This document shows, in pieces, positions 1-64,000 of a stretch of DNA of 64,000 bases. The position numbers and the translations under genes are program-made. The DNA comes from an uncultured Chlamydiae bacterium (GTDB taxonomy: Bacteria; Chlamydiota; Chlamydiia; Chlamydiales; JAJFMA01). The notes beneath the pieces are model-generated. The model searched no databases and had not been told where the DNA came from. It was given only the letters and a program-made list of their open reading frames with translations. The stretch spans positions 896,001 through 960,000 of the forward strand of contig CAVQMM010000001.1 in assembly GCA_963713615.1 (NCBI GenBank), read 5' to 3'. Each line of letters starts with the position of its first letter. Position 1 is the first letter of the stretch.

Positions 1-545
1 CGTTCGGAGCATTGTTTTCCTATATTAGCGGATCTCACTATGTATTTTTAAATCTAATGGGTTATTCACCTCAAATATTTGGATGGATATTTGCTGTAGC
101 TGCCATTGGCTATGTTCTCGGCGCATTTGCAAGTGGCCGATTAATATCCCGCTTTGGCATGGATTCAATCTTTCGCATTGGAATTATAAGTCTTGTAAGT
201 GGGGGAATGATCATGACGCTGTCGTGTTACTATTTCCCTCTTAATGCCTTAGCCATTGTAATGCCACAACTTGTGTGCGAATTTGGTATTTCCATTGTCG
301 TTCCAATAGCTGTTACCAAAGCTTTGCAGCCAATACCGCAATATGCAGGTGCTGGTTCTGCATTAATCGGTTTTCTACGATTTCTGTTGGCTGCAATGGG
401 TAGTTATTTTTCACTGCTAATTCGAAATGAGACTGCCATGCCATTGGCGGTAGTCATATTGGGATTTTCTTTATGTTCGTTAGTGGCTTCAGCATTTCCC
501 ACATATTTGGCTGTATATCGTCTAAGACGTAATCAAAGCTGTTAA
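1..545 (+). CDS. Bcr/CflA-type MFS transporter, C-terminal part (5' truncated by window edge)
   Basis: Multiple hydrophobic TM segments; motifs FSYISGS...G.SPQ.FG..F and AGAGSAL.G typical of Bcr/CflA. Confidence 0.8.
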   Translation, partial: FGALFSYISGSHYVFLNLMGYSPQIFGWIFAVAAIGYVLGAFASGRLISRFGMDSIFRIGIISLVSGGMIMTLSCYYFPLNALAIVMPQLVCEFGISIVVPIAVTKALQPIPQYAGAGSALIGFLRFLLAAMGSYFSLLIRNETAMPLAVVILGFSLCSLVASAFPTYLAVYRLRRNQSC

Positions 546-600
546 ACAACCTCGATGCTGAGTTTCTGTTGCTGAAGATCCTGAACATCTGGTTTTCTAT
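542..600 (+). pseudogene. Short degenerate fragment of a urocanate hydratase gene
   Basis: Encodes LNNLDAE[5-bp insertion]VAEDPEHLVFY, matching hutU 1117-1170 ([18 protein letters not shown]). Confidence 0.7.
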
Positions 601-663
601 TTTGGATTGGTCCATTCCTAAGTCCATCCAAGAATAGGTCTAGTGGACGATATGGACAGTAAT

Positions 664-886
664 GAGGTAATTGCAGAAGTCCGATTCTCCGAAGTCAATT
701 TCCTGAAAATCGGATGCCGGTGAAGAGAGAGTCATTCCCTTCCCAGGCCCGAAGGGTCGATATTGCAACAGGCCATGGCATCGCCATGGTATATGCCAGG
801 AGAGGATTTCGCAGTCTGAAAGACTGCCACAAGAGGCTGGTTTGCATAGACCATTTATGCATGCCTTTTATCGCAGTCTTTCAGAC
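664..886. repeat. Repeat family A left end plus partial family B palindrome (truncated copy; empty site for MITE C)
   Basis: gaggtaattgcagaagtccgatt... near-identical to copies starting at 30696 and 42906. Confidence 0.85.
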
Positions 887-996
887 CTAGCGATGCTACA
901 TGTCTGCGTGAAACTTTCAATCACACCCCGCATCCAGCACAATGTTTGACAGGAGCGCTTCATACCAGTATGTTGAAATCTTTAAGGGGGTTGCTT

Positions 997-2682
997 ATGC
1001 CTACAATATTATCTGAATTTTTGGCTAACTACGCATCGCATCCGCATTATCGGGCGCCTCGTGGTAGCGACCTTAATGCACATTCCTGGCAGACAGAAGC
1101 CCCCCTTAGGATGCTTTTAAACAACCTAGATGCTGAGGTTGCTGAAGATCCCGAAAATCTGATCGTTTACGGCGGCACAGGGCAAGCTGCCCGCGATGTG
1201 CCCAGCTTACGTAAGATTATTGAAGCTCTCCTCAATCTGCATGACGATGAAAGTCTACTCATACAATCTGGTAAGCCGGTAGCGATCCTTCCAACCCACC
1301 ATGAGGCTCCGCGGGTATTGATCGCTAACAGCAACCTGGTCCCTCATTGGGCCACCTGGGAGCACTTCCATCAACTGCGCGAGCGTGGGCTGATCATGTT
1401 TGGTCAAATGACCGCTGGAAGCTGGATCTACATCGGCACTCAGGGTATCCTACAGGGCACCTATGAGACCTTTGGATCGTTAGCACATCGTCATTTTGAT
1501 GGTTCTCTGCGCGGACGCCTCATTGTCTCCGGCGGGCTCGGGGGTATGGGCGGAGCCCAACCTCTCGCTGCCACGCTTAACGATGCCGTATTTCTTGGGG
1601 TGGACGTCGATGCAGCCCGCATTGAGAAGCGTCTAAAAACACGCTATCTCGACCGCATGACGCATAGTTATGCGGAAGCTCTCGCCTGGATTCTCGATGC
1701 CAAGAAGGCCAAAAAGGCTCTTTCAGTAGGTCTAGTAGGAAATATTGGCACCACCTTAAATCATTTGTTGACGGACCAGGTATCTGTGGATGTGGTGACA
1801 GACCAAACCGCCGCCCATGACCCTCTAAATGGTTATGTGCCCAGTGGCTTGTCGCTTGAGAACGCTGCAACCCTGCGAAAGAATAATCCAGAAGAATATC
1901 AACGTCAGTCGTTGCAAAGTATGGCGCGCCATGTGGAAGCCATTCTCGAGTTCAAAAAGCGCGGAGCGATCGTCTTTGAGTATGGTAATAACCTACGTCA
2001 GTTTGCCAAAAAAGGAGGAGCACAGGACGCCTTCACAATTCCAGGATTCGTTCCCGAGTACATCCGACCACTTTTTTGCGAAGGCAAGGGACCTTTCCGT
2101 TGGGCGGCTTTATCGGGAGATCCTGAGGATATTTACCGCACCGACGAAGCCCTAACTAAGCTCTTTCCCTATGATGCGCGCCTGATTAATTGGCTAGAGG
2201 AAGCTGGAAAAAAAGTGGCTTTTCAGGGATTACCCGCACGTATCTGTTGGCTAGGATTAGGAGACAGAGTAAAAGCTGGCCTAGCCTTTAACGAACTCGT
2301 TCGCAGTGGAGTACTAAAAGCCCCGGTGGTCATCGGGCGCGACCACCTCGACTGCGGTTCGGTAGCTTCGCCCTTTCGAGAGACCGAGGGGATGAAGGAT
2401 GGCAGTGACGCTATCTCTGATTGGCCATTGTTGAATCTCTTGGCAAACTGTTCGGGAGGCGCCACCTGGGTGTCCTTTCATCATGGAGGAGGCGTTGGGA
2501 TGGGATATTCCCAGCATGCCGGTATGGTCATAGTGGCCGATGGCTCACAGCGCGCGGAGCACTGCCTACGACGTGTATTGCATAACGATCCCGCCTTAGG
2601 CGTCATTCGTCATGCTGATGCCGGTTATGAAGAAGCGCAAAGGGTTGCCGATGCAGCGAAACTCAAAACGTTCAATAAATAG
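997..2682 (+). CDS. hutU: Urocanate hydratase
   Basis: Motifs [64 protein letters not shown] at 997 chosen over upstream TTG. Confidence 0.97.
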
Positions 2683-2777
2683 GTAAGAATTGGTTTTGGG
2701 CAGAGAAAATACGTGTTAAGTTTTCGGTAGAGTACTAGCTGACGTTCTTGCTAGACTTATAGCTAAAAGGACGTGCA

Positions 2778-3839
2778 ATGACCGAATTCCCGAAGAATAC
2801 TAAACTTTTCTATGCCGCATTGGTTCGCAAAGACCCTGCATTTGAAGGGCAATTCATTGCTGCCGTAAAAACAACGGGAATTTTCTGCCGTCCTACCTGC
2901 ACCGCACGAAAGCCAAAAATCGACAACGTAGAGTTCTTTGCTACTGCACAAGGAGCCCTAACCAATGGCTATAGGCCCTGCAAAATCTGTAAGCCCCTGG
3001 AAAGCGCTGGTGAAGTTCCAGAGGAAATCAAGAGTCTTCTGCTTGAGCTCGACATACATCCACAAGACAAAATTTCCGATTATGCTCTCTCTCAAAGAGG
3101 CATCGAGCCCAACCGAATCCGACGTTGGTTTCAACGAAATCATGGCATGACCTTTCAGGCTTATCAGAGGCTTCTAAGAATCAACGGGGCATTAAAACAA
3201 ATCAAAAGTGGAGCCAAAGTGATCGATGCTGCATTCGACTCAGGTTATGAGTCGCTGAGCGGTTTTAATCATTCATTTAAAAGGGCCACTTCCAAAAAGC
3301 CCAATGAAAGCCGAGATGCTGCTTGCTTGACCTTTCTCCGTTTTGCGACACCCATTGGGCCAATGATAACGGTTGCCACTGAGGAAGGAATCGGCCTTTT
3401 AGAGTTTACTGACCGACGTATGCTTGAGACCGAACTGAAATTTCTCGAAAAGCATTTTCAATCGACCATTCTGCCTGGCACCAACTCACATATTGAAAAA
3501 TTACAAACTCAGTTGGCTGAGTATTTTCTAGGAACACGAAAAGACTTCAATATTGCGCTGGTCACTCCAGGAACAGACTTCCAACGAAAAACCTGGATGG
3601 TTCTGCAAGACATCCCCTATGGCATGACACGTTCCTATAAAGAACAGGCGGTAGCAATTGGAAACCCCGCGGCAGTGCGGGCTGTCGCTAAAGCTAATGG
3701 AGATAATCGCATCTCTATCCTCATTCCATGCCATCGTGTGATTGGGTCAGACGGAAAGTTAACTGGCTATGGGGGTGGACTCTGGAGAAAGAAATGGCTC
3801 CTAGAACTCGAAGGCCAGAAGATGGGGCAAGGACAATGA
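2778..3839 (+). CDS. ada: Bifunctional Ada: Zn-binding/AraC regulator fused to O6-methylguanine methyltransferase
   Basis: TTGIFCRPTC and YRPCKIC Zn motifs, AraC-type HTH, C-terminal PCHRV active site. Confidence 0.93.
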   Translation: MTEFPKNTKLFYAALVRKDPAFEGQFIAAVKTTGIFCRPTCTARKPKIDNVEFFATAQGALTNGYRPCKICKPLESAGEVPEEIKSLLLELDIHPQDKISDYALSQRGIEPNRIRRWFQRNHGMTFQAYQRLLRINGALKQIKSGAKVIDAAFDSGYESLSGFNHSFKRATSKKPNESRDAACLTFLRFATPIGPMITVATEEGIGLLEFTDRRMLETELKFLEKHFQSTILPGTNSHIEKLQTQLAEYFLGTRKDFNIALVTPGTDFQRKTWMVLQDIPYGMTRSYKEQAVAIGNPAAVRAVAKANGDNRISILIPCHRVIGSDGKLTGYGGGLWRKKWLLELEGQKMGQGQ

Positions 3840-4082
3840 AAGCCCTCACAATCGTATATCGGCGCGCAGCGCTTTGGAGCCCCAAAAGTAATAAGGCCTC
3901 CTATGTGGCGCAGTCATTCCATGCATAGAGTGTTGCCTCACAATCGTTACTCGGCGCGCAGCGCTTTAGTAGGTAAGGGGCAGGGTTTCCCCAGCCCCTC
4001 CCTGTTATCGCAATAGGGTCAATTCCCTATATTTACCGGTATGCATCTTTCTCGCACCGGGCGATGCCCCACTGGTTGCCTA

Positions 4083-4900
4083 TTAGGGAACACAACCGAC
4101 ATTCATCCTCTTTCGACACAACTGAATACAACTCAGTATTCCAAGGCGGCGTAGATGCTTCAATTTCAACCGCAGGTTGTCACGCTTGCTGATACGTTTG
4201 TATTTCATGCAGCGCAAGCGTTTCCTGAGCCAACAGTCAGTGGTTACAAAGAACTTTTTGACTGCTGCTAACGGATGACTGAAGTAATTCACCGTCCCAC
4301 GCACTACTTGGTTTAGTTTCTCAACGGCCTTAGCATCTAAGTTCCGACTTCGGATCGTACAATTCCGTACTGCATCGCGCAATTTCTCCTTGGACTTTTC
4401 TCTTATGGTGATATGTCTGGAGGTAAAATGAAAACCTAGGAAGTCAAAGCCCTCTGAAGCATGACAAATCTTCGTCTTCTCGGGGCTTAACTCCAAAGAC
4501 ATCTCATCTTCCAGTATTCTCCTGGATAAGTCTAGGGCCTCCTTTGCCTGCATTTCAGTTCGACACAGAATAACAAAATCATCCGCATAGCGAACGAATT
4601 TGTAGCCATGACGTTCCAATTCGTGATCAAGGCGATTAAGAACAATATTGGCAAGCAGAGGAGAGATGACACCTCCCTGCGGCGTACCTTTTATGGTTGG
4701 CCGTAATTGTCCTTCCTCCATCACGCCAGACTTAAGAAATCGTTCGATGAGTTGTAGAATGTTACCATCAGCGATTTCGGAGGCTACTTCTGCCATCATC
4801 AGTTTGTGTGGAATGTTATCAAAGAAACCCTTGATATCGGCATCCACAACATATTTGTAACCCTGTGAAAGATATTCTTTCACCAGAGAGACAGTCTTGG
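4083..4900 (-). pseudogene. ltrA: Group II intron reverse transcriptase/maturase, N-terminally truncated, no endonuclease domain
   Basis: VVDADIKGFFDNI, GTPQGGVISPLLANI, RYADDF, GFDFLGF and X domain (LNQVVRGTVNYF); RT0-2 absent. Confidence 0.9.
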
Positions 4901-5214
4901 GTAGCCAACACGTAGCAGCCTTCCACAACTCGTAACAGCAATACCTTAAGTGACCTATGCATGACCAACATGTTGCAATTTCCAGTGCTTGATTGCCAAA
5001 CATTGTAGTCATTTGCACCAAAATTGCACCAAAAAAAAGAAAGCCCAGGAGGCCACGTCAAAAAAGATAAGGACTAGGTGTAAGAGAAAATTTAAAAGAA
5101 GCCGGATGCCATCAGGGTCGTTTTGGATACTGAAAAGATGTATACAAAAATTAGCATCACTTTTCATTGATTTTCTATCCCAACTTATCTAAAATAATGG
5201 AAAACGGAGACCTG

Positions 5215-5448
5215 ATGACATACAAGCCCATGGATCCGAAGATATTTAAAAAATACCTAAGACTATTGGGTTGGTCGATTCGCAAGTCTCGTGTTGATTG
5301 GTCTGTATACGATGAAAATGGAGACTTCGTATGTTCCATAATAATTTCTCATGGAAACACCAAGTCTGAAGTAGTTGCTCACAGCGTCCACAAGGTAAAG
5401 ACAAAAGTTATTGAAAAGGGGAAAACATGGCCGCCAACAAAGAGTTAG
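5215..5448 (+). CDS. Putative HicA-like toxin
   Basis: Small basic protein with K.L..LGW and a His-containing ISHG strand; RBS ggaga; overlaps next ORF. Confidence 0.5.
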   Translation: MTYKPMDPKIFKKYLRLLGWSIRKSRVDWSVYDENGDFVCSIIISHGNTKSEVVAHSVHKVKTKVIEKGKTWPPTKS

Positions 5449-5834
5449 CCGAACACTTGGCTTTGGCCCTAGGAGAGGTTGGGGAAATACAGCCATGGTA
5501 TGATCGCAAATTCAAGGCTTGGGTATTCTCTCATAAGCTTTACCCAAACGTAGAATATGCCGGTCAATCCAAGCAGGAGGTCATCGAAAGATATCCTCTC
5601 TATTTAAAAGAATTTATTTATCATCGCCTAAACGACACTTTAAGCCCTTTATCCGAACGCGGAACCCGTGGCAAAGGGGGTTACCGAATTGGGGCCGGTC
5701 GCCCGAAAGGTTCAACGACAGAGCCCAAAAAACGAGTCTATCTTCCCGCTGAACTTGCAGACTGGATTTCTGAGTATTCTCACTTGGAGATGGTTCGTAA
5801 AATGATGCTTAAAGATAAATCCAAAGCATCTTGA
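5427..5834 (+). CDS. Putative HicB-like antitoxin with C-terminal DNA-binding segment
   Basis: YPNVEYAGQSKQEVIE resembles HicB N-domain; GGYRIGAGRPKG followed by RVYLP (RHH-like). Confidence 0.5.
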   Translation: MAANKELAEHLALALGEVGEIQPWYDRKFKAWVFSHKLYPNVEYAGQSKQEVIERYPLYLKEFIYHRLNDTLSPLSERGTRGKGGYRIGAGRPKGSTTEPKKRVYLPAELADWISEYSHLEMVRKMMLKDKSKAS

Positions 5835-5899
5835 TGAATACCGCCAAAATTATCGCCTGTAAGCCTCAGCCAGGGTATAAGGTGTGGATTCGCTTTGAT

Positions 5900-6110
5900 G
5901 ATGGTTAGGCTAGACAATAGATAACGTCGGTGTCCCTTGGGTGTACGCTCAACCTGGATTTTGCCAGCAGCCTCCCAACGACGGAGTGTAGCCTCGTGTA
6001 CGCCAAGTTCCTGAGCTGCTTTCTTGATACTCACCTTCATGCGCTAAAATCTATGCAATTTGCATAGAGTTGTCAAGAAATATATAGATTTTTGGCAGCT
6101 GCTGCCAACC
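5900..6110 (-). mobile_element. IS607-family remnant (left end plus MerR-type HTH of TnpA)
   Basis: MKVSIKKAAQELGVHEATLRRWEAAGKIQVERTPKGHRRY at 6040 downward; serine recombinase domain missing; boundaries approximate. Confidence 0.7.
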
Positions 6111-6160
6111 CTATAATTGACGCTACCGTCCTTCCGTTGCCTTGCTTCTATGATAGCCAT
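6107..6160 (-). pseudogene. N-terminal remnant of a tyrosine integrase
   Basis: RBS ggagg then MAIIEARQRKDGSVNYR, a typical integrase arm-binding N-terminus, cut by the IS607 remnant. Confidence 0.55.
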
Positions 6161-6506
6161 GTTGTTGGTCCTCCAATTTGTGTTGAGCCTGTCAGCAGTC
6201 CGCGAAAGCCTACCATCACAGGCAAAAAAATACCACATCAGATTAGCATTCTGATGTGGCTTAGTTCGTAAAAGTCGTTTGTATCGACACTTAGATGTAA
6301 TTCGTTGGGTGGATAAACCCGATTTGGTGCACTTTTGGTGCAGTACAGAAAACAATTGGCACTTTTGAGGATCGATCAAGTGTTGTCTTGTGTTGGGAGC
6401 AAGTGCACCAAAATTGCACCATTTTCGGGACAGCACAAAGTGCAGTCCGATGGGACGTGTCAGGCGATAGGCTTGTGGATGTAGTGTCAGAGGGAAAGGG
6501 AAAGAG

Positions 6507-6562
6507 TGGGGGTGGTTGGAGTCGAACCAACGTAGACCGAAGTCGTCAGATTTACAGCCTGA
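6507..6562 (-). tRNA. 3' fragment of tRNA-Tyr(GTA), att-like and not a complete tRNA
   Basis: tcagg-ctgtaaa-tctga anticodon arm, long variable arm gacttcggtc, T arm gttggttcgactccaac, acceptor 3' strand; no D arm or 5' strand. Confidence 0.8.
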
Positions 6563-7373
6563 TGACAGTTTCTGCCAGCGCCCCTATAGCACATGCTGTC
6601 TATTTGCTACGGGAAAGTCTTGCGACTCCAGCGCTTCGGCTCACTCCAGTGCTTGGCGCGCTAACGTCGGCTGAAACGTGACCCCCCCCATGGTAACGCT
6701 ACCTGACACCTTAACAGCCACACTTACGCATGGTCCTGTCTGCCTCCTCTTTCGAGGCTGGTAACGTCTTCTGCACGGGAAACAGTCCCGCACAGGTAGG
6801 CTTTGGTTGTATTTTACTGCATAAATTACTACCTCATCCGTTTGTGACTTAGTTCTAACATACCCGCGACTCGCGCGGAGTGCGGTCGCTTGCGACCGCT
6901 TTTCGTTCCTTGCGATGGTCATGTGAAACGGCATCACTATCATTCGCTAAGGGTAAAGGGTTAGTACATGCAGCCTAACCGAATCCATACGATGCCGTTT
7001 AGCACTGCCGTCGCAAGGAACCCAAAGCGGTCGCAAGCGACCGCACTCCAAAGCGCTGCGCGCCGAGATACGATTGTGAGTCAAGAAAAAGATGTGTGCA
7101 ACACTATGCATGGAATGACTGCGCCACATAGGAAATTGCGCCAGCCAACCTTTTGAATTACTTGGAAGAGCGTGTCGCTCGCGACCGCTTTGGATTTGGG
7201 TGGCTAGATATTTTACGATCTTGGCTTTATACCGCTCGCTATAGCATTTTATACCATAATCGGCCTAAAACATCGACTGTGGTATACAACAGATTCGCCC
7301 AAATCCAAAGCGCTGCGCGCCGAGCAACGATTGTGAGGGCCTGAATGACCATCGAAACTAAACAGTAAATACT

Positions 7374-8621
7374 ATGCCACCGTTTTCCTCAAAAGGCCAA
7401 AGTCCCACGAAAGTGCTAGGCCCCTTCGCGCAGGTTGTTACCATGGAGGCTTCGCCTTCCAATGGACCGATAAAAGACTCACAACTTCACATCTTCGAAA
7501 ATGTGGGCATCAGCATTTCTGATGGCAAAATACAGGCCATTGCTCCGCTTTCGGATCTATCAGGGCCTCTGGAGGAAATCCCCCAACCTGCTGTGGCACT
7601 GCCGGGTTTTATCGATGCCCATACACACCTCTGCTTTGCGGGATCGCGCTGTCACGACTATGCCATGCGTCTTAACGGTATCGGCTATGAAGAGATTGCA
7701 GCATCGGGCGGAGGAATCCTAGACACTGTTCGCCAAACACGCAATGCTTCTCTAGAAGAACTCACGGCACTGACCAGCGCCCGACTACTACAAGTGGCTG
7801 GTCATGGAGTAACCACCTGCGAGGTCAAAAGCGGGTATGGTCTTTCACTTGAATCAGAGCTCAAAATTCTGAGGTCTATCGCTAAAGCCTCTAAGGAACA
7901 ATGTGTCTCTGTGATTCCGACTTGTTTAGCAGCTCACACTCTACCTCCCGAATTCAACAGTACAACAACCTATCTAAATTATATTCTGGAGCATATCCTC
8001 CCTATCATCCAGGCTGAAGGACTAGCCCAGCGTGTCGACATCTTTGTCGACGACAGTGCCTTTGGTGTTGCGGAAGCAATCGAATACCTCAAAAAAGCCA
8101 AGCACATAGGCTTTGCCGTCTGTGTTCATGCGGATCAGTTTTCCCGCGGCGGCGTTCAAGTAGCTACGGCGGTCAACGCCTTGAGCGCCGACCATCTCGA
8201 GCAATCAAAATCCGCTGACTTCACTGCAATGCAAAAAGCTGGGGTTATCCCTATAGTGCTACCAGGAGCCTCTCTGGGTCTTGGTATGCCGTTTCCACCG
8301 GCGCGTGCGATCCTAGATCATCACTTACCCCTAGTTATCGCTTCAGACTGGAATCCTGGTTCAGGGCCCATGGGAGATCTGCTGACGCAAGCGGCTCTGC
8401 TAGGTGCGGCTCAGTGCCTCACAATGGCTGAAACGTTGGCAGCCATAACCGTACGTGCCGCTAGAGCTTTGGCACTGACAGACCGAGGAGCTTTAGTTTC
8501 TGGTTTGCGTGCCGATCTGGCGCTGTTCCCCTGTTCCGACTACCGTGAAATCCTCTACCACCAAGGTAGCCTAAAACCTTTTGCCACCTACATCCATGGG
8601 AGTCGCACCGATGGCTTTTGA
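7374..8621 (+). CDS. hutI: Imidazolonepropionase
   Basis: PGFIDAHTH, EVKSGYGL, HADQF, SADHLE, ASDWNPGS. Confidence 0.95.
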   Translation: MPPFSSKGQSPTKVLGPFAQVVTMEASPSNGPIKDSQLHIFENVGISISDGKIQAIAPLSDLSGPLEEIPQPAVALPGFIDAHTHLCFAGSRCHDYAMRLNGIGYEEIAASGGGILDTVRQTRNASLEELTALTSARLLQVAGHGVTTCEVKSGYGLSLESELKILRSIAKASKEQCVSVIPTCLAAHTLPPEFNSTTTYLNYILEHILPIIQAEGLAQRVDIFVDDSAFGVAEAIEYLKKAKHIGFAVCVHADQFSRGGVQVATAVNALSADHLEQSKSADFTAMQKAGVIPIVLPGASLGLGMPFPPARAILDHHLPLVIASDWNPGSGPMGDLLTQAALLGAAQCLTMAETLAAITVRAARALALTDRGALVSGLRADLALFPCSDYREILYHQGSLKPFATYIHGSRTDGF

Positions 8622-9582
8622 GCGATCCGATTGGCACGAACGTTATCACACGACCTCTCCAAATGTCTGGCATGGACGAAAGGATGGTCCCGGCGCTCCG
8701 CGCTTCCATGAGGTCGTGCAGGTCCTCAACCTGAATAATGGTCTTTCATCTCTACAAAAAGGCATTGCCCTCATCGGCTTTGCTTGTGACGAAGGAATCA
8801 AAAGAAATCAAGGTCGCGTAGGAGCAGCTAAAGGCCCCGAAGCCCTGAGAGAAGCTCTGGGCAAGCTTGCGTTTCATGGGAACGCGCCTGTCTATGACCT
8901 CGGGGATGTAGTCTGTACCGATGGCCATCTAGAAGCCTCTCAGATCGCCCTTGCTGCTATAGTAGCAAAAACCTGGGACGCTGGATTGATGCCGATCGTT
9001 CTTGGAGGGGGTCATGAAGTCGCTTGGGGACACTACCAAGGGCTTGCGTCTGCTTACCCCTCCCAACGCATGGGCATTATTAACATCGATGCACACTATG
9101 ATCTAAGACCCTGTTTAGCAGGGCAAGGGTCATCAGGCACCTCTTTCACACAAATTGCCCAACATCGTCAGGCACTGGGATTACCATTCGAGTACGCGTG
9201 CATTGGCATTCAGCCCTTGGGAAACACTCAAGCCCTTTTTGAAACAGCCCTCCAATTGGGCGTTGAGACAGTGACAGCATCAGACATTTATCAGCAAGGT
9301 ATTGGACAAGCCTTAGCAACTGTCGACTACCTCATTAGTAAGTGCGAGGTCATTTACCTAACCTTGTGCATGGATGTTTTTGGATCTGCGTTCGCCCCAG
9401 GGGTAAGCGCTCCGCAACCGCTAGGAATGATGCCTTGGCAAGTACAAGCGATCGTCGCTCACGTTCGTACCAGCGGCAAACTCATAGGGTTCGATGTGGC
9501 AGAGTTATCGCCACCGTTCGACCGCGACTCTCATACGGCGATGTTAGCAGCGGCTATGGTTGCTACCATCACGCTCGTGTAA
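8611..9582 (+). CDS. hutG: Formimidoylglutamase (arginase family)
   Basis: GFACDEGI.RNQGR.GA, GGGHEVAWG, NIDAHYDLR, APGVSAP, DVAELSP. Confidence 0.93.
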   Translation: MAFERSDWHERYHTTSPNVWHGRKDGPGAPRFHEVVQVLNLNNGLSSLQKGIALIGFACDEGIKRNQGRVGAAKGPEALREALGKLAFHGNAPVYDLGDVVCTDGHLEASQIALAAIVAKTWDAGLMPIVLGGGHEVAWGHYQGLASAYPSQRMGIINIDAHYDLRPCLAGQGSSGTSFTQIAQHRQALGLPFEYACIGIQPLGNTQALFETALQLGVETVTASDIYQQGIGQALATVDYLISKCEVIYLTLCMDVFGSAFAPGVSAPQPLGMMPWQVQAIVAHVRTSGKLIGFDVAELSPPFDRDSHTAMLAAAMVATITLV

Positions 9583-9654
9583 ATATTTAATGCACAGCCC
9601 CATGGTCTGTCGCGCACAATCACCAGAAAATGGATTTTTCTCTATTCACCAAAG

Positions 9655-10029
9655 TTATACTTTATTTAAATCAATCCAAGCTTTGAGTACTTCTGTTTGT
9701 AGGGGCAGAGTGTTCACCCATTTACGATCTGCTGGAAGCGTTTTTATCAATTTTACGACATAGTTTTCGCTTTTATCCGTCTTGTAAAGGTTACTGAAGA
9801 AGAATAGCGATGCTTTAGTCTGATCGTAGTAGAGAGTGGGATTCTCATCGTAGAAGCCTGTCTCAAGGAGCTGTTTCATAGCATCGAAAAAGCCAGTTGC
9901 CAATTTTTTGGCGATAACATTCGAGCTGTTTACGTTCTTATGCATGGCTTGCACGTAAAGGCTAACTAGGTCAATTCCAGCACAGGTGTGGCCAGGCGGA
10001 AGTTCTCCATTAGCTAGCAAGGAATGCAT
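9655..10029 (-). CDS. Hypothetical; probably the frameshifted C-terminus of the upstream large ORF
   Basis: Frame stays open to about 10155, overlapping the end of 10037-13174. Confidence 0.45.
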   Translation of the reverse strand: MHSLLANGELPPGHTCAGIDLVSLYVQAMHKNVNSSNVIAKKLATGFFDAMKQLLETGFYDENPTLYYDQTKASLFFFSNLYKTDKSENYVVKLIKTLPADRKWVNTLPLQTEVLKAWIDLNKV

Positions 10030-10036
10030 TAAGCCT

Positions 10037-13000
10037 TTACCGGGAGCTGTCCCAAGAAGGCCACCTACTTTTGCTTGTCTCCATAGCTTTATTGGAGTAT
10101 TTGCTAAATCGACAGGAAGGCCTCTTAGGTTGCAACAACAATAAGGAAGTCGCCATTATTTCTTCCCAAGTTGGTTCTTTTAGATTGTCAGGAGGCATGG
10201 AAGCGCGTAGCTCGATATATTGCAGGATAAGATCTCTAAGCTTTTCTCGGCTTGTTGTTTGCTGAAAAGGGATAGCTTTGATGAGATTAGAGAGTATTGT
10301 TGAAGCCGCTCGACAGGCAGTATTAATTCCCAAGGGCGTTCGTACTTGTAGATCATCAGGACTTGCTTTGTTTAAACAAACGCTGAAAAGTTGTGCAACA
10401 TATTCTAGATGAAGCGAGTAATCCATGTTGCGATTTCTCGATTTACTAGAATAGAATGACTCGGGAAGCGAATTAAAAAAATCACTTTGGACTGACAAGA
10501 ATTCTTCTCTAGGGCGTAAATCAGCTTGTTGCCATAAAGTTCTCAATCCAAATTTAATTACAGATGGAAAGCTCTCGCCGTTCTGGGGAGAAATTTCCCT
10601 GGCCAATCCGGGGAGTTGATCAATAAAATAGCTCATTACTTGCTTTAAATCGCTTGCATGCAGATCGAAATTCAAAGTATTCATAAAGTATGTATCCCAG
10701 ATCTGCATGAGTTGAAAGTCGGTCAAGTGGCGTTTTAACCTGACGGAGCAATCGGTGAGAAACTTGGCAAGTATTAAGTTATCATCGTTAGCGTAGCCAG
10801 AGAATAGCTGTAGCGCGTCATACATGGCCGTCTTATTCTCACTGGACATCTCCTTCGATTCATGTTCTGTTAGGAAACTCTTGAATCCAATAAGGAGTTC
10901 TTCTAAAAAGCTTCTACTTTTTGGAAAAACCTTACTAGCAAAGGACACCCATAATGGGAAATCAAGCTTACATTCATTAATTCCTGGCCAAAGCCTGGCG
11001 AGGATGCGATTCTGTTGTTGGGTAAGCTCATGGTTGTCGAGATGCTCATTGATGGATTGTATTAATTGCTGCAAAGCATTCTTGGTGTGATTTGAGATTT
11101 CTCCCCACTTGAGGATGGTGTCTGCGGCTATCTTCACCCCTGCCAAAAACGGCTCCATATGGTCTGCTGTAACCAAGTAATTACCCAGCACGATGTCGGA
11201 ATCGAATTTTTCGTTTAGATCCCCACTACTAGCAAAAAGAGGCTCGAGTCGTTGCTTTAGGGTTAATAGATCCATAAAGGTATCATAGTCGTCTCTTTTG
11301 GTTAGAGCTGCAGCAGCTTGTATCAACTCTTTAAAAAATGTGAATTGCTTGTCTGAGCAATGTTCGAAAGAGGTAAAGATTCCACCCGCCATCTCATGAG
11401 GCGCTTGCTTGACCATCACACGCAACACTCTAGACCGATTTGCAATGAGGTATTGCAGAAGTTCTATCCATTGGTCCACAGCGTCTTTATTTAGCAATTC
11501 TCCACCGCATAGGATCCGATAGGCTGATGAAATACGGTCCAAGATGAGTGCACAGATTTCTAGATTGCCATGCTCTACTGCCCTCTTTAGCGCGTTGTTG
11601 ACCACAGCGTCAGGGATGTCTATCTGCATGGGACAGGCGTTCAATACTTGAACGAAAGCTTCATGACTCCTATTTGCATGTTGTATTGCATCGATGACCA
11701 AGCCCCCCCACAGCTTCGCTATGGTATCTTTAGATTCTTCACATTGATTGAGAGCTTCTTGAACTGCGACATATTCTCCTTCTGCAATCAGAGGCTGTGC
11801 GATTTTTTTGATAAGAGCATTGCGTTGACTCGTAAAAGCTCCGAAGTTGGCACTGCGAAGCCAATGGATATCGCTTTCTCTAGCTTCTCTAGCCAGTTCT
11901 AGAATCAGCTCGGGAGCCAGTTTCACAATCTCTTCATATGTTAAAATGCCATGACCTATGGCTTCTAGAAGTGGTTTACCAGCCTTGTTATCGTTAATCT
12001 TATCCCATGTGTAGGCGATCAAAGCGTCAGCAAAGGCTGTCTTCGCTTCATGAGGGATGGCGATATTTTCTCTTGTTAAGGACTCTAGCCAACTCTGTAC
12101 TTCAGATAATCGCTTTTGTTCTACAAGCCAATGGGTGACATTAGTAATCAATGTGGCACCATGAGGCCCTTTTAGAGTATTGCAAATGAACTTCAGGTTG
12201 AATTTCGTTTGTGATCGTTGAGCCTCAGAATATAATTCGTATACAAGGGAGGGAAGGGTTTCAGGTGTGAATGGGATGGGGTCGAGGTCAAGAGCTTGAA
12301 TGAAGAGCCGTATAGCCGACCCCAACTTTCCATGATCAAGATATATTCTCGCTTGATTTTCAATTTTCGATGCGAGAGATGGCAATCCGACAGTATTGGC
12401 AATTGCCGGAAACTGCTTGCTGATTTTTTCATCACCTAGCGTTTTCAGGTTTGCTCTCACGCTAGCCGCAAATGTTTCTCGGTAAGATACCGAACAGCAG
12501 CGTGTTGCTAAAAATTCAATCATTATATTTGTCATTTTGGAGTCTAGCTTGTCGTTTCTCTCTAAAGTGTTCGCTAGTTGTCTGCAAAAAGAAATCAAAA
12601 ATGCGCGAGTCACATTTCCCCAATCGATTCTGAGGTCCTTGCCTTCAGTAAATGATTTAAGTCCTGCTTCAGCAGAGTCCATGCATGCCGTTTCAACACG
12701 AACCCACAGCGTAGCCACATCATTATCGGATAGAGCAAAAACCCCTCGTTCAATAAGCGTACTCAAAAGAATCTTTGCCAGCTGGGGTTGGTTGGAATAC
12801 AACAACAACTCAACATGTGTGATGATAGCATTGAGTTGACTTCCTTTGGCCGTCGCGGAAAATCTTGGTGTACACTTTCTATCGTTAAGTAAGCTGGAAA
12901 CCATCCTGCCCAGCCGGATAAGGCTTAGCTCGTCACAACTCTCATTCTTTAGGAGGGAGTGAATTACTATTGTATAGCCTTCCCATAGATCGTTATTGCT

Positions 13001-13174
13001 AATTTGTTTTCTCGTATAATTAAGTAATAGATTTGTGCTGGATTTTATAGGATCTGCTTGAGCTATTTGAGATAATTGATTAGCAAACCTTGATGGATTT
13101 AATATAAGAGGATTTTTTAGAATTGATACTTGATCTTTAATATTTACTTGTGGTCTATTGCTAATATTTTCCAT
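10037..13174 (-). CDS. Large helical hypothetical protein (possible effector)
   Basis: 1045-aa ORF with RBS ggag and AT-rich 5' region; no family recognised. Confidence 0.7.
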   Translation of the reverse strand: MENISNRPQVNIKDQVSILKNPLILNPSRFANQLSQIAQADPIKSSTNLLLNYTRKQISNNDLWEGYTIVIHSLLKNESCDELSLIRLGRMVSSLLNDRKCTPRFSATAKGSQLNAIITHVELLLYSNQPQLAKILLSTLIERGVFALSDNDVATLWVRVETACMDSAEAGLKSFTEGKDLRIDWGNVTRAFLISFCRQLANTLERNDKLDSKMTNIMIEFLATRCCSVSYRETFAASVRANLKTLGDEKISKQFPAIANTVGLPSLASKIENQARIYLDHGKLGSAIRLFIQALDLDPIPFTPETLPSLVYELYSEAQRSQTKFNLKFICNTLKGPHGATLITNVTHWLVEQKRLSEVQSWLESLTRENIAIPHEAKTAFADALIAYTWDKINDNKAGKPLLEAIGHGILTYEEIVKLAPELILELAREARESDIHWLRSANFGAFTSQRNALIKKIAQPLIAEGEYVAVQEALNQCEESKDTIAKLWGGLVIDAIQHANRSHEAFVQVLNACPMQIDIPDAVVNNALKRAVEHGNLEICALILDRISSAYRILCGGELLNKDAVDQWIELLQYLIANRSRVLRVMVKQAPHEMAGGIFTSFEHCSDKQFTFFKELIQAAAALTKRDDYDTFMDLLTLKQRLEPLFASSGDLNEKFDSDIVLGNYLVTADHMEPFLAGVKIAADTILKWGEISNHTKNALQQLIQSINEHLDNHELTQQQNRILARLWPGINECKLDFPLWVSFASKVFPKSRSFLEELLIGFKSFLTEHESKEMSSENKTAMYDALQLFSGYANDDNLILAKFLTDCSVRLKRHLTDFQLMQIWDTYFMNTLNFDLHASDLKQVMSYFIDQLPGLAREISPQNGESFPSVIKFGLRTLWQQADLRPREEFLSVQSDFFNSLPESFYSSKSRNRNMDYSLHLEYVAQLFSVCLNKASPDDLQVRTPLGINTACRAASTILSNLIKAIPFQQTTSREKLRDLILQYIELRASMPPDNLKEPTWEEIMATSLLLLQPKRPSCRFSKYSNKAMETSKSRWPSWDSSR

Positions 13175-13352
13175 TTTACTCCAAACAATCTAAGTGTTAT
13201 AAGTGATACAATATTTAAAGTCAGATTGTATATAATTTTATTTTTTTTGGCAATTTATTTTTATTGCTTTTATTTAATGAGTACAAAATAGAAGCTTCCG
13301 ATGCAACATAACAACCGACTTGAAACATCGATTGTGGTTCCAAATCTAGGCA

Positions 13353-13504
13353 TTGTTCACCTTTACGGTCAGAATTTCGGTCGGACGAAAAAGGTCGGAT
13401 GTCGTGGTTTGTGACGAGGGCATAGCGCCAGCTATGTCCGAGGAGCAAAACGCGACAGACGATCCTTTTGCAGTCGACCGAAAACTGACCGCAAAGGTGA
13501 ATAA
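13353..13504. repeat. About 150-bp MITE-like palindromic element
   Basis: Terminal IRs ttgttcacctttacggtcag / ctgaccgcaaaggtgaataa; central hairpin ggcatagc-gcca-gctatgtc. Confidence 0.65.
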
Positions 13505-13619
13505 GGCCCAAATCTATAGCGCTCGCGAACGACATGAACTCCAAAGCGCTGGTTACTTTCTAAGCTATGGAAAAAAAAAGTGCGACCCATTACATATTAA
13601 CCTTTGATATGCATGATGG

Positions 13620-15635
13620 ATGGCTATGACGACAGCGACACAACAGATTGGTATTTCCTATCCTTTTGGCGCAACTTGGACTCCCCGTGGGACAGGCTTT
13701 GCTGTACACGTCAAAAACGCTATTGCTGTAAGCGTATGTCTATTTCGAGCTGAAGGCGATTCCGCTGCCGAAGAAGTTCAATTAGATTCACAAAGAAATC
13801 GAACAGGTAGCGTGTGGCATATTCATCTCGAAGGTCTTAATGATTTTGTTGGTTACGCCTACCGCGTAACCAATTCCAAAGGAGAACGAAGCAGCTATCT
13901 CCTGGACCCCTATGCCAAAGGTGTCATTGCTCGCTATTTGCCGCCTTTTGATACCTATAGTCCTATCGGTACCCTACCTAAACAAGACACATTTGACTGG
14001 GAAGGTGATATTCGACCAAATATTAAAATAGCCGATCTGGTGATCTATGAAATGCATGTGGGTGGTTTTACTCAGGATCCCAGTAGTCAGGTAAAACACC
14101 CAGGGACCTATCTAGGATTGATCGAGAAGATCCCCTATTTGACAAGCCTTGGCGTTAACGCTATCGAACTCCTGCCAGTGTTTGAGTTCAATCCCCGCGA
14201 AAATGAACATGGAGTCACCGCTAGCAAAGTGATCGTAGGAAACTACTGGGGCTATTCTACCGCCAACTTCTTTGCTCCAACACCATTTTTTGCTGCCAAC
14301 AAGTCCCCTGGAGCCGCCGTAAATGAATTTCGCGAAATGGTTAAGGCGTTACACAAAGCTGGCATCGAAGTCATTCTAGACGTTGTCTACAACCACACTC
14401 TTGAAGGCAATGAAAAGGGTCCGACACTGTCGTTTAAAGGTCTTGATAATGCTGCGTATTATATCCTAGAGCCTCAAGGTCTCTATGCGAACTATAGCGG
14501 GTGTGGCAATACGTTTAACTGCAACAATCCCATCGCCAGACACCTCATTCTGGAGAGCTTGCGGTATTGGGTTGTTCACATGCATGTGGATGGCTTTCGA
14601 TTTGACCTGGCATCTATTTTAACGCGAGATCGACGCGGGCACCCCCAGGGCTATTCTCCCCTTCTCGAGTCAATCGGCGAAGATCCCGTCTTAGCAAATG
14701 TCAAGCTGATCGCAGAGCCTTGGGACGCTGGAGGTCTCTATCAGGTGGGATCCTTTTGCCCCTTGGGACGCCGATGGTCTGAGTGGAACGGAAAATACCG
14801 CGATACGATGCGCCGTTTTATCAAAGGCGACGCATTCACTCTTGGCGAATTCGCCACGAGGTTATGTGGCTCTGAAGATCTTTATGGAGACCAAGGTTCC
14901 CCTGATAATAGCATTAATTTTATTACAGCTCACGACGGCTTTACGTTGGTCGACTTAGTTTCTTATAATATCAAACATAATGACGACAATGGCGAAGGCA
15001 ACCGGGATGGCACCAATGACAACTACAGCTGGAACTGTGGCGTCGAAGGTGTGACTACCGATCCAATCGTAGTGGCACGTCGACAGCGCCAAGTGCGCAA
15101 TTTTTTGATAGCCATGATGGTTTCTCGCGGCGTTCCTATGCTACTCATGGGCGATGAATATGGTCATACCAAACAAGGCAACAATAACACATGGTGCCTC
15201 AACGATGTTCGTAACTGGTTTCAATGGTCCCGACTTCATGAACAAGAACCGCTATTTCGCTTTTTCAAAGGGATGTTAGCCTTTCGTAAGGCTTATCCAG
15301 TGCTACGACGCAATGCCTTCTATACCCGTCATGACATTGAGTGGCATGGAGTAAAGCCCAATCAAGCGGAATGGGGCCAAGGAGCTCCACTGATAGCTTT
15401 CACTCTGCGCGACCACCAGAGCGGTGATAAAATATATGTGGCCTTTAACGCTACGGACAAGACTAGGGAGTTCACACTGCCGGAACTATCCTATGGACAG
15501 CGTTGGGGATGGGTGGCAAATACTGCCGAAGCCCCACCCAAGGATTTCATCAGCAATAACTCTCCACCCGTTGACTTGCCTTCTGTGCGCTTACCAGAGC
15601 ATTCAGCTGTCATTCTTAAGAGCATTCCAGCCTAA
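13620..15635 (+). CDS. glgX: Glycogen debranching enzyme (isoamylase, GH13)
   Basis: NYWGY, DVVYNHT, DGFRFDLA, IAEPWD, NFITAHDGFTL. Confidence 0.95.
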   Translation: MAMTTATQQIGISYPFGATWTPRGTGFAVHVKNAIAVSVCLFRAEGDSAAEEVQLDSQRNRTGSVWHIHLEGLNDFVGYAYRVTNSKGERSSYLLDPYAKGVIARYLPPFDTYSPIGTLPKQDTFDWEGDIRPNIKIADLVIYEMHVGGFTQDPSSQVKHPGTYLGLIEKIPYLTSLGVNAIELLPVFEFNPRENEHGVTASKVIVGNYWGYSTANFFAPTPFFAANKSPGAAVNEFREMVKALHKAGIEVILDVVYNHTLEGNEKGPTLSFKGLDNAAYYILEPQGLYANYSGCGNTFNCNNPIARHLILESLRYWVVHMHVDGFRFDLASILTRDRRGHPQGYSPLLESIGEDPVLANVKLIAEPWDAGGLYQVGSFCPLGRRWSEWNGKYRDTMRRFIKGDAFTLGEFATRLCGSEDLYGDQGSPDNSINFITAHDGFTLVDLVSYNIKHNDDNGEGNRDGTNDNYSWNCGVEGVTTDPIVVARRQRQVRNFLIAMMVSRGVPMLLMGDEYGHTKQGNNNTWCLNDVRNWFQWSRLHEQEPLFRFFKGMLAFRKAYPVLRRNAFYTRHDIEWHGVKPNQAEWGQGAPLIAFTLRDHQSGDKIYVAFNATDKTREFTLPELSYGQRWGWVANTAEAPPKDFISNNSPPVDLPSVRLPEHSAVILKSIPA

Positions 15636-15668
15636 CACATTTTCTAAGTGAGTCGTAAACCGTGAGCC

Positions 15669-16703
15669 CTATAGAATGAGCATCGCATCACCATAGGAAA
15701 AGAAGCGGTAACGTCGCTCCACTGCTTTGCGATAGGCTTCCATGATAAGGTCATATCCAGCGAATGCAGTCACTAACATGAGCAGTGTTGAAGAGGGAAA
15801 GTGAAAGTTCGTAAGCAGGTTTTGGACATACTGAAATTCGTATCCCGGGTAAATGAATATGTCCGTCTCATAGTCACCAGCCTGAAATCCTCCCTTGCAC
15901 GCAGATTCCAAGGTTCGACAACATGTGGTGCCTACAACGATCTGACGCTTGTTAAGAGTCCGATTATTGAGACTATGGGTTGCTTCAGGAGTAATTGAAA
16001 AGCGCTCCGTGTGCATTTTGTGATCGCGAATGTCCTGGACTTGGACAGGCTGAAACGTACCTAAACCAACATGCAGAGTGATTTTTGTGGAATGAACTCC
16101 TCGATCATCCAGGCTTTTTAAAAGCTCAGGCGTGAAGTGCAATCCAGCAGTAGGTGCTGCAGCAGCACCAGGACGCGCAGCAAAAACAGTTTGGTAGCGC
16201 TCAAGGTCTTCGGGATGAGACTCTCGTTCGATATAATGGGGCAAGGGCATCTGACCGCATTCGTGAAGGGCTGCCATAAAGTCGCCCGTGTATAAAAACT
16301 GCACCAATTTGGTGCCGTCGGGATAGGTTTCTAAGATCTCACACGATAGCCTTTCGCTGAAGTGTACGCGGATACCTGGTCGCAACTTACGTCCAGGACG
16401 CGCCATAGCGACCCATTGATCACCGCCCTGAGGCTTCAGCAACAGAATTTCACACCGGCCTCCACCGCTATCTCTGATGCCATATAGACGTGCTGGAAGA
16501 ACCTGAGTATCGTTGAGGACTAGACTATCCCCCGATTCAAGAATGTCCTTAAGATCGCGGAATACGGCATCCCGAATTTCTCCCGTGGAGCGATAGACAA
16601 TCATCAAACGAGAGGAGTCTCGCTGCGTCAGTGGGGCCTGGGCTATGAGATCTTTAGGCAAGTCGTAGGCATAGGCCTCGAGTGAAAATAGGTCACGTGT
16701 CAT
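15669..16703 (-). CDS. queA: S-adenosylmethionine:tRNA ribosyltransferase-isomerase
   Basis: YQTVFA, AAPTAGLHFT, VGTT..RTLE, YRFFSYGDAMLIL. Confidence 0.97.
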   Translation of the reverse strand: MTRDLFSLEAYAYDLPKDLIAQAPLTQRDSSRLMIVYRSTGEIRDAVFRDLKDILESGDSLVLNDTQVLPARLYGIRDSGGGRCEILLLKPQGGDQWVAMARPGRKLRPGIRVHFSERLSCEILETYPDGTKLVQFLYTGDFMAALHECGQMPLPHYIERESHPEDLERYQTVFAARPGAAAAPTAGLHFTPELLKSLDDRGVHSTKITLHVGLGTFQPVQVQDIRDHKMHTERFSITPEATHSLNNRTLNKRQIVVGTTCCRTLESACKGGFQAGDYETDIFIYPGYEFQYVQNLLTNFHFPSSTLLMLVTAFAGYDLIMEAYRKAVERRYRFFSYGDAMLIL

Positions 16704-16710
16704 TTAAGAC

Positions 16711-16946
16711 CCTCACAACAGTCTCTCGGCGCGTAGCGCTTTGGAGTGCGGTCGCTTGCGACCGCTTTTCGTTCCTTGCGACGATTATGTCAAACGACAT
16801 GATTAGGAATTCGGTCAGGTTGCATATACTAACTACTTTACCCCTAGCGAATGATTGTGGCGCTATTTCACACGACCGTCGCAAGGAACGAAAAGCGGTC
16901 GCAAGCGACCGCACTCCAAAGCGCTGCGCGCCGAGCGACGATTGTT
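16711..16946. repeat. REP-like doublet (family D), intact
   Basis: Two inverted ggagtgcggtcgcttgcgaccgc hairpins with about 100-bp spacer. Confidence 0.9.
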
Positions 16947-16953
16947 TGGTCCA

Positions 16954-17847
16954 TTAGTCAACCTGGAACATGCGCTGAACGGTAACGCCAGGAAAAGCGC
17001 GGTTGAGAATCTGGGCCGCATTCTGCCCCTGCACTGCAGCCGTTTCGGCTTCACTAAGCACAAGCGTTGGACGGCGCTCGGTCGTCTTTTTGGCTCCTTG
17101 AGATAAAGGCTCTACCACCCAATGAGCGGGGAAAAGGGCAACCTCTTTATTGGAATCGGTATCTGTCTTGGCAGTAATATCGCTAGCACTCATCACCATG
17201 TAACTAGTGGCATCAACGGCTTTTTCAGCTTCTTCATAGTGTTGACTAGGACTTACTCCAGCATACCGGAACTTTAAACCATCGATGTCCCAATATTTAT
17301 TCTTTGAAAACGAGGAACGGTAATAGGCGTCGGTACGTTGGGCAATAGCAACAGCAGCTAGAGCCTCTTTAGGAACCTGACGATCGATCTTTGCCGCCAA
17401 TACTGAAGCCACATAGTCTTCAATGTCTACCTCATTGACAATGCTGATCATTCCGTCGACATCATAAACACTAATGATGCCCGAATAAGGTGTGCCATTC
17501 ACATACATGATTGTTTCTGGAGCCGTAGGCACAAGCTTAAGCTGGCGCATATCAGGAAACTCTTCGCCCCACTTAAGTCCATGCTTTGTCACAAGGATAT
17601 CGCGTTGCTTACCGCTCACTCTTCGCGATAACACTTCGTGGTGCACAGGATCAACGACAGCATACTTACCGTCAACACGCAGCAAAGCGGATTTAGCATC
17701 GTGTACAATCAGCACACGTACGCTAGGTGCCGATGGACGATGATTCCCCATCATCGCATAGGCATAGCGATCAATTACTCCAGCTTCAGCAGCGGAGGTC
17801 ATCCCCACAGCTAGCCCTAAAGCTGTCATCATACTTCGAATAAACAT
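16954..17847 (-). CDS. SpoIID/LytB-domain peptidoglycan-processing protein
   Basis: Signal peptide; IVNEVDIEDYVASVL...EALAAVAIAQRT motif; adjacent to ruvB as in Chlamydiae. Confidence 0.8.
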   Translation of the reverse strand: MFIRSMMTALGLAVGMTSAAEAGVIDRYAYAMMGNHRPSAPSVRVLIVHDAKSALLRVDGKYAVVDPVHHEVLSRRVSGKQRDILVTKHGLKWGEEFPDMRQLKLVPTAPETIMYVNGTPYSGIISVYDVDGMISIVNEVDIEDYVASVLAAKIDRQVPKEALAAVAIAQRTDAYYRSSFSKNKYWDIDGLKFRYAGVSPSQHYEEAEKAVDATSYMVMSASDITAKTDTDSNKEVALFPAHWVVEPLSQGAKKTTERRPTLVLSEAETAAVQGQNAAQILNRAFPGVTVQRMFQVD

Positions 17848-18866
17848 GGCTCCACTCCCTCGTTGAATTTGGCGGGTAACGACCGGCCTAGGTGTTGGTA
17901 GGCTCGAGCTGTCGCCTCACGCCCCCGCAAGGTTCGCTTAATAAAACCCTGTAGAATCAGGTAAGGTTCATAAACCTCCTCGACAGTGGACTTTTCCTCT
18001 CCAATCGCTACGGATAAGGTTCCAACTCCCACCGGACCACCTTGATAATGGTCTATAATAGTCTCTAAGATCTTTTTATCCAACTCATCTAATCCGATAG
18101 GATCGATGGCCAGCATATCCAATGCCTCGGAAACAACCTGGCGATCAACGCGGTTGCCCTTGCGCATTAAGGCAAAATCACGCACCCAACGGACCAAATT
18201 GTTAGCAATCCGCGGTGTTCCGCGCGACCGCAAAGCGATTTCGTTAGCGGCACCCTCGTCGATATCTAGATTGAGGATGCGCGCAGTACGTTGAATCATT
18301 TTCGTCAGGATCTCAGGGGTGTAGTAATCTAAACGGCAGGTCAAGCCAAAGCGTGAACGCAGTGGACTCGTCAGCAGCCCCATTCTTGTGGTAGCACCCA
18401 CCAAAGTAAAACGGTTGAGCTTAACCTGAACGCTGCGCGCGCTAGGACCACTATCGATTATGAGATCGAGGGTGAAATCCTCCATGGCCGGATATAAGTA
18501 CTCCTCGATGGTTCGCGACAGCCGATGGATTTCATCGATGAACAGGATATCACCGGGCTGCAGATTAGTCAGCAACCCCGCGAGGTCACCGGCCTTGTCG
18601 ATGACAGCCCCTGAAGTAACAGTAATATTTGTCCCCATCGCTTTAGCGAGGATATTCGCCAGCGTGGTTTTGCCAAGTCCGGGGGGGCCGCTGAAAAGAC
18701 TGTGTCCTAAAGGCTCGCCACGCTGCTTGGCAGCGCCGATGTAAACCTCGAGCCTTTCGCGGATCTTATCTTGGCCCAAAAAGTCGCCTAACGACTGCGG
18801 ACGAAGTGGAACCTCGAAGACTTCGTCTTCCTTAGACAATGATGATTCAATAAATCGTGACGTCAT
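17829..18866 (-). CDS. ruvB: Holliday junction branch migration helicase RuvB
   Basis: LRPQSL, GPPGLGKTTLA, LFIDEIHRL, SRGTPRIAN. Confidence 0.98.
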   Translation of the reverse strand: MTSRFIESSLSKEDEVFEVPLRPQSLGDFLGQDKIRERLEVYIGAAKQRGEPLGHSLFSGPPGLGKTTLANILAKAMGTNITVTSGAVIDKAGDLAGLLTNLQPGDILFIDEIHRLSRTIEEYLYPAMEDFTLDLIIDSGPSARSVQVKLNRFTLVGATTRMGLLTSPLRSRFGLTCRLDYYTPEILTKMIQRTARILNLDIDEGAANEIALRSRGTPRIANNLVRWVRDFALMRKGNRVDRQVVSEALDMLAIDPIGLDELDKKILETIIDHYQGGPVGVGTLSVAIGEEKSTVEEVYEPYLILQGFIKRTLRGREATARAYQHLGRSLPAKFNEGVEPCLFEV

Positions 18867-18869
18867 AAA

Positions 18870-20225
18870 CTAGAGCAACAATCCAATGACATGTAGGAAA
18901 ACCATCAACATTAAAAGGGGCGAGAGATATTTAAAGCAAAACCAAAAATAAGTCTTTAACCACGGACAGCGCTCAAACAAGTTGGTAGCGCCTAACTGCA
19001 AGTGCTTTAACGCTCCATTCACTCCCCACACCCAACCAACCATTAAAAGAGCCGCAAAGCCTCCTAATGGAATCAATATGTGAGTGGCAAAAAAGTCTAC
19101 CAGGTCGAGGAAATGAAGACCAAAAAGCGTCATGCCGCTGAAAACACTATACGACAGTGCCGCAGGAATGCCTAGAACAAAAGCAGCAAGACCAGAGACC
19201 ACTACGGCGCCGTGCCGTGATAAGCCCCATTCATCGAGCAGATAAGCGATTGTGGGTTCCAAGGCAGAAATCTCTGATGTCAAGGCCGCCAGAAAAACCA
19301 ACAGAAAGAATAGAAAGCCAAAGAACGCCCCACCCGGAATCTGATTAAATGCCAGGGGTAACGTCTGAAAGACCAACCCTGGGCCCGAGTCAGGCTCCAT
19401 CCCTACGGAAAACACAATGCAAAAGACGGCTACAGCAGCCAATAAGGAGGCCATGGTATCCATAATGACAGCAGGAAAGCAACTTGCAGTAACGTTCTCA
19501 TGCCTCTCCAGGTAGCTTCCGTAGGTCACCATCGTGCCCTGCCCTAAGCTGAGAGTAAAGAAGGATTGCCCCAAAGCGGCAAGGACAACGCCAGGAGTAA
19601 TAGACGTCCAATCTGGCTGAAAGAGATATCCCAAACCAATGGAAGCCTGCGGCATCGTCAGAGCCCTCCACACTAATGCCAGCAACATGATGAACAATAG
19701 AGGCATGAAAATCTTGTTGCACCTTTCAATCCCTGAACGCACACCAAGAAACAGAACTGAGCAGGATAAAAACATAAAGATCGCATGAAAACCAAGGCCC
19801 CACCACCAGGTGCTGATCAGACCATCAAAATGCTGAGAAGCCTCGTGAATGGTATGCAGCTCCGATAGCAGCCCTCGCCCAGCTTGGACAAGATATCCCA
19901 GAACCCAACCAGCAACCGCACTGTAGAAAGAGCTGACGATAAAGCCCGTGATGATTGTCCCAGCACCTATGTAGGACCAGGCTGGTCCACCGAGCTTTTC
20001 GAAGGCTGTTTTGGGATTTGCCTGTGAATTGCGACCGATAAGTACTTCGGCGATAAAGGTCGGGAAGCCGATAACGATCAGGGAAATGAGGTAGATGATG
20101 ATGAATGCCGCCCCACCGTGGCGTCCGACCATGAAGGGAAACTTCCAGATGTTTGCCAGGCCGATAGACGAGCCGGCAACCGCCAAGATAAAGCCTAAAC
20201 GTGTACCCCAATGTGCTCTTGTCAT
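18870..20225 (-). CDS. Sodium-dependent transporter (NSS/SNF family)
   Basis: W..RLGFILA.AGS.IGLANIWKFP; GQSFFTLSLG. Confidence 0.92.
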   Translation of the reverse strand: MTRAHWGTRLGFILAVAGSSIGLANIWKFPFMVGRHGGAAFIIIYLISLIVIGFPTFIAEVLIGRNSQANPKTAFEKLGGPAWSYIGAGTIITGFIVSSFYSAVAGWVLGYLVQAGRGLLSELHTIHEASQHFDGLISTWWWGLGFHAIFMFLSCSVLFLGVRSGIERCNKIFMPLLFIMLLALVWRALTMPQASIGLGYLFQPDWTSITPGVVLAALGQSFFTLSLGQGTMVTYGSYLERHENVTASCFPAVIMDTMASLLAAVAVFCIVFSVGMEPDSGPGLVFQTLPLAFNQIPGGAFFGFLFFLLVFLAALTSEISALEPTIAYLLDEWGLSRHGAVVVSGLAAFVLGIPAALSYSVFSGMTLFGLHFLDLVDFFATHILIPLGGFAALLMVGWVWGVNGALKHLQLGATNLFERCPWLKTYFWFCFKYLSPLLMLMVFLHVIGLLL

Positions 20226-20288
20226 AACTAAGGAGTATAGTCCATCAACATTATTTTTGACCAAGACTGTTCGCTTTAGCTATTAAAT

Positions 20289-20373
20289 CCCTCACAATCC
20301 TATCTAGGCGCGCAGCGCTTTGGAGTGCGGTCGCTTGCGACCGCTTTGGCTGCGCGCCGAATGGCGATTGTGA
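20289..20373. repeat. Shortened family D REP copy
   Basis: ccctcacaatc...gcgctttggagtgcggtcgcttgcgaccgc...gattgtga. Confidence 0.75.
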
Positions 20374-20539
20374 TCCCAGCGCTCCCCCAATTCTTTCCAA
20401 GAACCCAAATTCTTTCCCCTCTATCCTATCTCAACGTTCTCTGCTATCAGAGAAGAAGTGTTGAACATATTTCCAAATCCTTCTAAACCCTAGAACAAGC
20501 TTAGAAATCATGTGATCGTTCCTTGCGTAAGGCAATAGG

Positions 20540-21685
20540 ATGAAACGCCGATATTTGATCGTTATTGTCACCATCCTCATCCTTTTCGGTGTTGCGTATT
20601 GCTTTGTTTTTGGGAGTTCTACCAACACCACCACGGAGGCAATACCGGCTGTTCCTGTGGTCGTCAAGACGGTACAAGCTAAACAAATTCACCTTTGGTA
20701 TGAGTTTTCAGGTCGTCTACAAGCTGTCGACAGTGTGGAAATTAGGCATGAAGTCAGTGGACGTATCACTCAAGTACGTTTTCAAGATGGCAATCGCGTA
20801 AAGGTTGGAGACATTCTCTTTGTTATTGATCCTAGACCCTACGAAGCTGCTGTAGCGCGTGCAGAAGCAACCCTAGCCACGGCCATTTCCGATGCACATT
20901 TTGCTAAAATCGAACTGGAACGCGCAGAGAATATGGTCAAAACAGAAGCCGTTGCACAGCGTATTTTTGATGAGCGTTCTAAAGATAACGATACCGCTGT
21001 GGCTGCAGTTAAGTCTGCTGAAGCTCAGCTTAAGCAGGCTAATTTGGATCTTGAACATGCCTACGTCCGATCTCCTATCGCTGGTCGTGCGGGTCGCGTA
21101 GAAATAACGCTTGGTAACTTGGTGCAGGCTGGACCTAATGCACCCTTGATGACTCGGGTCAATTCCAGCGACCCCATCTACGCGGACTTTGATGTCGACG
21201 AACAGACCTACATTCAAAGCATTCGGCACGCTGCTGACAATCAAAGTTTGGAACGGCATGTTCCAGTAGAACTCTCTGTACAGGGAGATAAGGAATACAG
21301 CTATATAGGGACGATTTACAGCTTTGACAATCGTTTAGATCCCTCCAGTGGGACAATTCGCGCGCGTGCTAAGTTCACTAATACCGATGGTGTGTTGGTC
21401 CCGGGGATGTTTGTCACCGTAAAGATCGCCAGTGGTGATAAAAAAGACGTCTTCTTGATACCACAACGTGCTATCGGTTACGATCAAAACAAAAAATATG
21501 TGTACATCGTGGACAAAGATCAAAAGGCTGAATATCGTCCCATTGAACTGGGACCCGAAGTAGAGAACCAACGCGTTGTTTTGAAGGGACTAAGCGCAGG
21601 AGACCGCGTGATTGTCAACGGCCTGCAGCATGTCAAACCTGGATCAGTCGTAACTGCCAAAGAAGAAGGCGCAAATGACGGCTAA
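20540..21685 (+). CDS. RND efflux periplasmic adaptor (MexE/OqxA-like)
   Basis: N-terminal TM; V.G.I..V.F..G..VK.GD.LF.IDPRPY lipoyl motif; GTIRARA. Confidence 0.92.
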   Translation: MKRRYLIVIVTILILFGVAYCFVFGSSTNTTTEAIPAVPVVVKTVQAKQIHLWYEFSGRLQAVDSVEIRHEVSGRITQVRFQDGNRVKVGDILFVIDPRPYEAAVARAEATLATAISDAHFAKIELERAENMVKTEAVAQRIFDERSKDNDTAVAAVKSAEAQLKQANLDLEHAYVRSPIAGRAGRVEITLGNLVQAGPNAPLMTRVNSSDPIYADFDVDEQTYIQSIRHAADNQSLERHVPVELSVQGDKEYSYIGTIYSFDNRLDPSSGTIRARAKFTNTDGVLVPGMFVTVKIASGDKKDVFLIPQRAIGYDQNKKYVYIVDKDQKAEYRPIELGPEVENQRVVLKGLSAGDRVIVNGLQHVKPGSVVTAKEEGANDG

Positions 21686-24600
21686 CATTGGCAGTAGCAA
21701 ATCCTTAAATATTTCCCGCTTCTTCATCGATCGCCCCATCTTTGCTGGTGTCATTTCCTTCATGATCTTTCTGGCAGGTCTACTTTCGGTATTTCAGCTA
21801 CCCGTGTCAGAGTATCCTCAAGTGGTCCCTCCAACAGTCGTTGTAACGGCAAGTTTTCCTGGTGCTAATCCCAAAGTCATTGCCGAAACCGTTGCCACAC
21901 CTCTTGAGGAACAGATTAACGGCACCGAAAACATGCTCTATATGACCTCACAATCCTCTAATGATGGTGTATTGACTTTAACAATCACCTTTCGACTGGG
22001 GACTGATCCTGATCTTGCCACACAGCTTGTGCAAAACCGGGTTAACCAAGCGCTACCGCGCTTGCCCGAGGTCACTAGAGAGCTCGGAGTGACAACCACC
22101 AAAAGCTCTCCTGACTTAACGATGGTCGTTCACCTCAATTCGCCAAATGATCGCTATGACATGCTTTATTTGCGCAATTATGCCCTGCTTAACGTCAAGG
22201 ACCAGTTAGCCAAAATTCAGGGCGTAGGCAATGTCGGACTATTTGGTTCGGGCGACTACGCCATGCGCATTTGGTTGAATCCACAGAAAATCGCTGAGCG
22301 CAAACTTAACGCTCAGGAAGTTGTCAATGCCGTTAGAAGGCAAAACGTGCAGGTGTCAGCAGGCGTCATCGGAGGCCCGCCATACGCAAAAGGTGTTGAG
22401 CTACAATTACCCGTCAACGTGCTGGGAAGGCTGCAAGATCCGGAGGAGTTTGGAGAAATCATCGTCAAGCAGGAGGGTGGGGTTGTTACCAAACTGAAGG
22501 ATATTGCGGGAATCGATATTGACGCCTCTGAATATGGGCTTCGTTCCTTATTAAACAATAAAGCGGCTGTTGCCATTCCCATTTTTCAGACTCCAGGCGC
22601 CAATGCCATTCAGATATCTAATCAGGTACGTCAAACAATGGCGCAACTCAAGGCTAATTTTCCCGATGGGGTAGACTATGACATTGTTTATGATCCTACC
22701 ATCTTTGTACGAGATTCCATCACAGCAGTGATTCACACGTTACTCGAGGCCTTGGCTTTGGTGGTTCTCGTCGTGATCGTCTTTTTGCAAACATGGCGCG
22801 CTTCAATCATCCCGCTTTTGGCGGTACCTGTGTCGATCGTAGGAACATTCGCGATCATGCATCTCTTTGGTTTTTCCATTAATGCCCTGTCTTTGTTTGG
22901 GCTCGTTCTTGCCATCGGTATCGTGGTGGATGATGCCATTGTCGTCGTCGAGAATGTCGAACGGCATATTGAAGATGGCATGAAACCTCGCGAAGCCACG
23001 ATACAAGCCATGAGCGAAGTGACAAGCCCTATTATCGCTATCACGCTGGTCCTATGCGCTGTATTTATCCCTGTCAGCTTCATTAGTGGGTTGACGGGAC
23101 AATTCTATCGACAATTTGCTTTAACAATAGCCTTTTCGACGGTCATTTCTGCATTTAATTCTCTGACCCTCAGCCCAGCACTCGCTTGCATCCTCTTAAA
23201 AGAACGCGATGCTCCCAAAGACAAGCTGACATCTATGATGGATTCCCTATTTGGGTTCTTTTTTAAGTGGTTCAATAGTTTTTTCCATCAGAGCTCTAAG
23301 CGCTATGGAAAGGGCGTTTTTAAAACACTGCGCCACACCAAATTCGCCTTTGGATTTTATGTGGTCTTGATGGTGGCTACCTATACACTCTTCCATCTTG
23401 TCCCCACAGGCTTTGTACCTACCCAGGACAAACAATATTTGGTGAGTTTTGCTCAGCTTCCCGAAGGAGCCACCCTAGACCGTACAGAGAAGGTGATTCG
23501 CGAAATGTCTGAGATAGCCCTAAAGGAACCAGGGGTGCAAAGTGCCGTCGCTTTTCCTGGTCTTTCCATTAATGGTTTTATCAATAATGCGAGCTCGGGC
23601 ATTGTATTTGTCACATTAAAACCTTTTGATGAGCGAAAGTCATCCGATCTTTCAGGCTTTGCTATTTCTCAAAAGCTGCAGAACAAGTTTTCGGGCATGC
23701 AAGATGCCTTCATAGCCATCTTTCCCCCTCCAGCCGTTGAGGGACTTGGCACTATAGGAGGCTTTAAATTACAACTCGAAGATCGTGCTGACTTGGGATA
23801 TGATGCCCTAGATAGCGCTGTGAAAGAGATTATTGCTAAGGCCAATACCGCTCCGGAACTTGAAGGCGCCTTCTCCAGTTTTAAAAATAATACACCTCAG
23901 CTTTTTGTTGATTTGGATCGAACCAAAGCCATGCAGCTAGGCGTCGATGTGCAGGATATCTTCGACGCCATGCAAATCTATTTGGGGTCTCTTTACATCA
24001 ACGACTTCAATAAATTTGGGCGCACCTTCCAAGTGATTGCGCAGGCCGATAAGCAATTTCGCTCTAAAGCAAGTGACATATTGAAATTACAGACACGTAA
24101 TCGCGATGGAAATATGGTGCCTCTCGGCTCTGTACTACATGTCACGGATGTCACGGGTCCTGAAACAGCCATCCGTTACAATGCTTTTCTTTCTGCAGAT
24201 ATCAACGGAGCTCCAGCTTCAGGGTACTCCACCGGCCAGGCACAGCAAGCCATCGTTAAAATCCTCAATGAAACACTCCCAAAAGGCATAAGTTATGAGT
24301 GGACAGAACTCACCTATCAACAAATCCTTGCTGGCAATACAACCATGTACGTGTTCCCACTCTGCATTCTGTTGGTGTTTTTGGTGTTGTCAGCGAAATA
24401 TGAAAGCCTATTCTTACCGCTAATTATCATTTTAATTGTTCCACTATGCCTGCTATGCGCCATTGCCGGAGTGCGAATCTCTGGTGGTGACAACAACGTC
24501 TTCACCCAAATCGGCTTCTTTGTCCTTGCAGGATTGGCCTGCAAAAATGCCATTCTAATTGTTGAGTTTGCTCGCGAATTAGAATTTCATGGCGCTAGAA

Positions 24601-24866
24601 CAGTCCCTGCAGCATTAGAGGCGGCACGCTTGCGACTCAGGCCCATCCTGATGACTTCATTTGCGTTCATCATGGGAGTGGTGCCTTTAGTCCTATCAAC
24701 CGGTGCTGGGGCAGAAATGCGGCATGCTATGGGCGTCGCAGTTTTTTCAGGGATGCTCGGTGTGACCTGCTTTGGACTATTTTTTACTCCGGTCTTCTAC
24801 GTCATCCTACGCACTTTGGAGAAAAAAATTACTAGAACGGAAAAGGTTCATCACCATGCAGAATAG
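21675..24866 (+). CDS. RND efflux permease (MexF/OqxB-like)
   Basis: FFIDRPIFA, GIVVDDAIVVVENVER, RLRPILMTS. Confidence 0.95.
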   Translation: MTANIGSSKSLNISRFFIDRPIFAGVISFMIFLAGLLSVFQLPVSEYPQVVPPTVVVTASFPGANPKVIAETVATPLEEQINGTENMLYMTSQSSNDGVLTLTITFRLGTDPDLATQLVQNRVNQALPRLPEVTRELGVTTTKSSPDLTMVVHLNSPNDRYDMLYLRNYALLNVKDQLAKIQGVGNVGLFGSGDYAMRIWLNPQKIAERKLNAQEVVNAVRRQNVQVSAGVIGGPPYAKGVELQLPVNVLGRLQDPEEFGEIIVKQEGGVVTKLKDIAGIDIDASEYGLRSLLNNKAAVAIPIFQTPGANAIQISNQVRQTMAQLKANFPDGVDYDIVYDPTIFVRDSITAVIHTLLEALALVVLVVIVFLQTWRASIIPLLAVPVSIVGTFAIMHLFGFSINALSLFGLVLAIGIVVDDAIVVVENVERHIEDGMKPREATIQAMSEVTSPIIAITLVLCAVFIPVSFISGLTGQFYRQFALTIAFSTVISAFNSLTLSPALACILLKERDAPKDKLTSMMDSLFGFFFKWFNSFFHQSSKRYGKGVFKTLRHTKFAFGFYVVLMVATYTLFHLVPTGFVPTQDKQYLVSFAQLPEGATLDRTEKVIREMSEIALKEPGVQSAVAFPGLSINGFINNASSGIVFVTLKPFDERKSSDLSGFAISQKLQNKFSGMQDAFIAIFPPPAVEGLGTIGGFKLQLEDRADLGYDALDSAVKEIIAKANTAPELEGAFSSFKNNTPQLFVDLDRTKAMQLGVDVQDIFDAMQIYLGSLYINDFNKFGRTFQVIAQADKQFRSKASDILKLQTRNRDGNMVPLGSVLHVTDVTGPETAIRYNAFLSADINGAPASGYSTGQAQQAIVKILNETLPKGISYEWTELTYQQILAGNTTMYVFPLCILLVFLVLSAKYESLFLPLIIILIVPLCLLCAIAGVRISGGDNNVFTQIGFFVLAGLACKNAILIVEFARELEFHGARTVPAALEAARLRLRPILMTSFAFIMGVVPLVLSTGAGAEMRHAMGVAVFSGMLGVTCFGLFFTPVFYVILRTLEKKITRTEKVHHHAE

Positions 24867-26262
24867 GATACCACACGCGTTCACATTCACCTTTTCGTTG
24901 GCCCTCATGCTGCTTTCTGCGTGCAACACACCATCCACTCGAGACTCCGATATCGACATTCCATGCTTGTGGAATAGCTTTAAAGACATGTCAGAAGATC
25001 TCCCGCTCGTTGTCGATGATTGCGCTGCTGTCGAACAACGTTGGTGGTCTGGTTTTGGAGACCCTATCTTAAACACTCTCATCGCCAAGGCCCTGGAGCA
25101 AAATAGAACCATCGCAATTGCAGCGACGCGTATTCAAGAAGCTCGAGCCGTCCGTGTTGCAGCCTTCTCCATTCTTTTTCCAAAGCTAAACCTAACAGCA
25201 GATGCCAACTATGGGAACCAAGGGTTTTACACGAATGGAAACACTCTAGCTTATGATGATGCAGCCATCCAAGCAACCTGGGAATTTGACCTTTTCGGTA
25301 AGAATCGAGAACGCCTAGATTCCGCAAATGCCCTTGTAGAGGCGGCTGTTATCATGCGACAAGCCGCTATAGTCTCTCTACTTGCAGAGGTTGCCAACGC
25401 GTATTTTGACCTCCATAACTATCGCACCCAAATTGTTATCACGAAAGAAAACCTGGAAAGCCAACAGAGAACTTATGAACTCACCCAGGAGCAGATGAAG
25501 GGAGCCTTAGCTAGCGATTTCGACGTTCAAAGAGCCGGAGCATTAGTATCCACTACAGAAGCACGGATCCCCTTGTTACAAATTGGCTATGATATGGCGC
25601 GCAATCGTTTGAATGTCCTCCTAGGCAGCACTCCCACCGATAACAGTGATCTTTTTGAAATAGAGGAAAAATTACGCCCCCTTGATCAGCATATCCTTAT
25701 TTCGGCACCAGCAACGGTTTTAGCGACTCGCCCCGATGTTCGAGCTGCAGAGCGACAGTTTGCTGCAAGTATCTCCGAAACGAATGCTGCCATCAGAGAA
25801 CTCTTCCCAAACATCAGCTTACTGGCCTTCTTTGGGGCGCAAGGAATGACCCTATTTAACACTGCCCCCACCTGGAACCTTGTGGCTAATCTGGTGCAAC
25901 CCTTGCTAAATTTTGGAAACATCGAAGCCGATATCATCAACGCCGACGCACGCGAATGGAGAGCTTATCTTGAATACCAAGAGACCACTCTGAATGCATT
26001 AGAAGAAATGGAAAATGCTCTAACCAGCTACCTTCGCGAGATCGTGCGTAACGGGTCATTACGAAAAGCCACAGAACAAAACCTCAGGGCTGTGGACTTG
26101 GCTCAGCAACAATATGTTAATGGCTACACAGGTCTTCTCGATGTGTTGGTCGTAAAACGCAATGCCTTAGACATCGAGTCCAACCTAGCAGAGTCTGATA
26201 TTAAGCTTAGAAAGAGCTTGGTGGATATCTATACTGCCGCCGGTGGAGGCTGGGCCTACTAA
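24856..26262 (+). CDS. Efflux outer membrane lipoprotein (NodT/OprN-like)
   Basis: Lipobox LLSAC; WEFDLFG, RPDVRAAE, terminal GGGW. Confidence 0.9.
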   Translation: MQNRIPHAFTFTFSLALMLLSACNTPSTRDSDIDIPCLWNSFKDMSEDLPLVVDDCAAVEQRWWSGFGDPILNTLIAKALEQNRTIAIAATRIQEARAVRVAAFSILFPKLNLTADANYGNQGFYTNGNTLAYDDAAIQATWEFDLFGKNRERLDSANALVEAAVIMRQAAIVSLLAEVANAYFDLHNYRTQIVITKENLESQQRTYELTQEQMKGALASDFDVQRAGALVSTTEARIPLLQIGYDMARNRLNVLLGSTPTDNSDLFEIEEKLRPLDQHILISAPATVLATRPDVRAAERQFAASISETNAAIRELFPNISLLAFFGAQGMTLFNTAPTWNLVANLVQPLLNFGNIEADIINADAREWRAYLEYQETTLNALEEMENALTSYLREIVRNGSLRKATEQNLRAVDLAQQQYVNGYTGLLDVLVVKRNALDIESNLAESDIKLRKSLVDIYTAAGGGWAY

Positions 26263-26345
26263 ATTAGATAGCTTCCAAACAATAGGCCACTTATGCTATG
26301 GTGACCGCGTATTTGTTGAAATGGAGAGATTTCACTTAAATACTT

Positions 26346-26460
26346 GATGGACTAAATGGACATAAGTGGACCTAGTGGACAAAGAGTTAAGAGTAACAAA
26401 TCCAAACTGTGGTTTTGTCCATATTGTCCAGTCAGTCCATGATGTCCATTAAGTCCATCG
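26346..26460. repeat. Family E palindrome (about 9-bp periodic ggac / gtcc arms)
   Basis: ggactaaatggacataagtggacctagtggac...gtccatattgtccagtcagtccatgatgtccattaagtcc; related sequence at 0.6, 42.9/46.0, 50.3/50.7 and 62.5 kb. Confidence 0.65.
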
Positions 26461-26596
26461 GCTTCCAGACGAAGAAGCCTTACAAGCATCTTTAATAGAT
26501 CTTAATGCTGTTAGTATCTAATAGCGGCGAAAAAAGACTATGATGGCTGACAAGACATCGTAGGAACATAAGACCTAATGGAGAGGAGGGTTTTCC

Positions 26597-27433
26597 ATGG
26601 GTAACGAAGGGGCATATGATACGATTGCTGAAATCGCCGGCAATCAAGAAGCCTACAATTCATGCGATCTGAAAGAGCTTTCGCTAGAACAAGCCATTCG
26701 CCTCATGCAATTGCACAAAATGCATAAGGCTCAAAAAGAGATGGTTTCGATGAGCCAAGACCTCAAGGACCGTCATCGCAAGGTCCATGAGCTTCATAAG
26801 CTGCTGCAACTCATTCAGAAAAATACCATTCAAGAAGATGGCCCAGACCGCGGTAAGCTCAAGCTCACGCACCCTAACCTCAAAAATCCACATGTTGAGC
26901 TAGCTGCAGACCTCAGCCGAGCCCTTAAGGGTCAAACCAAGCAAGTCTTGGCAAAGGATGGTTCCAAACAATTGCGCATTGACCTCACGGATGATGCCAA
27001 CCAATCCATCCGCGATCTACTCGTTAAGGCCAAGGTAAACGGCTTGGAAGTCGAACTCAAAGACGTCTACGAGGGTGAAGAGGTCCAAAAGCTTCAAGAT
27101 GCCATCAAAGCTATGACCGGTATCCAAAGTGATGATGCCTGGAACAAAGTTAAAGATATCCTCGAACTGCGCATACGCCTGCAACAAGCCAAAGAAGTTT
27201 ATGGCATCGAATTCAAATGGCCCGCAGACGAATATCCTCGCGAAGATCGCGAAGCTCTCACAACGGCCATTGACACGACGTGCAAAGACTTAAATCTGCA
27301 AAATGACATGCAGATGCATGATATCAACCGCGCCTATCAGGAAAGACTGGAAATCTTGCAGATGGCACGTTCCATCATCAAGACTTTACATGACGACAAG
27401 ATCCACAAATCGCGCTCATCAGGTTCACGTTAA
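26597..27433 (+). CDS. Putative T3SS tip/filament protein (Bsp22/EspA-like), paralog 1
   Basis: N- and C-terminal coiled coils, DMQMHDINR.YQER.EILQM tail; strong RBS; paralog at 31634. Confidence 0.55.
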   Translation: MGNEGAYDTIAEIAGNQEAYNSCDLKELSLEQAIRLMQLHKMHKAQKEMVSMSQDLKDRHRKVHELHKLLQLIQKNTIQEDGPDRGKLKLTHPNLKNPHVELAADLSRALKGQTKQVLAKDGSKQLRIDLTDDANQSIRDLLVKAKVNGLEVELKDVYEGEEVQKLQDAIKAMTGIQSDDAWNKVKDILELRIRLQQAKEVYGIEFKWPADEYPREDREALTTAIDTTCKDLNLQNDMQMHDINRAYQERLEILQMARSIIKTLHDDKIHKSRSSGSR

Positions 27434-27439
27434 GGATAA

Positions 27440-28891
27440 GTGATGTCGGGAATAGAAATTGATAATGATGTTGGCCGCCTAGATCACGGGTACATTCCTG
27501 CTGATTGGGGCATTCAGGACTACCATACTGGGATTCCTTCGAAGGAAGAACAGGAAAAAAAATCCGCAAGCTTGCCGGCTAGCTGGTATGCCGATTCTAT
27601 CGCTACCCATCCCAAGAACATTGTGCATGGTGCGGCAGAATCCACTAACTCCATCGTGCCTTCAAAACAGGTGCTGTTTGGTTGGTCGAGCAGCGATACG
27701 CAATCGAGTGCTGAAGGCACTGAGAAAACAGAAGAATCCTCCAGCTCCTGGTGGGGATCTATGATTGGTGGGCTTAAAAACCTGATGGGACTATCTTCTG
27801 CTGAAGAATCTCAGGCAGCCGTTCAAGTTGACGAAAGCCAAGCTGTATCTTCATCGTGGTATGAGTACCTGAATCCTTCAGGGGTCATGACGGGTGTCTC
27901 AGATATGGTCAAAGGGCTATGGGGAACCATTACCTTCGCTGAAACAGCCTTCAGCGACCCTAATGTCAAAAGCGTAGAAATCCCCGTTACCAATCCAGAC
28001 GGCACTGCAAATCCCTTTGGTGGACGTCGCATCACGCGTGACGACTACCGTGAGCTCCTACGCTTCCGAGATGACACCCAAGAGCTGATGGATAGACTCA
28101 CCGCCGCTGAAAAAGATGGAAACTTGGAAGCTCTAATCGTTGCTTTGACCAAGGCATTGGCAACCGATAAAGAAGACGAATTCGACTACCAAAAGAAGAA
28201 GCTTGCAGAGAGCCATAAGGAACGCGATGCAGACCTCAAGCTGCGCGATAAGGCCTCTGTTCAACTGTTGAGCCGAATCAAAGACAACCGTTGGTGGGAC
28301 TGGTTCTACGAATCCACAACACAAACATCGCTAGCTTTTGGTGGCTTAGCACTAGGGGTAGCGTCGGGAGTATGGGGTTGGGCTCTTCCCATGATCGCCT
28401 TCTCGGGCGTTGGCTTGGTGAACTCATACCTTAACAGTGGCATAGAAAAGTCTGCTGCTAGCGTTACTGCAAAACCCACCAGCTGGATCTTTGGTAGTGA
28501 CTACCAAGAAACAGTCTCTAGGCATACCGAAAAGTGGAAGACTGCCCACAAGGTATTTTGGTGGGCTATGACCCTTGCGGCGCCTGGTATGATTGCTGCG
28601 AGTAATATCGGAGCCGTCGGCGAGGGCTTGGTAAAAGCTCTCTTTGGGGGCTTCGGCATCATGCAAAACTTAGGCCAAAGCCGGAAAGTCTACCTGCACG
28701 ACCAAACACGTAAGTTACAAGCTGAAATAGACTACCGTCACGATCGTCTGAGAGAGGCTGAAAAGTCCATTAGCTCGGGAATTTCGGGGCTGACAAGCAC
28801 TTATAAAAGTTATTCCTCCACTTGGAAGGAAGGGCAACGCATGCTCAAACAGACAGCGCGCCTCGTTAAAAGTTTTTTCATGAAAAATTAA
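27440..28891 (+). CDS. Putative major hydrophobic T3SS translocator (SctE/CopB-like), paralog 1
   Basis: Ser-rich disordered N-terminus, coiled coil, Gly/Ala-rich hydrophobic segments, C-terminal coiled coil. Confidence 0.6.
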   Translation: MMSGIEIDNDVGRLDHGYIPADWGIQDYHTGIPSKEEQEKKSASLPASWYADSIATHPKNIVHGAAESTNSIVPSKQVLFGWSSSDTQSSAEGTEKTEESSSSWWGSMIGGLKNLMGLSSAEESQAAVQVDESQAVSSSWYEYLNPSGVMTGVSDMVKGLWGTITFAETAFSDPNVKSVEIPVTNPDGTANPFGGRRITRDDYRELLRFRDDTQELMDRLTAAEKDGNLEALIVALTKALATDKEDEFDYQKKKLAESHKERDADLKLRDKASVQLLSRIKDNRWWDWFYESTTQTSLAFGGLALGVASGVWGWALPMIAFSGVGLVNSYLNSGIEKSAASVTAKPTSWIFGSDYQETVSRHTEKWKTAHKVFWWAMTLAAPGMIAASNIGAVGEGLVKALFGGFGIMQNLGQSRKVYLHDQTRKLQAEIDYRHDRLREAEKSISSGISGLTSTYKSYSSTWKEGQRMLKQTARLVKSFFMKN

Positions 28892-28916
28892 ATGGGTACA
28901 TACTAGGAGCATCCCT

Positions 28917-29534
28917 ATGGAAATTACAGACTATAATGATCAAACCTCCGCTACTTATTACAATGATGAATCGGACATCAAGGCACATGGCTATGCATCT
29001 GATGCGATCATGTCCCAGCTCGATGCCATGAACCTCGAAAACATGGATCCCCTGTCATTGGTTTCTTGGCTGGGCAAGCTGTGCCTAACGACAAACCATG
29101 ATTCCAACAAGATCGCCACTCGTGAAGCGGAGTTCAAAAAGAAGACGGCCATCCAATTGCGCTTTAGCATTAAGGAATGTGCCAATACTGTCGGTTGGTT
29201 GTTTTGCTCAGCTGTTAGCGTAGCCGTTAATGCTGGAGGCCTTGTTTGGTTCGGTACTACTGTGATGAAAGATGGTAGCGCTGCTGCTGGTCAGTCCGCC
29301 ATTACAGCGACGCAGCAAATGTCCACCATGTTGCAGCCTGGAACAGCTTATTGCCAACAGCGTGATGAAGCTGCTAAGACATCCATGTCGTCAGATCAAC
29401 AAGTGGTTAATAGCGACCGCGACAACCAAAAGCAAAATCTGAGTGCTCGCGAGCAAACGATGGAGACAATGAAGGGCCAATTGCAGCAACTTCTCGATAA
29501 AGCGGCTCAAGTCATTAACGCCATCTGGGGTTAA
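28917..29534 (+). CDS. Putative minor hydrophobic T3SS translocator (SctB/CopD-like), paralog 1
   Basis: One hydrophobic segment, Gln-rich C-terminal coiled coil ending in an amphipathic helix. Confidence 0.55.
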   Translation: MEITDYNDQTSATYYNDESDIKAHGYASDAIMSQLDAMNLENMDPLSLVSWLGKLCLTTNHDSNKIATREAEFKKKTAIQLRFSIKECANTVGWLFCSAVSVAVNAGGLVWFGTTVMKDGSAAAGQSAITATQQMSTMLQPGTAYCQQRDEAAKTSMSSDQQVVNSDRDNQKQNLSAREQTMETMKGQLQQLLDKAAQVINAIWG

Positions 29535-29541
29535 TTAGAAA

Positions 29542-29575
29542 GCAGTCATGGAAATCATTCCATGACTGCAAAAAC
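29542..29575. terminator. Hairpin between convergent genes (related to family G)
   Basis: gcagtcatggaa-atca-ttccatgactgc followed by an A run. Confidence 0.55.
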
Positions 29576-29696
29576 AATTGAAACAGATTCCATTTGCATC
29601 ACATCGGACGTTGTTTTGCACGTCTCCACAATTGCAACGGGTCCGCAGTCATGGAATGACTGCGCCACATAGGAAGCCAAAAAGCACAGATCTCAC

Positions 29697-30602
29697 TTAT
29701 TGAACCTCAACCGCTTTCGCTATGCGTTTCTTTCGGTCTTCCACACGCCACTCTACGGTTCCTACGCTCCAATAGTGAGTGGATAGTTCATGTGCCGTCG
29801 TCTTCAATTCCTTTGCAGCGCGCTCCATGATCCCTGGAATGGTCTCAGCTCTTGCCATGAATTCGCATAGGCGTCTAATGCCATCATCTGGTGAGTATTG
29901 GTTTTTCCATTGAAAGTCCACGAGGCTGACTCCTTGGCCATCGCTACGCAATAGAGTATTGGTAAACCCAATATCCCAGTAACCCGTCTTCAGAATAAAT
30001 ACTTCTAGTTCACCCACGATAGCATCTATTTTGGTGCGCAGTTCTAGGTTCCCATTATCTGCCTGATAGACCAATTTATTCCAAATATCATCAGGAGCAC
30101 CATAACCATGTGCGACAGCTTCCACCTTCTCCTCGATAAGTAGGTACATCTGGCCCTGGTATTTATCAATGATGCCCTCTAGCAGGATCTTCGCCGAACG
30201 TGGAATGTGAATGTACTGCAGATGATTGTCCACCACTGCCCGTCTCGCTAATTCAGCCGTTGAAATGCGCTCGTTTGCTTGGCCTTCATCCACTATTTTT
30301 AAAATCAAGTTTGGGTAGTCCGCATGCACAAAGGCCGCAGTGTATTTCCCCTTATATAATGCGGAAATATTTGGTCCTGGATTCTCTCTGTCAAAATGTG
30401 AGTAGTCTTTCTTTACCGTATCATAGATAGCCGCTAAGCCAGCCTTTGAAAACCATAGATCTAAAGACTTGGATGACGAACGAACCACATCGCCACAGTA
30501 GTCATCGCTGCAATACACTGTCTCAAAAATGGTTTGGAAGTCTGGGGTAGACGCAGTCGCTTCGAACGGGCTAAAGAATAGGGTTAATAACAAAAGAAAC
30601 AT
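29697..30602 (-). CDS. Signal-peptide protein with kinase-like motifs
   Basis: MFLLLLTLFFSPFEATA signal; ILKI, WDIGFTN, SLVDF spacing recalls a kinase fold. Confidence 0.6.
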   Translation of the reverse strand: MFLLLLTLFFSPFEATASTPDFQTIFETVYCSDDYCGDVVRSSSKSLDLWFSKAGLAAIYDTVKKDYSHFDRENPGPNISALYKGKYTAAFVHADYPNLILKIVDEGQANERISTAELARRAVVDNHLQYIHIPRSAKILLEGIIDKYQGQMYLLIEEKVEAVAHGYGAPDDIWNKLVYQADNGNLELRTKIDAIVGELEVFILKTGYWDIGFTNTLLRSDGQGVSLVDFQWKNQYSPDDGIRRLCEFMARAETIPGIMERAAKELKTTAHELSTHYWSVGTVEWRVEDRKKRIAKAVEVQ

Positions 30603-30695
30603 TTTTATTACTCCTTAAGCATATATGTTACTTACGAATCACGAATTTTATCATGTTTAATTATTTTTTTCAAGTTTATTTTATATTGTGCATGT

Positions 30696-31457
30696 GACGT
30701 AATTGCAGAAGTCCGATTTCCCGAAGTCAATTTCCTGAAAATCGTATGCTGATGAAAAGAGAGCCATTCCCTTTCCAGGCCCGAAGGGTCGATATTGCAA
30801 CAGGCCAGGGCATCGCCCCATAGGCCTCAACCTAACAGGTCTTTTGAGCTTATATCTCAATGACTTAGGACTTCACAATCGTATCTCGGCGCGCAGCGCT
30901 TTGGAGTGCGGTCGCTTGCGACCGCTTTTCGTTCCTTGGGACGGCAATGCTAAACGGCATTGTATGGATTCGTCGAAGGCTGCATGTACTAACTATTTTA
31001 CCCTTAGGGAATTATAGTAATGCCGTTGCACACGACCGTCGCAAGGAACCCAAAGCGGTCGCAAGCGACCGCACTCCAAAGCGCTGCGCGCCGAGATACG
31101 ATTGTTAGGCTTAGGTTGAGGCCTATGGGGCATCGCCCTGGTATATTCCAGGAAGGGATTTCGCAGTCTGAAAGACTGCCATAAAGCGCTTGCATAAATA
31201 GCGTGTGAATACAGACGTCTTGTGGCAGTCTTTCAGACTGCGAAATCCCCCTTGGCATATACCAGGGCATCGCCGGGCGATGCCCCGGCCTGTTGCAATA
31301 TCGACCCTTCGGGCCTAGAAAGGGATAAAAGCCTGTCTCTCCAGACTAGATAGTGCCATGCCATTTGAGCTCTCCAGAATCGCCTTCTCGCATAAAAAGG
31401 TAACCTTTTTTTCTGAGAATCGATTCTCAAGGGCTCAAATAATTTTGCAATTACCTC
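30696..31457. mobile_element. Composite non-autonomous element: family A containing B, containing MITE C, containing D
   Basis: TIRs ga(c/g)gtaattgca / tgcaattacctc; internal long IR ggcccgaagggtcgatattgcaacaggcc. Confidence 0.8.
30819..31127. mobile_element. MITE C (IS4/IS231-like), 309 bp
   Basis: 17-bp TIR cataggcctcaacctaa; 11-bp TSD gggcatcgccc at 30808-30818 and 31128-31138. Confidence 0.8.
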
Positions 31458-31633
31458 TCATGGACGGTATGGACGAATCCAAAACACCCTCTATTGCAAC
31501 AATTTAACCTGACCTTTATTTAGCCTTTAAAGTTAATACTTAAAATTAAAGTTGATTAAAAAGAATTATCTTTGGTAAAATATATATCAAGTGATACAAT
31601 TAACATTGTTAAACTAATAAAGGTCTTAAAGCT

Positions 31634-32458
31634 ATGGCAGAGCCACAATATAAAGATACAATAGCTGATATAGCCGGTAATCCGGAACTTTATCGTGCTA
31701 CAGATTTCAGAAAGCTGTCATTGGAACAAGTCATTCGTCTCATGCAGTTGCATTACATGAAGACGGCCGAAGGCAAGATGAAGGATCTGGCACAAACGCT
31801 TAAAAAAGGGCACAGAGACGTACAAGAACTCCATAAACTCCAAGCCCTCATCAATGCATTGACTAATCAAGTAGAAGGCGAGACGCGTGGCACACTAGAC
31901 CTTACCCACACAAGCCTGAATGACAAGACCCATAAATATTTCGACCTAATACGTAAGATCAGGAGTGGGATCAAGACGACGGCTAGCGATAAAGATGGCA
32001 AGCATACCATCCTCGACCTAACAGATCCTAAAAACGCAGCCATCCGTGAAGAGCTAGCAAAGCTCCTAAATATCGAAGTCAAGGACTCCTATAATAGCGA
32101 GGAATGGCAGGGGCTCATTGAGAGTCTCGAAAAAGCAACCAATATCGATGACAAAACAATTCTAAAACAGGTCACAGATATTCACGAACTACGCGAGCGT
32201 CTCAAGGAAGCTAAAGACAAGTTTGGGATCGATTTTAAGCTTAAGGATGATGGCAAATATGACAGAGACGAACGCACTGCTCTGATGACTGCGGCCGAGA
32301 ATAGAGTCAAGGACTACAACTTAGACAATGACATGAACATGCATGATCTACAGCGCTTCTATCAGGAGCGTTTAGAAATATTACAGATGGCCCGTGGCCT
32401 ATTAAAAACACTACATGACGATAAAGTCCATAAGGCTCGATCAGCAGGATCGAAGTAA
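31634..32458 (+). CDS. Putative T3SS tip/filament protein, paralog 2
   Basis: Shares DTIA.IAGN, LSLEQ.IRLMQLH and YQERLEILQMAR....TLHDDK.HK.RS with 26597. Confidence 0.55.
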   Translation: MAEPQYKDTIADIAGNPELYRATDFRKLSLEQVIRLMQLHYMKTAEGKMKDLAQTLKKGHRDVQELHKLQALINALTNQVEGETRGTLDLTHTSLNDKTHKYFDLIRKIRSGIKTTASDKDGKHTILDLTDPKNAAIREELAKLLNIEVKDSYNSEEWQGLIESLEKATNIDDKTILKQVTDIHELRERLKEAKDKFGIDFKLKDDGKYDRDERTALMTAAENRVKDYNLDNDMNMHDLQRFYQERLEILQMARGLLKTLHDDKVHKARSAGSK

Positions 32459-32472
32459 CGGAGCATATTATA

Positions 32473-33960
32473 ATGAGCGTATCAAGAATCGAAGGCAATA
32501 CCCGGGCACAACAGTCCTGGCATGTAGACAAGACGGATGAGCTTCCCATCGGCAACCTGCCCAAGGGTGAAATAGAAAAAGTTCGTCCTGATATGACAAT
32601 GTATTTCACCGATACGATTGTCACCCATCCGGATACTACCCCGACCCAGGACAGCAATGACCTCGGGACCAGCAAATCCAAACAACACAATGTTGAGGAT
32701 TTTAACGCACAGTATTCTACGACGCAGCAGCCTACTTCCCCGCAGACAGGATGGAGTGCACGCGACAGCTACTCTAGCGCTAGGTTAGAGGATGCCACAT
32801 CTGGAGCGGAAAGGACCTCCACAGGCTTATTTGGCTGGATTGGTAATACCCTCAGCAATGCTGTTGAAACCGTCACGGATGCATTCAGTTCCGCAGCGAC
32901 AGCGGCTATTGAGGCAGCCCCTTCGTTCCATCCTGTAACAAACTTCGTCCAAAGTGGGATGATGGATCGGGTTGTTAATTTCGTCACAGGGCTATGGCAC
33001 ACAGAAAACTTGGCGGAGCGAGCTTTCAACAATCCCAATGTGGAAACAGTCGAAATCCCAACCATCAATCCCGATGGGACACGCAACCCCTTCGGCGGCC
33101 TCCGCATGACTCGCGATGACTACAAGGAGCTCCTGCGGTTTCACTCGGATACCAATGCCCTGTTAGACTACTTGGTGGAGCAAGGCGATGGCGGCAACGT
33201 AGAATTTCTGATGATGACCTTGATCAAAGCTCTGCAGGAAGATAAACGAGAAGACTTCGACTTCCTGCGCCAGAAGCTTATCCACACGAACAAGGAAAGA
33301 GATGTCTTCTCTAAACAGCGCACCGAAGAGTCTATGAAGCGGATCGAGCATATCAAGAATAACCGTTGGTATGAATGGTTCAATACAGCAGCAACCAACA
33401 CGGTGCTAGGCTTTAGCGGGGTCACCCTTGGTGCTGCCACAGGCCATTGGGGTTATGCTGCAGGCGCTCTTATGGTAACTGCCGGCTTAGGACTAGCAAA
33501 CTTGTATGCTGAACACTGGACCGAAAGAACGCTCGCCAGCGGTAGTGCCACAGCTTCCAATGCTATTTTCGGTAGCGACAACTATGATGAGTTGCATAAG
33601 ACGCACACCGATAGATGGAAAATGGCTCACTATGCAGGTATGGCTGTTGCGGCCCTATACAGTGGTTTGTATAACCGCGGTTCAATGGCTGAAGTAGGCC
33701 TGAAAATATTTTTGGGCGTCAGTAATATTAGCCAAACTATCAGTCAACTACGTCAACTGTACATCAGAGATAAGAGTGATCGAACCCAAGCGCAAATTAC
33801 ATTCTTAACCGATAACATACGTGAAAAAGAACGCGCTATTACTTCAACGATTAAAGATTTAGCAACAGCCTACTCACGTTATGCAGATGGCTGGAAAGAG
33901 GGCATGGCTAAGCTCAAAGCAGCCATGGAAGCCTCAAGACAATTTATGAGAAATAATTAA
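32473..33960 (+). CDS. Putative major translocator, paralog 2
   Basis: Shares NPDGT.NPFGG.R.TRDDY.ELLRF and IK.NRW..WF plus hydrophobic block with 27440. Confidence 0.6.
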   Translation: MSVSRIEGNTRAQQSWHVDKTDELPIGNLPKGEIEKVRPDMTMYFTDTIVTHPDTTPTQDSNDLGTSKSKQHNVEDFNAQYSTTQQPTSPQTGWSARDSYSSARLEDATSGAERTSTGLFGWIGNTLSNAVETVTDAFSSAATAAIEAAPSFHPVTNFVQSGMMDRVVNFVTGLWHTENLAERAFNNPNVETVEIPTINPDGTRNPFGGLRMTRDDYKELLRFHSDTNALLDYLVEQGDGGNVEFLMMTLIKALQEDKREDFDFLRQKLIHTNKERDVFSKQRTEESMKRIEHIKNNRWYEWFNTAATNTVLGFSGVTLGAATGHWGYAAGALMVTAGLGLANLYAEHWTERTLASGSATASNAIFGSDNYDELHKTHTDRWKMAHYAGMAVAALYSGLYNRGSMAEVGLKIFLGVSNISQTISQLRQLYIRDKSDRTQAQITFLTDNIREKERAITSTIKDLATAYSRYADGWKEGMAKLKAAMEASRQFMRNN

Positions 33961-33989
33961 ATTAAGACAGAAATACTAGGAGAAACAAA

Positions 33990-34649
33990 ATGGAAGCATT
34001 ATCCACATTGGGCAATAAGCTTGAGAATCTTCTCAGCGAAGCTCCAAATAAAAGCCCCTTGAACCTAATGACGTTCATTTTTAACATCAGCTTGCTAAAT
34101 AATCATGAAGGCAACAAGATTCGTCGACAAGACAACGAGAATAAGAAAATTCTTGGAATCGAACTTCGTGGTAAAATTAAGGACGCCTCCAACTGGTTCC
34201 ACTGGAGTAAGCCCCTGTTTGGTGACTTGCCGCTGATTGGTGGCTCTTCATTGCCCTATTGCCCGACAGTAAAAGGTCTAGAAGGCGGGTTTCAGATTGG
34301 CGGCGCAGTAATCAGCGGAGGCTTTCTGGGCTATGTGGCCAAACACAAGCTAACTAACGTGTTAACAGGCGGAAAAGCCGGAATAGCCCATGGGCTGGAC
34401 GAGGTCCACAAGCTCGTCCAAATGGGTCAGACAGCCCAGTCTGTCACGCAGCCAGTCGCTACCTGTTTCAAGGAGAGTGCAGAGACTGCTAAGGGCGATA
34501 TGCAGATGGAGAAACAGACTCTTGATAGCGATCGCGATAACGAGCGTCAAACGCTAAGTGCTCAGGAACAGGCCGGACAAGAAATTCGTCAGAAGATGCA
34601 AAGCATCGAAGACAAAGATGGTCAAGTCTTTGGCGAATTTGCCCGCTAA
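33990..34649 (+). CDS. Putative minor translocator, paralog 2
   Basis: Shares I.LR..IK and SDRDN..Q.LSA.EQ with 28917. Confidence 0.55.
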   Translation: MEALSTLGNKLENLLSEAPNKSPLNLMTFIFNISLLNNHEGNKIRRQDNENKKILGIELRGKIKDASNWFHWSKPLFGDLPLIGGSSLPYCPTVKGLEGGFQIGGAVISGGFLGYVAKHKLTNVLTGGKAGIAHGLDEVHKLVQMGQTAQSVTQPVATCFKESAETAKGDMQMEKQTLDSDRDNERQTLSAQEQAGQEIRQKMQSIEDKDGQVFGEFAR

Positions 34650-34659
34650 AACTCTACGT

Positions 34660-34692
34660 TGGTCATGGATGAGAACCCCTCATCCATGATCA
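34660..34692. terminator. Hairpin between convergent genes
   Basis: tcatggatgag-aaccc-ctcatccatga. Confidence 0.6.
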
Positions 34693-35835
34693 GTTTCTAT
34701 TTAAATAATTTCGGATTCCAACCACAAAGATCTTCTCGGATAGCTGATAATCGACCTCACCAGGGTAGATAACCTGTAGCTGATCCAGACCTAACTCCTC
34801 TACAGCCACCTGCATGGACTTGGTGAGCTTGGGCGCATCGGAATACTTGAACTCAAAAGCCTTTAGCTTACCATTCTGATGAATCAGCAAGTCAACCTCA
34901 GCTTCTCCATAAGTCGACCAGAAGTAACACTCCTCGGACCTGGCTCCTGCATGTCTGATGACCTCCTCCAACGCATAACCTTCCCAGGAGGCTCCTAGCT
35001 TAGGATGAATGACTAATTCTCCTCGTTCCTTTATTCCCAGAAGGGAATGCAGAATACCGCTATCGCGAAAATAGACTTTGGGAGCCTTGACTTGTCGTTT
35101 TTTACCGTTCTGATGCCAGGGCTGAAGCTGTCGCATCATGAAAGTTCCGGTCAATAGATCCAGATAACCACGCATCGTCACATCGGAAGCCCCAAAGGAG
35201 CGCCCCAGCTCTGAGGCATTGAACGTATTTCCATGGTAGTGTGCAAGCATACTCCAAAAACGCCGCAGCGCTACTGGAGGAATTTGAAGGCCAAGGTTGG
35301 GAATATCCTGCTCCAAGAAAGTGCGAATATAGAATTCTCTCCAGTCGAAGCTATCGCTGTCGGTCTCTGCCAAATAGGATCGTGGAAACCCACCCCTAAC
35401 CCACAGACGATCTAAATCACCAACTTCCCCAAAGGAAAACGGTGTGATTTCCAGGTAGGCTATTCTCCCTGCCAGGGTTTCGGACGACTGTCGGATCAGA
35501 TCTCGTGAAGCACTTCCCAGGATCAAGTACTGTTTGTTTTTTTCGTCTTGGTCAACAAGGACTCTCAAGGTCGTAAACAAATCCGGTATGCGCTGGATCT
35601 CATCAACAACAATAAGTCCAGACAATGACGTCAAAGCCAGCATGGGATTGACTAAACGCTCAGCATCGATAGGAGCCTCAAGATCAAAGTAATTGCTTCT
35701 GGGAAATTCAGCCTGTTCTTGACAATACATGCGCGCCAAAGTCGTCTTTCCACATTGTCTAGGACCAAGCATTGCCACTACGGGGTGCGTCCGAAAGTAA
35801 CGTCTGATTAGATCGATAAAATGTTTACGCTGCAT
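34690..35835 (-). CDS. AAA+ ATPase with DUF4143-type C-terminal domain
   Basis: GPRQCGKTT, DEIQR, LGSAS, ETLAGR, GGFP, PKVYFRDSG, EVDL...FEFK. Confidence 0.88.
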   Translation of the reverse strand: MQRKHFIDLIRRYFRTHPVVAMLGPRQCGKTTLARMYCQEQAEFPRSNYFDLEAPIDAERLVNPMLALTSLSGLIVVDEIQRIPDLFTTLRVLVDQDEKNKQYLILGSASRDLIRQSSETLAGRIAYLEITPFSFGEVGDLDRLWVRGGFPRSYLAETDSDSFDWREFYIRTFLEQDIPNLGLQIPPVALRRFWSMLAHYHGNTFNASELGRSFGASDVTMRGYLDLLTGTFMMRQLQPWHQNGKKRQVKAPKVYFRDSGILHSLLGIKERGELVIHPKLGASWEGYALEEVIRHAGARSEECYFWSTYGEAEVDLLIHQNGKLKAFEFKYSDAPKLTKSMQVAVEELGLDQLQVIYPGEVDYQLSEKIFVVGIRNYLNRN

Positions 35836-35910
35836 AGGCACCTTGCAAATTCGAAGTCAAGCTTAGAATATTCCAAATGAATGCAAATTAGCAAGGATTT
35901 AGGACTTGCA

Positions 35911-36143
35911 ACGGTTCGCTTTACTTTTTAGGAGTAACACGGATGAACACGGATCTAGGAGGATTTAGGAGGATCGGATGGCATATACGGTTCGTCAATC
36001 TAAAACAGTAAAATTGGTTTTTTAAGATGGAATGAACACAATTCATGTGGCTCTAATAAGCGAACCGTATATGCCATCCTATCCTCCTAAATCCTCCTAG
36101 ATCCGTGTGCATCCGTGTTAATCCTAAAAGCGACACGAACCGT
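35911..36143. repeat. Family F palindromic element
   Basis: acacggat.cacacggatctaggaggatttaggaggat arm and its inverse; three copies in window. Confidence 0.85.
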
Positions 36144-36146
36144 CTC

Positions 36147-36845
36147 CTAATTACGTCTCTGGTAGTACACCGTGGTTGTCCCCCAGGTGAAAGGGACATC
36201 GAAGGCATCTACCATTTCGAATAGGGGCTCATAGGTGTAGTCGTCCAAAGGATAACTGACCGTGATGACTTTGGTGTCTGTTGGCAAGGACTTCAATTTA
36301 TCGGTGAGCTTCATCAAAAAATTATCGCTAAGGCACGTCCCATAAAGATAGATCACTGTGGCGTCTGTAAAATCACTTTCCAAGAAGTCTTCGCAACGAA
36401 ATTCTATTTGCGGCATGGAAAACTTACGCACAATGGCCTGAGCTTTGCCACAGAAACGCGGGTTATATTCGATACCCACAACCCGGCACTTCACGAAGCT
36501 ATGCAGCCAGAAGCAGGAACGCCCTCGCCCACATCCCAACTCATAGACAAAGTCACGCGAGCTGATATCGCACTTTTTGGCTATGGTCTCCAAGGTTGTT
36601 AAGGGTGTTTCGCCATAGGTGTAGATGTTCTCTTCACCTTGTAAAAGTGAAAATCGACGACTCTCTGTGTAAGGATTATCAAAGAGATAGTTGGTGACCA
36701 ATGCTAGGTCAATCTTGCGAAATTCCGCATTTCCATAGTAGCGATAAACGGATTCAAGGTACTCCACAAGGCGTTGCCAACGCACATAGATACCCAAGCG
36801 CACCATTCCTAACCATTGCTTTAATCCGTCCAAAGCCATGGCCAT
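36147..36845 (-). CDS. Class I SAM-dependent methyltransferase
   Basis: YTYGETP, YELGCGRG, VGIE, EDF. Confidence 0.85.
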   Translation of the reverse strand: MAMALDGLKQWLGMVRLGIYVRWQRLVEYLESVYRYYGNAEFRKIDLALVTNYLFDNPYTESRRFSLLQGEENIYTYGETPLTTLETIAKKCDISSRDFVYELGCGRGRSCFWLHSFVKCRVVGIEYNPRFCGKAQAIVRKFSMPQIEFRCEDFLESDFTDATVIYLYGTCLSDNFLMKLTDKLKSLPTDTKVITVSYPLDDYTYEPLFEMVDAFDVPFTWGTTTVYYQRRN

Positions 36846-36850
36846 CCATC

Positions 36851-38338
36851 CTAGTACAAAAAGAAACCGTGCACCAACCAAGCAATCAACAAAAACATCA
36901 AAGTGGAACAGAGGTCATTAAAGGCCGTTACAAGCGGCCCAGCGGCCACCGCGGGATCGATTCCTAAACGCGCGAAGAAGAATGGGAAGAAAGCTCCTAG
37001 ACTGATCGCTGTTAGGCATGCCGTGAATACCCCTACACCTAAGGTAGCTCCCATAGCTAGGGGCTCTGTGCTACCGGCATGCACTCCAAAAAGACTCAAG
37101 ATCAATACCACCGACCAAGCTAAGACTCCGAAACCGGTTCCAATCGTTAAACCGATCATGAGTTCCTTCATTACGGCGCGATGCTTAATCCCCGCCGAGA
37201 GGTCTCCTGTTGACATCGATCGCACCAGAATGGAACTGCACTGAAGCCCAACATTGCCCGACATCCCATTAATCAATGGAACAAAAAACGGCACTACGCC
37301 GAGAAACCAGATTCGACCTGAAAAGTGCGCCAAGGCGGTTGCTGTGACTAAACCGGAGCAGAAAGTCACTACGAGCCATGGTGAACGGCTGAGAACACGT
37401 CGATAAATAGGTTCATTTTCGCTGTAGGCTTCTGCAGTACCAGCAATGCTAGCGATGGTTTCGTCGCCGATGTCTTCCATGGCTTCGACGACCACCTCAT
37501 AGGTAATCACTCCGAGCATCACGCCCTCGTCATTAACCACAGGCAGGGCGGGTATTTTGTAACGTTCGACAATATCGACAACTTCATCACGGGTTGTTTC
37601 GGGCTCGACCTTATGGAGAACAGGGCGCATGACCTGCCGCAGAGGCACATAGGAAGGATTGATAATCAAGTTGCGACCAGGCACATAACCGATCAGCACT
37701 CCGCTGTCATTGAGGACAAAGATGCGTCTTGTGAGGTCAATGCCAGGGTTATCACGAATGGCCTTGGCAACATCACCGATCGTAATATCCATGCGGAAGG
37801 CAAAAAACTCGTTGGTCATTAAGCGTGCGGCGCTATTCCGGTCCTGACGCAGCAGATCGCGGATGCGATAGGCCTTTTTCGAATCGAGCAACTCAAGAAC
37901 TCGACGAAGTCGGCGATCGGACATATCATCGAGAAGCCATACAGCTTCGTCTAGCGGCATGTGGTCGATCAGGCGTTTTATCTCACGATCATCAATAGCG
38001 CGAAAGATAGCGGCACGAGTGGCGCTATCCGTATTGATCATAAAGATGACTTTTGCATGCAGATCAGGAAGATTATCATAGACAACGTGACGCGTGTTAG
38101 GAGGTAGCCGCGAGCAGGCATAGGCTAGGTCGATGGGTTCATATTCGCTGGCTATTTTGGCTACGTCATGAATAAGAACCATTGACGTAGGCTTATGGAA
38201 GGCTTTTTCTAACTTCTCCATAAGAAGGTCATCGAGCATGCTGGTGCGCGAATCCATAAGGTTGCCGGCAACATGGCTCACCTCATCGTCGAACTCTTCT
38301 TCTGGAGCTAGGTCGGGATTATCTTCTGTATCCGCCAA
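36851..38338 (-). CDS. mgtE: Magnesium transporter MgtE
   Basis: N-domain, CBS pair, R.PWL, GMSGNVGLQ, IDPAVAAGPLVTAFND. Confidence 0.93.
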   Translation of the reverse strand: MADTEDNPDLAPEEEFDDEVSHVAGNLMDSRTSMLDDLLMEKLEKAFHKPTSMVLIHDVAKIASEYEPIDLAYACSRLPPNTRHVVYDNLPDLHAKVIFMINTDSATRAAIFRAIDDREIKRLIDHMPLDEAVWLLDDMSDRRLRRVLELLDSKKAYRIRDLLRQDRNSAARLMTNEFFAFRMDITIGDVAKAIRDNPGIDLTRRIFVLNDSGVLIGYVPGRNLIINPSYVPLRQVMRPVLHKVEPETTRDEVVDIVERYKIPALPVVNDEGVMLGVITYEVVVEAMEDIGDETIASIAGTAEAYSENEPIYRRVLSRSPWLVVTFCSGLVTATALAHFSGRIWFLGVVPFFVPLINGMSGNVGLQCSSILVRSMSTGDLSAGIKHRAVMKELMIGLTIGTGFGVLAWSVVLILSLFGVHAGSTEPLAMGATLGVGVFTACLTAISLGAFFPFFFARLGIDPAVAAGPLVTAFNDLCSTLMFLLIAWLVHGFFLY

Positions 38339-38435
38339 TGGTTATCTACTCCTGAATTAAGAAGCTACAAGCTACCTGGGCAAAAGCAGTGTAACCCCTT
38401 GGGCCTTATTGAAACAAGAAAAGAAAATTTAAGCA

Positions 38436-38649
38436 ACGGTTCGTGTGGTTTTTAGGAAGTAACACGGATGCACACAGATTTAGGAGGATTTAGGAGGATA
38501 GGATTAGGAATAGAACTTATATTTATCCATTCAATCCTAAAACCATTTTTACCGTTTTAGAATGGTGATTTGATTTTTTCCATCCTATCCTCCTAAATCC
38601 TCCTAGATCCGTGTGCATCCGTGCTACTCCTAAAAGTCACACAATCTGT
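38436..38649. repeat. Family F palindromic element
   Basis: Same arms as 35911-36143; overlaps stop codon of adjacent ORF. Confidence 0.85.
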
Positions 38650-39593
38650 ACAATGGTGCCGCCTGCAGCACAAAATCCCTGTAGCTTACGGCGAGTCAAA
38701 GGTCCTACGGCTGCTGAAATGACCACGAGCTCGTCAAGGCCATCCCATTCAGCTGTAAGAAACTCCTCGGCTATCACACGATACTTCTTGCCCTGTAGTC
38801 TTTCCAGAGCTTGGTCGATACCCCTATTGATAACAGCGTCATGCATGTCCGCTGCTGGAAGGCATAAACCTATAGACACATGCTCAGGAACGGGCAGCGT
38901 AGCGGCACGCCTTCCCAGGTAACCCAAAGGCGATGTGGCATCATCCCAAGACATAGCCAAAATCGACCCCGCATTGCCCTTCACACAGATCACAAAACGG
39001 TCCCAACATTCGCGATGTAACAGCTGCAGTCGGAGTCGCTCAAGTGTAATGGTCGATGCATCCATCAATAGGTAGGGCTGCAGATTTCCCGGCAATCCCG
39101 CAGTTACCGCTGACAAGTAACGTGAACAAACGTCGCGACAAAACAACTGAGTATTTGCGCTCCCTATACTCTGCAACACTTCACGTTGCTCCAGGTCCCA
39201 GGGAAATCGCTCGCTAAAGTCAACAGATCCACGATAGACAGCCATTCCTAACGTCTCATTGGCGAATTTAGGCCATACGATATCGGCAAAATGAGCCAAT
39301 GATAAGCGCAGTGCCTGCATCTGAGAAACGTCAGATAGGGGGAGTTGTAGACGCGAAAACAGGCCTAGGTCAAGATCCCACAGCAGCTTGAGCCCGGCCG
39401 CAACATACCTTTCCGCATCGGCCACCGCTTGATGCCAAGCGAGGTCGGAACGCATGGTTGCATCAAGATAGATACGCACTGCATTAAAGCCTTCAGGCAC
39501 GGATTCCCCAGGCCCCGCATCGAAAATTTTGGGGACAAAAGACTCGCCATAAAGAGAGTAATGGGGATAGTCAAAAGCGAGGGTATCGGTCAT
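38637..39593 (-). CDS. Hypothetical protein, translationally coupled to bshC
   Basis: 318-aa ORF with ATGA overlap at 39590-39593. Confidence 0.75.
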   Translation of the reverse strand: MTDTLAFDYPHYSLYGESFVPKIFDAGPGESVPEGFNAVRIYLDATMRSDLAWHQAVADAERYVAAGLKLLWDLDLGLFSRLQLPLSDVSQMQALRLSLAHFADIVWPKFANETLGMAVYRGSVDFSERFPWDLEQREVLQSIGSANTQLFCRDVCSRYLSAVTAGLPGNLQPYLLMDASTITLERLRLQLLHRECWDRFVICVKGNAGSILAMSWDDATSPLGYLGRRAATLPVPEHVSIGLCLPAADMHDAVINRGIDQALERLQGKKYRVIAEEFLTAEWDGLDELVVISAAVGPLTRRKLQGFCAAGGTIVQIV

Positions 39594-41074
39594 GGCTCAA
39601 TATCGAGGTAGTAATGTCCAATTTCTTGCCACTTTGCACATGAAAGCACCTCTTGAACCAGCGAAGAACGGCTGGTAGCCTGAAATGTCCACCAGGACAA
39701 AACACGTTCCTGACGTCTCTCCTGGGGTGATAGCATATTGTGTAGAAGATGCAAAGCATGATGAGGAAGGCCGAGGCTGTCTAGACGTTTCTGAATCGCC
39801 CGATCAATAACATGACGCGCAAACTCCTCAATTGTAGCATCCACATGCACATCGGAGCCAAAATGTACTTCAACCTGTTGCTGTACTTCTTCGGCCAGCT
39901 GCTCACCTAGCCCTTCAAAATCGGGCATCAGCTGGTTCCAGGTTGTCGGCAGCCGTTGCCAGGGTGTCATCCCTATGATATCTAGGATACGACGTGCCAG
40001 GGGCGTGATGAAGGTAGCCGAGACGCGTGGAACAACCCAGGTCATCGGCACATTATGAGCCTGGTGATACCCTAGCAGCTGACTATGATAGGCTAGTTCA
40101 GTGGGACCCGCAACGTAAGCCAGAACGGGCATAAGGGCATTCTGAACGATCGGACGCAGCGCAGCGCTAGGGCTAAAGCGCTCAGGATAGTCTTCTACTT
40201 CATTTAAGAGATCGCTTTCCGTGAATATCTGCTGATGAATGCGAAAAGCATTACCTTCGCGATGGACCTTGGTGCGGTGCCCATTAGCATCTTTATAAAA
40301 CAGATTCGGACCGGCAGAGACGTTAATGGGGGCATGCCCACCAGCATTCCATAGGCGCTTTGTTGTATCGCGCAAAATGGCTGCAAACTCATCACAGGCG
40401 GCTATTTCTTCCTGAAAAATCGGTCGAGTCAGTGGACGCAATAGGCGTGGTTCCAAAAACAGCAGCCCAGTGCCGGCAAAGGTTTCAATAAGGATCCGCA
40501 GCATCACATCAGCATAACGCTCACCAGGCTTTGGCAAAGGCATCGAAGGTTCAAAGGGACCCAGGGCATGCCAAAAAGCACGCATCACTTCAATATGTTG
40601 CGGCAGTAAAACCAGATCTTCGACAGAAGCGGCATTTTGAGGCCAATTGAGCTGATACCTCGCGAGGTTTCCATAGGCGTCAACCTGATAGGCGTGATTG
40701 ATCTCACTGATATCATGGTCATCAGTTGCTGCCCAAAAGATGGGGATAGCTCCAGTCTCACGAGCTAGCAAAAGGCAAGAAATAGCCTTTAAAAAGGTCA
40801 AGGCTGGTCCCCCCATCAGACCAAGCTGCTGTCCAGTAACCACACAATAGGAACCCGGTTCGCCCAGGCGACGAGCATTGGCCAAGGCGACGATATCGTT
40901 ACCTAAACTCAGGTTGAAGTCATAAAGTATCCTAGACAATGTTTCGCGGGGATAGGGACGCCCCTCTATCTGCCGGCGGCTTAAGATAAAGCCATTGGCA
41001 GTACGAGGAGGAATAGCCAGAAACTGCTCCAAAATAGGCTTTGAAGGAAGTTGGTCATGAACGCTGACCTTCAT
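39590..41074 (-). CDS. bshC: Bacillithiol biosynthesis BshC-like protein
   Basis: VVTGQQLGL.GGP, P.FWAATDDHD..EIN, FSPSA.LRP..Q, AYVAGP.E.AY..QL, QERV. Confidence 0.85.
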   Translation of the reverse strand: MKVSVHDQLPSKPILEQFLAIPPRTANGFILSRRQIEGRPYPRETLSRILYDFNLSLGNDIVALANARRLGEPGSYCVVTGQQLGLMGGPALTFLKAISCLLLARETGAIPIFWAATDDHDISEINHAYQVDAYGNLARYQLNWPQNAASVEDLVLLPQHIEVMRAFWHALGPFEPSMPLPKPGERYADVMLRILIETFAGTGLLFLEPRLLRPLTRPIFQEEIAACDEFAAILRDTTKRLWNAGGHAPINVSAGPNLFYKDANGHRTKVHREGNAFRIHQQIFTESDLLNEVEDYPERFSPSAALRPIVQNALMPVLAYVAGPTELAYHSQLLGYHQAHNVPMTWVVPRVSATFITPLARRILDIIGMTPWQRLPTTWNQLMPDFEGLGEQLAEEVQQQVEVHFGSDVHVDATIEEFARHVIDRAIQKRLDSLGLPHHALHLLHNMLSPQERRQERVLSWWTFQATSRSSLVQEVLSCAKWQEIGHYYLDIEP

Positions 41075-41162
41075 GATATCACCTATATACCACACTCGAT
41101 CATAAATTTGGATTTGGGCCCATGCGAAAGCTCCCGCGATTCAACGATCGCAAATGGGTCCA

Positions 41163-41843
41163 TTAACTGCGTTTGTCAAACCGATGATACCTAATGACCC
41201 GACCTTTTGCACGCCAAAGAGAGTCAAAGAAGGAAGCTCCGTAATCAAGCCATTCAGTCACAAAGTGCGGCGCTGGAAATCCGCATTGAAATCTGTCACA
41301 TCCCAGAAATTCTGTGACCAACTGCTCCGAGTAATCGGGATCATCCGTCGCAATCGTGGCTGAACCATTCATCTGAAGAACGCGTGCCAATTCCTGGATA
41401 AAAGGTTGCTGGAATAGGCGATACTTGGCATGTCGTGTCTTTGGAAAGGGATCCGGAAAATTGATGTACACAGCATGTAGCGAATTCGAAGGAAAATAGA
41501 ACTTTGTGGTCAGACAGGCCTCTCCAGAAATGACCAGTAAGTTATCTAATTTGAGATTCTGGATCTTCGACCATACCTTACGTACGCGCTCAAAGCGCCA
41601 TTCTACCCCTACCCAGTTGTATTGAGGCTCTTTCTGAGCCTTAGCAGCTAACCAGGTACCATTGCCACAGCAGTATTCAACGATAACAGGCTTGTCGTTA
41701 CCAAAAACTAGTGGATCACTCCAGCCAGGAAAGGTAAAAGATGCGTAATCGGGACAGTAATCTGGAACGTGCCAAACCCTATCCTGAATCAACACACAAC
41801 GGTCGTCCCACGAAAATGGATGTTTGAGATCTTTTGGTTTCAT
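41163..41843 (-). CDS. trmB: tRNA (guanine-N7)-methyltransferase
   Basis: VEYCCGNG, INFPDPFPKTRH, IATDD. Confidence 0.92.
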   Translation of the reverse strand: MKPKDLKHPFSWDDRCVLIQDRVWHVPDYCPDYASFTFPGWSDPLVFGNDKPVIVEYCCGNGTWLAAKAQKEPQYNWVGVEWRFERVRKVWSKIQNLKLDNLLVISGEACLTTKFYFPSNSLHAVYINFPDPFPKTRHAKYRLFQQPFIQELARVLQMNGSATIATDDPDYSEQLVTEFLGCDRFQCGFPAPHFVTEWLDYGASFFDSLWRAKGRVIRYHRFDKRS

Positions 41844-41921
41844 ATTTAAGAAATTATAGGCCAACACAGTATTAATAAGATAGGTATTGTGGAGTGCGCT
41901 AACGGATCAAAGCAGTTCCCT

Positions 41922-42347
41922 TTATTTGTGATAGGGAGAGCCGCGCCAAATTTCTACGCAGCGATACAACTGCTCAGCTAGAATCAACCGGCACATTTGG
42001 TGCGTAAAAGTCAGTGAAGAAAAGCTCACCAGAGGATATTGCCCACTAGAGAGTTCTTTAGGGAGGCCCTCAGCACCGCCAATGACAATCGCAAGACGCG
42101 ATCCACCGGCCTCAAACTGCTGTGAGAGATAGGCTGCCAATGCCTCACTAGTCATCGATATACCGGCTGGATCAAGGCAAAGAACGCGTCCCTCTTTAGC
42201 GACAAGCTGCACTAAATGGGCATCATCCCTGGCCCATTCCGTGGTCATTTGCAATGTGGAAGACATACGTCGGATATATTCAGCAACTCCTGAGTCGATC
42301 CAGGCCTCCTTGCTGCGTCCGATCATAAACAGCTTTAGACGCAGCAC
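41922..42347 (-). CDS. rlmH: 23S rRNA pseudouridine-N3 methyltransferase
   Basis: IGGAEG, LTFTHQM.RLIL.EQLYR, GSPYHK. Confidence 0.93.
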   Translation of the reverse strand: MLRLKLFMIGRSKEAWIDSGVAEYIRRMSSTLQMTTEWARDDAHLVQLVAKEGRVLCLDPAGISMTSEALAAYLSQQFEAGGSRLAIVIGGAEGLPKELSSGQYPLVSFSSLTFTHQMCRLILAEQLYRCVEIWRGSPYHK

Positions 42348-42350
42348 GAG

Positions 42351-42815
42351 CTAGTCCTCGCTGCCATGCCGCGTAGCCCTTTGGACATTGCGCTTTTCGT
42401 CGCGCTCCTTGATAGCCGAGCGTTTATCAAAAGTGCGTTTACCACGAGCAACAGCTATCTTTACCTTGACACGTCCCTTTTTCAGGTACAGAGCAAGCGG
42501 AACCAGCGTCATCCCCTTTTCCTGAATATCTCGACGGAGACGTTCGATTTCGTAGTTATGCATGAGCAATTTACGATCGCGAGTTTCGGGATGATTGTGA
42601 ATATTGCCAAAACGATACGGAGCAATGCTTGCACCGACTAACCACAGTTCACCCTGATGGATTTTGACATAGGCTTCCTGAATACTGCCACCATGCGCAC
42701 GTAGAGACTTAATCTCCGTGCCCAATAAAACGATGCCAGTTTCGTAGGTCTCGAGAATTTCGTATTGAAAGTGCGCTTTGCGATTGCTCACTAAGTCACG
42801 ATGTTCTTCTGCCAT
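42351..42815 (-). CDS. smpB: SsrA-binding protein
   Basis: NRKA...Y, GIVL.GTEIKSLR, RKLLMH, DKR..IK.R. Confidence 0.97.
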   Translation of the reverse strand: MAEEHRDLVSNRKAHFQYEILETYETGIVLLGTEIKSLRAHGGSIQEAYVKIHQGELWLVGASIAPYRFGNIHNHPETRDRKLLMHNYEIERLRRDIQEKGMTLVPLALYLKKGRVKVKIAVARGKRTFDKRSAIKERDEKRNVQRATRHGSED

Positions 42816-43179
42816 AACATAATCCTATGATCTATCAGCTAAAGTATAGAGCCAAAGACGATTATGGAGCCAGCAAAGAATCAGGGCTGGACTAAAGGAC
42901 CAAAGGAGGTAATTGCAGAAGTCCGATTTTCCGAAGTCAATTTCCTGAAAATCGGATGCCGGTGAAGAGAGAGCCATTCCCTTCCCAGGCCCGAAGGGTC
43001 GATATTGCAACAGGCCATGGCATCGCCACATAGGCCTCAACCTAAGCCTAACAATCGTATCTCGGCGCGCAGCGCTTTGGAGTGCGGTCGCTTGCGACGT
43101 AAGCGTCAATTGAAGCCACCTTTTTCGTAATTCCGCGAGGTTCTAAGTTTTCTCCATGACCCTAACCATGGAGATACTA

Positions 43180-43743
43180 ATGGATTTCAAAAGGAAGCGT
43201 TCTGATTGGGCTCGACGCATAGACCAATGGATGGCGAGCGGTCAGAGTGGCCGCAGGTGGTGCCTAGAGAACAATATAAGCTACCAGCAGCTCTTGTACT
43301 GGTACCAACGCTTTAAAGTTAGCCCGCCCGACCACATTTCCTCGACGGGTTGGATAGACATTACCCTGCCCGAGCTCAAGCTTTCGCTTGATCAGAAGAG
43401 CGTCTATCTAACCCTAAAGTCTGCGAGCAAAACTCTGAGGTCGTCATATCAGAAAAACAAGGGTGTCTTTCTCTATCAAGAGCCGATCGATATGCGAAAG
43501 GGATTTGAGTGCTTGAGCAATCTTGTTGACAGTTCGTTCTCGGGCGAATTTACCTGCGGGGCCTACTTCGTTTTTTTAAATCGTCGTAGAAATCTAGTGA
43601 AGGTCTTTTACTGGGATGGTAATGGTCATGCCGTCTGGTACAAGCGACTTGAAAAAGGAAGTTTTCGCAATGGAAGCATTCCAGATTCCGCTATCGATCG
43701 TCGAGAATTTCTAATGTTGTTGGAGAGTAGTCATCGAGCCTAA
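43180..43743 (+). CDS. IS66 accessory protein, TnpA-like and TnpB domains in one ORF
   Basis: W..SGQS...WC....ISY....YW (TnpA-like) followed by DMRKGF..L, FVFLNRRR, WDGNG, YKRLEKG.F (TnpB). Confidence 0.85.
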   Translation: MDFKRKRSDWARRIDQWMASGQSGRRWCLENNISYQQLLYWYQRFKVSPPDHISSTGWIDITLPELKLSLDQKSVYLTLKSASKTLRSSYQKNKGVFLYQEPIDMRKGFECLSNLVDSSFSGEFTCGAYFVFLNRRRNLVKVFYWDGNGHAVWYKRLEKGSFRNGSIPDSAIDRREFLMLLESSHRA

Positions 43744-43819
43744 AATCCTAAAAACAATGTGTATTTTATTAGATAAAATACTTGATAATAGAGGGGGTCT
43801 GTGATATGATTTAGAGCAT

Positions 43820-45364
43820 ATGGAAACCTCAACACTATCACTAGAACATCTTCAATCGGAAATTTATTCCCTGCGAAATGAGAATAGCTTTCTCAAGGAG
43901 CAGCTTGAATGGTTTAGGCGTCAGATTTTTGGGAAACGTTCGGAAAAAGTAGTCGACGATGGCGGTCAACAACTCTACCTGGAAGGTTTCGAAAATCTTG
44001 GTTCCGAAGAGCAAAAAGAGACAATAAATGTGCCTGCTCATCGACGGGTTAAGCAGGGGCGCAATGGCAAAGATAAAATTACGCTTCCAGACAATATTCC
44101 CGTTCAACGCTGTATTTTAGATTTGCCAGAGGATCAAAAAGTTTGCCCTACAACGGGTGAAGCCCTCGTCAAAATTGGCGAAGAAGTCACTCACAAAATA
44201 GCGCATACGCCAGGTAGCTACTACGTCAAGGAGCTAGTACGTCCCAAGTATGCATGTAGAGCACATAGTGAAGAGGGCGTTTTTATCGCAGATTTACCAG
44301 ATAGCATTTTTCCTCGCTGTCAAGCCGATGAAAGTCTTTTAGCCAGTGTGATCGTGAAAAAATTCGCCGATCACCTTCCTTTATTTCGTCAATCGGAAAT
44401 CTTAGCTCGCGAGGGCATTCTCATCAGCCGACAAATACTTTGCAAGTGGGTAATGCGCTGTGGATATGCCTTAAAGGCGCTATATGAAGAAATGATTGCT
44501 CGCGTGCTCAGCAGCAACAATGTTTTTGTGGACGAATCTCCTGTGGACATGCTTGTCCCTGGTAAGGGAAAGGTGCACCAGGCTTTTATGTGGGTGATCG
44601 TTGGAGGGCAGGAAAAAAATCCGCCTTATCGAGTCTATCATTTTCGCATGGACCGCTGCCACAAGCATGCTGTGGAAATACTAGCTGGATATAAAGGTGT
44701 TGTCCATTCGGATAAATATGGAGCCTATGAAGCACTGGCTAATAAGAAGCAATTCACTTGGTGTCCATGCTGGAGTCACATTCGGCGCAAGTTTTTCGAC
44801 GCTGTAGGTGGCGATAAAAAATTTGTTAGCTGGGTACTGCGCAAGATAAAATATCTATTTATGTTAGAGAGAGTTGCTTGGGAACGTTCTCCAGAGGAAC
44901 GTCTGCGGATAAGACAAGAGAAAGAAGCTCCAATAATAGATGAGCTGACTGCACGCATCAAGGACCGGCTGGTTAATGGCAAGGCTCTTCCCAAATCGAA
45001 TCTAAGGGAGGCTCTAGGCTATTATTGCAGCTTAATTCCCCATCTGAAAAACTACACCCAACATGCATTTGCGCGTCTCGACAACAATGTAGCGGAGCGA
45101 GCGATACGCCCTCTAGCTATTGGCCGCAAGAACTGGATGTTTATTGGAAGCGAGGAGGGTGGGGAAGCTTCCGCCGTACTGCTAAGCCTGGTACAGACCT
45201 GCCGCGCGATAGGAGTCAACCCCCACGAATACCTAGAGGATGTGATGAGGCGCCTGCCAGCCCATAATTCTCAAAAACTTCACGAGCTTCTGCCCGACGC
45301 TTGGGCTGCCGCCAGGCGACAAGCAAAGGCCTCATCCACCTCATCAGCCCCCACTGCCGAATAA
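43820..45364 (+). CDS. IS66 DDE transposase TnpC
   Basis: FGKRSEK, KFADHLPL.RQ, VDESP, CWSHIRRKF, DNNVAERAIRP.AIGRKNW. Confidence 0.95.
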   Translation: METSTLSLEHLQSEIYSLRNENSFLKEQLEWFRRQIFGKRSEKVVDDGGQQLYLEGFENLGSEEQKETINVPAHRRVKQGRNGKDKITLPDNIPVQRCILDLPEDQKVCPTTGEALVKIGEEVTHKIAHTPGSYYVKELVRPKYACRAHSEEGVFIADLPDSIFPRCQADESLLASVIVKKFADHLPLFRQSEILAREGILISRQILCKWVMRCGYALKALYEEMIARVLSSNNVFVDESPVDMLVPGKGKVHQAFMWVIVGGQEKNPPYRVYHFRMDRCHKHAVEILAGYKGVVHSDKYGAYEALANKKQFTWCPCWSHIRRKFFDAVGGDKKFVSWVLRKIKYLFMLERVAWERSPEERLRIRQEKEAPIIDELTARIKDRLVNGKALPKSNLREALGYYCSLIPHLKNYTQHAFARLDNNVAERAIRPLAIGRKNWMFIGSEEGGEASAVLLSLVQTCRAIGVNPHEYLEDVMRRLPAHNSQKLHELLPDAWAAARRQAKASSTSSAPTAE

Positions 45365-46144
45365 ATCGCCAGATGGCCTCAATTGACGCTTACCTTGCGA
45401 CCGCTTTGGGTTCCTTGCGACGGTCGTGTGCAACGGCATCACTATAATTCCCTAAGGGTAAAATAGTTAGTACATGCAGCCTTCGACGAATCCATACAAT
45501 GCCGTTTAGCATTGCCGTCCCAAGGAACGAAAAGCGGTCGCAAGCGACCGCACTCCAAAGCGCTGCGCGCCGAGATACGATTGTGAAGTCCTAAGTCATT
45601 GAGATATAAGCTCAAAAGACCTGTTAGGTTGAGGCCTATGTGGCATCGCCATGGTATATGCCAGGAAGGGATTTCGCAGCCTGTAGGGCTGCCATAAGGC
45701 GCTTGTATAAATAGCGTGTGAATACTGACGTCTTATGGCAGTCCTTCAGACTGCGAACCACGTTTTGGCATATACCATGGCGATGCCATGGCCTGTTGCA
45801 ATATCGACCCTTCGGGCCTGGAAAGGGATAAAAGCCTGTCTCTCCAGACTAGATAGTGCCATGCCATTTGAGCTTTCCAGAATCGCCTTCTCGCAAAAAA
45901 AGGTAACCTTTTTTCCTAAGAATCGATCCTTAAGGGCTCAAATAATTTTGCAATTACCTCTAAAGGACTTCGGAGGCACACTCCACAGGTCCTTTATGTC
46001 CTTTACGTCCCTTTGGTCCTTTAGTCCAGCCGTCTGAGCCCTCCTTTGTTTTTCCTTAGCGGTTTCTCTTGACTTTGCCAGAGCTTACCGAACATAATTG
46101 TCGCTTATAACATTGCGCAAAAATGTACGGATGAGGATCTGTCA

Positions 46145-47278
46145 ATGAAGTTTGTGATCTCCCGCCTCGAACTAGCGAACCTTCTTAGCAAGTTGCTAAA
46201 TGTGGTATCACAGAAACCTACGGTACCGGTTTTAAACAATTTTCTCCTAGAGGCGGCTAACGATGAGCTAGTCCTCAGCGCTACAGATCTCACCGTTGGT
46301 CTTCGCTGCTATACTGACACCAAAATCCTCGAGGAAGGCGCTACAACACTTCCTGTGAAGAAATTCGCGCAACTCGTCAAAGAACTCACTGCTGCCAACC
46401 TAGAAGTCTCCTGCGGAGAAAATAGCATCACAGAGGTCATCGCTGACTCCTCACGCTTTCGTCTCCACGGTATGAACAGAAACGAATTTCCCAGCCTCCC
46501 CGACTTCGAAGGTGCCGCGCGCTTTGTCATCAAGCAGAAGACTCTTAAGGATATGTTTTATCGCACATCTTTCGCGGTTTCTCGCGATGACACGCGCTAT
46601 GTCCTGACCGGTGTGTTCATGCAAATCGCTAATGGTGTGGCTACCTTCGTGGGAACGGATGGAAAGCGGTTGGCCCGAGCGCATGTTGAACTTGATATCG
46701 ACAAAGACTTTTCAGGGTCATATACTCTTCCCCTCAAAGCTGTGGATGAGATTGTCAAGAATCTCGGTGACGATGACGACGAGACTGCCACCGTCTATCT
46801 TCTAGAAGACCGTGTAGCCGTCGAGGGCAACCAGGTCAACTTGATCACCAAGTTGTTGCAAGGCGACTATCCCGACTATAACCGTGTCATTCCCGAGAGT
46901 TCCGAGACTGTCGTGACGCTGAACTCGCCTGAACTGATGTCGTTATTACGTCAGGTATCCCTGTTTACCTCCGACAGCACACATTCCATACGCTGTACCT
47001 TTACCGATGGAGACCTCAAGTTAAGCGCTAACAATGCTGAACTAGGTGAAGGGCAGGTAAGCATGCCTGTCAACTACCATGGACCAAAGCTTGAAATCGC
47101 CTTCAATCCCCAATTTTTCCTAGACATCCTAAGACATTGCCACAATGAACGCATCACTTTGGGTATTACTGATGCCTACAATCCAGGAGTGATCACGGAC
47201 CAAGAGGCTCCCCTGGAACCTGGCCAGCAGCCCAGTCCGCTGTATGTTATGATGCCAATGCGGCTAAACGAAACTTAA
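46145..47278 (+). CDS. dnaN: DNA polymerase III beta clamp
   Basis: SATDL, RYVLTGV, GTDGKRL, G.YPDY.RVIP, MPMRL. Confidence 0.97.
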   Translation: MKFVISRLELANLLSKLLNVVSQKPTVPVLNNFLLEAANDELVLSATDLTVGLRCYTDTKILEEGATTLPVKKFAQLVKELTAANLEVSCGENSITEVIADSSRFRLHGMNRNEFPSLPDFEGAARFVIKQKTLKDMFYRTSFAVSRDDTRYVLTGVFMQIANGVATFVGTDGKRLARAHVELDIDKDFSGSYTLPLKAVDEIVKNLGDDDDETATVYLLEDRVAVEGNQVNLITKLLQGDYPDYNRVIPESSETVVTLNSPELMSLLRQVSLFTSDSTHSIRCTFTDGDLKLSANNAELGEGQVSMPVNYHGPKLEIAFNPQFFLDILRHCHNERITLGITDAYNPGVITDQEAPLEPGQQPSPLYVMMPMRLNET

Positions 47279-47279
47279 A

Positions 47280-48377
47280 GTGCTTGTACGAAGCCTCATT
47301 TTACGTCATTTCCGTAACTACACCGAGGCTGCCGTTGACTTTGGTCCACGCGTCAATGTGCTGTGTGGCGCCAATGCGCAAGGAAAGACTTCTCTTCTAG
47401 AGGCTATCTTCCTTTGCGTTTCCGGACGTTCCTTTCGCCTAGCACAAACGGTCGATCTGCAACAGGTGGGCTGTCCTTTCTTCGGCGTTGAAGTCTATTT
47501 TGTGAAAAATGGCGTCGAACAACGCCTCAAATATCTTCACGATGGCGAGAGCCGTAAGATCACTTACAATAGCACAACCTGTCACAGCATCGCCCAGCTG
47601 CTAGGGATCATTCCGGGCGTGGTGATGACCCCCGATGACTCAGTACTGGTCAAAGGTGGACCTGCCCAGCGTCGTCATTTTCTTGATCTCCAAATGGCAC
47701 AGGCTAATCCCCTGTATCTGCATCACCTGGCTCGCTATCAAAAGGCCATGCGACAACGCAATCACTTGCTCAAGCAGCGTTCTGCCGTCTCCATTGAGGC
47801 GTGGGAGCAAGAGATGGCTATTTCCGCGGCCTATATTGCCGAGCAGCGGCATATCGCCATTGAGGATCTCGCTGTTCGTGCTAGTTCGTTCTACCAACGG
47901 CTTTCCCTAGAGCAAGAGCGCCTTTCCCTCAAATATAAGACTAGTGCCCCTGCAAACCAATCTCAAGACGTTATTACCAACTATTACTTGGAGCGCTTTC
48001 GGCAAAATCGGCAACGCGATATGGAATTGGGTTGGACAGCCTCAGGACCGCATAAAGATGATCTGCTGCTTGCCATCGAAGGCAAGGCCGGCCGTTTTTA
48101 TGCTAGTGAGGGACAGCAACGTTGTTGTGTGACAGCATTAAGACTCGCTGAATGGGAGCGTCTGCGCGATCAATCAGGTCATCGTCCTTTGCTGGTTATT
48201 GATGACGTAGCCATAAGCTTGGATGATGATCGACGTCGACGTTTGATGAAAATGCTCGCGGGATTTGGGCAGGTCTTTTTGTCATCTGCACAAGACCTTA
48301 AAGGACAGATAGGGGTCGAAGAAACCAAATTTTTCAAGGTTCAGCAGGGCCAAGTTACGGTTCGTGAGGAATTTTAA
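47280..48377 (+). CDS. recF: DNA replication/repair protein RecF
   Basis: FRNY, GANAQGKT.LLEA, GPHKDD, ASEGQQR, IDDV...LD..RR. Confidence 0.96.
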   Translation: MLVRSLILRHFRNYTEAAVDFGPRVNVLCGANAQGKTSLLEAIFLCVSGRSFRLAQTVDLQQVGCPFFGVEVYFVKNGVEQRLKYLHDGESRKITYNSTTCHSIAQLLGIIPGVVMTPDDSVLVKGGPAQRRHFLDLQMAQANPLYLHHLARYQKAMRQRNHLLKQRSAVSIEAWEQEMAISAAYIAEQRHIAIEDLAVRASSFYQRLSLEQERLSLKYKTSAPANQSQDVITNYYLERFRQNRQRDMELGWTASGPHKDDLLLAIEGKAGRFYASEGQQRCCVTALRLAEWERLRDQSGHRPLLVIDDVAISLDDDRRRRLMKMLAGFGQVFLSSAQDLKGQIGVEETKFFKVQQGQVTVREEF

Positions 48378-48399
48378 TGCAAAGGCGCAAAGGAGTGGG

Positions 48400-48627
48400 C
48401 ACGTGTGTGCATACACAAGGATTTAGAAAGTAACACGGATGCACACGGATCTAGGAGGATTTAGGACGATAGGATCGAAAAAACTAGTTCACCATTTTAA
48501 AATAGTAAAAATGGTTTTAGGACATACCAGATCGATATGAGTTCAATTTCCATCCTATCCTCCTAAATCCTCCTAGATCCGTGTGCATCCGTGTTACCTC
48601 CTAGATCCTCGCGCATACACATACGTG
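48400..48627. repeat. Family F palindromic element
   Basis: Same arms as 35911-36143, between convergent genes. Confidence 0.85.
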
Positions 48628-48631
48628 AACG

Positions 48632-50050
48632 CTAGTCTCCGAGGGCGATGCGACCAAATGACGTGACTGTAAAGCAGGGCTGGCCGTCATAGGTTCCAGC
48701 GGTAACTATCCCTACCTGGAATAGCCGTTGAAAGATCATCTCTTTAACGAAAACCTGCTCTTCAGCACTATACGTTGGTAAGACAAAACTCCAGCGTTTG
48801 CCTTTTTGGCGCAATGAAATGGGCTCGGAATCACCCAGCGGCTCACTCATGCCACGCACAAAGTCATCAAAGGCCACCCAACCGCTCTTGAGTACTCGCT
48901 TAACAGCTTTTTCGACTTCGCGAAGATTTTTTTCTGTAAACAGCGAAGACTTTATCGATGGATAGTCTTCGGAATGCACAGGAAGGCGATAGAGAACCAT
49001 AGCCTGATCCGCAGGGGCTTTCTTGAACCACTCTTTTGCTTGAACTGTCGGGATCAGCTTGCCATCACGAACTTCTACCAGATGAATTTGCAGGAGTCGT
49101 GATACCAACCTTCTGCAGTAACCAGCGACTTCCTCCGTCGCTAAAGCGGGTGCCCACAAAGTCAATGCCTCGGAGGATAACGAATAACCCAAAGAGCTAC
49201 TCCCATCGACTCTTAAGGGCTGCTGTGTGATGACTTGCAGTAGATCCGTAAGATCCGAAGTAAAGGCGTAGTGATCACCTTTGTGAAAACGTTTTACTTT
49301 GTCCTCTGGAATGGTCTGAGGCACTGTATCACGCTGGAAACGCAGATATTCCCGCCATTCGTGAATCGGGGTAACAACTTCTTTCCATTGATCCCCTATC
49401 TTGGTGTAGCCAAGGTAGCAGACGAAATTGTATTCCAATAGCAGCATATATTCTTCAAACTGCTCTCTGCTTAAATCGTATTTATCACGCAATGTTTTCG
49501 AGCGAACCTTAAAATCCTCTGCAGCAAAAACGTCGTCCATAATCTGGTGAGGGATGGGATCTTCAAAATTGAGTTCCGACAGATGACGCAGGTAAATTTT
49601 TGGGGTCAGAAGGTACTTTTCAACGATAGAATCAAAGATGTCATCGGTACTGCGTGGGATGGAATACCAATTGGGCAGCACCTGAATAGGAATACGCTTC
49701 AGCCCTCGAAAAATGTACTCAAGGTCTGGAGTAAAATCTTCATCGAATTTCTCTATCTGAAATTCGTAGTATTTGCGCATGTCTTTATCCACGCGAATGG
49801 TATGGCCGTCGTGCTGGAGTAGCTTCGAAGGAATGAACTTATTGAGAGAATTGACCACATCAGTATGGGAAGCTTCGAGTGTCTGGATGATATCTGCAAT
49901 GGGAAAAGACAGCGAGCTACTCAGAAGTTCATTCAAAACATCGACATCAAACACACTTAGATTTGCGATCAACACGCGATTTTCGATGTCTCTGCGATAG
50001 GCATAGTCAGCTAGAACGACCTTATTTTTTCGTGTGGGTGTAATCAGCAT
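48632..50050 (-). CDS. Conserved chlamydial-type hypothetical protein next to recF
   Basis: 472-aa ORF with RBS aggagg; position matches chlamydial recF neighbourhood as I recall it. Confidence 0.75.
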   Translation of the reverse strand: MLITPTRKNKVVLADYAYRRDIENRVLIANLSVFDVDVLNELLSSSLSFPIADIIQTLEASHTDVVNSLNKFIPSKLLQHDGHTIRVDKDMRKYYEFQIEKFDEDFTPDLEYIFRGLKRIPIQVLPNWYSIPRSTDDIFDSIVEKYLLTPKIYLRHLSELNFEDPIPHQIMDDVFAAEDFKVRSKTLRDKYDLSREQFEEYMLLLEYNFVCYLGYTKIGDQWKEVVTPIHEWREYLRFQRDTVPQTIPEDKVKRFHKGDHYAFTSDLTDLLQVITQQPLRVDGSSSLGYSLSSEALTLWAPALATEEVAGYCRRLVSRLLQIHLVEVRDGKLIPTVQAKEWFKKAPADQAMVLYRLPVHSEDYPSIKSSLFTEKNLREVEKAVKRVLKSGWVAFDDFVRGMSEPLGDSEPISLRQKGKRWSFVLPTYSAEEQVFVKEMIFQRLFQVGIVTAGTYDGQPCFTVTSFGRIALGD

Positions 50051-50311
50051 CTACGACCTCCTAATTAGAACCTTTAGGACCTTGGTGGGCAAAGAGTCTT
50101 TACCCAATGTGGAAATCGCTTTCGACTTTTAGCGCGATCAGGCACTGCAAAGTCTTAACCATTGTACACGTCTTTTCATTTTTCTAGCAATGGAAAACAA
50201 AATGCAAAAAAGCGTTACGTAGGTGCAAAAAGTTCTTTAAGATTTGATAAAGAGATTTTTTAAGCCTGACTTAGGCAGAAATCTTCTACAATTGCGTCAA
50301 AAGGACATAAA

Positions 50312-50406
50312 GAGGTAATTGCAGAAGTATTTGGGCCCTTGAGAATCGATTCTTGAGAAAAAAGGTTACCTTTTTTGGCGAGTAAGCGATTCTAGAGAGC
50401 TCAAAT
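50312..50406. repeat. Family A right-end fragment (inverted)
   Basis: Reverse complement of about 31363-31457 and 45866-45960. Confidence 0.75.
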
Positions 50407-50408
50407 TG

Positions 50409-50680
50409 TTCTCGACCGCGGAGCGGTGACCTGTAGGTAGCCAGGGGTGCTCAAACGCGAAGCGCTAGCAACCCCTGGGAAGTGCAAATAAAGATTAAAC
50501 ACCACAACGTGGTGCCCTTGATGTTGAAGCCACAATACATTTTGTGGAATGACCTCTTAGATTGTGGACAGGGCACCACGACGTGGTGCGAAGGAAATTA
50601 TGACGTATAAACCAGAGGTTGCTAGCGCTTCGCGCTTGAGCACCCTGGCTACCTACAGTTCACCGCTCCGCGGTTGAGAA
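50409..50680. repeat. REP-like long palindromic doublet (further family)
   Basis: About 70-bp arms ttctcgaccgcggagcggtga...gcgaagcgctagcaacc and inverse; inner caccac.acgtggtg hairpins. Confidence 0.75.
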
Positions 50681-50783
50681 TAGTGCCTTAGGTGAATGCC
50701 TATGGAGCCAAGCCTCTTTCCGTCGCTTTGGTCCTTTAGTCCATCCAAGAATGACCGCACTCATGGCCTCTACATCACGCCTT

Positions 50784-51509
50784 CTATTTACGCGAGCCCA
50801 GCTTTCCGGCGAGGGCAATTACCTCTTCTTCGCATTGTTGGCGCTCTTGCTGTTCTTCTGGTGTGAGTGCTGGTTGGTCATTAGGATTGGAGCTAAACGC
50901 ATCATATAATACCAAAAGCTGGTCTTGTCTTATCGAATCAAAAAGATTAGGGGCCAAAGCACCTTTAACTAAACCCTTGGGTTCGTGAGCAACAGCCGTG
51001 TTCAGGCGCTTACAAGCTCTAAAGGTTTTTACCAAGGCCTGATTATCAAGATTGGGAATTTGATCCGCCAAGGAGCTGTACATCTCCTGAACAAATTGAC
51101 CACTCACCGTAACAGCCATTACCACCCCACCACGAAATTTGGGCCATTCGTTCTTAGCAAAATGTCCCATCATAAGAAGCATCTGTGCAACACAATGCTG
51201 CGCCACACCAAAGGATGGCATATTTTTTTGAAGAATCAGCCACGAACAATTTAAGGCCGTTGTGTGCTTGGCTATCAACAGCAGTAACCGTTCATCCGTG
51301 GCAACGCGCGCCCACTGTTTGTTCACTTTCAGAAGATTCGGCAAAGCAAACTGGTAGTCGGTATAAGGTTCACCTAAGTGAGAAAAGATTTCGAGGAGTA
51401 CCTCATCAGGAAGATTATTTGTCACCTCACCGAGCTCATTCCAAGCTTGCTTGTCTGCTTTGGTGATTATAGGTGAAGGTGAACCGAAATCAATGATGTT
51501 GTTATCCAC
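50784..51509 (-). CDS. F-box domain protein (putative effector)
   Basis: LPDEVLLEIFSHL...L.KVNKQW..VA.D..L F-box consensus. Confidence 0.8.
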   Translation of the reverse strand: MDNNIIDFGSPSPIITKADKQAWNELGEVTNNLPDEVLLEIFSHLGEPYTDYQFALPNLLKVNKQWARVATDERLLLLIAKHTTALNCSWLILQKNMPSFGVAQHCVAQMLLMMGHFAKNEWPKFRGGVVMAVTVSGQFVQEMYSSLADQIPNLDNQALVKTFRACKRLNTAVAHEPKGLVKGALAPNLFDSIRQDQLLVLYDAFSSNPNDQPALTPEEQQERQQCEEEVIALAGKLGSRK

Positions 51510-51657
51510 GCTTTATCCTTTATGGTTTTTGGTTGCCATAACTAATGATAACACATCTAACCATATAAAATCAAATTATTTTATTACAGTAATCTAATTT
51601 GAATACGATTCATGAATAAACATAAGGATAATTGGCATAAGGCAAGAAGAGAGAGTA

Positions 51658-51680
51658 GCAGCGCCCAGGAGGGGCGCTGC
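51658..51680 (-). terminator. Probable terminator after acpP
   Basis: gcagcgccc / gggcgctgc 9-bp stem followed by a pyrimidine run on the minus strand. Confidence 0.55.
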
Positions 51681-51693
51681 CAACGAGCACCGG

Positions 51694-51933
51694 TTAGGTT
51701 TTCGCCCTTTGGATATCGATGTAGCGGATGACATCGCCGATAGTCTTGAGCTTTTCAGCTTCGTCTTCGGAGATTTCACATCCAAAGCGCTCTTCAAAGG
51801 TCATAATCAATTCGGTGAGGTCGAGGGAGTCCGCGTTGAGATCCTCAACAAATGACTTGTCGGGAGTCACCTCGGTCTTGTCGACACCAAGCTGCTCGGC
51901 GACGATATCGATGACTTCTTGTTCTGTGGACAT
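51694..51933 (-). CDS. acpP: Acyl carrier protein
   Basis: [18 protein letters not shown]. Confidence 0.97.
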
Positions 51934-52054
51934 AGATCTTCCTTTTCTTGGTTAGTATCCATTCACGCGGGCCGAGAACGAATACGTTAGTTACAATATC
52001 ATGATCAAAACTTTGTCTTTCTGTCTTCTAGCTAGACTTTGCAAAGTCCAGCTT

Positions 52055-52807
52055 CTAGGTAACCATACCACCATCAATGACCAATACCTGTCCGGTGACA
52101 TAGTCACCGAGGCCTGATGCTAGGAACAAGGCTCCATTAGCAATCTCTTCAGGCTGTCCAGCGCGGCCTAGTGGAATCATCTGAATCTGTGCTTCCTTCC
52201 AGTTCTCCGGCATTTTAGCGGTCATGTCGGTGTTAATGAACCCCGGCGCGATACAATTGACCGCGATGTTACGGGGTCCTAATTCTTTAGCTAGCGACTT
52301 GGTAAAACCAACAATCGCAGCTTTGGAAGCAGCATAATTCCCTTGACCAGCATTTCCTGTCAAGCCAACGACGGAGGTAACGTTAATAATTTTCCCTTTA
52401 CGAGCCTTCATCATTCCACGCACAACAGCGCGTGAGGTGTTAAAACAGGACTTGGCATTAACATTTAAAACATCGTCCCAATCATCTTCCGACATCTTCA
52501 TCAAGAGCTGATCTCGCGTAATTCCGGCATTATTCACCAGGATGTCGATGACGCCATATTTTTGACTGATCTGATCGATGATATTTTTGACCTGTTCGGT
52601 GTTGCTGACATCGGTGCTCCAGAATTCAACGGACGCTGTGGGCACAGCCTGCAGGATTTCTTGGCACGCTAGTTCCCCTCTTTCGGAGTTTTTAGCGATG
52701 ATATTGACTTTCGCACCTTGCTGGGCAAACTTGAGCGCGATAGCTTTACCGATGCCTGCGCTACCACCAGTGACGAGTGCTACTTTGTCCTGTAAAAGTT
52801 GATTCAT
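52055..52807 (-). CDS. fabG: 3-oxoacyl-ACP reductase
   Basis: TGG..GIG, NNAGITRD, YAASK, PGFI.TDMT. Confidence 0.96.
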   Translation of the reverse strand: MNQLLQDKVALVTGGSAGIGKAIALKFAQQGAKVNIIAKNSERGELACQEILQAVPTASVEFWSTDVSNTEQVKNIIDQISQKYGVIDILVNNAGITRDQLLMKMSEDDWDDVLNVNAKSCFNTSRAVVRGMMKARKGKIINVTSVVGLTGNAGQGNYAASKAAIVGFTKSLAKELGPRNIAVNCIAPGFINTDMTAKMPENWKEAQIQMIPLGRAGQPEEIANGALFLASGLGDYVTGQVLVIDGGMVT

Positions 52808-52829
52808 TTTTCCTCACATCGTTCTTAAC

Positions 52830-53798
52830 TTAACAATAACTTTGTTGTGGCTGGTATAAGAGGTTCTCCAACAGGCGAATATCTTCAACCTTATCAACGC
52901 TGACTGTTGGTGCCGTAACACCAATACGTTTATTCATCCCAGCGAGAGTTTTCCCGCAGCCTATCTCTACAAACAAGTCGATACCCTCGCGTTGTATCGC
53001 TCTGATACCTTGTTCCCAGCGCACTGGAGCAATAATCTGTTTAAGGAGATTGTCCTGAATAGCTGTTAGAGCTTCGACGAAATCCCCAGGTACGTTCATG
53101 ACAAGCTTGGCAAAACCCTTTTGGAATGGGGCATCCTTGATATGTGCTGTGAACCTATTGGCAGCTGATTGCATCAAGCCACTGTGAAATGCACCATGAA
53201 CCTGCAAAGGCAATACACGTTTGGCTCCCCGTTGCTTTGCGGCTTCCGCGCCAGCTTCGATGCCTTTTAAGGTACCTGAAATGACTACTTGCCCCGGGCA
53301 GTTGAGAAGGGAAATCCATAAGTCATTAGGCAATTTCAGATCGCGGACGATGTCCTCAACCTGCTCTGGAGTTAAGCCCATGAGCACAGCCATGGTACCA
53401 AGGCGTTCCTCACAAGCTTCATTCATAAACTGCCCACGGTATTGAACAAGGGGTAGGCAATGTTCGAAAGAGAGATATTTGCCAGCCGTCAGAGCCGAGT
53501 ATTCACCTAAGCTATGGCCCGCGCATATAAGCGGGACCATTTCAGGAAAGAGTTTTTGAAGCGTGCGCAGGATAGCCATGCTATCTACATAGATGGCCGT
53601 CTGGCTATTGCGTGTTTCTGTAAGAATATTGTCCGGCCCTTCAAAGGCTATTTTGGACAAGCTACGTCCCAACAAATCATCAGCTTCCTGGAAAGTCTCT
53701 CGCGCTATCGCATAGGTTGCAGCAAAGTCTTTGCCCATACCGCAGTATTGGGCACCTTGTCCGGGAAAGAGGAATGCAATTCTTTTTTGATCAACCAT
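52830..53798 (-). CDS. fabD: Malonyl-CoA:ACP transacylase
   Basis: FPGQGAQ, GHSLGEY, GAFHS. Confidence 0.96.
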   Translation of the reverse strand: MVDQKRIAFLFPGQGAQYCGMGKDFAATYAIARETFQEADDLLGRSLSKIAFEGPDNILTETRNSQTAIYVDSMAILRTLQKLFPEMVPLICAGHSLGEYSALTAGKYLSFEHCLPLVQYRGQFMNEACEERLGTMAVLMGLTPEQVEDIVRDLKLPNDLWISLLNCPGQVVISGTLKGIEAGAEAAKQRGAKRVLPLQVHGAFHSGLMQSAANRFTAHIKDAPFQKGFAKLVMNVPGDFVEALTAIQDNLLKQIIAPVRWEQGIRAIQREGIDLFVEIGCGKTLAGMNKRIGVTAPTVSVDKVEDIRLLENLLYQPQQSYC

Positions 53799-53807
53799 AA
53801 GTCCTCG

Positions 53808-54806
53808 TTAGTCCGCTATCTTTGTCAGTACCGATGCTCCCCAAGTGAGCCCTGCACCAAAAGCTGCTAGCAAAATATGCTCACCAACATTGGGCGGCTG
53901 TGTCACCAAAAGCTCATTGAGGGCTATGCCAACACTGGAAGCTGAGGTATTGCCATATTTGTGAACGGTCTTAAAAACACGTTCCTCGGGTAAAGCAATA
54001 CTTTCGGAAATCGCATCGATAATTCGCACATTGGCTTGGTGAGGAACAAGCCAGCGAATTTCGTCAGTGCTAATACCCGCAGCATCAAGGCAACTTTGGG
54101 TTGCTGAGGCCATTCGCCTAACAGCATGCCTGAAGGTCTCCTTTCCAGCCATCTGAAAACAATGCTTTCGAGTGGCAATTGTTTCAGCTGAAGCAGGCAT
54201 CCGCGTGCCGCCAGCGGGAACACCGATCAGGTCAGCAAGCTCTCCATCGGCTCCTAGTGAGATAGTGTCTATATATAGCCCATGTCCCTCGCTAGCGATG
54301 ACAGCAGCAGCAGCGCCATCTCCAAATAGAACACACGTGCTGCGATCGGTATAGTCCATGAGTGCAGACATCTTTTCCGCAGCGATGAGCAGGACATACC
54401 GGAACAGTCCCGACTCAATGTAAGCTTTAGCCATCGATAAGCCATACAGAAAGCCTGTACAAGCTGCCTGAATATCCAAGGAAGCAACGCCTTTAGCACC
54501 CAAGAGGCGCTGGATTAAAGCGGCGGTGCTGGGAGATGGCTGGTCAGGGCTCATCGTTGCTACAACAATTAGATCTACATCAGAAGCTTGTATTCCCGCA
54601 GCGCTCAGGGCTTTGCGGGCTGCTGCAGCACCCATGTCGGAGGCGTGTTCATCTGCCGCGGCAATACGCCGCTCTTTCATGCCGGTGCGTGTGACGATCC
54701 ACTCATCGGAAGTCTCTACCATCTTCTCTAGGTCAAAGTTGGAGAGAACCCTTTCCGGCAGGTAGGAACCCGTCCCTATTATGCGAGCCTGTACTTGAGA
54801 TGACAT
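53808..54806 (-). CDS. fabH: Beta-ketoacyl-ACP synthase III
   Basis: AACTGF, LFGDGA, PHQAN.RI, YGNTSASS, FGAGLTWG. Confidence 0.96.
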   Translation of the reverse strand: MSSQVQARIIGTGSYLPERVLSNFDLEKMVETSDEWIVTRTGMKERRIAAADEHASDMGAAAARKALSAAGIQASDVDLIVVATMSPDQPSPSTAALIQRLLGAKGVASLDIQAACTGFLYGLSMAKAYIESGLFRYVLLIAAEKMSALMDYTDRSTCVLFGDGAAAAVIASEGHGLYIDTISLGADGELADLIGVPAGGTRMPASAETIATRKHCFQMAGKETFRHAVRRMASATQSCLDAAGISTDEIRWLVPHQANVRIIDAISESIALPEERVFKTVHKYGNTSASSVGIALNELLVTQPPNVGEHILLAAFGAGLTWGASVLTKIAD

Positions 54807-55017
54807 CTACATCCTTGCTTATAAGCAAAAAACAAGAATCGACAGAAAACAATGAAGAGTGAGTGTAACACAGCTTCCAATTAAAGAGAAAGGGAGAGAA
54901 AGAAGAGAAGAGGGGGATGGGGATAAACTCCCATCCCTTACTCTATTGGTTAAAATCCTAATCCTTCTCCTTCCCATCCTCTTTCTCTCAATTCGTAGAT
55001 CTGCTAGACTTCTCAAT

Positions 55018-55614
55018 ATGCATTACCCTCCACACCTACAGAAATTGATGGAAGTGCTCAAGCAGCTTCCTGGCGTCGGTGCTAAAAGTGCCGAACGTTT
55101 TGCATTCCATATGCTGACATGGTCGGAAGATCAGCTATCAGAGATGGGTGGTACCATCTGTCAGGTATCTGAACGCATAAAAACCTGTAACGTTTGCGGA
55201 TGCCTTATGGAGGGTGAACGTTGTCATTTCTGTCACTCTTCCAACCGCAACCAGCAAGTCATCTGCCTTATTGGATCGCCACGAGACGCATTTGCTATCG
55301 AGAAAACCAACGAATACCGTGGTTTATATCATGTGTTAGGGGGCTTACTATCCCCTATCGACGGCCGAGGACCTGAAACATTGCAGTTGGATAAGCTGAT
55401 ACAGCGCATCCAAGAGAAGCAGGTAAAGGAAATCGTCATCGCCCTTGATGCGACACTAGAAGGAGATGCTACAGCGCTCTATTTGAAACAGATGTTGGAT
55501 ACCTTCCAGCTAAATATCTCACGTCTTGCCTTCGGGTTGCCTATGGGCAGTTCCCTAGATTATGTCGACGGCGACACCCTAGGGCGTGCCTTTTCAGGCC
55601 GTCGCCAGTTTTAA
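55018..55614 (+). CDS. recR: Recombination mediator RecR
   Basis: LPGVG.KSAER, C4 zinc finger, YHVLGG.LSP, TLEGDATA; true start taken as ATG 55018. Confidence 0.96.
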   Translation: MHYPPHLQKLMEVLKQLPGVGAKSAERFAFHMLTWSEDQLSEMGGTICQVSERIKTCNVCGCLMEGERCHFCHSSNRNQQVICLIGSPRDAFAIEKTNEYRGLYHVLGGLLSPIDGRGPETLQLDKLIQRIQEKQVKEIVIALDATLEGDATALYLKQMLDTFQLNISRLAFGLPMGSSLDYVDGDTLGRAFSGRRQF

Positions 55615-55617
55615 CCC

Positions 55618-56781
55618 TTATGGAATGACTGTTCCACAAGTATGCACCTTCTCCGCATATGCCTTGAAGAGATTATGATCTCTGACTGCATCATAGGAGG
55701 AATGGAGAAGAATTTCCCGAAAAGCTTCCTTGCATTCGATTTCAAATTGAGATGCAGTTTCCAACCAGGCTCCCGCAAGACTGGGCTGATTTAAATAAGC
55801 AAAGGCTTTGGAATTAAGGAGTGCGATCTCATAAGAAGGTTCGACCTCATAGATTTCTCTAGAAAGAGCTTTGACAAGTTCAAAATTATCTCGTTCAAAT
55901 GCCAATCTACACAGTAGGCATTTACCCTTATTGAGGAACTGATAGTCTGCTCGAATAAGCAGATCGTAGGCCTTCTGACCTTCATTTTCCTGACAGTGAA
56001 TCTCTGCCAGGGATTCTATAGAAAGATGTTTTATTAGAGGATCCTTAGACTTGATTAGGTCAGTTAAGATGGCCTTAGCACCTTTCAAATCATTGTCTTT
56101 AATGGCTTCCAGGGCATTTGAGTAACGGCTAAAATGATAGGCTTCACCCGAAGACGCTTTAAGGACTTGAAGCATTTGAAAATTCTGATACGCGAAGAAA
56201 AGAAGTAGCGTTCCAAAAATATAATAGCCTTCCAAATAGAGGTAAGGAGCCGTCACAGCAGCAGCAACCACTCCTATGATAGCACTTGCGCGAAGACCCT
56301 TATTGCCGAATATCCTCTGAAGGATGTTGCTCATCAGTTGGCCCCCATCCAGAGGAACTACGGGTAGGAGGTTTAACAGGATCCACAAGACATTGACATA
56401 CATGGTAACGTGGAGAAAATATTGAATATAAGGTTGGTTGTAGAATACATCAGCCTCTAAAAGGATATAAGACAGAAGAACGAGCACACTTTCAAGTAGG
56501 GGACCATTAAGAGTGATCAGGAAGCTCTGCCGTGGTGTAATCCCACGGCCATCGTACTGAGCGTTTCCCCCGAAGGCTTCTAGGTTAATGCTAGGCTTGG
56601 CACCAAAGTATTGAGCTGTTAGAGCATGTCCATACTCATGTACAAGAAGGCTTACAATCAAAACAATCCCAAAAATACAGCTCTCTACCGAAGGATCTCG
56701 GATAAGATCTGTAAAAAACAGAAAGAAAATCCAAAAGGAAGGATGGATGGTGACTGGAATATTTAGGAACGTGAATTGCAT
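55618..56781 (-). CDS. Site-2 protease (M50) with C-terminal TPR-like region
   Basis: HEYGH and NLLPVVPLDGG; RBS aaggag before ATG 56781. Confidence 0.88.
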   Translation of the reverse strand: MQFTFLNIPVTIHPSFWIFFLFFTDLIRDPSVESCIFGIVLIVSLLVHEYGHALTAQYFGAKPSINLEAFGGNAQYDGRGITPRQSFLITLNGPLLESVLVLLSYILLEADVFYNQPYIQYFLHVTMYVNVLWILLNLLPVVPLDGGQLMSNILQRIFGNKGLRASAIIGVVAAAVTAPYLYLEGYYIFGTLLLFFAYQNFQMLQVLKASSGEAYHFSRYSNALEAIKDNDLKGAKAILTDLIKSKDPLIKHLSIESLAEIHCQENEGQKAYDLLIRADYQFLNKGKCLLCRLAFERDNFELVKALSREIYEVEPSYEIALLNSKAFAYLNQPSLAGAWLETASQFEIECKEAFREILLHSSYDAVRDHNLFKAYAEKVHTCGTVIP

Positions 56782-56877
56782 AACCGCTCTCCTTGCAAAG
56801 TCGTGAGTAGTTGCCAAGTGCGCTATAAATTATAGCGAATGCTTTGCTTAAAAAAAATATTAATCCGCATCTCAGAA

Positions 56878-57140
56878 GAGGGAATTTTTACCGCCAAGGC
56901 GCCGAGATTAGGAGAGAGTGGATTTAGGAAGAGAATGTTCAGTTTAACAAAAAAAGTTAGATTGAGCACCTGTGCCGTTTATGGGGCCTTGGGCAAGCTG
57001 TCTAAGGGGGTTTACCAAAACGATAACCTCTCAAGAGGTCCTTAGAAAGAATTTTGCCCAAGGCCCCACAAACGGCACATTCTCTCCTAATCCTCTCTCT
57101 CCTATCTCGGTGTCTCGGCGCCTCGGCGGTAAAAATCCTC
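56878..57140. repeat. Palindromic element with a second palindrome nested inside
   Basis: Outer tttttaccgccaaggcgccgag / ctcggcgcctcggcggtaaaaa; inner gtgccgtttatggggccttgggcaa / ttgcccaaggccccacaaacggcac. Confidence 0.75.
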
Positions 57141-57264
57141 TCCTCTCTCCTTCCTCACTCTCCTTTCCTATTTTCTACAGGCTTGCTTTTTTTGGCGAGC
57201 ACTCCTATCATGAGCAACCATTTTATACAGCGCATCCTAGAAGATGGTTTCGAGATAGGAACAT

Positions 57265-59619
57265 ATGACCAAATACCTGCCGACGTATGGAACTCTGCTA
57301 ATACTACTGCTACTGCTGGTTCCCACACTAGCCCTAGCCGAACATTACGATAATAAGCTTGTCGAACGTATCGATGTTATTTTCGTCAATGAGCCTTCAG
57401 ACACTGCGTACAGCGCTAAAAATGTATTGGCCAAAATGCGCACTCGCGAGAGCGACGTTTTCTCGCAGCATGACTTTGATAACGACCTTAAGAGCTTAGC
57501 TCGTGAATATGATCATGTAGAACCTAGCGTTGAAGTTATCGACACTAACCTATATATCACGCTTAAGGTATGGCCTAAGTCGACTATTCGTTCGCTCTGT
57601 TGGGAGGGTAATTGCAAACTGGCTACCTCCTGCCTCCAGCAAGAATTGAGTGTTGCAGTAGGAAGCCTGTTTGACCGCACCGAATTCAATCGGGCGTTCC
57701 AGAAGGTAAAGGCCTATTGTATTAAGCAAGGATTCTTCGAAGCCGAACTAGACTATACCGTCCAGCCAGACGCCGACTGCAATCAAGTCGACATTACAAT
57801 CTTTGTTCATGAAGGCCGATCCGGCCGCATCAAGAAGATTACCCTATGTGGCTTTACCCCTTGTGAAGAGGAAGAAATCGTGGGCATGATGCACACGAAA
57901 GAATATAGCATCTTCACCAGCTGGCTGACCAGTGAAGGCACCTATAATGAAGAAGCTATCCAAATCGACCAATTCCGAATTCTGAACTTCCTACACGATT
58001 TAGGATATGCCGATGCCACTGTTGATATCGATGTCTGTGAAGCTAAAGAATGCGACCGCATTATCATCAACATTAACGCCTGTAAGGGTGAGTGCTACCA
58101 CTTTGGCCCTATATGCTTTGAAGGCAACTGTGTCTTTACCGATGAGGACATTTCTAACTGCTTCTGTATTAGTGAAGGAGGTGTCTATTCTCCTGATTCT
58201 ATCAGAAAAACGGTAAAACAAATTACGGACCTGTATGGTCGTTACGGCTATATTGATGCTGTCGTGGATTACGAAGCTAGCCTTCTAGAATGCGATAACG
58301 GTTATTCACTTAAATTCACGATCGAAGAAGGTGAGCAGTTCCGTGTTGGCCTCATCAAAGTCTTTGGTAATTGCCGCACGCAAAATCGAGTTATTCTTCA
58401 CGAATGCCTCCTAATTCCAGGTGAAGTCTTCAACTCTGAAAAGCTCAGAAAGTCTGAAGAAAGACTCCTAAACGTTGGCTACTTCAAATGTGTCAACGTC
58501 TATATCGCGCAAACCAATGAACAGCTTGGATGCGAATGCAAGTATCGCGATGTTCATATTGAAGTTGAAGAAACCGGTACTGGACACTTCGGTGCTTTCT
58601 TTGGCTATAGCACCACCGAAGATCTCTTTGGCGGTATTTCCATTACGGAGAAGAACTTTGACCACTGTGGACTGGGTAAGATTTGGGATCAAGGCTTTAG
58701 CCGCCTACGAGGAGGTGGTGAGTTCCTGCACTTCACCGCCAACATTGGTCAAAAAGCCAGTAGCTATGTGATCTCTTGGACCGAACCCTACTTCAGAGAT
58801 ACTCCCTGGAGTGTTGGTATCGACCTGGAGCGCTCCTCAAACCACTATATTGCTAAAGACTACGATATCAATGCCTGGGGTGCTGCGGTCCACGCTTCCT
58901 ATCCGATGAACCCCTTCACACGCTTTGGCTGGCACTACCGCTTCCGCGATACACGTGTATCGGTAACAGGAAACAAGCAGAACGTCGATCTTGAAGAAGA
59001 AGCACGTAACAGCGGTGTCATCTCCGCCAGTGGTGTCTCGTTGGCTTATGACTCAACGGACTGCCCAACTCGCCCTACAAACGGCTTTCGGTCCAAGATG
59101 GAGCTGGAATATGCCGGTTTAGGTGGTGAGCACCACTTCTGGGGTTTCGCCTACGTCAACACCGTGTATTATCCTTTCTACAAGAAAGGTGTCTTCAAGC
59201 TAAGGGCAGATGTGCGCTTTCTAATGCCCATCGGCCACGAGGGAAAAACTCAGATCCCTATCGATGAACGTTTGTTCCTCGGTGGTGATAACCAGATCCG
59301 AGGCTATCGCCCTTATGCCATAGGCCCAAAATTTCCGGGGACAACGGATCCTCGAGGTGGTATCTCCCTGTCGTTACTATCGGCGGAGTACAATTACAAG
59401 TTCTTTGAGAAGTTAGATGGCTTCCTATTTTTCGATGCCGGCGAACTGTCACGTGCGCGGCTGTTTTTGGGAAGTCTGAACTATTCAACAGGCTTTGGTG
59501 TTCGCCTAGTCGTGTTTGAAAACGGACCTCCCGTGACCATAGGTATGGGATGGCCGTTAAATGCCAAGTCCAGAAGTGATGTCAAACGACTCTTCTGGTC
59601 ATTAGGCGGACGTTTCTAA
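57265..59619 (+). CDS. bamA: Outer membrane protein assembly factor BamA
   Basis: Signal peptide, POTRA repeats, FLGG...IRGY, terminal F; upstream of skp and lpxD. Confidence 0.95.
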   Translation: MTKYLPTYGTLLILLLLLVPTLALAEHYDNKLVERIDVIFVNEPSDTAYSAKNVLAKMRTRESDVFSQHDFDNDLKSLAREYDHVEPSVEVIDTNLYITLKVWPKSTIRSLCWEGNCKLATSCLQQELSVAVGSLFDRTEFNRAFQKVKAYCIKQGFFEAELDYTVQPDADCNQVDITIFVHEGRSGRIKKITLCGFTPCEEEEIVGMMHTKEYSIFTSWLTSEGTYNEEAIQIDQFRILNFLHDLGYADATVDIDVCEAKECDRIIININACKGECYHFGPICFEGNCVFTDEDISNCFCISEGGVYSPDSIRKTVKQITDLYGRYGYIDAVVDYEASLLECDNGYSLKFTIEEGEQFRVGLIKVFGNCRTQNRVILHECLLIPGEVFNSEKLRKSEERLLNVGYFKCVNVYIAQTNEQLGCECKYRDVHIEVEETGTGHFGAFFGYSTTEDLFGGISITEKNFDHCGLGKIWDQGFSRLRGGGEFLHFTANIGQKASSYVISWTEPYFRDTPWSVGIDLERSSNHYIAKDYDINAWGAAVHASYPMNPFTRFGWHYRFRDTRVSVTGNKQNVDLEEEARNSGVISASGVSLAYDSTDCPTRPTNGFRSKMELEYAGLGGEHHFWGFAYVNTVYYPFYKKGVFKLRADVRFLMPIGHEGKTQIPIDERLFLGGDNQIRGYRPYAIGPKFPGTTDPRGGISLSLLSAEYNYKFFEKLDGFLFFDAGELSRARLFLGSLNYSTGFGVRLVVFENGPPVTIGMGWPLNAKSRSDVKRLFWSLGGRF

Positions 59620-59646
59620 ATAGGTCAAGGAAAGGAGTCAATAGGT

Positions 59647-60306
59647 ATGAAGCAAGGATTGTTTACAAGATCTCGTAACCTAACGCTAGCGGCATTTGTA
59701 GCCCTTAGCCTAGTGGGTTTTTGTGATGTAGAAGGTGCTGACAAGTCTGCAAGTACAGAAGCAGCGCTAAAGATTGGCTTCGTCAATTTCCGTAAATGTG
59801 TTGAAGAGTCGAAAGTTGGTAAAATGCAGCAAGCTTCTTTCGAAGCCATGCAGAGCCAGATGGAGAACTCTTTGATGGAGCTGCAAAAAGCTCTCAACGA
59901 AATTACTGCCAAACTCAGCGACGAAGACTATTTAGATGGTCTTTCTCCCGAAGCGGAGAACGAACTAAAGCACAAATACCGTTCGTTAGGTCAGGAGCTT
60001 TCCAGAACTCAAGGGCAATATGTTCAGACACTACAAGATGCGAACATGAAAGTCCTGCAAATGATCTCTTCTGAAGTTGCTGAAGCCTCCAAGGAAGTCG
60101 CTGCAGCTAAAGCACTGGACTTGGTCGTCAACGAGGAAGCCGCCTTCTTTTACAAGCCTTCGATGGATTTGTCCTCACAGGTGATCGCACAGATGGATGC
60201 CAAATTCGAGCGCGAGCAAAAGAATGCGCCCGTACCCGCTTCAGCAGCGAAGCCTGTAGATAGCAAGGCTAATGCTAGCAAACCTACAAACGTAAAAGGT
60301 AAGTAG
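59647..60306 (+). CDS. skp: OmpH/Skp chaperone
   Basis: Signal peptide, KIGFVNF, long coiled coil, DLS..VI..MD; position between bamA and lpxD. Confidence 0.9.
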   Translation: MKQGLFTRSRNLTLAAFVALSLVGFCDVEGADKSASTEAALKIGFVNFRKCVEESKVGKMQQASFEAMQSQMENSLMELQKALNEITAKLSDEDYLDGLSPEAENELKHKYRSLGQELSRTQGQYVQTLQDANMKVLQMISSEVAEASKEVAAAKALDLVVNEEAAFFYKPSMDLSSQVIAQMDAKFEREQKNAPVPASAAKPVDSKANASKPTNVKGK

Positions 60307-60317
60307 AGGGGAATGGG

Positions 60318-61394
60318 ATGCAACAGCGAGCCTTTAGCCTAGCAGAATTAGCCTCTGAAACGGGCAGTCAGTTGGTTGGTGATGCTAATCACCTCATCAG
60401 TGGCGCAGCGGAACTTGAGTGTGCAACTTCAATTGATGCTGCCTATGTCGCTGATAGCAGATTTATGAATGCTCTGAATGCGACGCATGCTGGAGTCGTT
60501 TTTATTACTCCGCAGCTTTCTCGTCCGGAAGGCAAAAATTATCTGTTAAGTGATGATCCGGCCTTAGCCTTTCAAAAATGGTCTAAGATTGTTGCATCCC
60601 ATAAACGTAAACCACCTGGGTTTACAGGTATTCACCCCACAGCTGTTATTCATCCCACAGCTCGGTTAGGGGCTGACGTCACTGTCGGTCCTCATACTGT
60701 CATCGAACGCGATGTAGTCATTGGCGACCGAACAATCGTGGGCCCCCTTGTCTATATCGGGCCTGAAGTTCAAGTGGGGAGCAATGGAACCATCAATTCC
60801 CACGTGGCTATCCACGATGCCTGCGAAATAGGAAACCGTGTTGTCATTTCGTCAGGTGCAGTCATCGGTAGTGTTGGCTTTGGCTTCCGCCAAACTGACA
60901 AGGGACACCACGAGCGGTATGAACACTTAGGTAACGTAGTCATCGATGATGATGTTGAAATTGGTGCTAATACCACCATTGACCGAGCAAGATTGAAGAG
61001 TACGCGCATTGGCCGCGGCTCCAAGATCGACAATCAGGTTCAGGTGGCTCACAACGTTGAGATCGGTGAAGACAATATTATCGTTGCCCAGGTTGGTATT
61101 GCTGGATCTGTCAAAACGGGCCGTTGGGTGGTCCTAGCCGGTCGAGTAGCTGTTAACGACCACGTTCATTTATGTGATAAAACGGTTATCGCAGCATGCT
61201 CAGCTGTTCTGAGGTCTATTACAACAGCAGGAACGTATATGGGCTTCCCAGCTATTCCATTGCGCCGTCATCATCGGCTGCTAATCTGTTTCCATAATTT
61301 AGATAAGATCTTCATGGATGTTCAGAAGCTCAAAAGGCACTTGCAAATTGAAGACAAAGACTCCGAGCCCACCAGAGGTGCCTTAGAACGCTGA
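60318..61394 (+). CDS. lpxD: UDP-3-O-acylglucosamine N-acyltransferase
   Basis: Hexapeptide repeats, GFGF, EIGANTTIDR, KIDNQVQVAHN. Confidence 0.95.
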   Translation: MQQRAFSLAELASETGSQLVGDANHLISGAAELECATSIDAAYVADSRFMNALNATHAGVVFITPQLSRPEGKNYLLSDDPALAFQKWSKIVASHKRKPPGFTGIHPTAVIHPTARLGADVTVGPHTVIERDVVIGDRTIVGPLVYIGPEVQVGSNGTINSHVAIHDACEIGNRVVISSGAVIGSVGFGFRQTDKGHHERYEHLGNVVIDDDVEIGANTTIDRARLKSTRIGRGSKIDNQVQVAHNVEIGEDNIIVAQVGIAGSVKTGRWVVLAGRVAVNDHVHLCDKTVIAACSAVLRSITTAGTYMGFPAIPLRRHHRLLICFHNLDKIFMDVQKLKRHLQIEDKDSEPTRGALER

Positions 61395-61460
61395 ATGTCT
61401 CTTCAGAAGGGTCAAAGCTTCTTGCATCTTATGCGCAGCACGGCGTTGTTGAAAAATCAA
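61383..61460 (-). pseudogene. Orphan 3' gene fragment, copy 1 (LIFQQRRAAHKMQEALTLLKRHSAF*)
   Basis: Direct repeat with 62553-62630; all 10 differences are synonymous. Confidence 0.6.
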
Positions 61461-61705
61461 TTGGTTCAAACAGTTATTAATTATTGATAATATTAGTAGA
61501 AACTATAGAAAGACATCTCATTCAAAATACGATTTGAAAGTGCATCTGATTTGGGTGACAGAATATCGCTATAAGGTTACTTGTAGGTGCTGTAGCAATC
61601 TACGGACTTTAGTCCATAGTAGTTGGATTTCATTGACTTTATCTTTTATTATCGATATCTTTTAACTTATCGTATATATTACAAATTTCAAAAGGAAGAA
61701 AGAAC

Positions 61706-62446
61706 ATGAACTATCTAATTTTGGGACTTGGAACCGGCATCGGATCCTATGCCCTAGAGCGATTTGTAAATCCCGCTCAGTCCCCCAAAACAGCGGCATT
61801 GGTCTCCGTCCTCAACGCAGCTGCAGTTGTAATCATATCACCTTGGTTCCTCCCGGGGATTTCATCACCGCCGTTGGGGCCTGTCGTGCCATTAAGCGGG
61901 TCCGTTCATGCTGATATGGCCGAGGTGTGCAATTCATATTTAAATGGAAATTACGACAATGCAGGGTTCATGCCGGACGGACTGAAGTGTTGTGAAGATC
62001 GCATATGTGAGGAAGCGTTCGAGTTTTGTATGACTGGCGCAAATGCGTGTTGTGAGCTTGTGCTTCGTGGATACGAGTTGATGCCCGAGCTACCCCATAT
62101 TAGTAAATATGAGGAAATGCCCGAGGCGCTCAAGTGTTGTAAGACTGGCATAGACGCATGTTGCGACTTTGTTATCAGTGTGTCCCAGTGTTTTTTGAAT
62201 GCTCCTATAGACTCTTTCTGTTCAGCAATCCGCGCGGAGACCTGCACGCTTTCAGCTTTTACTGATTTTATTCCAGCAGGTATGGCAAATGCATGGAATG
62301 GCCTAAGCGCCTGTTTTACCGGTGGAGATCTAGATGGCTACCTTCTACATAACCGTATTTTTGAGTGTTTTTCTAGCAATCACAATATTGCAACTGGCGC
62401 GATGGACATCAAAGGGGCTCTGACATGCGTGAATGCGATAACTTAG
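61706..62446 (+). CDS. Cysteine-rich hypothetical protein with hydrophobic N-terminus
   Basis: 17 Cys by my count; internal repeat MP..LKCC and C.TG..ACC..V; RBS aagga. Confidence 0.7.
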   Translation: MNYLILGLGTGIGSYALERFVNPAQSPKTAALVSVLNAAAVVIISPWFLPGISSPPLGPVVPLSGSVHADMAEVCNSYLNGNYDNAGFMPDGLKCCEDRICEEAFEFCMTGANACCELVLRGYELMPELPHISKYEEMPEALKCCKTGIDACCDFVISVSQCFLNAPIDSFCSAIRAETCTLSAFTDFIPAGMANAWNGLSACFTGGDLDGYLLHNRIFECFSSNHNIATGAMDIKGALTCVNAIT

Positions 62447-62552
62447 GCTTTCTACTGCTCAGAATTGGGGACAGGCATAGTCCATCTGGTCCATTAAGTC
62501 CATGGTGTCCATTGCATCCTCAGTTTTTACGAACCATTTATACAGAGGTGCC

Positions 62553-62630
62553 TTAGAACGCTGAATGTCTTTTCAGCAGGGTCAAGGCCTCTTGCATCTT
62601 GTGTGCGGCACGGCGCTGCTGAAAGATCAA
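62553..62630 (-). pseudogene. Orphan 3' gene fragment, copy 2
   Basis: Same peptide as 61383-61460; preceded by in-frame TAA where copy 1 has CAA. Confidence 0.6.
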
Positions 62631-62849
62631 TTACGCTAGGATTCCCTTGAAACTTGAGATACACATCCGAGCTTCGGGGGATTGGCACAGCCCAACGCCA
62701 TCTGAGCGTCAGGGCTCATCATCCCCCCTGTATGGTCCTTTCGGCACGATCTTTTCTTGCATTGTCGGCTCTGTGACAAAATAAATCATCGTCACGATGG
62801 CGATGCAGATAACTACATTCATAAAAGCTTGGTCACTTGAGCTTTGTAA

Positions 62850-63122
62850 TCAGGAGGAACCAGGCGGGGAATAGTCACTTCTTCTTCTGCTGGGCTCGAA
62901 GTCTTGAAAAAAAACTGCGATGGATTCGGGAAGGGCCAGTTTGTCCGCAAGGGGTAGACCCCCAAATTCCTTTTTTGCCAGGTTCAAAAGATCTTGATTG
63001 GAGGATTCTACGGCTCTTAAAAAATTTCTTATAAAAACTTTACTCTCCGGGGACATGTCCTGAGATGGCTTTAGGGTGTTCCACTGAACAAGTTTAAAAT
63101 GTTCGGAATAGGGCAGTATCAT
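62850..63122 (-). CDS. Small hypothetical protein coupled to the kinase-like gene
   Basis: ATG at 63122 overlaps the upstream TGA (ATGA). Confidence 0.5.
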   Translation of the reverse strand: MILPYSEHFKLVQWNTLKPSQDMSPESKVFIRNFLRAVESSNQDLLNLAKKEFGGLPLADKLALPESIAVFFQDFEPSRRRSDYSPPGSS

Positions 63123-64000
63123 AAAATCTCCTGCTTGATACGCAAACAAAATTGTAGCATTTCCTTTGTTACCTGACAATAAGGATTGTCTGAATCTGTT
63201 TTAAGATCTAAATCCCTGAAAATTTGAGAAGTATCGGCAACTGCGAGCTTTGTCATAGCTCGGTCATATCCCTTTCCGAAACACTCTTTTACTAACAATT
63301 CGTTCAAAAAGATTGATTCGGCATTAGCGGCTATATCCTTAGGCGTATAGCTTTTGATACTTTTTAGATAACCATCTGCCAGAATTTGAATAAATTCTTC
63401 TTTATTTTCTGCACTAGTATAATAAGAAAAAGCCTCGGCAAAAGAGGATGGGGTATTATCGGCTCTATCGGCATGAAGGACACATGGAACATCCATGGGT
63501 ATGTCATCTTCCACGTCATCTCTGTCGTTGCTGGATCCGTTGCCAAACAGGCCAAATAAAGATTGAGACTCTTCGTCAGATTCCGTGTCAAAACGTGCCA
63601 CCTTAGGTTTTAACCTAGCTGATGTTGCATTATCAATTGAATATGTTTCAACCAATTCATGTTTAGCATCTTCCGTCCATTTCAGCTTAAACATAATATT
63701 ACCATAGTTGCAAAAACTTTGAATTCGCCTTGGATTGGTCTCTTGATTCCTAAAGAATCTATCATCATTTCCTATTAATAGGTCGAAAACGGCAATTTCT
63801 CCCATATCGGCGAGTAGGTTTTTAAAGGATTCGTCTGTTAGGTTGAAAAAGGATTGCAGTTTTAGCATAGAGTTGAAATCGGCACCTTCAAAAGCAAACA
63901 TAAAGACTAATTCGCCATTATCCCCTAATTCGGATCGATGCATAGCTCTCATTAAGTCTCTACCTGTGCTACGTGCAGAGATTAATTCTGAACCAACAAA
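63119..64000 (-). CDS. Atypical kinase-like protein (actin-fragmin kinase / PI3-4-kinase-like), 5' end outside window
   Basis: FDLLIGNDDRF...NYGNIMF...SIDN; frame open to the window edge. Confidence 0.65.
   Translation of the reverse strand, partial: FVGSELISARSTGRDLMRAMHRSELGDNGELVFMFAFEGADFNSMLKLQSFFNLTDESFKNLLADMGEIAVFDLLIGNDDRFFRNQETNPRRIQSFCNYGNIMFKLKWTEDAKHELVETYSIDNATSARLKPKVARFDTESDEESQSLFGLFGNGSSNDRDDVEDDIPMDVPCVLHADRADNTPSSFAEAFSYYTSAENKEEFIQILADGYLKSIKSYTPKDIAANAESIFLNELLVKECFGKGYDRAMTKLAVADTSQIFRDLDLKTDSDNPYCQVTKEMLQFCLRIKQEIL

Follow-up and report, generated by a model that had tools for sequence, protein, structure and literature searches.

The target specificities of bacterial group II introns are given in a review as homing sites, terminators and attC sites. 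Introns of class C (B.h.I1, GsI-IIC and IIC-attC) lack an endonuclease, contain a CGC triad in domain V, use EBS1 and EBS3 without EBS2 and are found at structured intergenic targets, with an IBS1 of 3-4 bp (PMC1702495). The class D intron RmInt2 of Sinorhizobium meliloti is likewise endonuclease-less and homes into the multicopy inverted repeat of ISRm17 (PMC4615759), while two of nine group II introns of P. putida are located at REPs (table in PMC1525189). REPs also serve as abundant extragenic targets for ISPpu9, ISPpu10, ISPa11 and IS1397, but these elements rely on DNA transposases rather than RNA-guided reverse splicing. The element described here occurs in a window of 64,000 nucleotides, the whole stretch of Chlamydiae DNA that was analysed, and is very probably a broken group II intron, belonging to a clade distinct from the tested reference classes and placed at the outer end of one REP with no target duplication, a site likely reached by ordinary retrohoming with a short, repeat-tuned guide.

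The intron is encoded on the minus strand, starting with GCGCG at 6876 and ending with CCTACT at 3968 (window coordinates). Both junctions can be placed unambiguously, as intron and 3' exon start with different bases and intron and 5' exon end with different bases, and no target duplication is present. When 3968-6876 is removed, the resulting 25-nt joined site has 192 exact occurrences in the 3.97-Mb genome, bearing out the earlier note, which had proposed these two ends and the restoration of a repeat consensus without duplication. A 17-nt version of the joined site, with one mismatch allowed, matched 244 times in the genome and not at all for the reversed control, nor in any of the four relatives searched. 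A search by synteny for an empty orthologous site in four relatives showed none: their homologues of ada and hutI are on separate contigs, and no copy of the REP was detected. A second intron remnant of 267 nt (C1:2449379-2449645) has both junctions identical to those of the window copy. The host repeats of the two are differently built.

The 5' exon on the minus strand comprises IBS1 (6877-6882) and a G at position -7 (6883), followed outwards by the REP hairpin (6882-6899; DNA fold -8.7 kcal/mol, z -3.94). Together these form part of a REPIN of two inverted REPs (6877-7049), as recognised from the inverted-pair arrangement of the REPs in this genome, with the intron at its outer GGAG end. 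The 3' exon (3950-3967, minus strand) is the conserved REP flank beginning AAAGCGC, identified from the joined-site matches, of which the first base (+1 A) represents IBS3. In total, 355 REP sites occur in the genome, 350 of them on contig C1, where 135 inverted pairs are spaced at 160-189 nt. Only 23 of 409 REP matches fall within open reading frames (ORFs) of 150 aa or more, though such ORFs make up 78 % of C1. One of six genes with a PF01797 domain encodes a RAYT-like transposase, is surrounded by three plus three REP copies, and has a Y---NP motif which fits class 2 TnpA-REP as described in PMC6006769. The terminal tetranucleotide of the repeat is GGAG, not GTAG; the searched text of PMC3733652 and PMC6006769 holds no mention of GGAG, and the repeat is filed as a REP variant.

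The window copy is dead, with about 750 nt lost and a 1663-nt island within its RT gene. What remains of the 5' region (6579-6876, minus strand; intron nt 1-298) starts with GCGCG, includes part of domain I, and aligns at 67-74 % with the 5' regions of seven of the eight closest relatives tested, the sole exception (L087) having its 5' end missing; alone, this truncated piece folds weakly (z -1.58). A contig of run X1 matches 6579-6894 with one difference and then diverges from the window past 6579, and near-identical pieces from this run span both breaks of the window copy, with the REP junctions kept. Between deletion and island lies a 25-nt piece of the RT gene (6554-6578, minus strand; reading GRNCHQA), which matches intron nt 1038-1062 of four relatives and is contiguous with 4890 in the run X1 contig. 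The outer junctions of the 2909-nt intron claimed in the earlier note stand, as does the presence of a domain I piece, but the span includes foreign DNA (4891-6553) and lacks intron nt ~299 to ~1040-1060, and the domain I piece is 6579-6876 rather than 6563-6876. The remaining 3' part of the RT/maturase gene (4083-4890, minus strand; PF00078, PF08388) encodes the YADD motif and the X domain, and no endonuclease domain. Against the TIGR04416 model, for which the cut-off is 300 bits, this fragment scores 248 bits, and two full-length relatives 413 (L089) and 411 bits.

The island (4891-6553) is situated at a tRNA-Tyr-like site in the RT gene with a 4-nt overlap, and is delimited by the run X1 joint, which skips 1663 nt. 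It incorporates the 3' portion of a tRNA-Tyr, an IS607 left end (5905-6112; IS607 match) and two ORFs (5167-5448 and 5427-5834), for neither of which Pfam, NCBIfam or PHROGs gave a name. The island DNA shows 67-92 % identity to sequence adjoining the true tRNA-Tyr at C1:18966-19049. A tRNA-Tyr gene called by ARAGORN at 6506-6585 was rejected because its 5' part consists of intron and RT sequence, and a candidate for the other end of the island at C1:92451 was not supported. Following insertion of the intron, the loss of about 750 nt and the gain of the tRNA-Tyr-type island may have occurred in either order.

The EBS1 guide GGAGUG (6642-6647, minus strand) is complementary to IBS1 (CACTCC), aligns with the EBS1 of a clade member (L155), and occupies columns which covary with exon positions -1 to -6 across the clade. 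In 55 introns, 287 of 330 EBS1-IBS1 positions form Watson-Crick pairs. Over the 28 distinct guides 133 of 168 positions pair, whereas 20000 shuffles averaged 56 and never exceeded 82. Kinship among the sequences inflates these covariation counts. The six consecutive covarying columns define an IBS1 of 6 nt. Position +1 is matched by the EBS3 column in 93 % of the 46 relatives compared, one exception (L091) having a C at +1 facing an EBS3 U, while no excess of EBS2 signal was observed in any of the five regions tested. The guide pairing which the earlier note had left to be sought consists of a six-base EBS1 and a one-base EBS3, both covarying with the target. Four of the 55 introns are unpaired with their own 5' exon, of which two (L096 and L157) are preceded by another intron copy and two (L104 and L150) mismatch. 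The G at exon -7 is conserved in 48 of the 55 introns; EBS2a (PMC8643678) was considered as its source, but as described there it concerns position -14 and is not an explanation. The start GCGCG of the window copy, which the earlier note had found unlike the canonical GUGYG, is a trait of the clade, with GCGYG in 40 and GUGYG in 13 of 55 non-redundant introns; the boundaries of these were chosen by a picker favouring GYGYG words and are backed by the EBS1 covariation. At the 3' end, 45 of 46 readable members have CT rather than the canonical AY. The non-canonical ends of the window copy (GCGCG ... CU) are read as a clade variant of the group II intron.

The window element has an RT/maturase ORF upstream of domain V, a domain V with the triad and a 2-nt bulge, a bulged A in domain VI, and EBS1-IBS1 pairing, as expected of a group II intron. 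In an RT tree, the window intron falls in a clade of 47 rows (SH-aLRT 100), separate from the class C group (SH-aLRT 99); the tree stems from a quick search with no bootstrap and 20 sparse references, none of them for classes A, g6 or G2L5, and was built without 11 near-duplicate clade rows, the G061 intron and reference L223. With class labels taken from rows of Table_3 of PMC8919778, the references for classes D, E and F (one each) and g1 (two), and two unclassified ones not assigned to U1-U3, also lie outside the clade, and the EBS2-IBS2 pairing of classes D, E, F and g1 was not found within it. RmInt2 is further distinguished by its use of EBS2, by a target which is an IS end rather than a RAYT-associated REP, and by its class, the class D reference having a domain V which is detectable by Rfam.

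The class IIC framing of the earlier note corresponds to a mechanism in which the RNP would recognise the REP hairpin in DNA together with a short IBS1 only, in the manner of class C introns at terminators and attC sites. All loci with a CACTCC guide and most G061 copies do have a strong hairpin that stops 4-5 nt short of the junction, the CGC triad, missing EBS2 and missing endonuclease resemble class IIC, and the best PDB (7uim and 6ar1) and plasmid matches of the RT are class C proteins, the plasmid ones at about 40 % identity. However, the RT phylogeny places the intron outside class C, and IBS1 comprises 6 bp rather than 3-4. The exon hairpin of this sublineage is absent in many clade members (e.g. 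L029, L030, L031 and L139, at 0.0 kcal/mol), the second G163 intron precedes the hairpin and is inserted on the other strand, and L107 is located inside a loop. In addition, the 8-nt word read at the target is by itself mostly REP-specific. The class IIC framing is not supported, and hairpin recognition of this kind is considered improbable.

Targets in relatives include REPs of the same type, other REP families and heptamer repeats. A hairpin+CACTCC junction is common to all eight other loci with this guide, the hairpin stems differing between them. All eight 5' ends in G163 lie at the REP junction, and two introns of this genome occupy opposite strands of a single 325-site REP. In G061, all 18 copies are inserted in another REP family, for which 125 empty sites are available, and in G413 the target is a heptamer repeat with 119 sites. 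This heptamer is abundant in only one of six genomes searched, with two and four sites in two others. Together with the second remnant, these loci agree with the earlier suggestion that an endonuclease-less lineage homes to an abundant REP family, with further copies at the same REP junction. Conversely, some clade members are found at apparently unique sites, and several targets (e.g. L029, L100 and L127) were not identified as repeats.

The 8-mer formed by the -7 G, IBS1 and IBS3 occurs at 473 sites on C1; REPs account for 350 of these, and just 35 lie outside both REPs and ORFs. Likewise, 23 of 30 such sites in G061 stretches are REPs. By our reading, the excised RNA and its RT would reverse-splice into single-stranded DNA at this word, and most usable sites would be harmless REPs, since the word is the invariant end of an extragenic repeat of ~350 copies. 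EBS1 and EBS3 may have been retuned in each sublineage to the abundant intergenic repeats of the host, whether REPs or 7- or 9-mer tandem repeats. With a guide this short and tuned to REPs, the intron thus likely has many harmless landing sites. It could instead be argued that no adaptation to repeats has taken place, and that any matching 7-8-nt word is taken, genic insertions are purged, and the lineages that persist are those with a chance match to a multicopy intergenic repeat. The 7-mer is indeed less discriminating (404 of 759 sites on C1 are not REPs, and G061 contains 834 occurrences versus 125 REP sites), and the members at apparently unique sites fit this view, which amounts to lineage sorting only and is compatible with the pairing mechanism. 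For it to hold, however, guides would need to have matched different repeat families independently several times, and a single G163 REP to have acquired two introns, which itself amounts to lineage-level selection for targeting repeats. We regard this view as rather unlikely.

The genome's RAYT-like gene, flanked by these REPs, and the near-identical flanks of many REPs raise the further question of passive spread, whereby copies would be carried as cargo of RAYT-mobilised REPINs or by REP recombination, without retrohoming. This is highly improbable given the differently built repeats around the two copies in this genome, the covariation of guide with target, and the 18 near-identical G061 copies, whose distal flanks differ and whose intron boundaries are exact. 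The near-identical, multi-copy sequences imply recent mobility of introns carrying the domain V described below.

Domain V (4007-4065, minus strand), as delineated from the alignment and pair counts, contains the CGC triad (4063-4061), a 2-nt bulge and a GAAAG loop, and is followed by domain VI (3971-4003, minus strand; 97.3 % of cells paired) with a bulged A at 3974 (position -7) in the fold. An extra 6-bp hairpin (4013-4030, minus strand) follows a 5-nt linker (4035-4031) on the 3' strand of this domain V, at the point where the CGC triad helix gives way to the upper stem. All cells of this hairpin are paired in 48 sequences, five of its six pairs show compensatory change, and its length, linker and loop are conserved clade-wide. 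The CGC triad is present in all 48 sequences. Overall, 95.2 % of domain V/VI cells are paired, a value reached in none of 500 shuffles, with slid controls at 40-50 %, and the helices show covariation. The predicted fold of domain V is a three-way junction, with triad and bulge in the normal register and the hairpin extruded. Alternatively, the hairpin could be neutral or inactivating, or domain V could fold otherwise, in which case any likeness to the spliceosome would be superficial. The triad pairs never vary, and therefore have no covariation support of their own, and one pair below the triad is open in 17 of the 48 sequences; yet covariation is seen in the basal pair of the triad helix (GC 29, AU 19), the compensated hairpin is kept across the clade, and recently multiplied copies carry it, making this alternative distinctly improbable.

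No Rfam group II model was found in the window, nor in eight full-length relatives at E-values up to 2, while the control search detected one at nine of ten loci, the exception being a clade member (L292). A model of the clade's domain V/VI gave weak matches (16-33 bits) in reference introns, located on their domains V/VI. As surveys based on Rfam require a domain V/VI match (e.g. PMC8919778), the whole clade would be missed by them. Full-text searches of openly accessible papers yielded none with such a domain V insertion or a REPIN-homing intron family.

In the spliceosome, helix II departs on the 3' strand from a break in the catalytic helix. This break in the U2/U6 core (helix Ib and U6 ISL) likewise separates the triad helix from the bulged stem-loop (PMC4424553), and is termed a 'perplexing difference' from group II introns in a review, in which domain V is also described as their most conserved part. 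The clade domain V differs in being a single RNA chain, closed by a 6-nt loop and with a CGC triad, and the analogy likely reflects convergence. We lean towards the view that the clade represents an undescribed class of bacterial group II intron, invisible to Rfam, which lives on intergenic repeats by means of a retuned 7-base guide, and whose three-way-junction active site is broken where helix Ib and the U6 ISL break, providing a living model for the step from domain V to U2/U6. Beyond homing sites, terminators and attC sites, REP/REPIN ends reached with a short retuned guide would constitute an additional niche, and a 7-base guide without EBS2 may offer a simple system for retargeting. A mobile natural ribozyme broken at this point could be used to test the tolerance of the active site and, by opening the extra loop, a two-piece U2/U6-like core.

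With regard to strand, 13 of 18 G061 copies as against 8 of 24 empty sites are on the C-rich strand, local skew being a poor strand marker, and this excess is at odds with the bias of RmInt introns towards the lagging template. Of the two copies in the genome studied here, one is located on the leading and one on the lagging strand.

The group II intron element lies on the minus strand, where it opens with GCGCG at 6876 and closes with CCTACT at 3968. The precise insertion of this element into a palindromic (REP-like) repeat, claimed in an earlier note, is real: rejoining of the flanks yields a 25-nt site with 192 exact occurrences in the 3.97 Mb source genome, and the junction is unambiguous and without duplication. 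A 17-nt form of the joined site, with one mismatch allowed, gave 244 matches, compared to 0 for the reversed control. The sole further copy found in this genome is a 267-nt remnant (C1:2449379-2449645; C1 being a contig of the source genome), both junctions of which are identical to those of the window intron. Both ends and domains V-VI are kept in this remnant, but its middle contains ~60 nt that belong to another multicopy repeat. More distant group II reverse transcriptase (RT) remnants occur at C1:2938842-2939483 and C1:2881892-2882125, with 34 % and 55 % identity, respectively, to the protein of the related intron locus L089.

The target repeat of the window intron comprises a hairpin preceded by GGAG, where GTAG is given as usual for REPs in PMC3733652. 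The repeat end is matched at 355 sites in the source genome, with 135 inverted pairs (160-189 nt spacing) among the 350 sites on C1. Only 23/409 repeat sites are located inside ORFs of at least 150 aa, although such ORFs make up 78 % of C1. One of the six Y1 transposase genes in the genome is flanked by three repeat copies per side, and has a Y---NP motif in agreement with the TnpA-REP class as presented in PMC6006769. Given the copies around this gene, the inverted pairs, the extragenic bias and the motif, the target repeat is a REP/REPIN family (a REPIN being two inverted REPs) with a RAYT-like gene. The intron is situated at the outer end of one REPIN (6877-7049).

Two collection scans identified 66 and 79 loci of related introns. 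The 5' junction was usable in 78 of them, and 55 remained as a non-redundant set. In these 55 introns, exon positions -1 to -6 (IBS1) pair antiparallel with six consecutive domain I columns (EBS1; GGAGUG at 6647-6642, minus strand, in the window intron), with Watson-Crick pairs at 287/330 EBS1-IBS1 positions, and position +1 (IBS3) pairs with one intron column (EBS3) in 93 % of 46 introns. With one representative per guide, 133/168 were paired, compared to 56 on average and 82 at most in 20000 shuffles. Pairing with the 5' exon is lacking in four introns, two of which come directly after another intron copy and two of which are mismatched. A G occurs at -7 in 48/55 introns, with no covarying partner, and no EBS2 signal was observed in the five regions searched. 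Nested or head-to-tail copies, with the 3' end of another copy as 5' exon, occur at L096, L117, L120 and L157.

A hairpin followed by CACTCC precedes the insertion at all eight other loci sharing the window guide, with stems that differ. The same arrangement is found at 8/8 5' ends in genome G163, in a REP variant of 325 sites, on the opposite strand of which a second intron is inserted (18 5' junctions and 8/9 3' ends examined). The two introns (L246-L255 and L271-L291) lie 9 nt apart on this REP family, and a third member of the clade (L292) occurs at a nonamer repeat. In genome G061, a different REP family holds 18/18 copies, of which one has a degenerate junction. Empty sites of this family number 125, and some of them surround a Y1 transposase gene that is broken. 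The C-rich strand carries 13/18 of these copies (L183-L200) versus 8/24 empty sites, a bias opposite to that expected of RmInt introns, provided that local skew reflects replication. By inspection, 7- or 9-mer tandem repeats serve as the sites of other sublineages. For one heptamer target, 119 sites occur in G413, the genome of L027, but 0-4 in the five other genomes searched. The G413 heptamer arrays often form inverted pairs ~150-270 nt apart, REPIN-like but built of short tandem repeats. The hairpin is absent from many 5' exons in the clade. Since REPs account for 350/473 sites of the 8-nt word (G at -7, IBS1 and IBS3) on C1 (35 being non-REP sites outside ORFs) and 23/30 sites in the G061 stretches, this word is enough to explain most of the REP preference.

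Among Pseudomonas putida group II introns, two of the nine listed in PMC1525189 occur at REPs, and PMC4615759 gives IS inverted repeats as the homing target of RmInt2. Full-text literature searches found no description of REP homing, or of the domain V discussed below, as a family habit. On sequence grounds, the proposed homing to an abundant REP family is borne out for the lineage, with base pairing, and not a shown IIC mechanism, as its basis. The window copy is a relic. The full-length proteins (~410-440 aa) carry no endonuclease domain, and have class C maturases as best PDB matches and ~40 % identity to their best plasmid matches. A quick IQ-TREE analysis of 81 rows, with class labels from Table_3 rows of PMC8919778, placed the 47 rows of the clade on a long stem (SH-aLRT 100), apart from class C (SH-aLRT 99), the B, D, E, F, g1, ML and CL references and two unclassified introns; the tree took in no A, g6 or G2L5 references. 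The clade is thus not assigned to class IIC, the framing of the earlier note, although it shares some IIC traits; its working mode would be that of an endonuclease-less retrohoming intron.

The most surprising feature of the clade is its domain V. The 3' end of 48 sequences folds into a domain V whose CGC triad is invariant and which further has a 5-bp stem, a 2-nt bulge and a GAAAG loop. Domain VI comes next, and its bulged A is at position -7. In the predicted fold, an extra 5-nt linker and 6-bp hairpin separate the 5-bp stem from the triad-pairing GCG. Overall, 95.2 % of cells are paired. Shuffles gave 86.8 %, with 0/500 reaching the observed level, and slid controls gave 40-50 %. Every cell of the extra hairpin is paired, with compensatory changes at 5/6 pairs, while the triad pairs never vary and are thus not proven by covariation. 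No Rfam group II model was detected in the window or eight relatives, with recovery at 9/10 control loci. With a model of this structure, complete clade members reached 109-117 bits, compared to 16-33 bits for other introns, and the extra-hairpin pattern occurs in 10/401 genomes of the host's phylum. In the spliceosome, U2/U6 helix II leaves the catalytic helix between the triad helix and the bulged stem-loop. The break in the clade domain V coincides with that in U2/U6 as depicted in PMC4424553, a likeness that is topological and probably convergent. Planctomycete G2L5 RTs are described in PMC4244168 as being without intron RNA; some of them may belong to a clade whose domain V has gone unrecognised.

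The window copy itself is dead. By comparison with full-length relatives of ~2.0 kb, what remains is intron nt 1-298 at 6876-6579, a 25-nt RT piece at 6578-6554 and, from 4890 onward, the 3' part. The ~750 nt that are deleted contained EBS3 and domains II-III as well as the start of the RT. In contigs of sequencing run X1 (0-4 differences per piece), 6554 is directly contiguous with 4890, skipping 1663 nt with a 4-nt overlap. These contigs diverge from the window at the deletion point, with the REP junctions kept at both ends. At the start of the 1663-nt insert (4891-6553) is the 3' part of a tRNA-Tyr, and the insert shares 67-92 % similarity with DNA adjoining the true tRNA-Tyr; we infer that a tRNA-Tyr-type element integrated off-target, where the RT sequence mimics the anticodon arm. 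It includes an IS607-family left end (5905-6112), which ends abruptly after 208 nt and is identical to seven other copies in the source genome. This small island further contains GCACCAAAA-like motifs repeated close to both ends and two neighbouring unnamed ORFs (93 and 135 aa), and a diverged relative is located behind the true tRNA-Tyr at C1:18966-20403.

Follow-up and report, generated by a model that had tools for sequence, protein, structure and literature searches.

A Bsp22-related candidate for the tip protein of the second chlamydial translocon, encoded in duplicated cassettes

Bsp22, the needle-tip protein of Bordetella, polymerises (PMC7498569, PMC12607632) and, as is also reported of EspA, tolerates insertions in the equivalent middle loop (PMC12607632); tandem bsp22 copies with differing middles are described for Achromobacter and B. 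ansorpii (bioRxiv 2025.09.16.676505). What is the counterpart in Chlamydiae? A sequence-only reading of the DNA considered here called its identity unsettled, and the literature bears this out. CT584 is listed as the chlamydial SctA in a 2023 review (PMC9993115), while its crystal structure, which has no central coiled coil, argues against a tip role (PMC3260263); the protein behaves as a chaperone (PMC3576375), and in a passage on CT584 the chlamydial tip is said not to align with other tips (PMC3459982). A tip label for another gene, of the CT863 family, is already in print, from gene order: CPn1022 was grouped as a putative hydrophilic needle-tip protein by gene order and hydrophobicity (PMC4760673), and C. 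trachomatis CTL0238 bears the label 'LcrV' in PMC4752267, taken over from an older review. In Shigella, a reporter was secreted by the type III route under the direction of the N-terminus of the C. pneumoniae CT863 homologue (cited in PMC3931295). The operon of the CT863 homologue is reported to be expressed in reticulate bodies, in passages that use neither the word 'tip' nor 'LcrV' (bioRxiv 2024.04.25.591156). CT584/Cpn0803 has only the proposed role in common with the CT863 family, and is set beside it here by description, not by sequence.

The window, i.e., the whole stretch of 64,000 nucleotides from an uncultured Chlamydiae bacterium that was analysed, holds two three-gene cassettes in tandem, of 278/483/205 aa at 26597-29534 and of 274/495/219 aa at 31634-34649:

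26597..27433, + strand: tip-protein candidate copy 1, 278 aa, hydrophilic; CT863/CPn1022 family, Bsp22-related
27440..28891, + strand: CopB2/SctE-like major translocator gene copy 1, 483 aa, by profile links
28917..29534, + strand: CopD2/SctB-like minor translocator gene copy 1, 205 aa, by profile links; one hydrophobic stretch
31634..32458, + strand: tip-protein candidate copy 2, 274 aa, paralogue of copy 1
32473..33960, + strand: second copy of the major translocator-like gene, 495 aa, 37.6% identity with the first, by profile links
33990..34649, + strand: second copy of the minor translocator-like gene, 219 aa, 29.2% identity with the first, by profile links
34658..34694, + strand: terminator-like hairpin ending cassette 2, a pattern match only

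Identity between the cassettes is 49, 38 and 29% for genes 1, 2 and 3 (48.9% over 272 columns for the tip-gene pair), and in the 99%-complete genome no tip-candidate copies beyond these two were found. Terminator-like sites number 13 against 8.5 +/- 3.1 in shuffles; promoter-like sites are not enriched (13 against 12.0 +/- 3.3). The tip candidate is hydrophilic and without a transmembrane stretch, and stretches of moderate hydrophobicity occur in genes 2 and 3. Like CT863/CPn1022, the candidate is the first gene of an operon with CopB2- and CopD2-like genes. As to genes 2 and 3 themselves, copy 1 of the major translocator-like gene (483 aa) gave no Pfam match of its own and copy 2 a weak one to SseC (E 0.07); for the minor translocator-like gene, too, Pfam gave none. 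In profile comparison, the own-family profile of gene 2 gives 97.7% against environmental orthologues and 85.3% against betaproteobacterial SctE, and those orthologues give 94.7% against CopB2 and 97.0% against SctE; the own-family profile of gene 3 gives 97.5% against its environmental orthologues, which in turn give 95.8% against CopD2 and 87.2% against SctB. Direct profile matches of genes 2 and 3 to CopB2 and CopD2 are only 10% and 1.8%, and the link of the two genes to CopB2 and CopD2, as judged from profiles, is by way of the environmental orthologues. The position of the locus is conserved, between transporter-ruvB genes and methyltransferase-mgtE-like genes. An efflux-type three-gene operon (window 20540-26262), RND by sequence appearance, lies between the cassette and the transporter-ruvB genes; in G064, of the same genus, and in many other chlamydiae the latter directly adjoin the cassette.

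The sequence-only reading held that the paralogues conserve mainly their terminal helices, and quoted two motifs (LSLEQ.IRLMQLH...V.ELHKL and NL.NDM.MHD..R.), both of which are present in both paralogues. Identity between the two is 35/64 (55%) for residues 27-90, 30/95 (32%) for 91-185, 21/43 (49%) for 186-228 and 36/50 (72%) for 229-278, and for the same four segments across 11 long relatives the values are 0.65, 0.44, 0.58 and 0.78; the N- and C-terminal helices are indeed the best conserved, at 55% and 72%, against 32% in 91-185. The parts of the protein are as follows:

26684..26821, + strand: N-terminal long helix, residues 30-75, from the model; aligns with the Bsp22 N-terminal helix
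26876..27142, + strand: insert, about residues 94-182, a nested second copy of the outer helix-hairpin-helix module
27239..27427, + strand: C-terminal long helix, residues 215-277, where conservation is highest; pairs in the alignment with the C-terminal helix of Bsp22

The AlphaFold model of the 278-aa protein (pLDDT 92.6, from a 123-row alignment) has these long helices at 30-75 and 215-277 with two alpha/beta modules between them. Short orthologues, of 173-176 aa, do without about 90-95 middle residues of the window protein, and the model of a 173-aa one (pLDDT 83.8) has the same helices and a single alpha/beta module. The insert compared with the outer module gives hhalign 96.5% and a score of 51, against 10.2 +/- 2.5 (maximum 21.4) in 40 column shuffles: it repeats, in nested form, the outer module of the family itself. 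What had been described simply as a variable middle is accordingly right in that 91-185 has the lowest identity, and has to be amended in that about 90 of its residues are an insert that repeats the outer module. Middle inserts of many sizes occur across the CT863/CPn1022 family. Two other chlamydial members, P0144 (271 aa) and P0180 (373 aa), show apparently separate duplications of the outer module.

There are few close relatives (263-278 aa; 11 of the 13 matches, counting the query), and informative matches were not found in Pfam, NCBIfam, PDB sequences or plasmids. One 173-176-aa orthologue retrieved 114 proteins, several of them named Parachlamydia or Chlamydiales hypothetical proteins; these names, with CdsD-specific Pfam domains in the same genome, agree with the earlier placing of the locus in a chlamydia. 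Profile A3 was made by aligning 54 of the 114 and holds close homologues only. A search of 1.84 billion representatives gave 467 matches to E 0.001, and profile A5 consists of 101 of the best 150 of these, of length near 170-205 aa and taken as chlamydial; none of the 101 ranks in the top 45 on a Bsp22-type profile. The window protein scores 111 bits with A3 and 123 with A5, the C. pneumoniae protein 44 and 78, and by sequence the tip candidate belongs to the CT863/CTL0238/CPn1022 family, tags that were assigned from operon position following PMC4760673 and bioRxiv 2024.04.25.591156. Among 300 chlamydial genomes (one limited genome left out), A5 matches 133 and gives no match in 167. In family f4, which holds C. 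pneumoniae, the count is 29/29, in f6 31/32 and in f3 18/18; elsewhere it is sparse, with 0/26 in f9, 6/47 in f7 and 8/62 in f10. The f4 match, in one case identical to a C. pneumoniae protein, is the C-terminal ~140 residues of an ORF of ~480 aa, and it directly precedes a SycD gene in the six loci read; in the Chlamydiaceae form about 340 residues are added at the N-terminus, as a long low-complexity extension. The window thus resembles CT863/CTL0238/CPn1022 in the homologous C-terminal domain and in its place as first gene of an operon like lcrH_2-copB2-copD2, and differs from it in that the long N-terminal extension is missing, the outer module has a nested duplicate, the whole cassette is doubled in tandem and there is no SycD gene. 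In a 33-row tree the long forms group (93/94 support) and the duplication order is not resolved. In G064, the tip gene is short (200 aa) in one of the two cassettes and long (271 aa) in the other (L198, G064:C39); in the window's own genome (G000) and G101, unlike G064, both tip genes are long.

Was the sequence-only reading right to name Bsp22? A5 aligns end to end with a 29-sequence Bsp22 family over 151 columns (hhalign 98.2%, E 4.4e-14, hhalign E-values being pairwise). A3 and A4 gave 96.8% and 96.4% against the same family, and A2, of mostly long forms, 49%, with 16.7% against a smaller Bsp22 seed. Control profiles of LcrV, SctO and SctB, of three sequences each, stood at 0.1-1.7% and the reversed Bsp22 family at <=1.0%; scores for the reversed Bsp22 alignment and for 40 seven-column block shuffles of it were <=28 against the real 69 and 89. 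The resemblance is thus borne out at the level of profiles, at 96.8-98.2%. A5 was also run blind through 401 genomes of one betaproteobacterial order. Matches at E 0.05 came from 27 of them and four were strong (E 1.5e-18 to 2.8e-10), the best match outside those four genomes having E 2.4e-3. In three of the four, the matches lie in tandem, with the SctW gatekeeper gene on one side and the SycD-translocator genes on the other, i.e., in the Bsp22 slot, of T3SS loci with SctW, a Btc22-like gene, SycD, SctE and SctB, and the same gene order is described for Bordetella bsp22 (PMC7498569); one Btc22-like gene was scanned and gave 69.6 bits, below the cut-off of 100. A6, a profile of the blind-search matches, was run on 251 genomes from a single family, where 24 match (22 of these at E < 1e-14), and finds the Bordetella protein named 'needle tip complex Bsp22' at E 4e-37. 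It also finds a gene in G688: among the 401 genomes, A5 had overlooked one Bsp22-like gene or more. A5 scores the named Bordetella Bsp22 directly at 30.3 bits, in both terminal helices. Direct scores are otherwise weak, with 3.8 bits for the window protein and -5.4 for CPn1022 on the Bsp22-family HMM, and 23.6% for A5 against a single Bsp22 sequence. Therefore the homology to Bsp22, established here by profile comparison, is one of families and reaches the window protein through its short orthologues (111-123 bits). The fourth strong genome, G350, has a lone Bsp22-like domain (L155:8362-9339) with a signal-peptide-like, Ala/Pro-rich N-terminus; it lies among housekeeping-like genes, and recognisable T3SS genes were not found in the 18 kb around.

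Bsp22 of Bordetella and its Achromobacter/Chitinimonas relatives thus have, in common with the window family, profile homology over both terminal helices with a variable middle, the same slot before chaperone and translocators, and a frequency of tandem copies. The differences are that in the window the whole cassette is doubled and not just the one gene, that aligned lead sequences are 11-18% identical, that the window protein has a doubled outer module, and that the chlamydial setting is, to judge from the taxon, obligate intracellular. For the Btc22 chaperone, no NF051897 match at E <= 1 was found in the window's genome, though a small divergent chaperone could escape.

The same reading had named EspA as well, and this part stands less firmly. 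Against EspA/SseB (9 sequences, some of them fragments) A5 gave 58%, and A3, A4 and A2 0.2%, 0.3% and 0.1%. The A5 family gave no match with EPEC EspA alone, PF03433 (EspA) was found neither in the genome nor among the 101 family members, and in five T3SS-bearing genomes A5 found nothing significant, with a weak match at E 0.55 on an SseB/EspA gene. The predicted topology of the short orthologue is that of EspA/SseB (PF03433), and in Foldseek the top match of the 173-aa model is the EspA filament subunit 7khw (E 0.043, prob 0.99, TM 0.49). VIA-align of the short model with 7khw gives Z 9.7 and rmsd 4.0 over 159/174 residues, the longest alignment among 50 rows, with a Z tied with generic coiled coils. 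The likeness to EspA/SseB is then weak by profile, and a full-length structural match by a score that is not significant: Foldseek gave no match at E 0.001 for the long or the short model, and wide VIA-align searches brought up nothing beyond generic coiled coils, flagellins and fragments of IpaB, EspA being absent from the list. The structural evidence, being from predicted models, is consistent but not decisive. Atlas neighbours are EspA-containing (0.94-0.95), LcrV-containing (0.93, the family being in 12% of members) and unnamed proteobacterial clusters, at 0.92-0.96 overall and with recognition scores under the tool's threshold; DUF720 and Effector_1 clusters are also listed as neighbours.

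Taken together, the Bsp22-family profile match and a gene position ahead of the major and minor translocators sustain the tip proposal of the sequence-only reading, and the protein is probably the SctA, or tip, subunit of the second translocon of Chlamydiae. What form would such a tip take? That Bsp22-like subunits stack as a needle extension we judge slightly better than an even prospect, by analogy. Rather unlikely, though the most serious of the competing explanations, is that the subunit forms a single LcrV/IpaD-like ring with no extension, the nested module being the distal domain of IpaD/SipD. The homology and gene-order evidence for SctA would apply to it equally. LcrV/IpaD/SipD caps share with the window protein a coiled coil of middle and C-terminal helix and the operon slot; SipD and IpaD rank first in Foldseek for the 278-aa model (E 0.023-0.028), in which EspA is not listed, and the LcrV-containing Atlas cluster is of the same tendency. 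The TM to SipD/IpaD is, however, about 0.2, the Pfam LcrV match was not found, and the profile comparison with LcrV proposed earlier gave <=1.7%, on an alignment of just three LcrV sequences and no IpaD profile. Also against a ring, Bsp22, the closest characterised homologue, polymerises, and the model of the short orthologues is without an N-terminal self-chaperoning domain. The cellular data from C. trachomatis lean the other way. CTL0238 is present at 70 and 55 copies per cell (in the order RB/EB), like CopB and CopD (PMC4752267), and elementary bodies have a 28-nm needle with a compact tip (PMC4682100); the low counts and short needle would fit a cap better than a long filament, and the ~340 extra N-terminal residues of the Chlamydiaceae form would need room in a filament. 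Set against this, shed filaments would escape the counts, and elementary bodies express the other operon.

A further point concerns the chaperone. The SycD/LcrH gene is missing from both window cassettes. On a SycD profile built from the same chlamydial loci that it was scored on, the gene directly follows the tip gene in 29 of 46 loci and is absent there in 17, namely those of the window's genome, G101, G064, G216 and 13 others, the first having three members of its family with it in this group. Could the candidate work in the cytoplasm, as a partner that keeps the translocators until their export in place of the missing SycD? The long form with the extra module is found in lineages without SycD, which would suit such a substitution. 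It seems very improbable nevertheless: the gene coexists with SycD in the 29 loci, short forms without SycD also exist (G152, G195 and the G064 copy), nine strong SycD-like genes lie outside the cassettes in the window's genome, and the predicted fold is not TPR. That genome has, besides, an Scc2-type translocon operon, CdsD, a needle-slot gene, an ATPase and core T3SS genes. In its main translocon operon (L217, C1:3374255-3380621) two SycD genes flank a 620-636-aa gene of no known family, and 692- and 345-aa translocator-like genes follow. The 620-aa gene gives 0.2% against the A5 or Bsp22 profile; therefore, by that profile test, the tip of the Scc2 operon would come from outside the CT863/CPn1022 family. 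Weak matches of the tip-family profile to the 80-aa needle-slot gene (C1:3383668-3383910, DUF5407; E 0.065) and to a 395-aa gene upstream of the Scc2 operon (C1:3371637-3372824; E 0.006) were seen, and Bsp22-like proteins weakly match Pfam T3SS_needle_F (E 4e-5 to 0.025). It is possible that a polymer helix at the C-terminus is common to tip, needle-slot and related families.

Descent from a tip protein need not mean that the present product acts in the conduit, and a secreted effector or a secretion regulator working outside it has been considered. The long low-complexity N-terminal extension in Chlamydiaceae would be in keeping with that, as would the many chlamydial families with few matches or none, and the G350 domain outside a T3SS locus makes domain re-use possible. 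In the long loci inspected, however, the gene is directly ahead of the translocators or their chaperone, in the window's genus it was duplicated jointly with the translocator genes, and the best conserved parts are the two helices by which a polymer would pack. Such a change of function is improbable here, less so than a chaperone-like role.

The preferred reading, a stacking tip subunit, draws on homology, gene order, the predicted monomer fold and the duplication, and its mechanism is modelled on that of Bsp22 and EspA (PMC12607632). The tip protein would be exported through the type III needle and stack on the needle end, its N- and C-terminal helices pairing as a coiled coil and packing, as those of the EspA filament do, along the channel. 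At the distal end more subunits would add helically to give the extension, with the middle alpha/beta module, doubled in the window protein, facing outward, and the extension would dock the co-encoded CopB2/CopD2-like pore proteins into the host membrane, probably that of the inclusion. More speculatively, and tentatively, Chlamydiae as a whole may carry a true Bsp22-class filament subunit, reticulate bodies may lengthen their short needles by a polymer of the CT863 family, so as to reach the inclusion membrane and load it by way of the CopB2/CopD2 pore, and the lineage of the window may build two filaments, alternative or mixed, whose outer layer is doubled.

The search of open-access main texts turned up no link between Bsp22 and a protein of Chlamydiae, and a prior mention elsewhere is possible; by term search the string 'chlamyd' is absent from two Bsp22-focused reports (bioRxiv 2025.09.16.676505 and PMC12607632). 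Neither were the minimal environmental form, the nested outer-module duplication and the chaperone-less tandem cassette found in that literature. The Bsp22 homology gives CT863 positive, sequence-based support as a tip and predicts self-polymerisation. If true, a Bsp22-class filament subunit would replace CT584 as tip candidate for the CopB2/CopD2 operon, and it would be the first sequence-alignable tip protein common to chlamydial and proteobacterial T3SS, with a bearing on T3SS evolution. As the environmental orthologues of 175 aa are the bare domain, without the long disordered N-terminus, a test in vitro is possible without handling a pathogen.

Two minor features of the locus may be recorded. 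Between the cassettes, on the opposite strand, lies a 301-aa ORF (window 29697-30602, - strand) with a signal-peptide-like start, for which no Pfam match was found. Nested long inverted repeats, REP/BIME-like, are intergenic at 30768-31325, 35926-36129 and 26346-26459, with arms of 87 nt (90% complementary), 51 nt (96%) and 69 nt (96%), and one of these clusters is between the cassettes.
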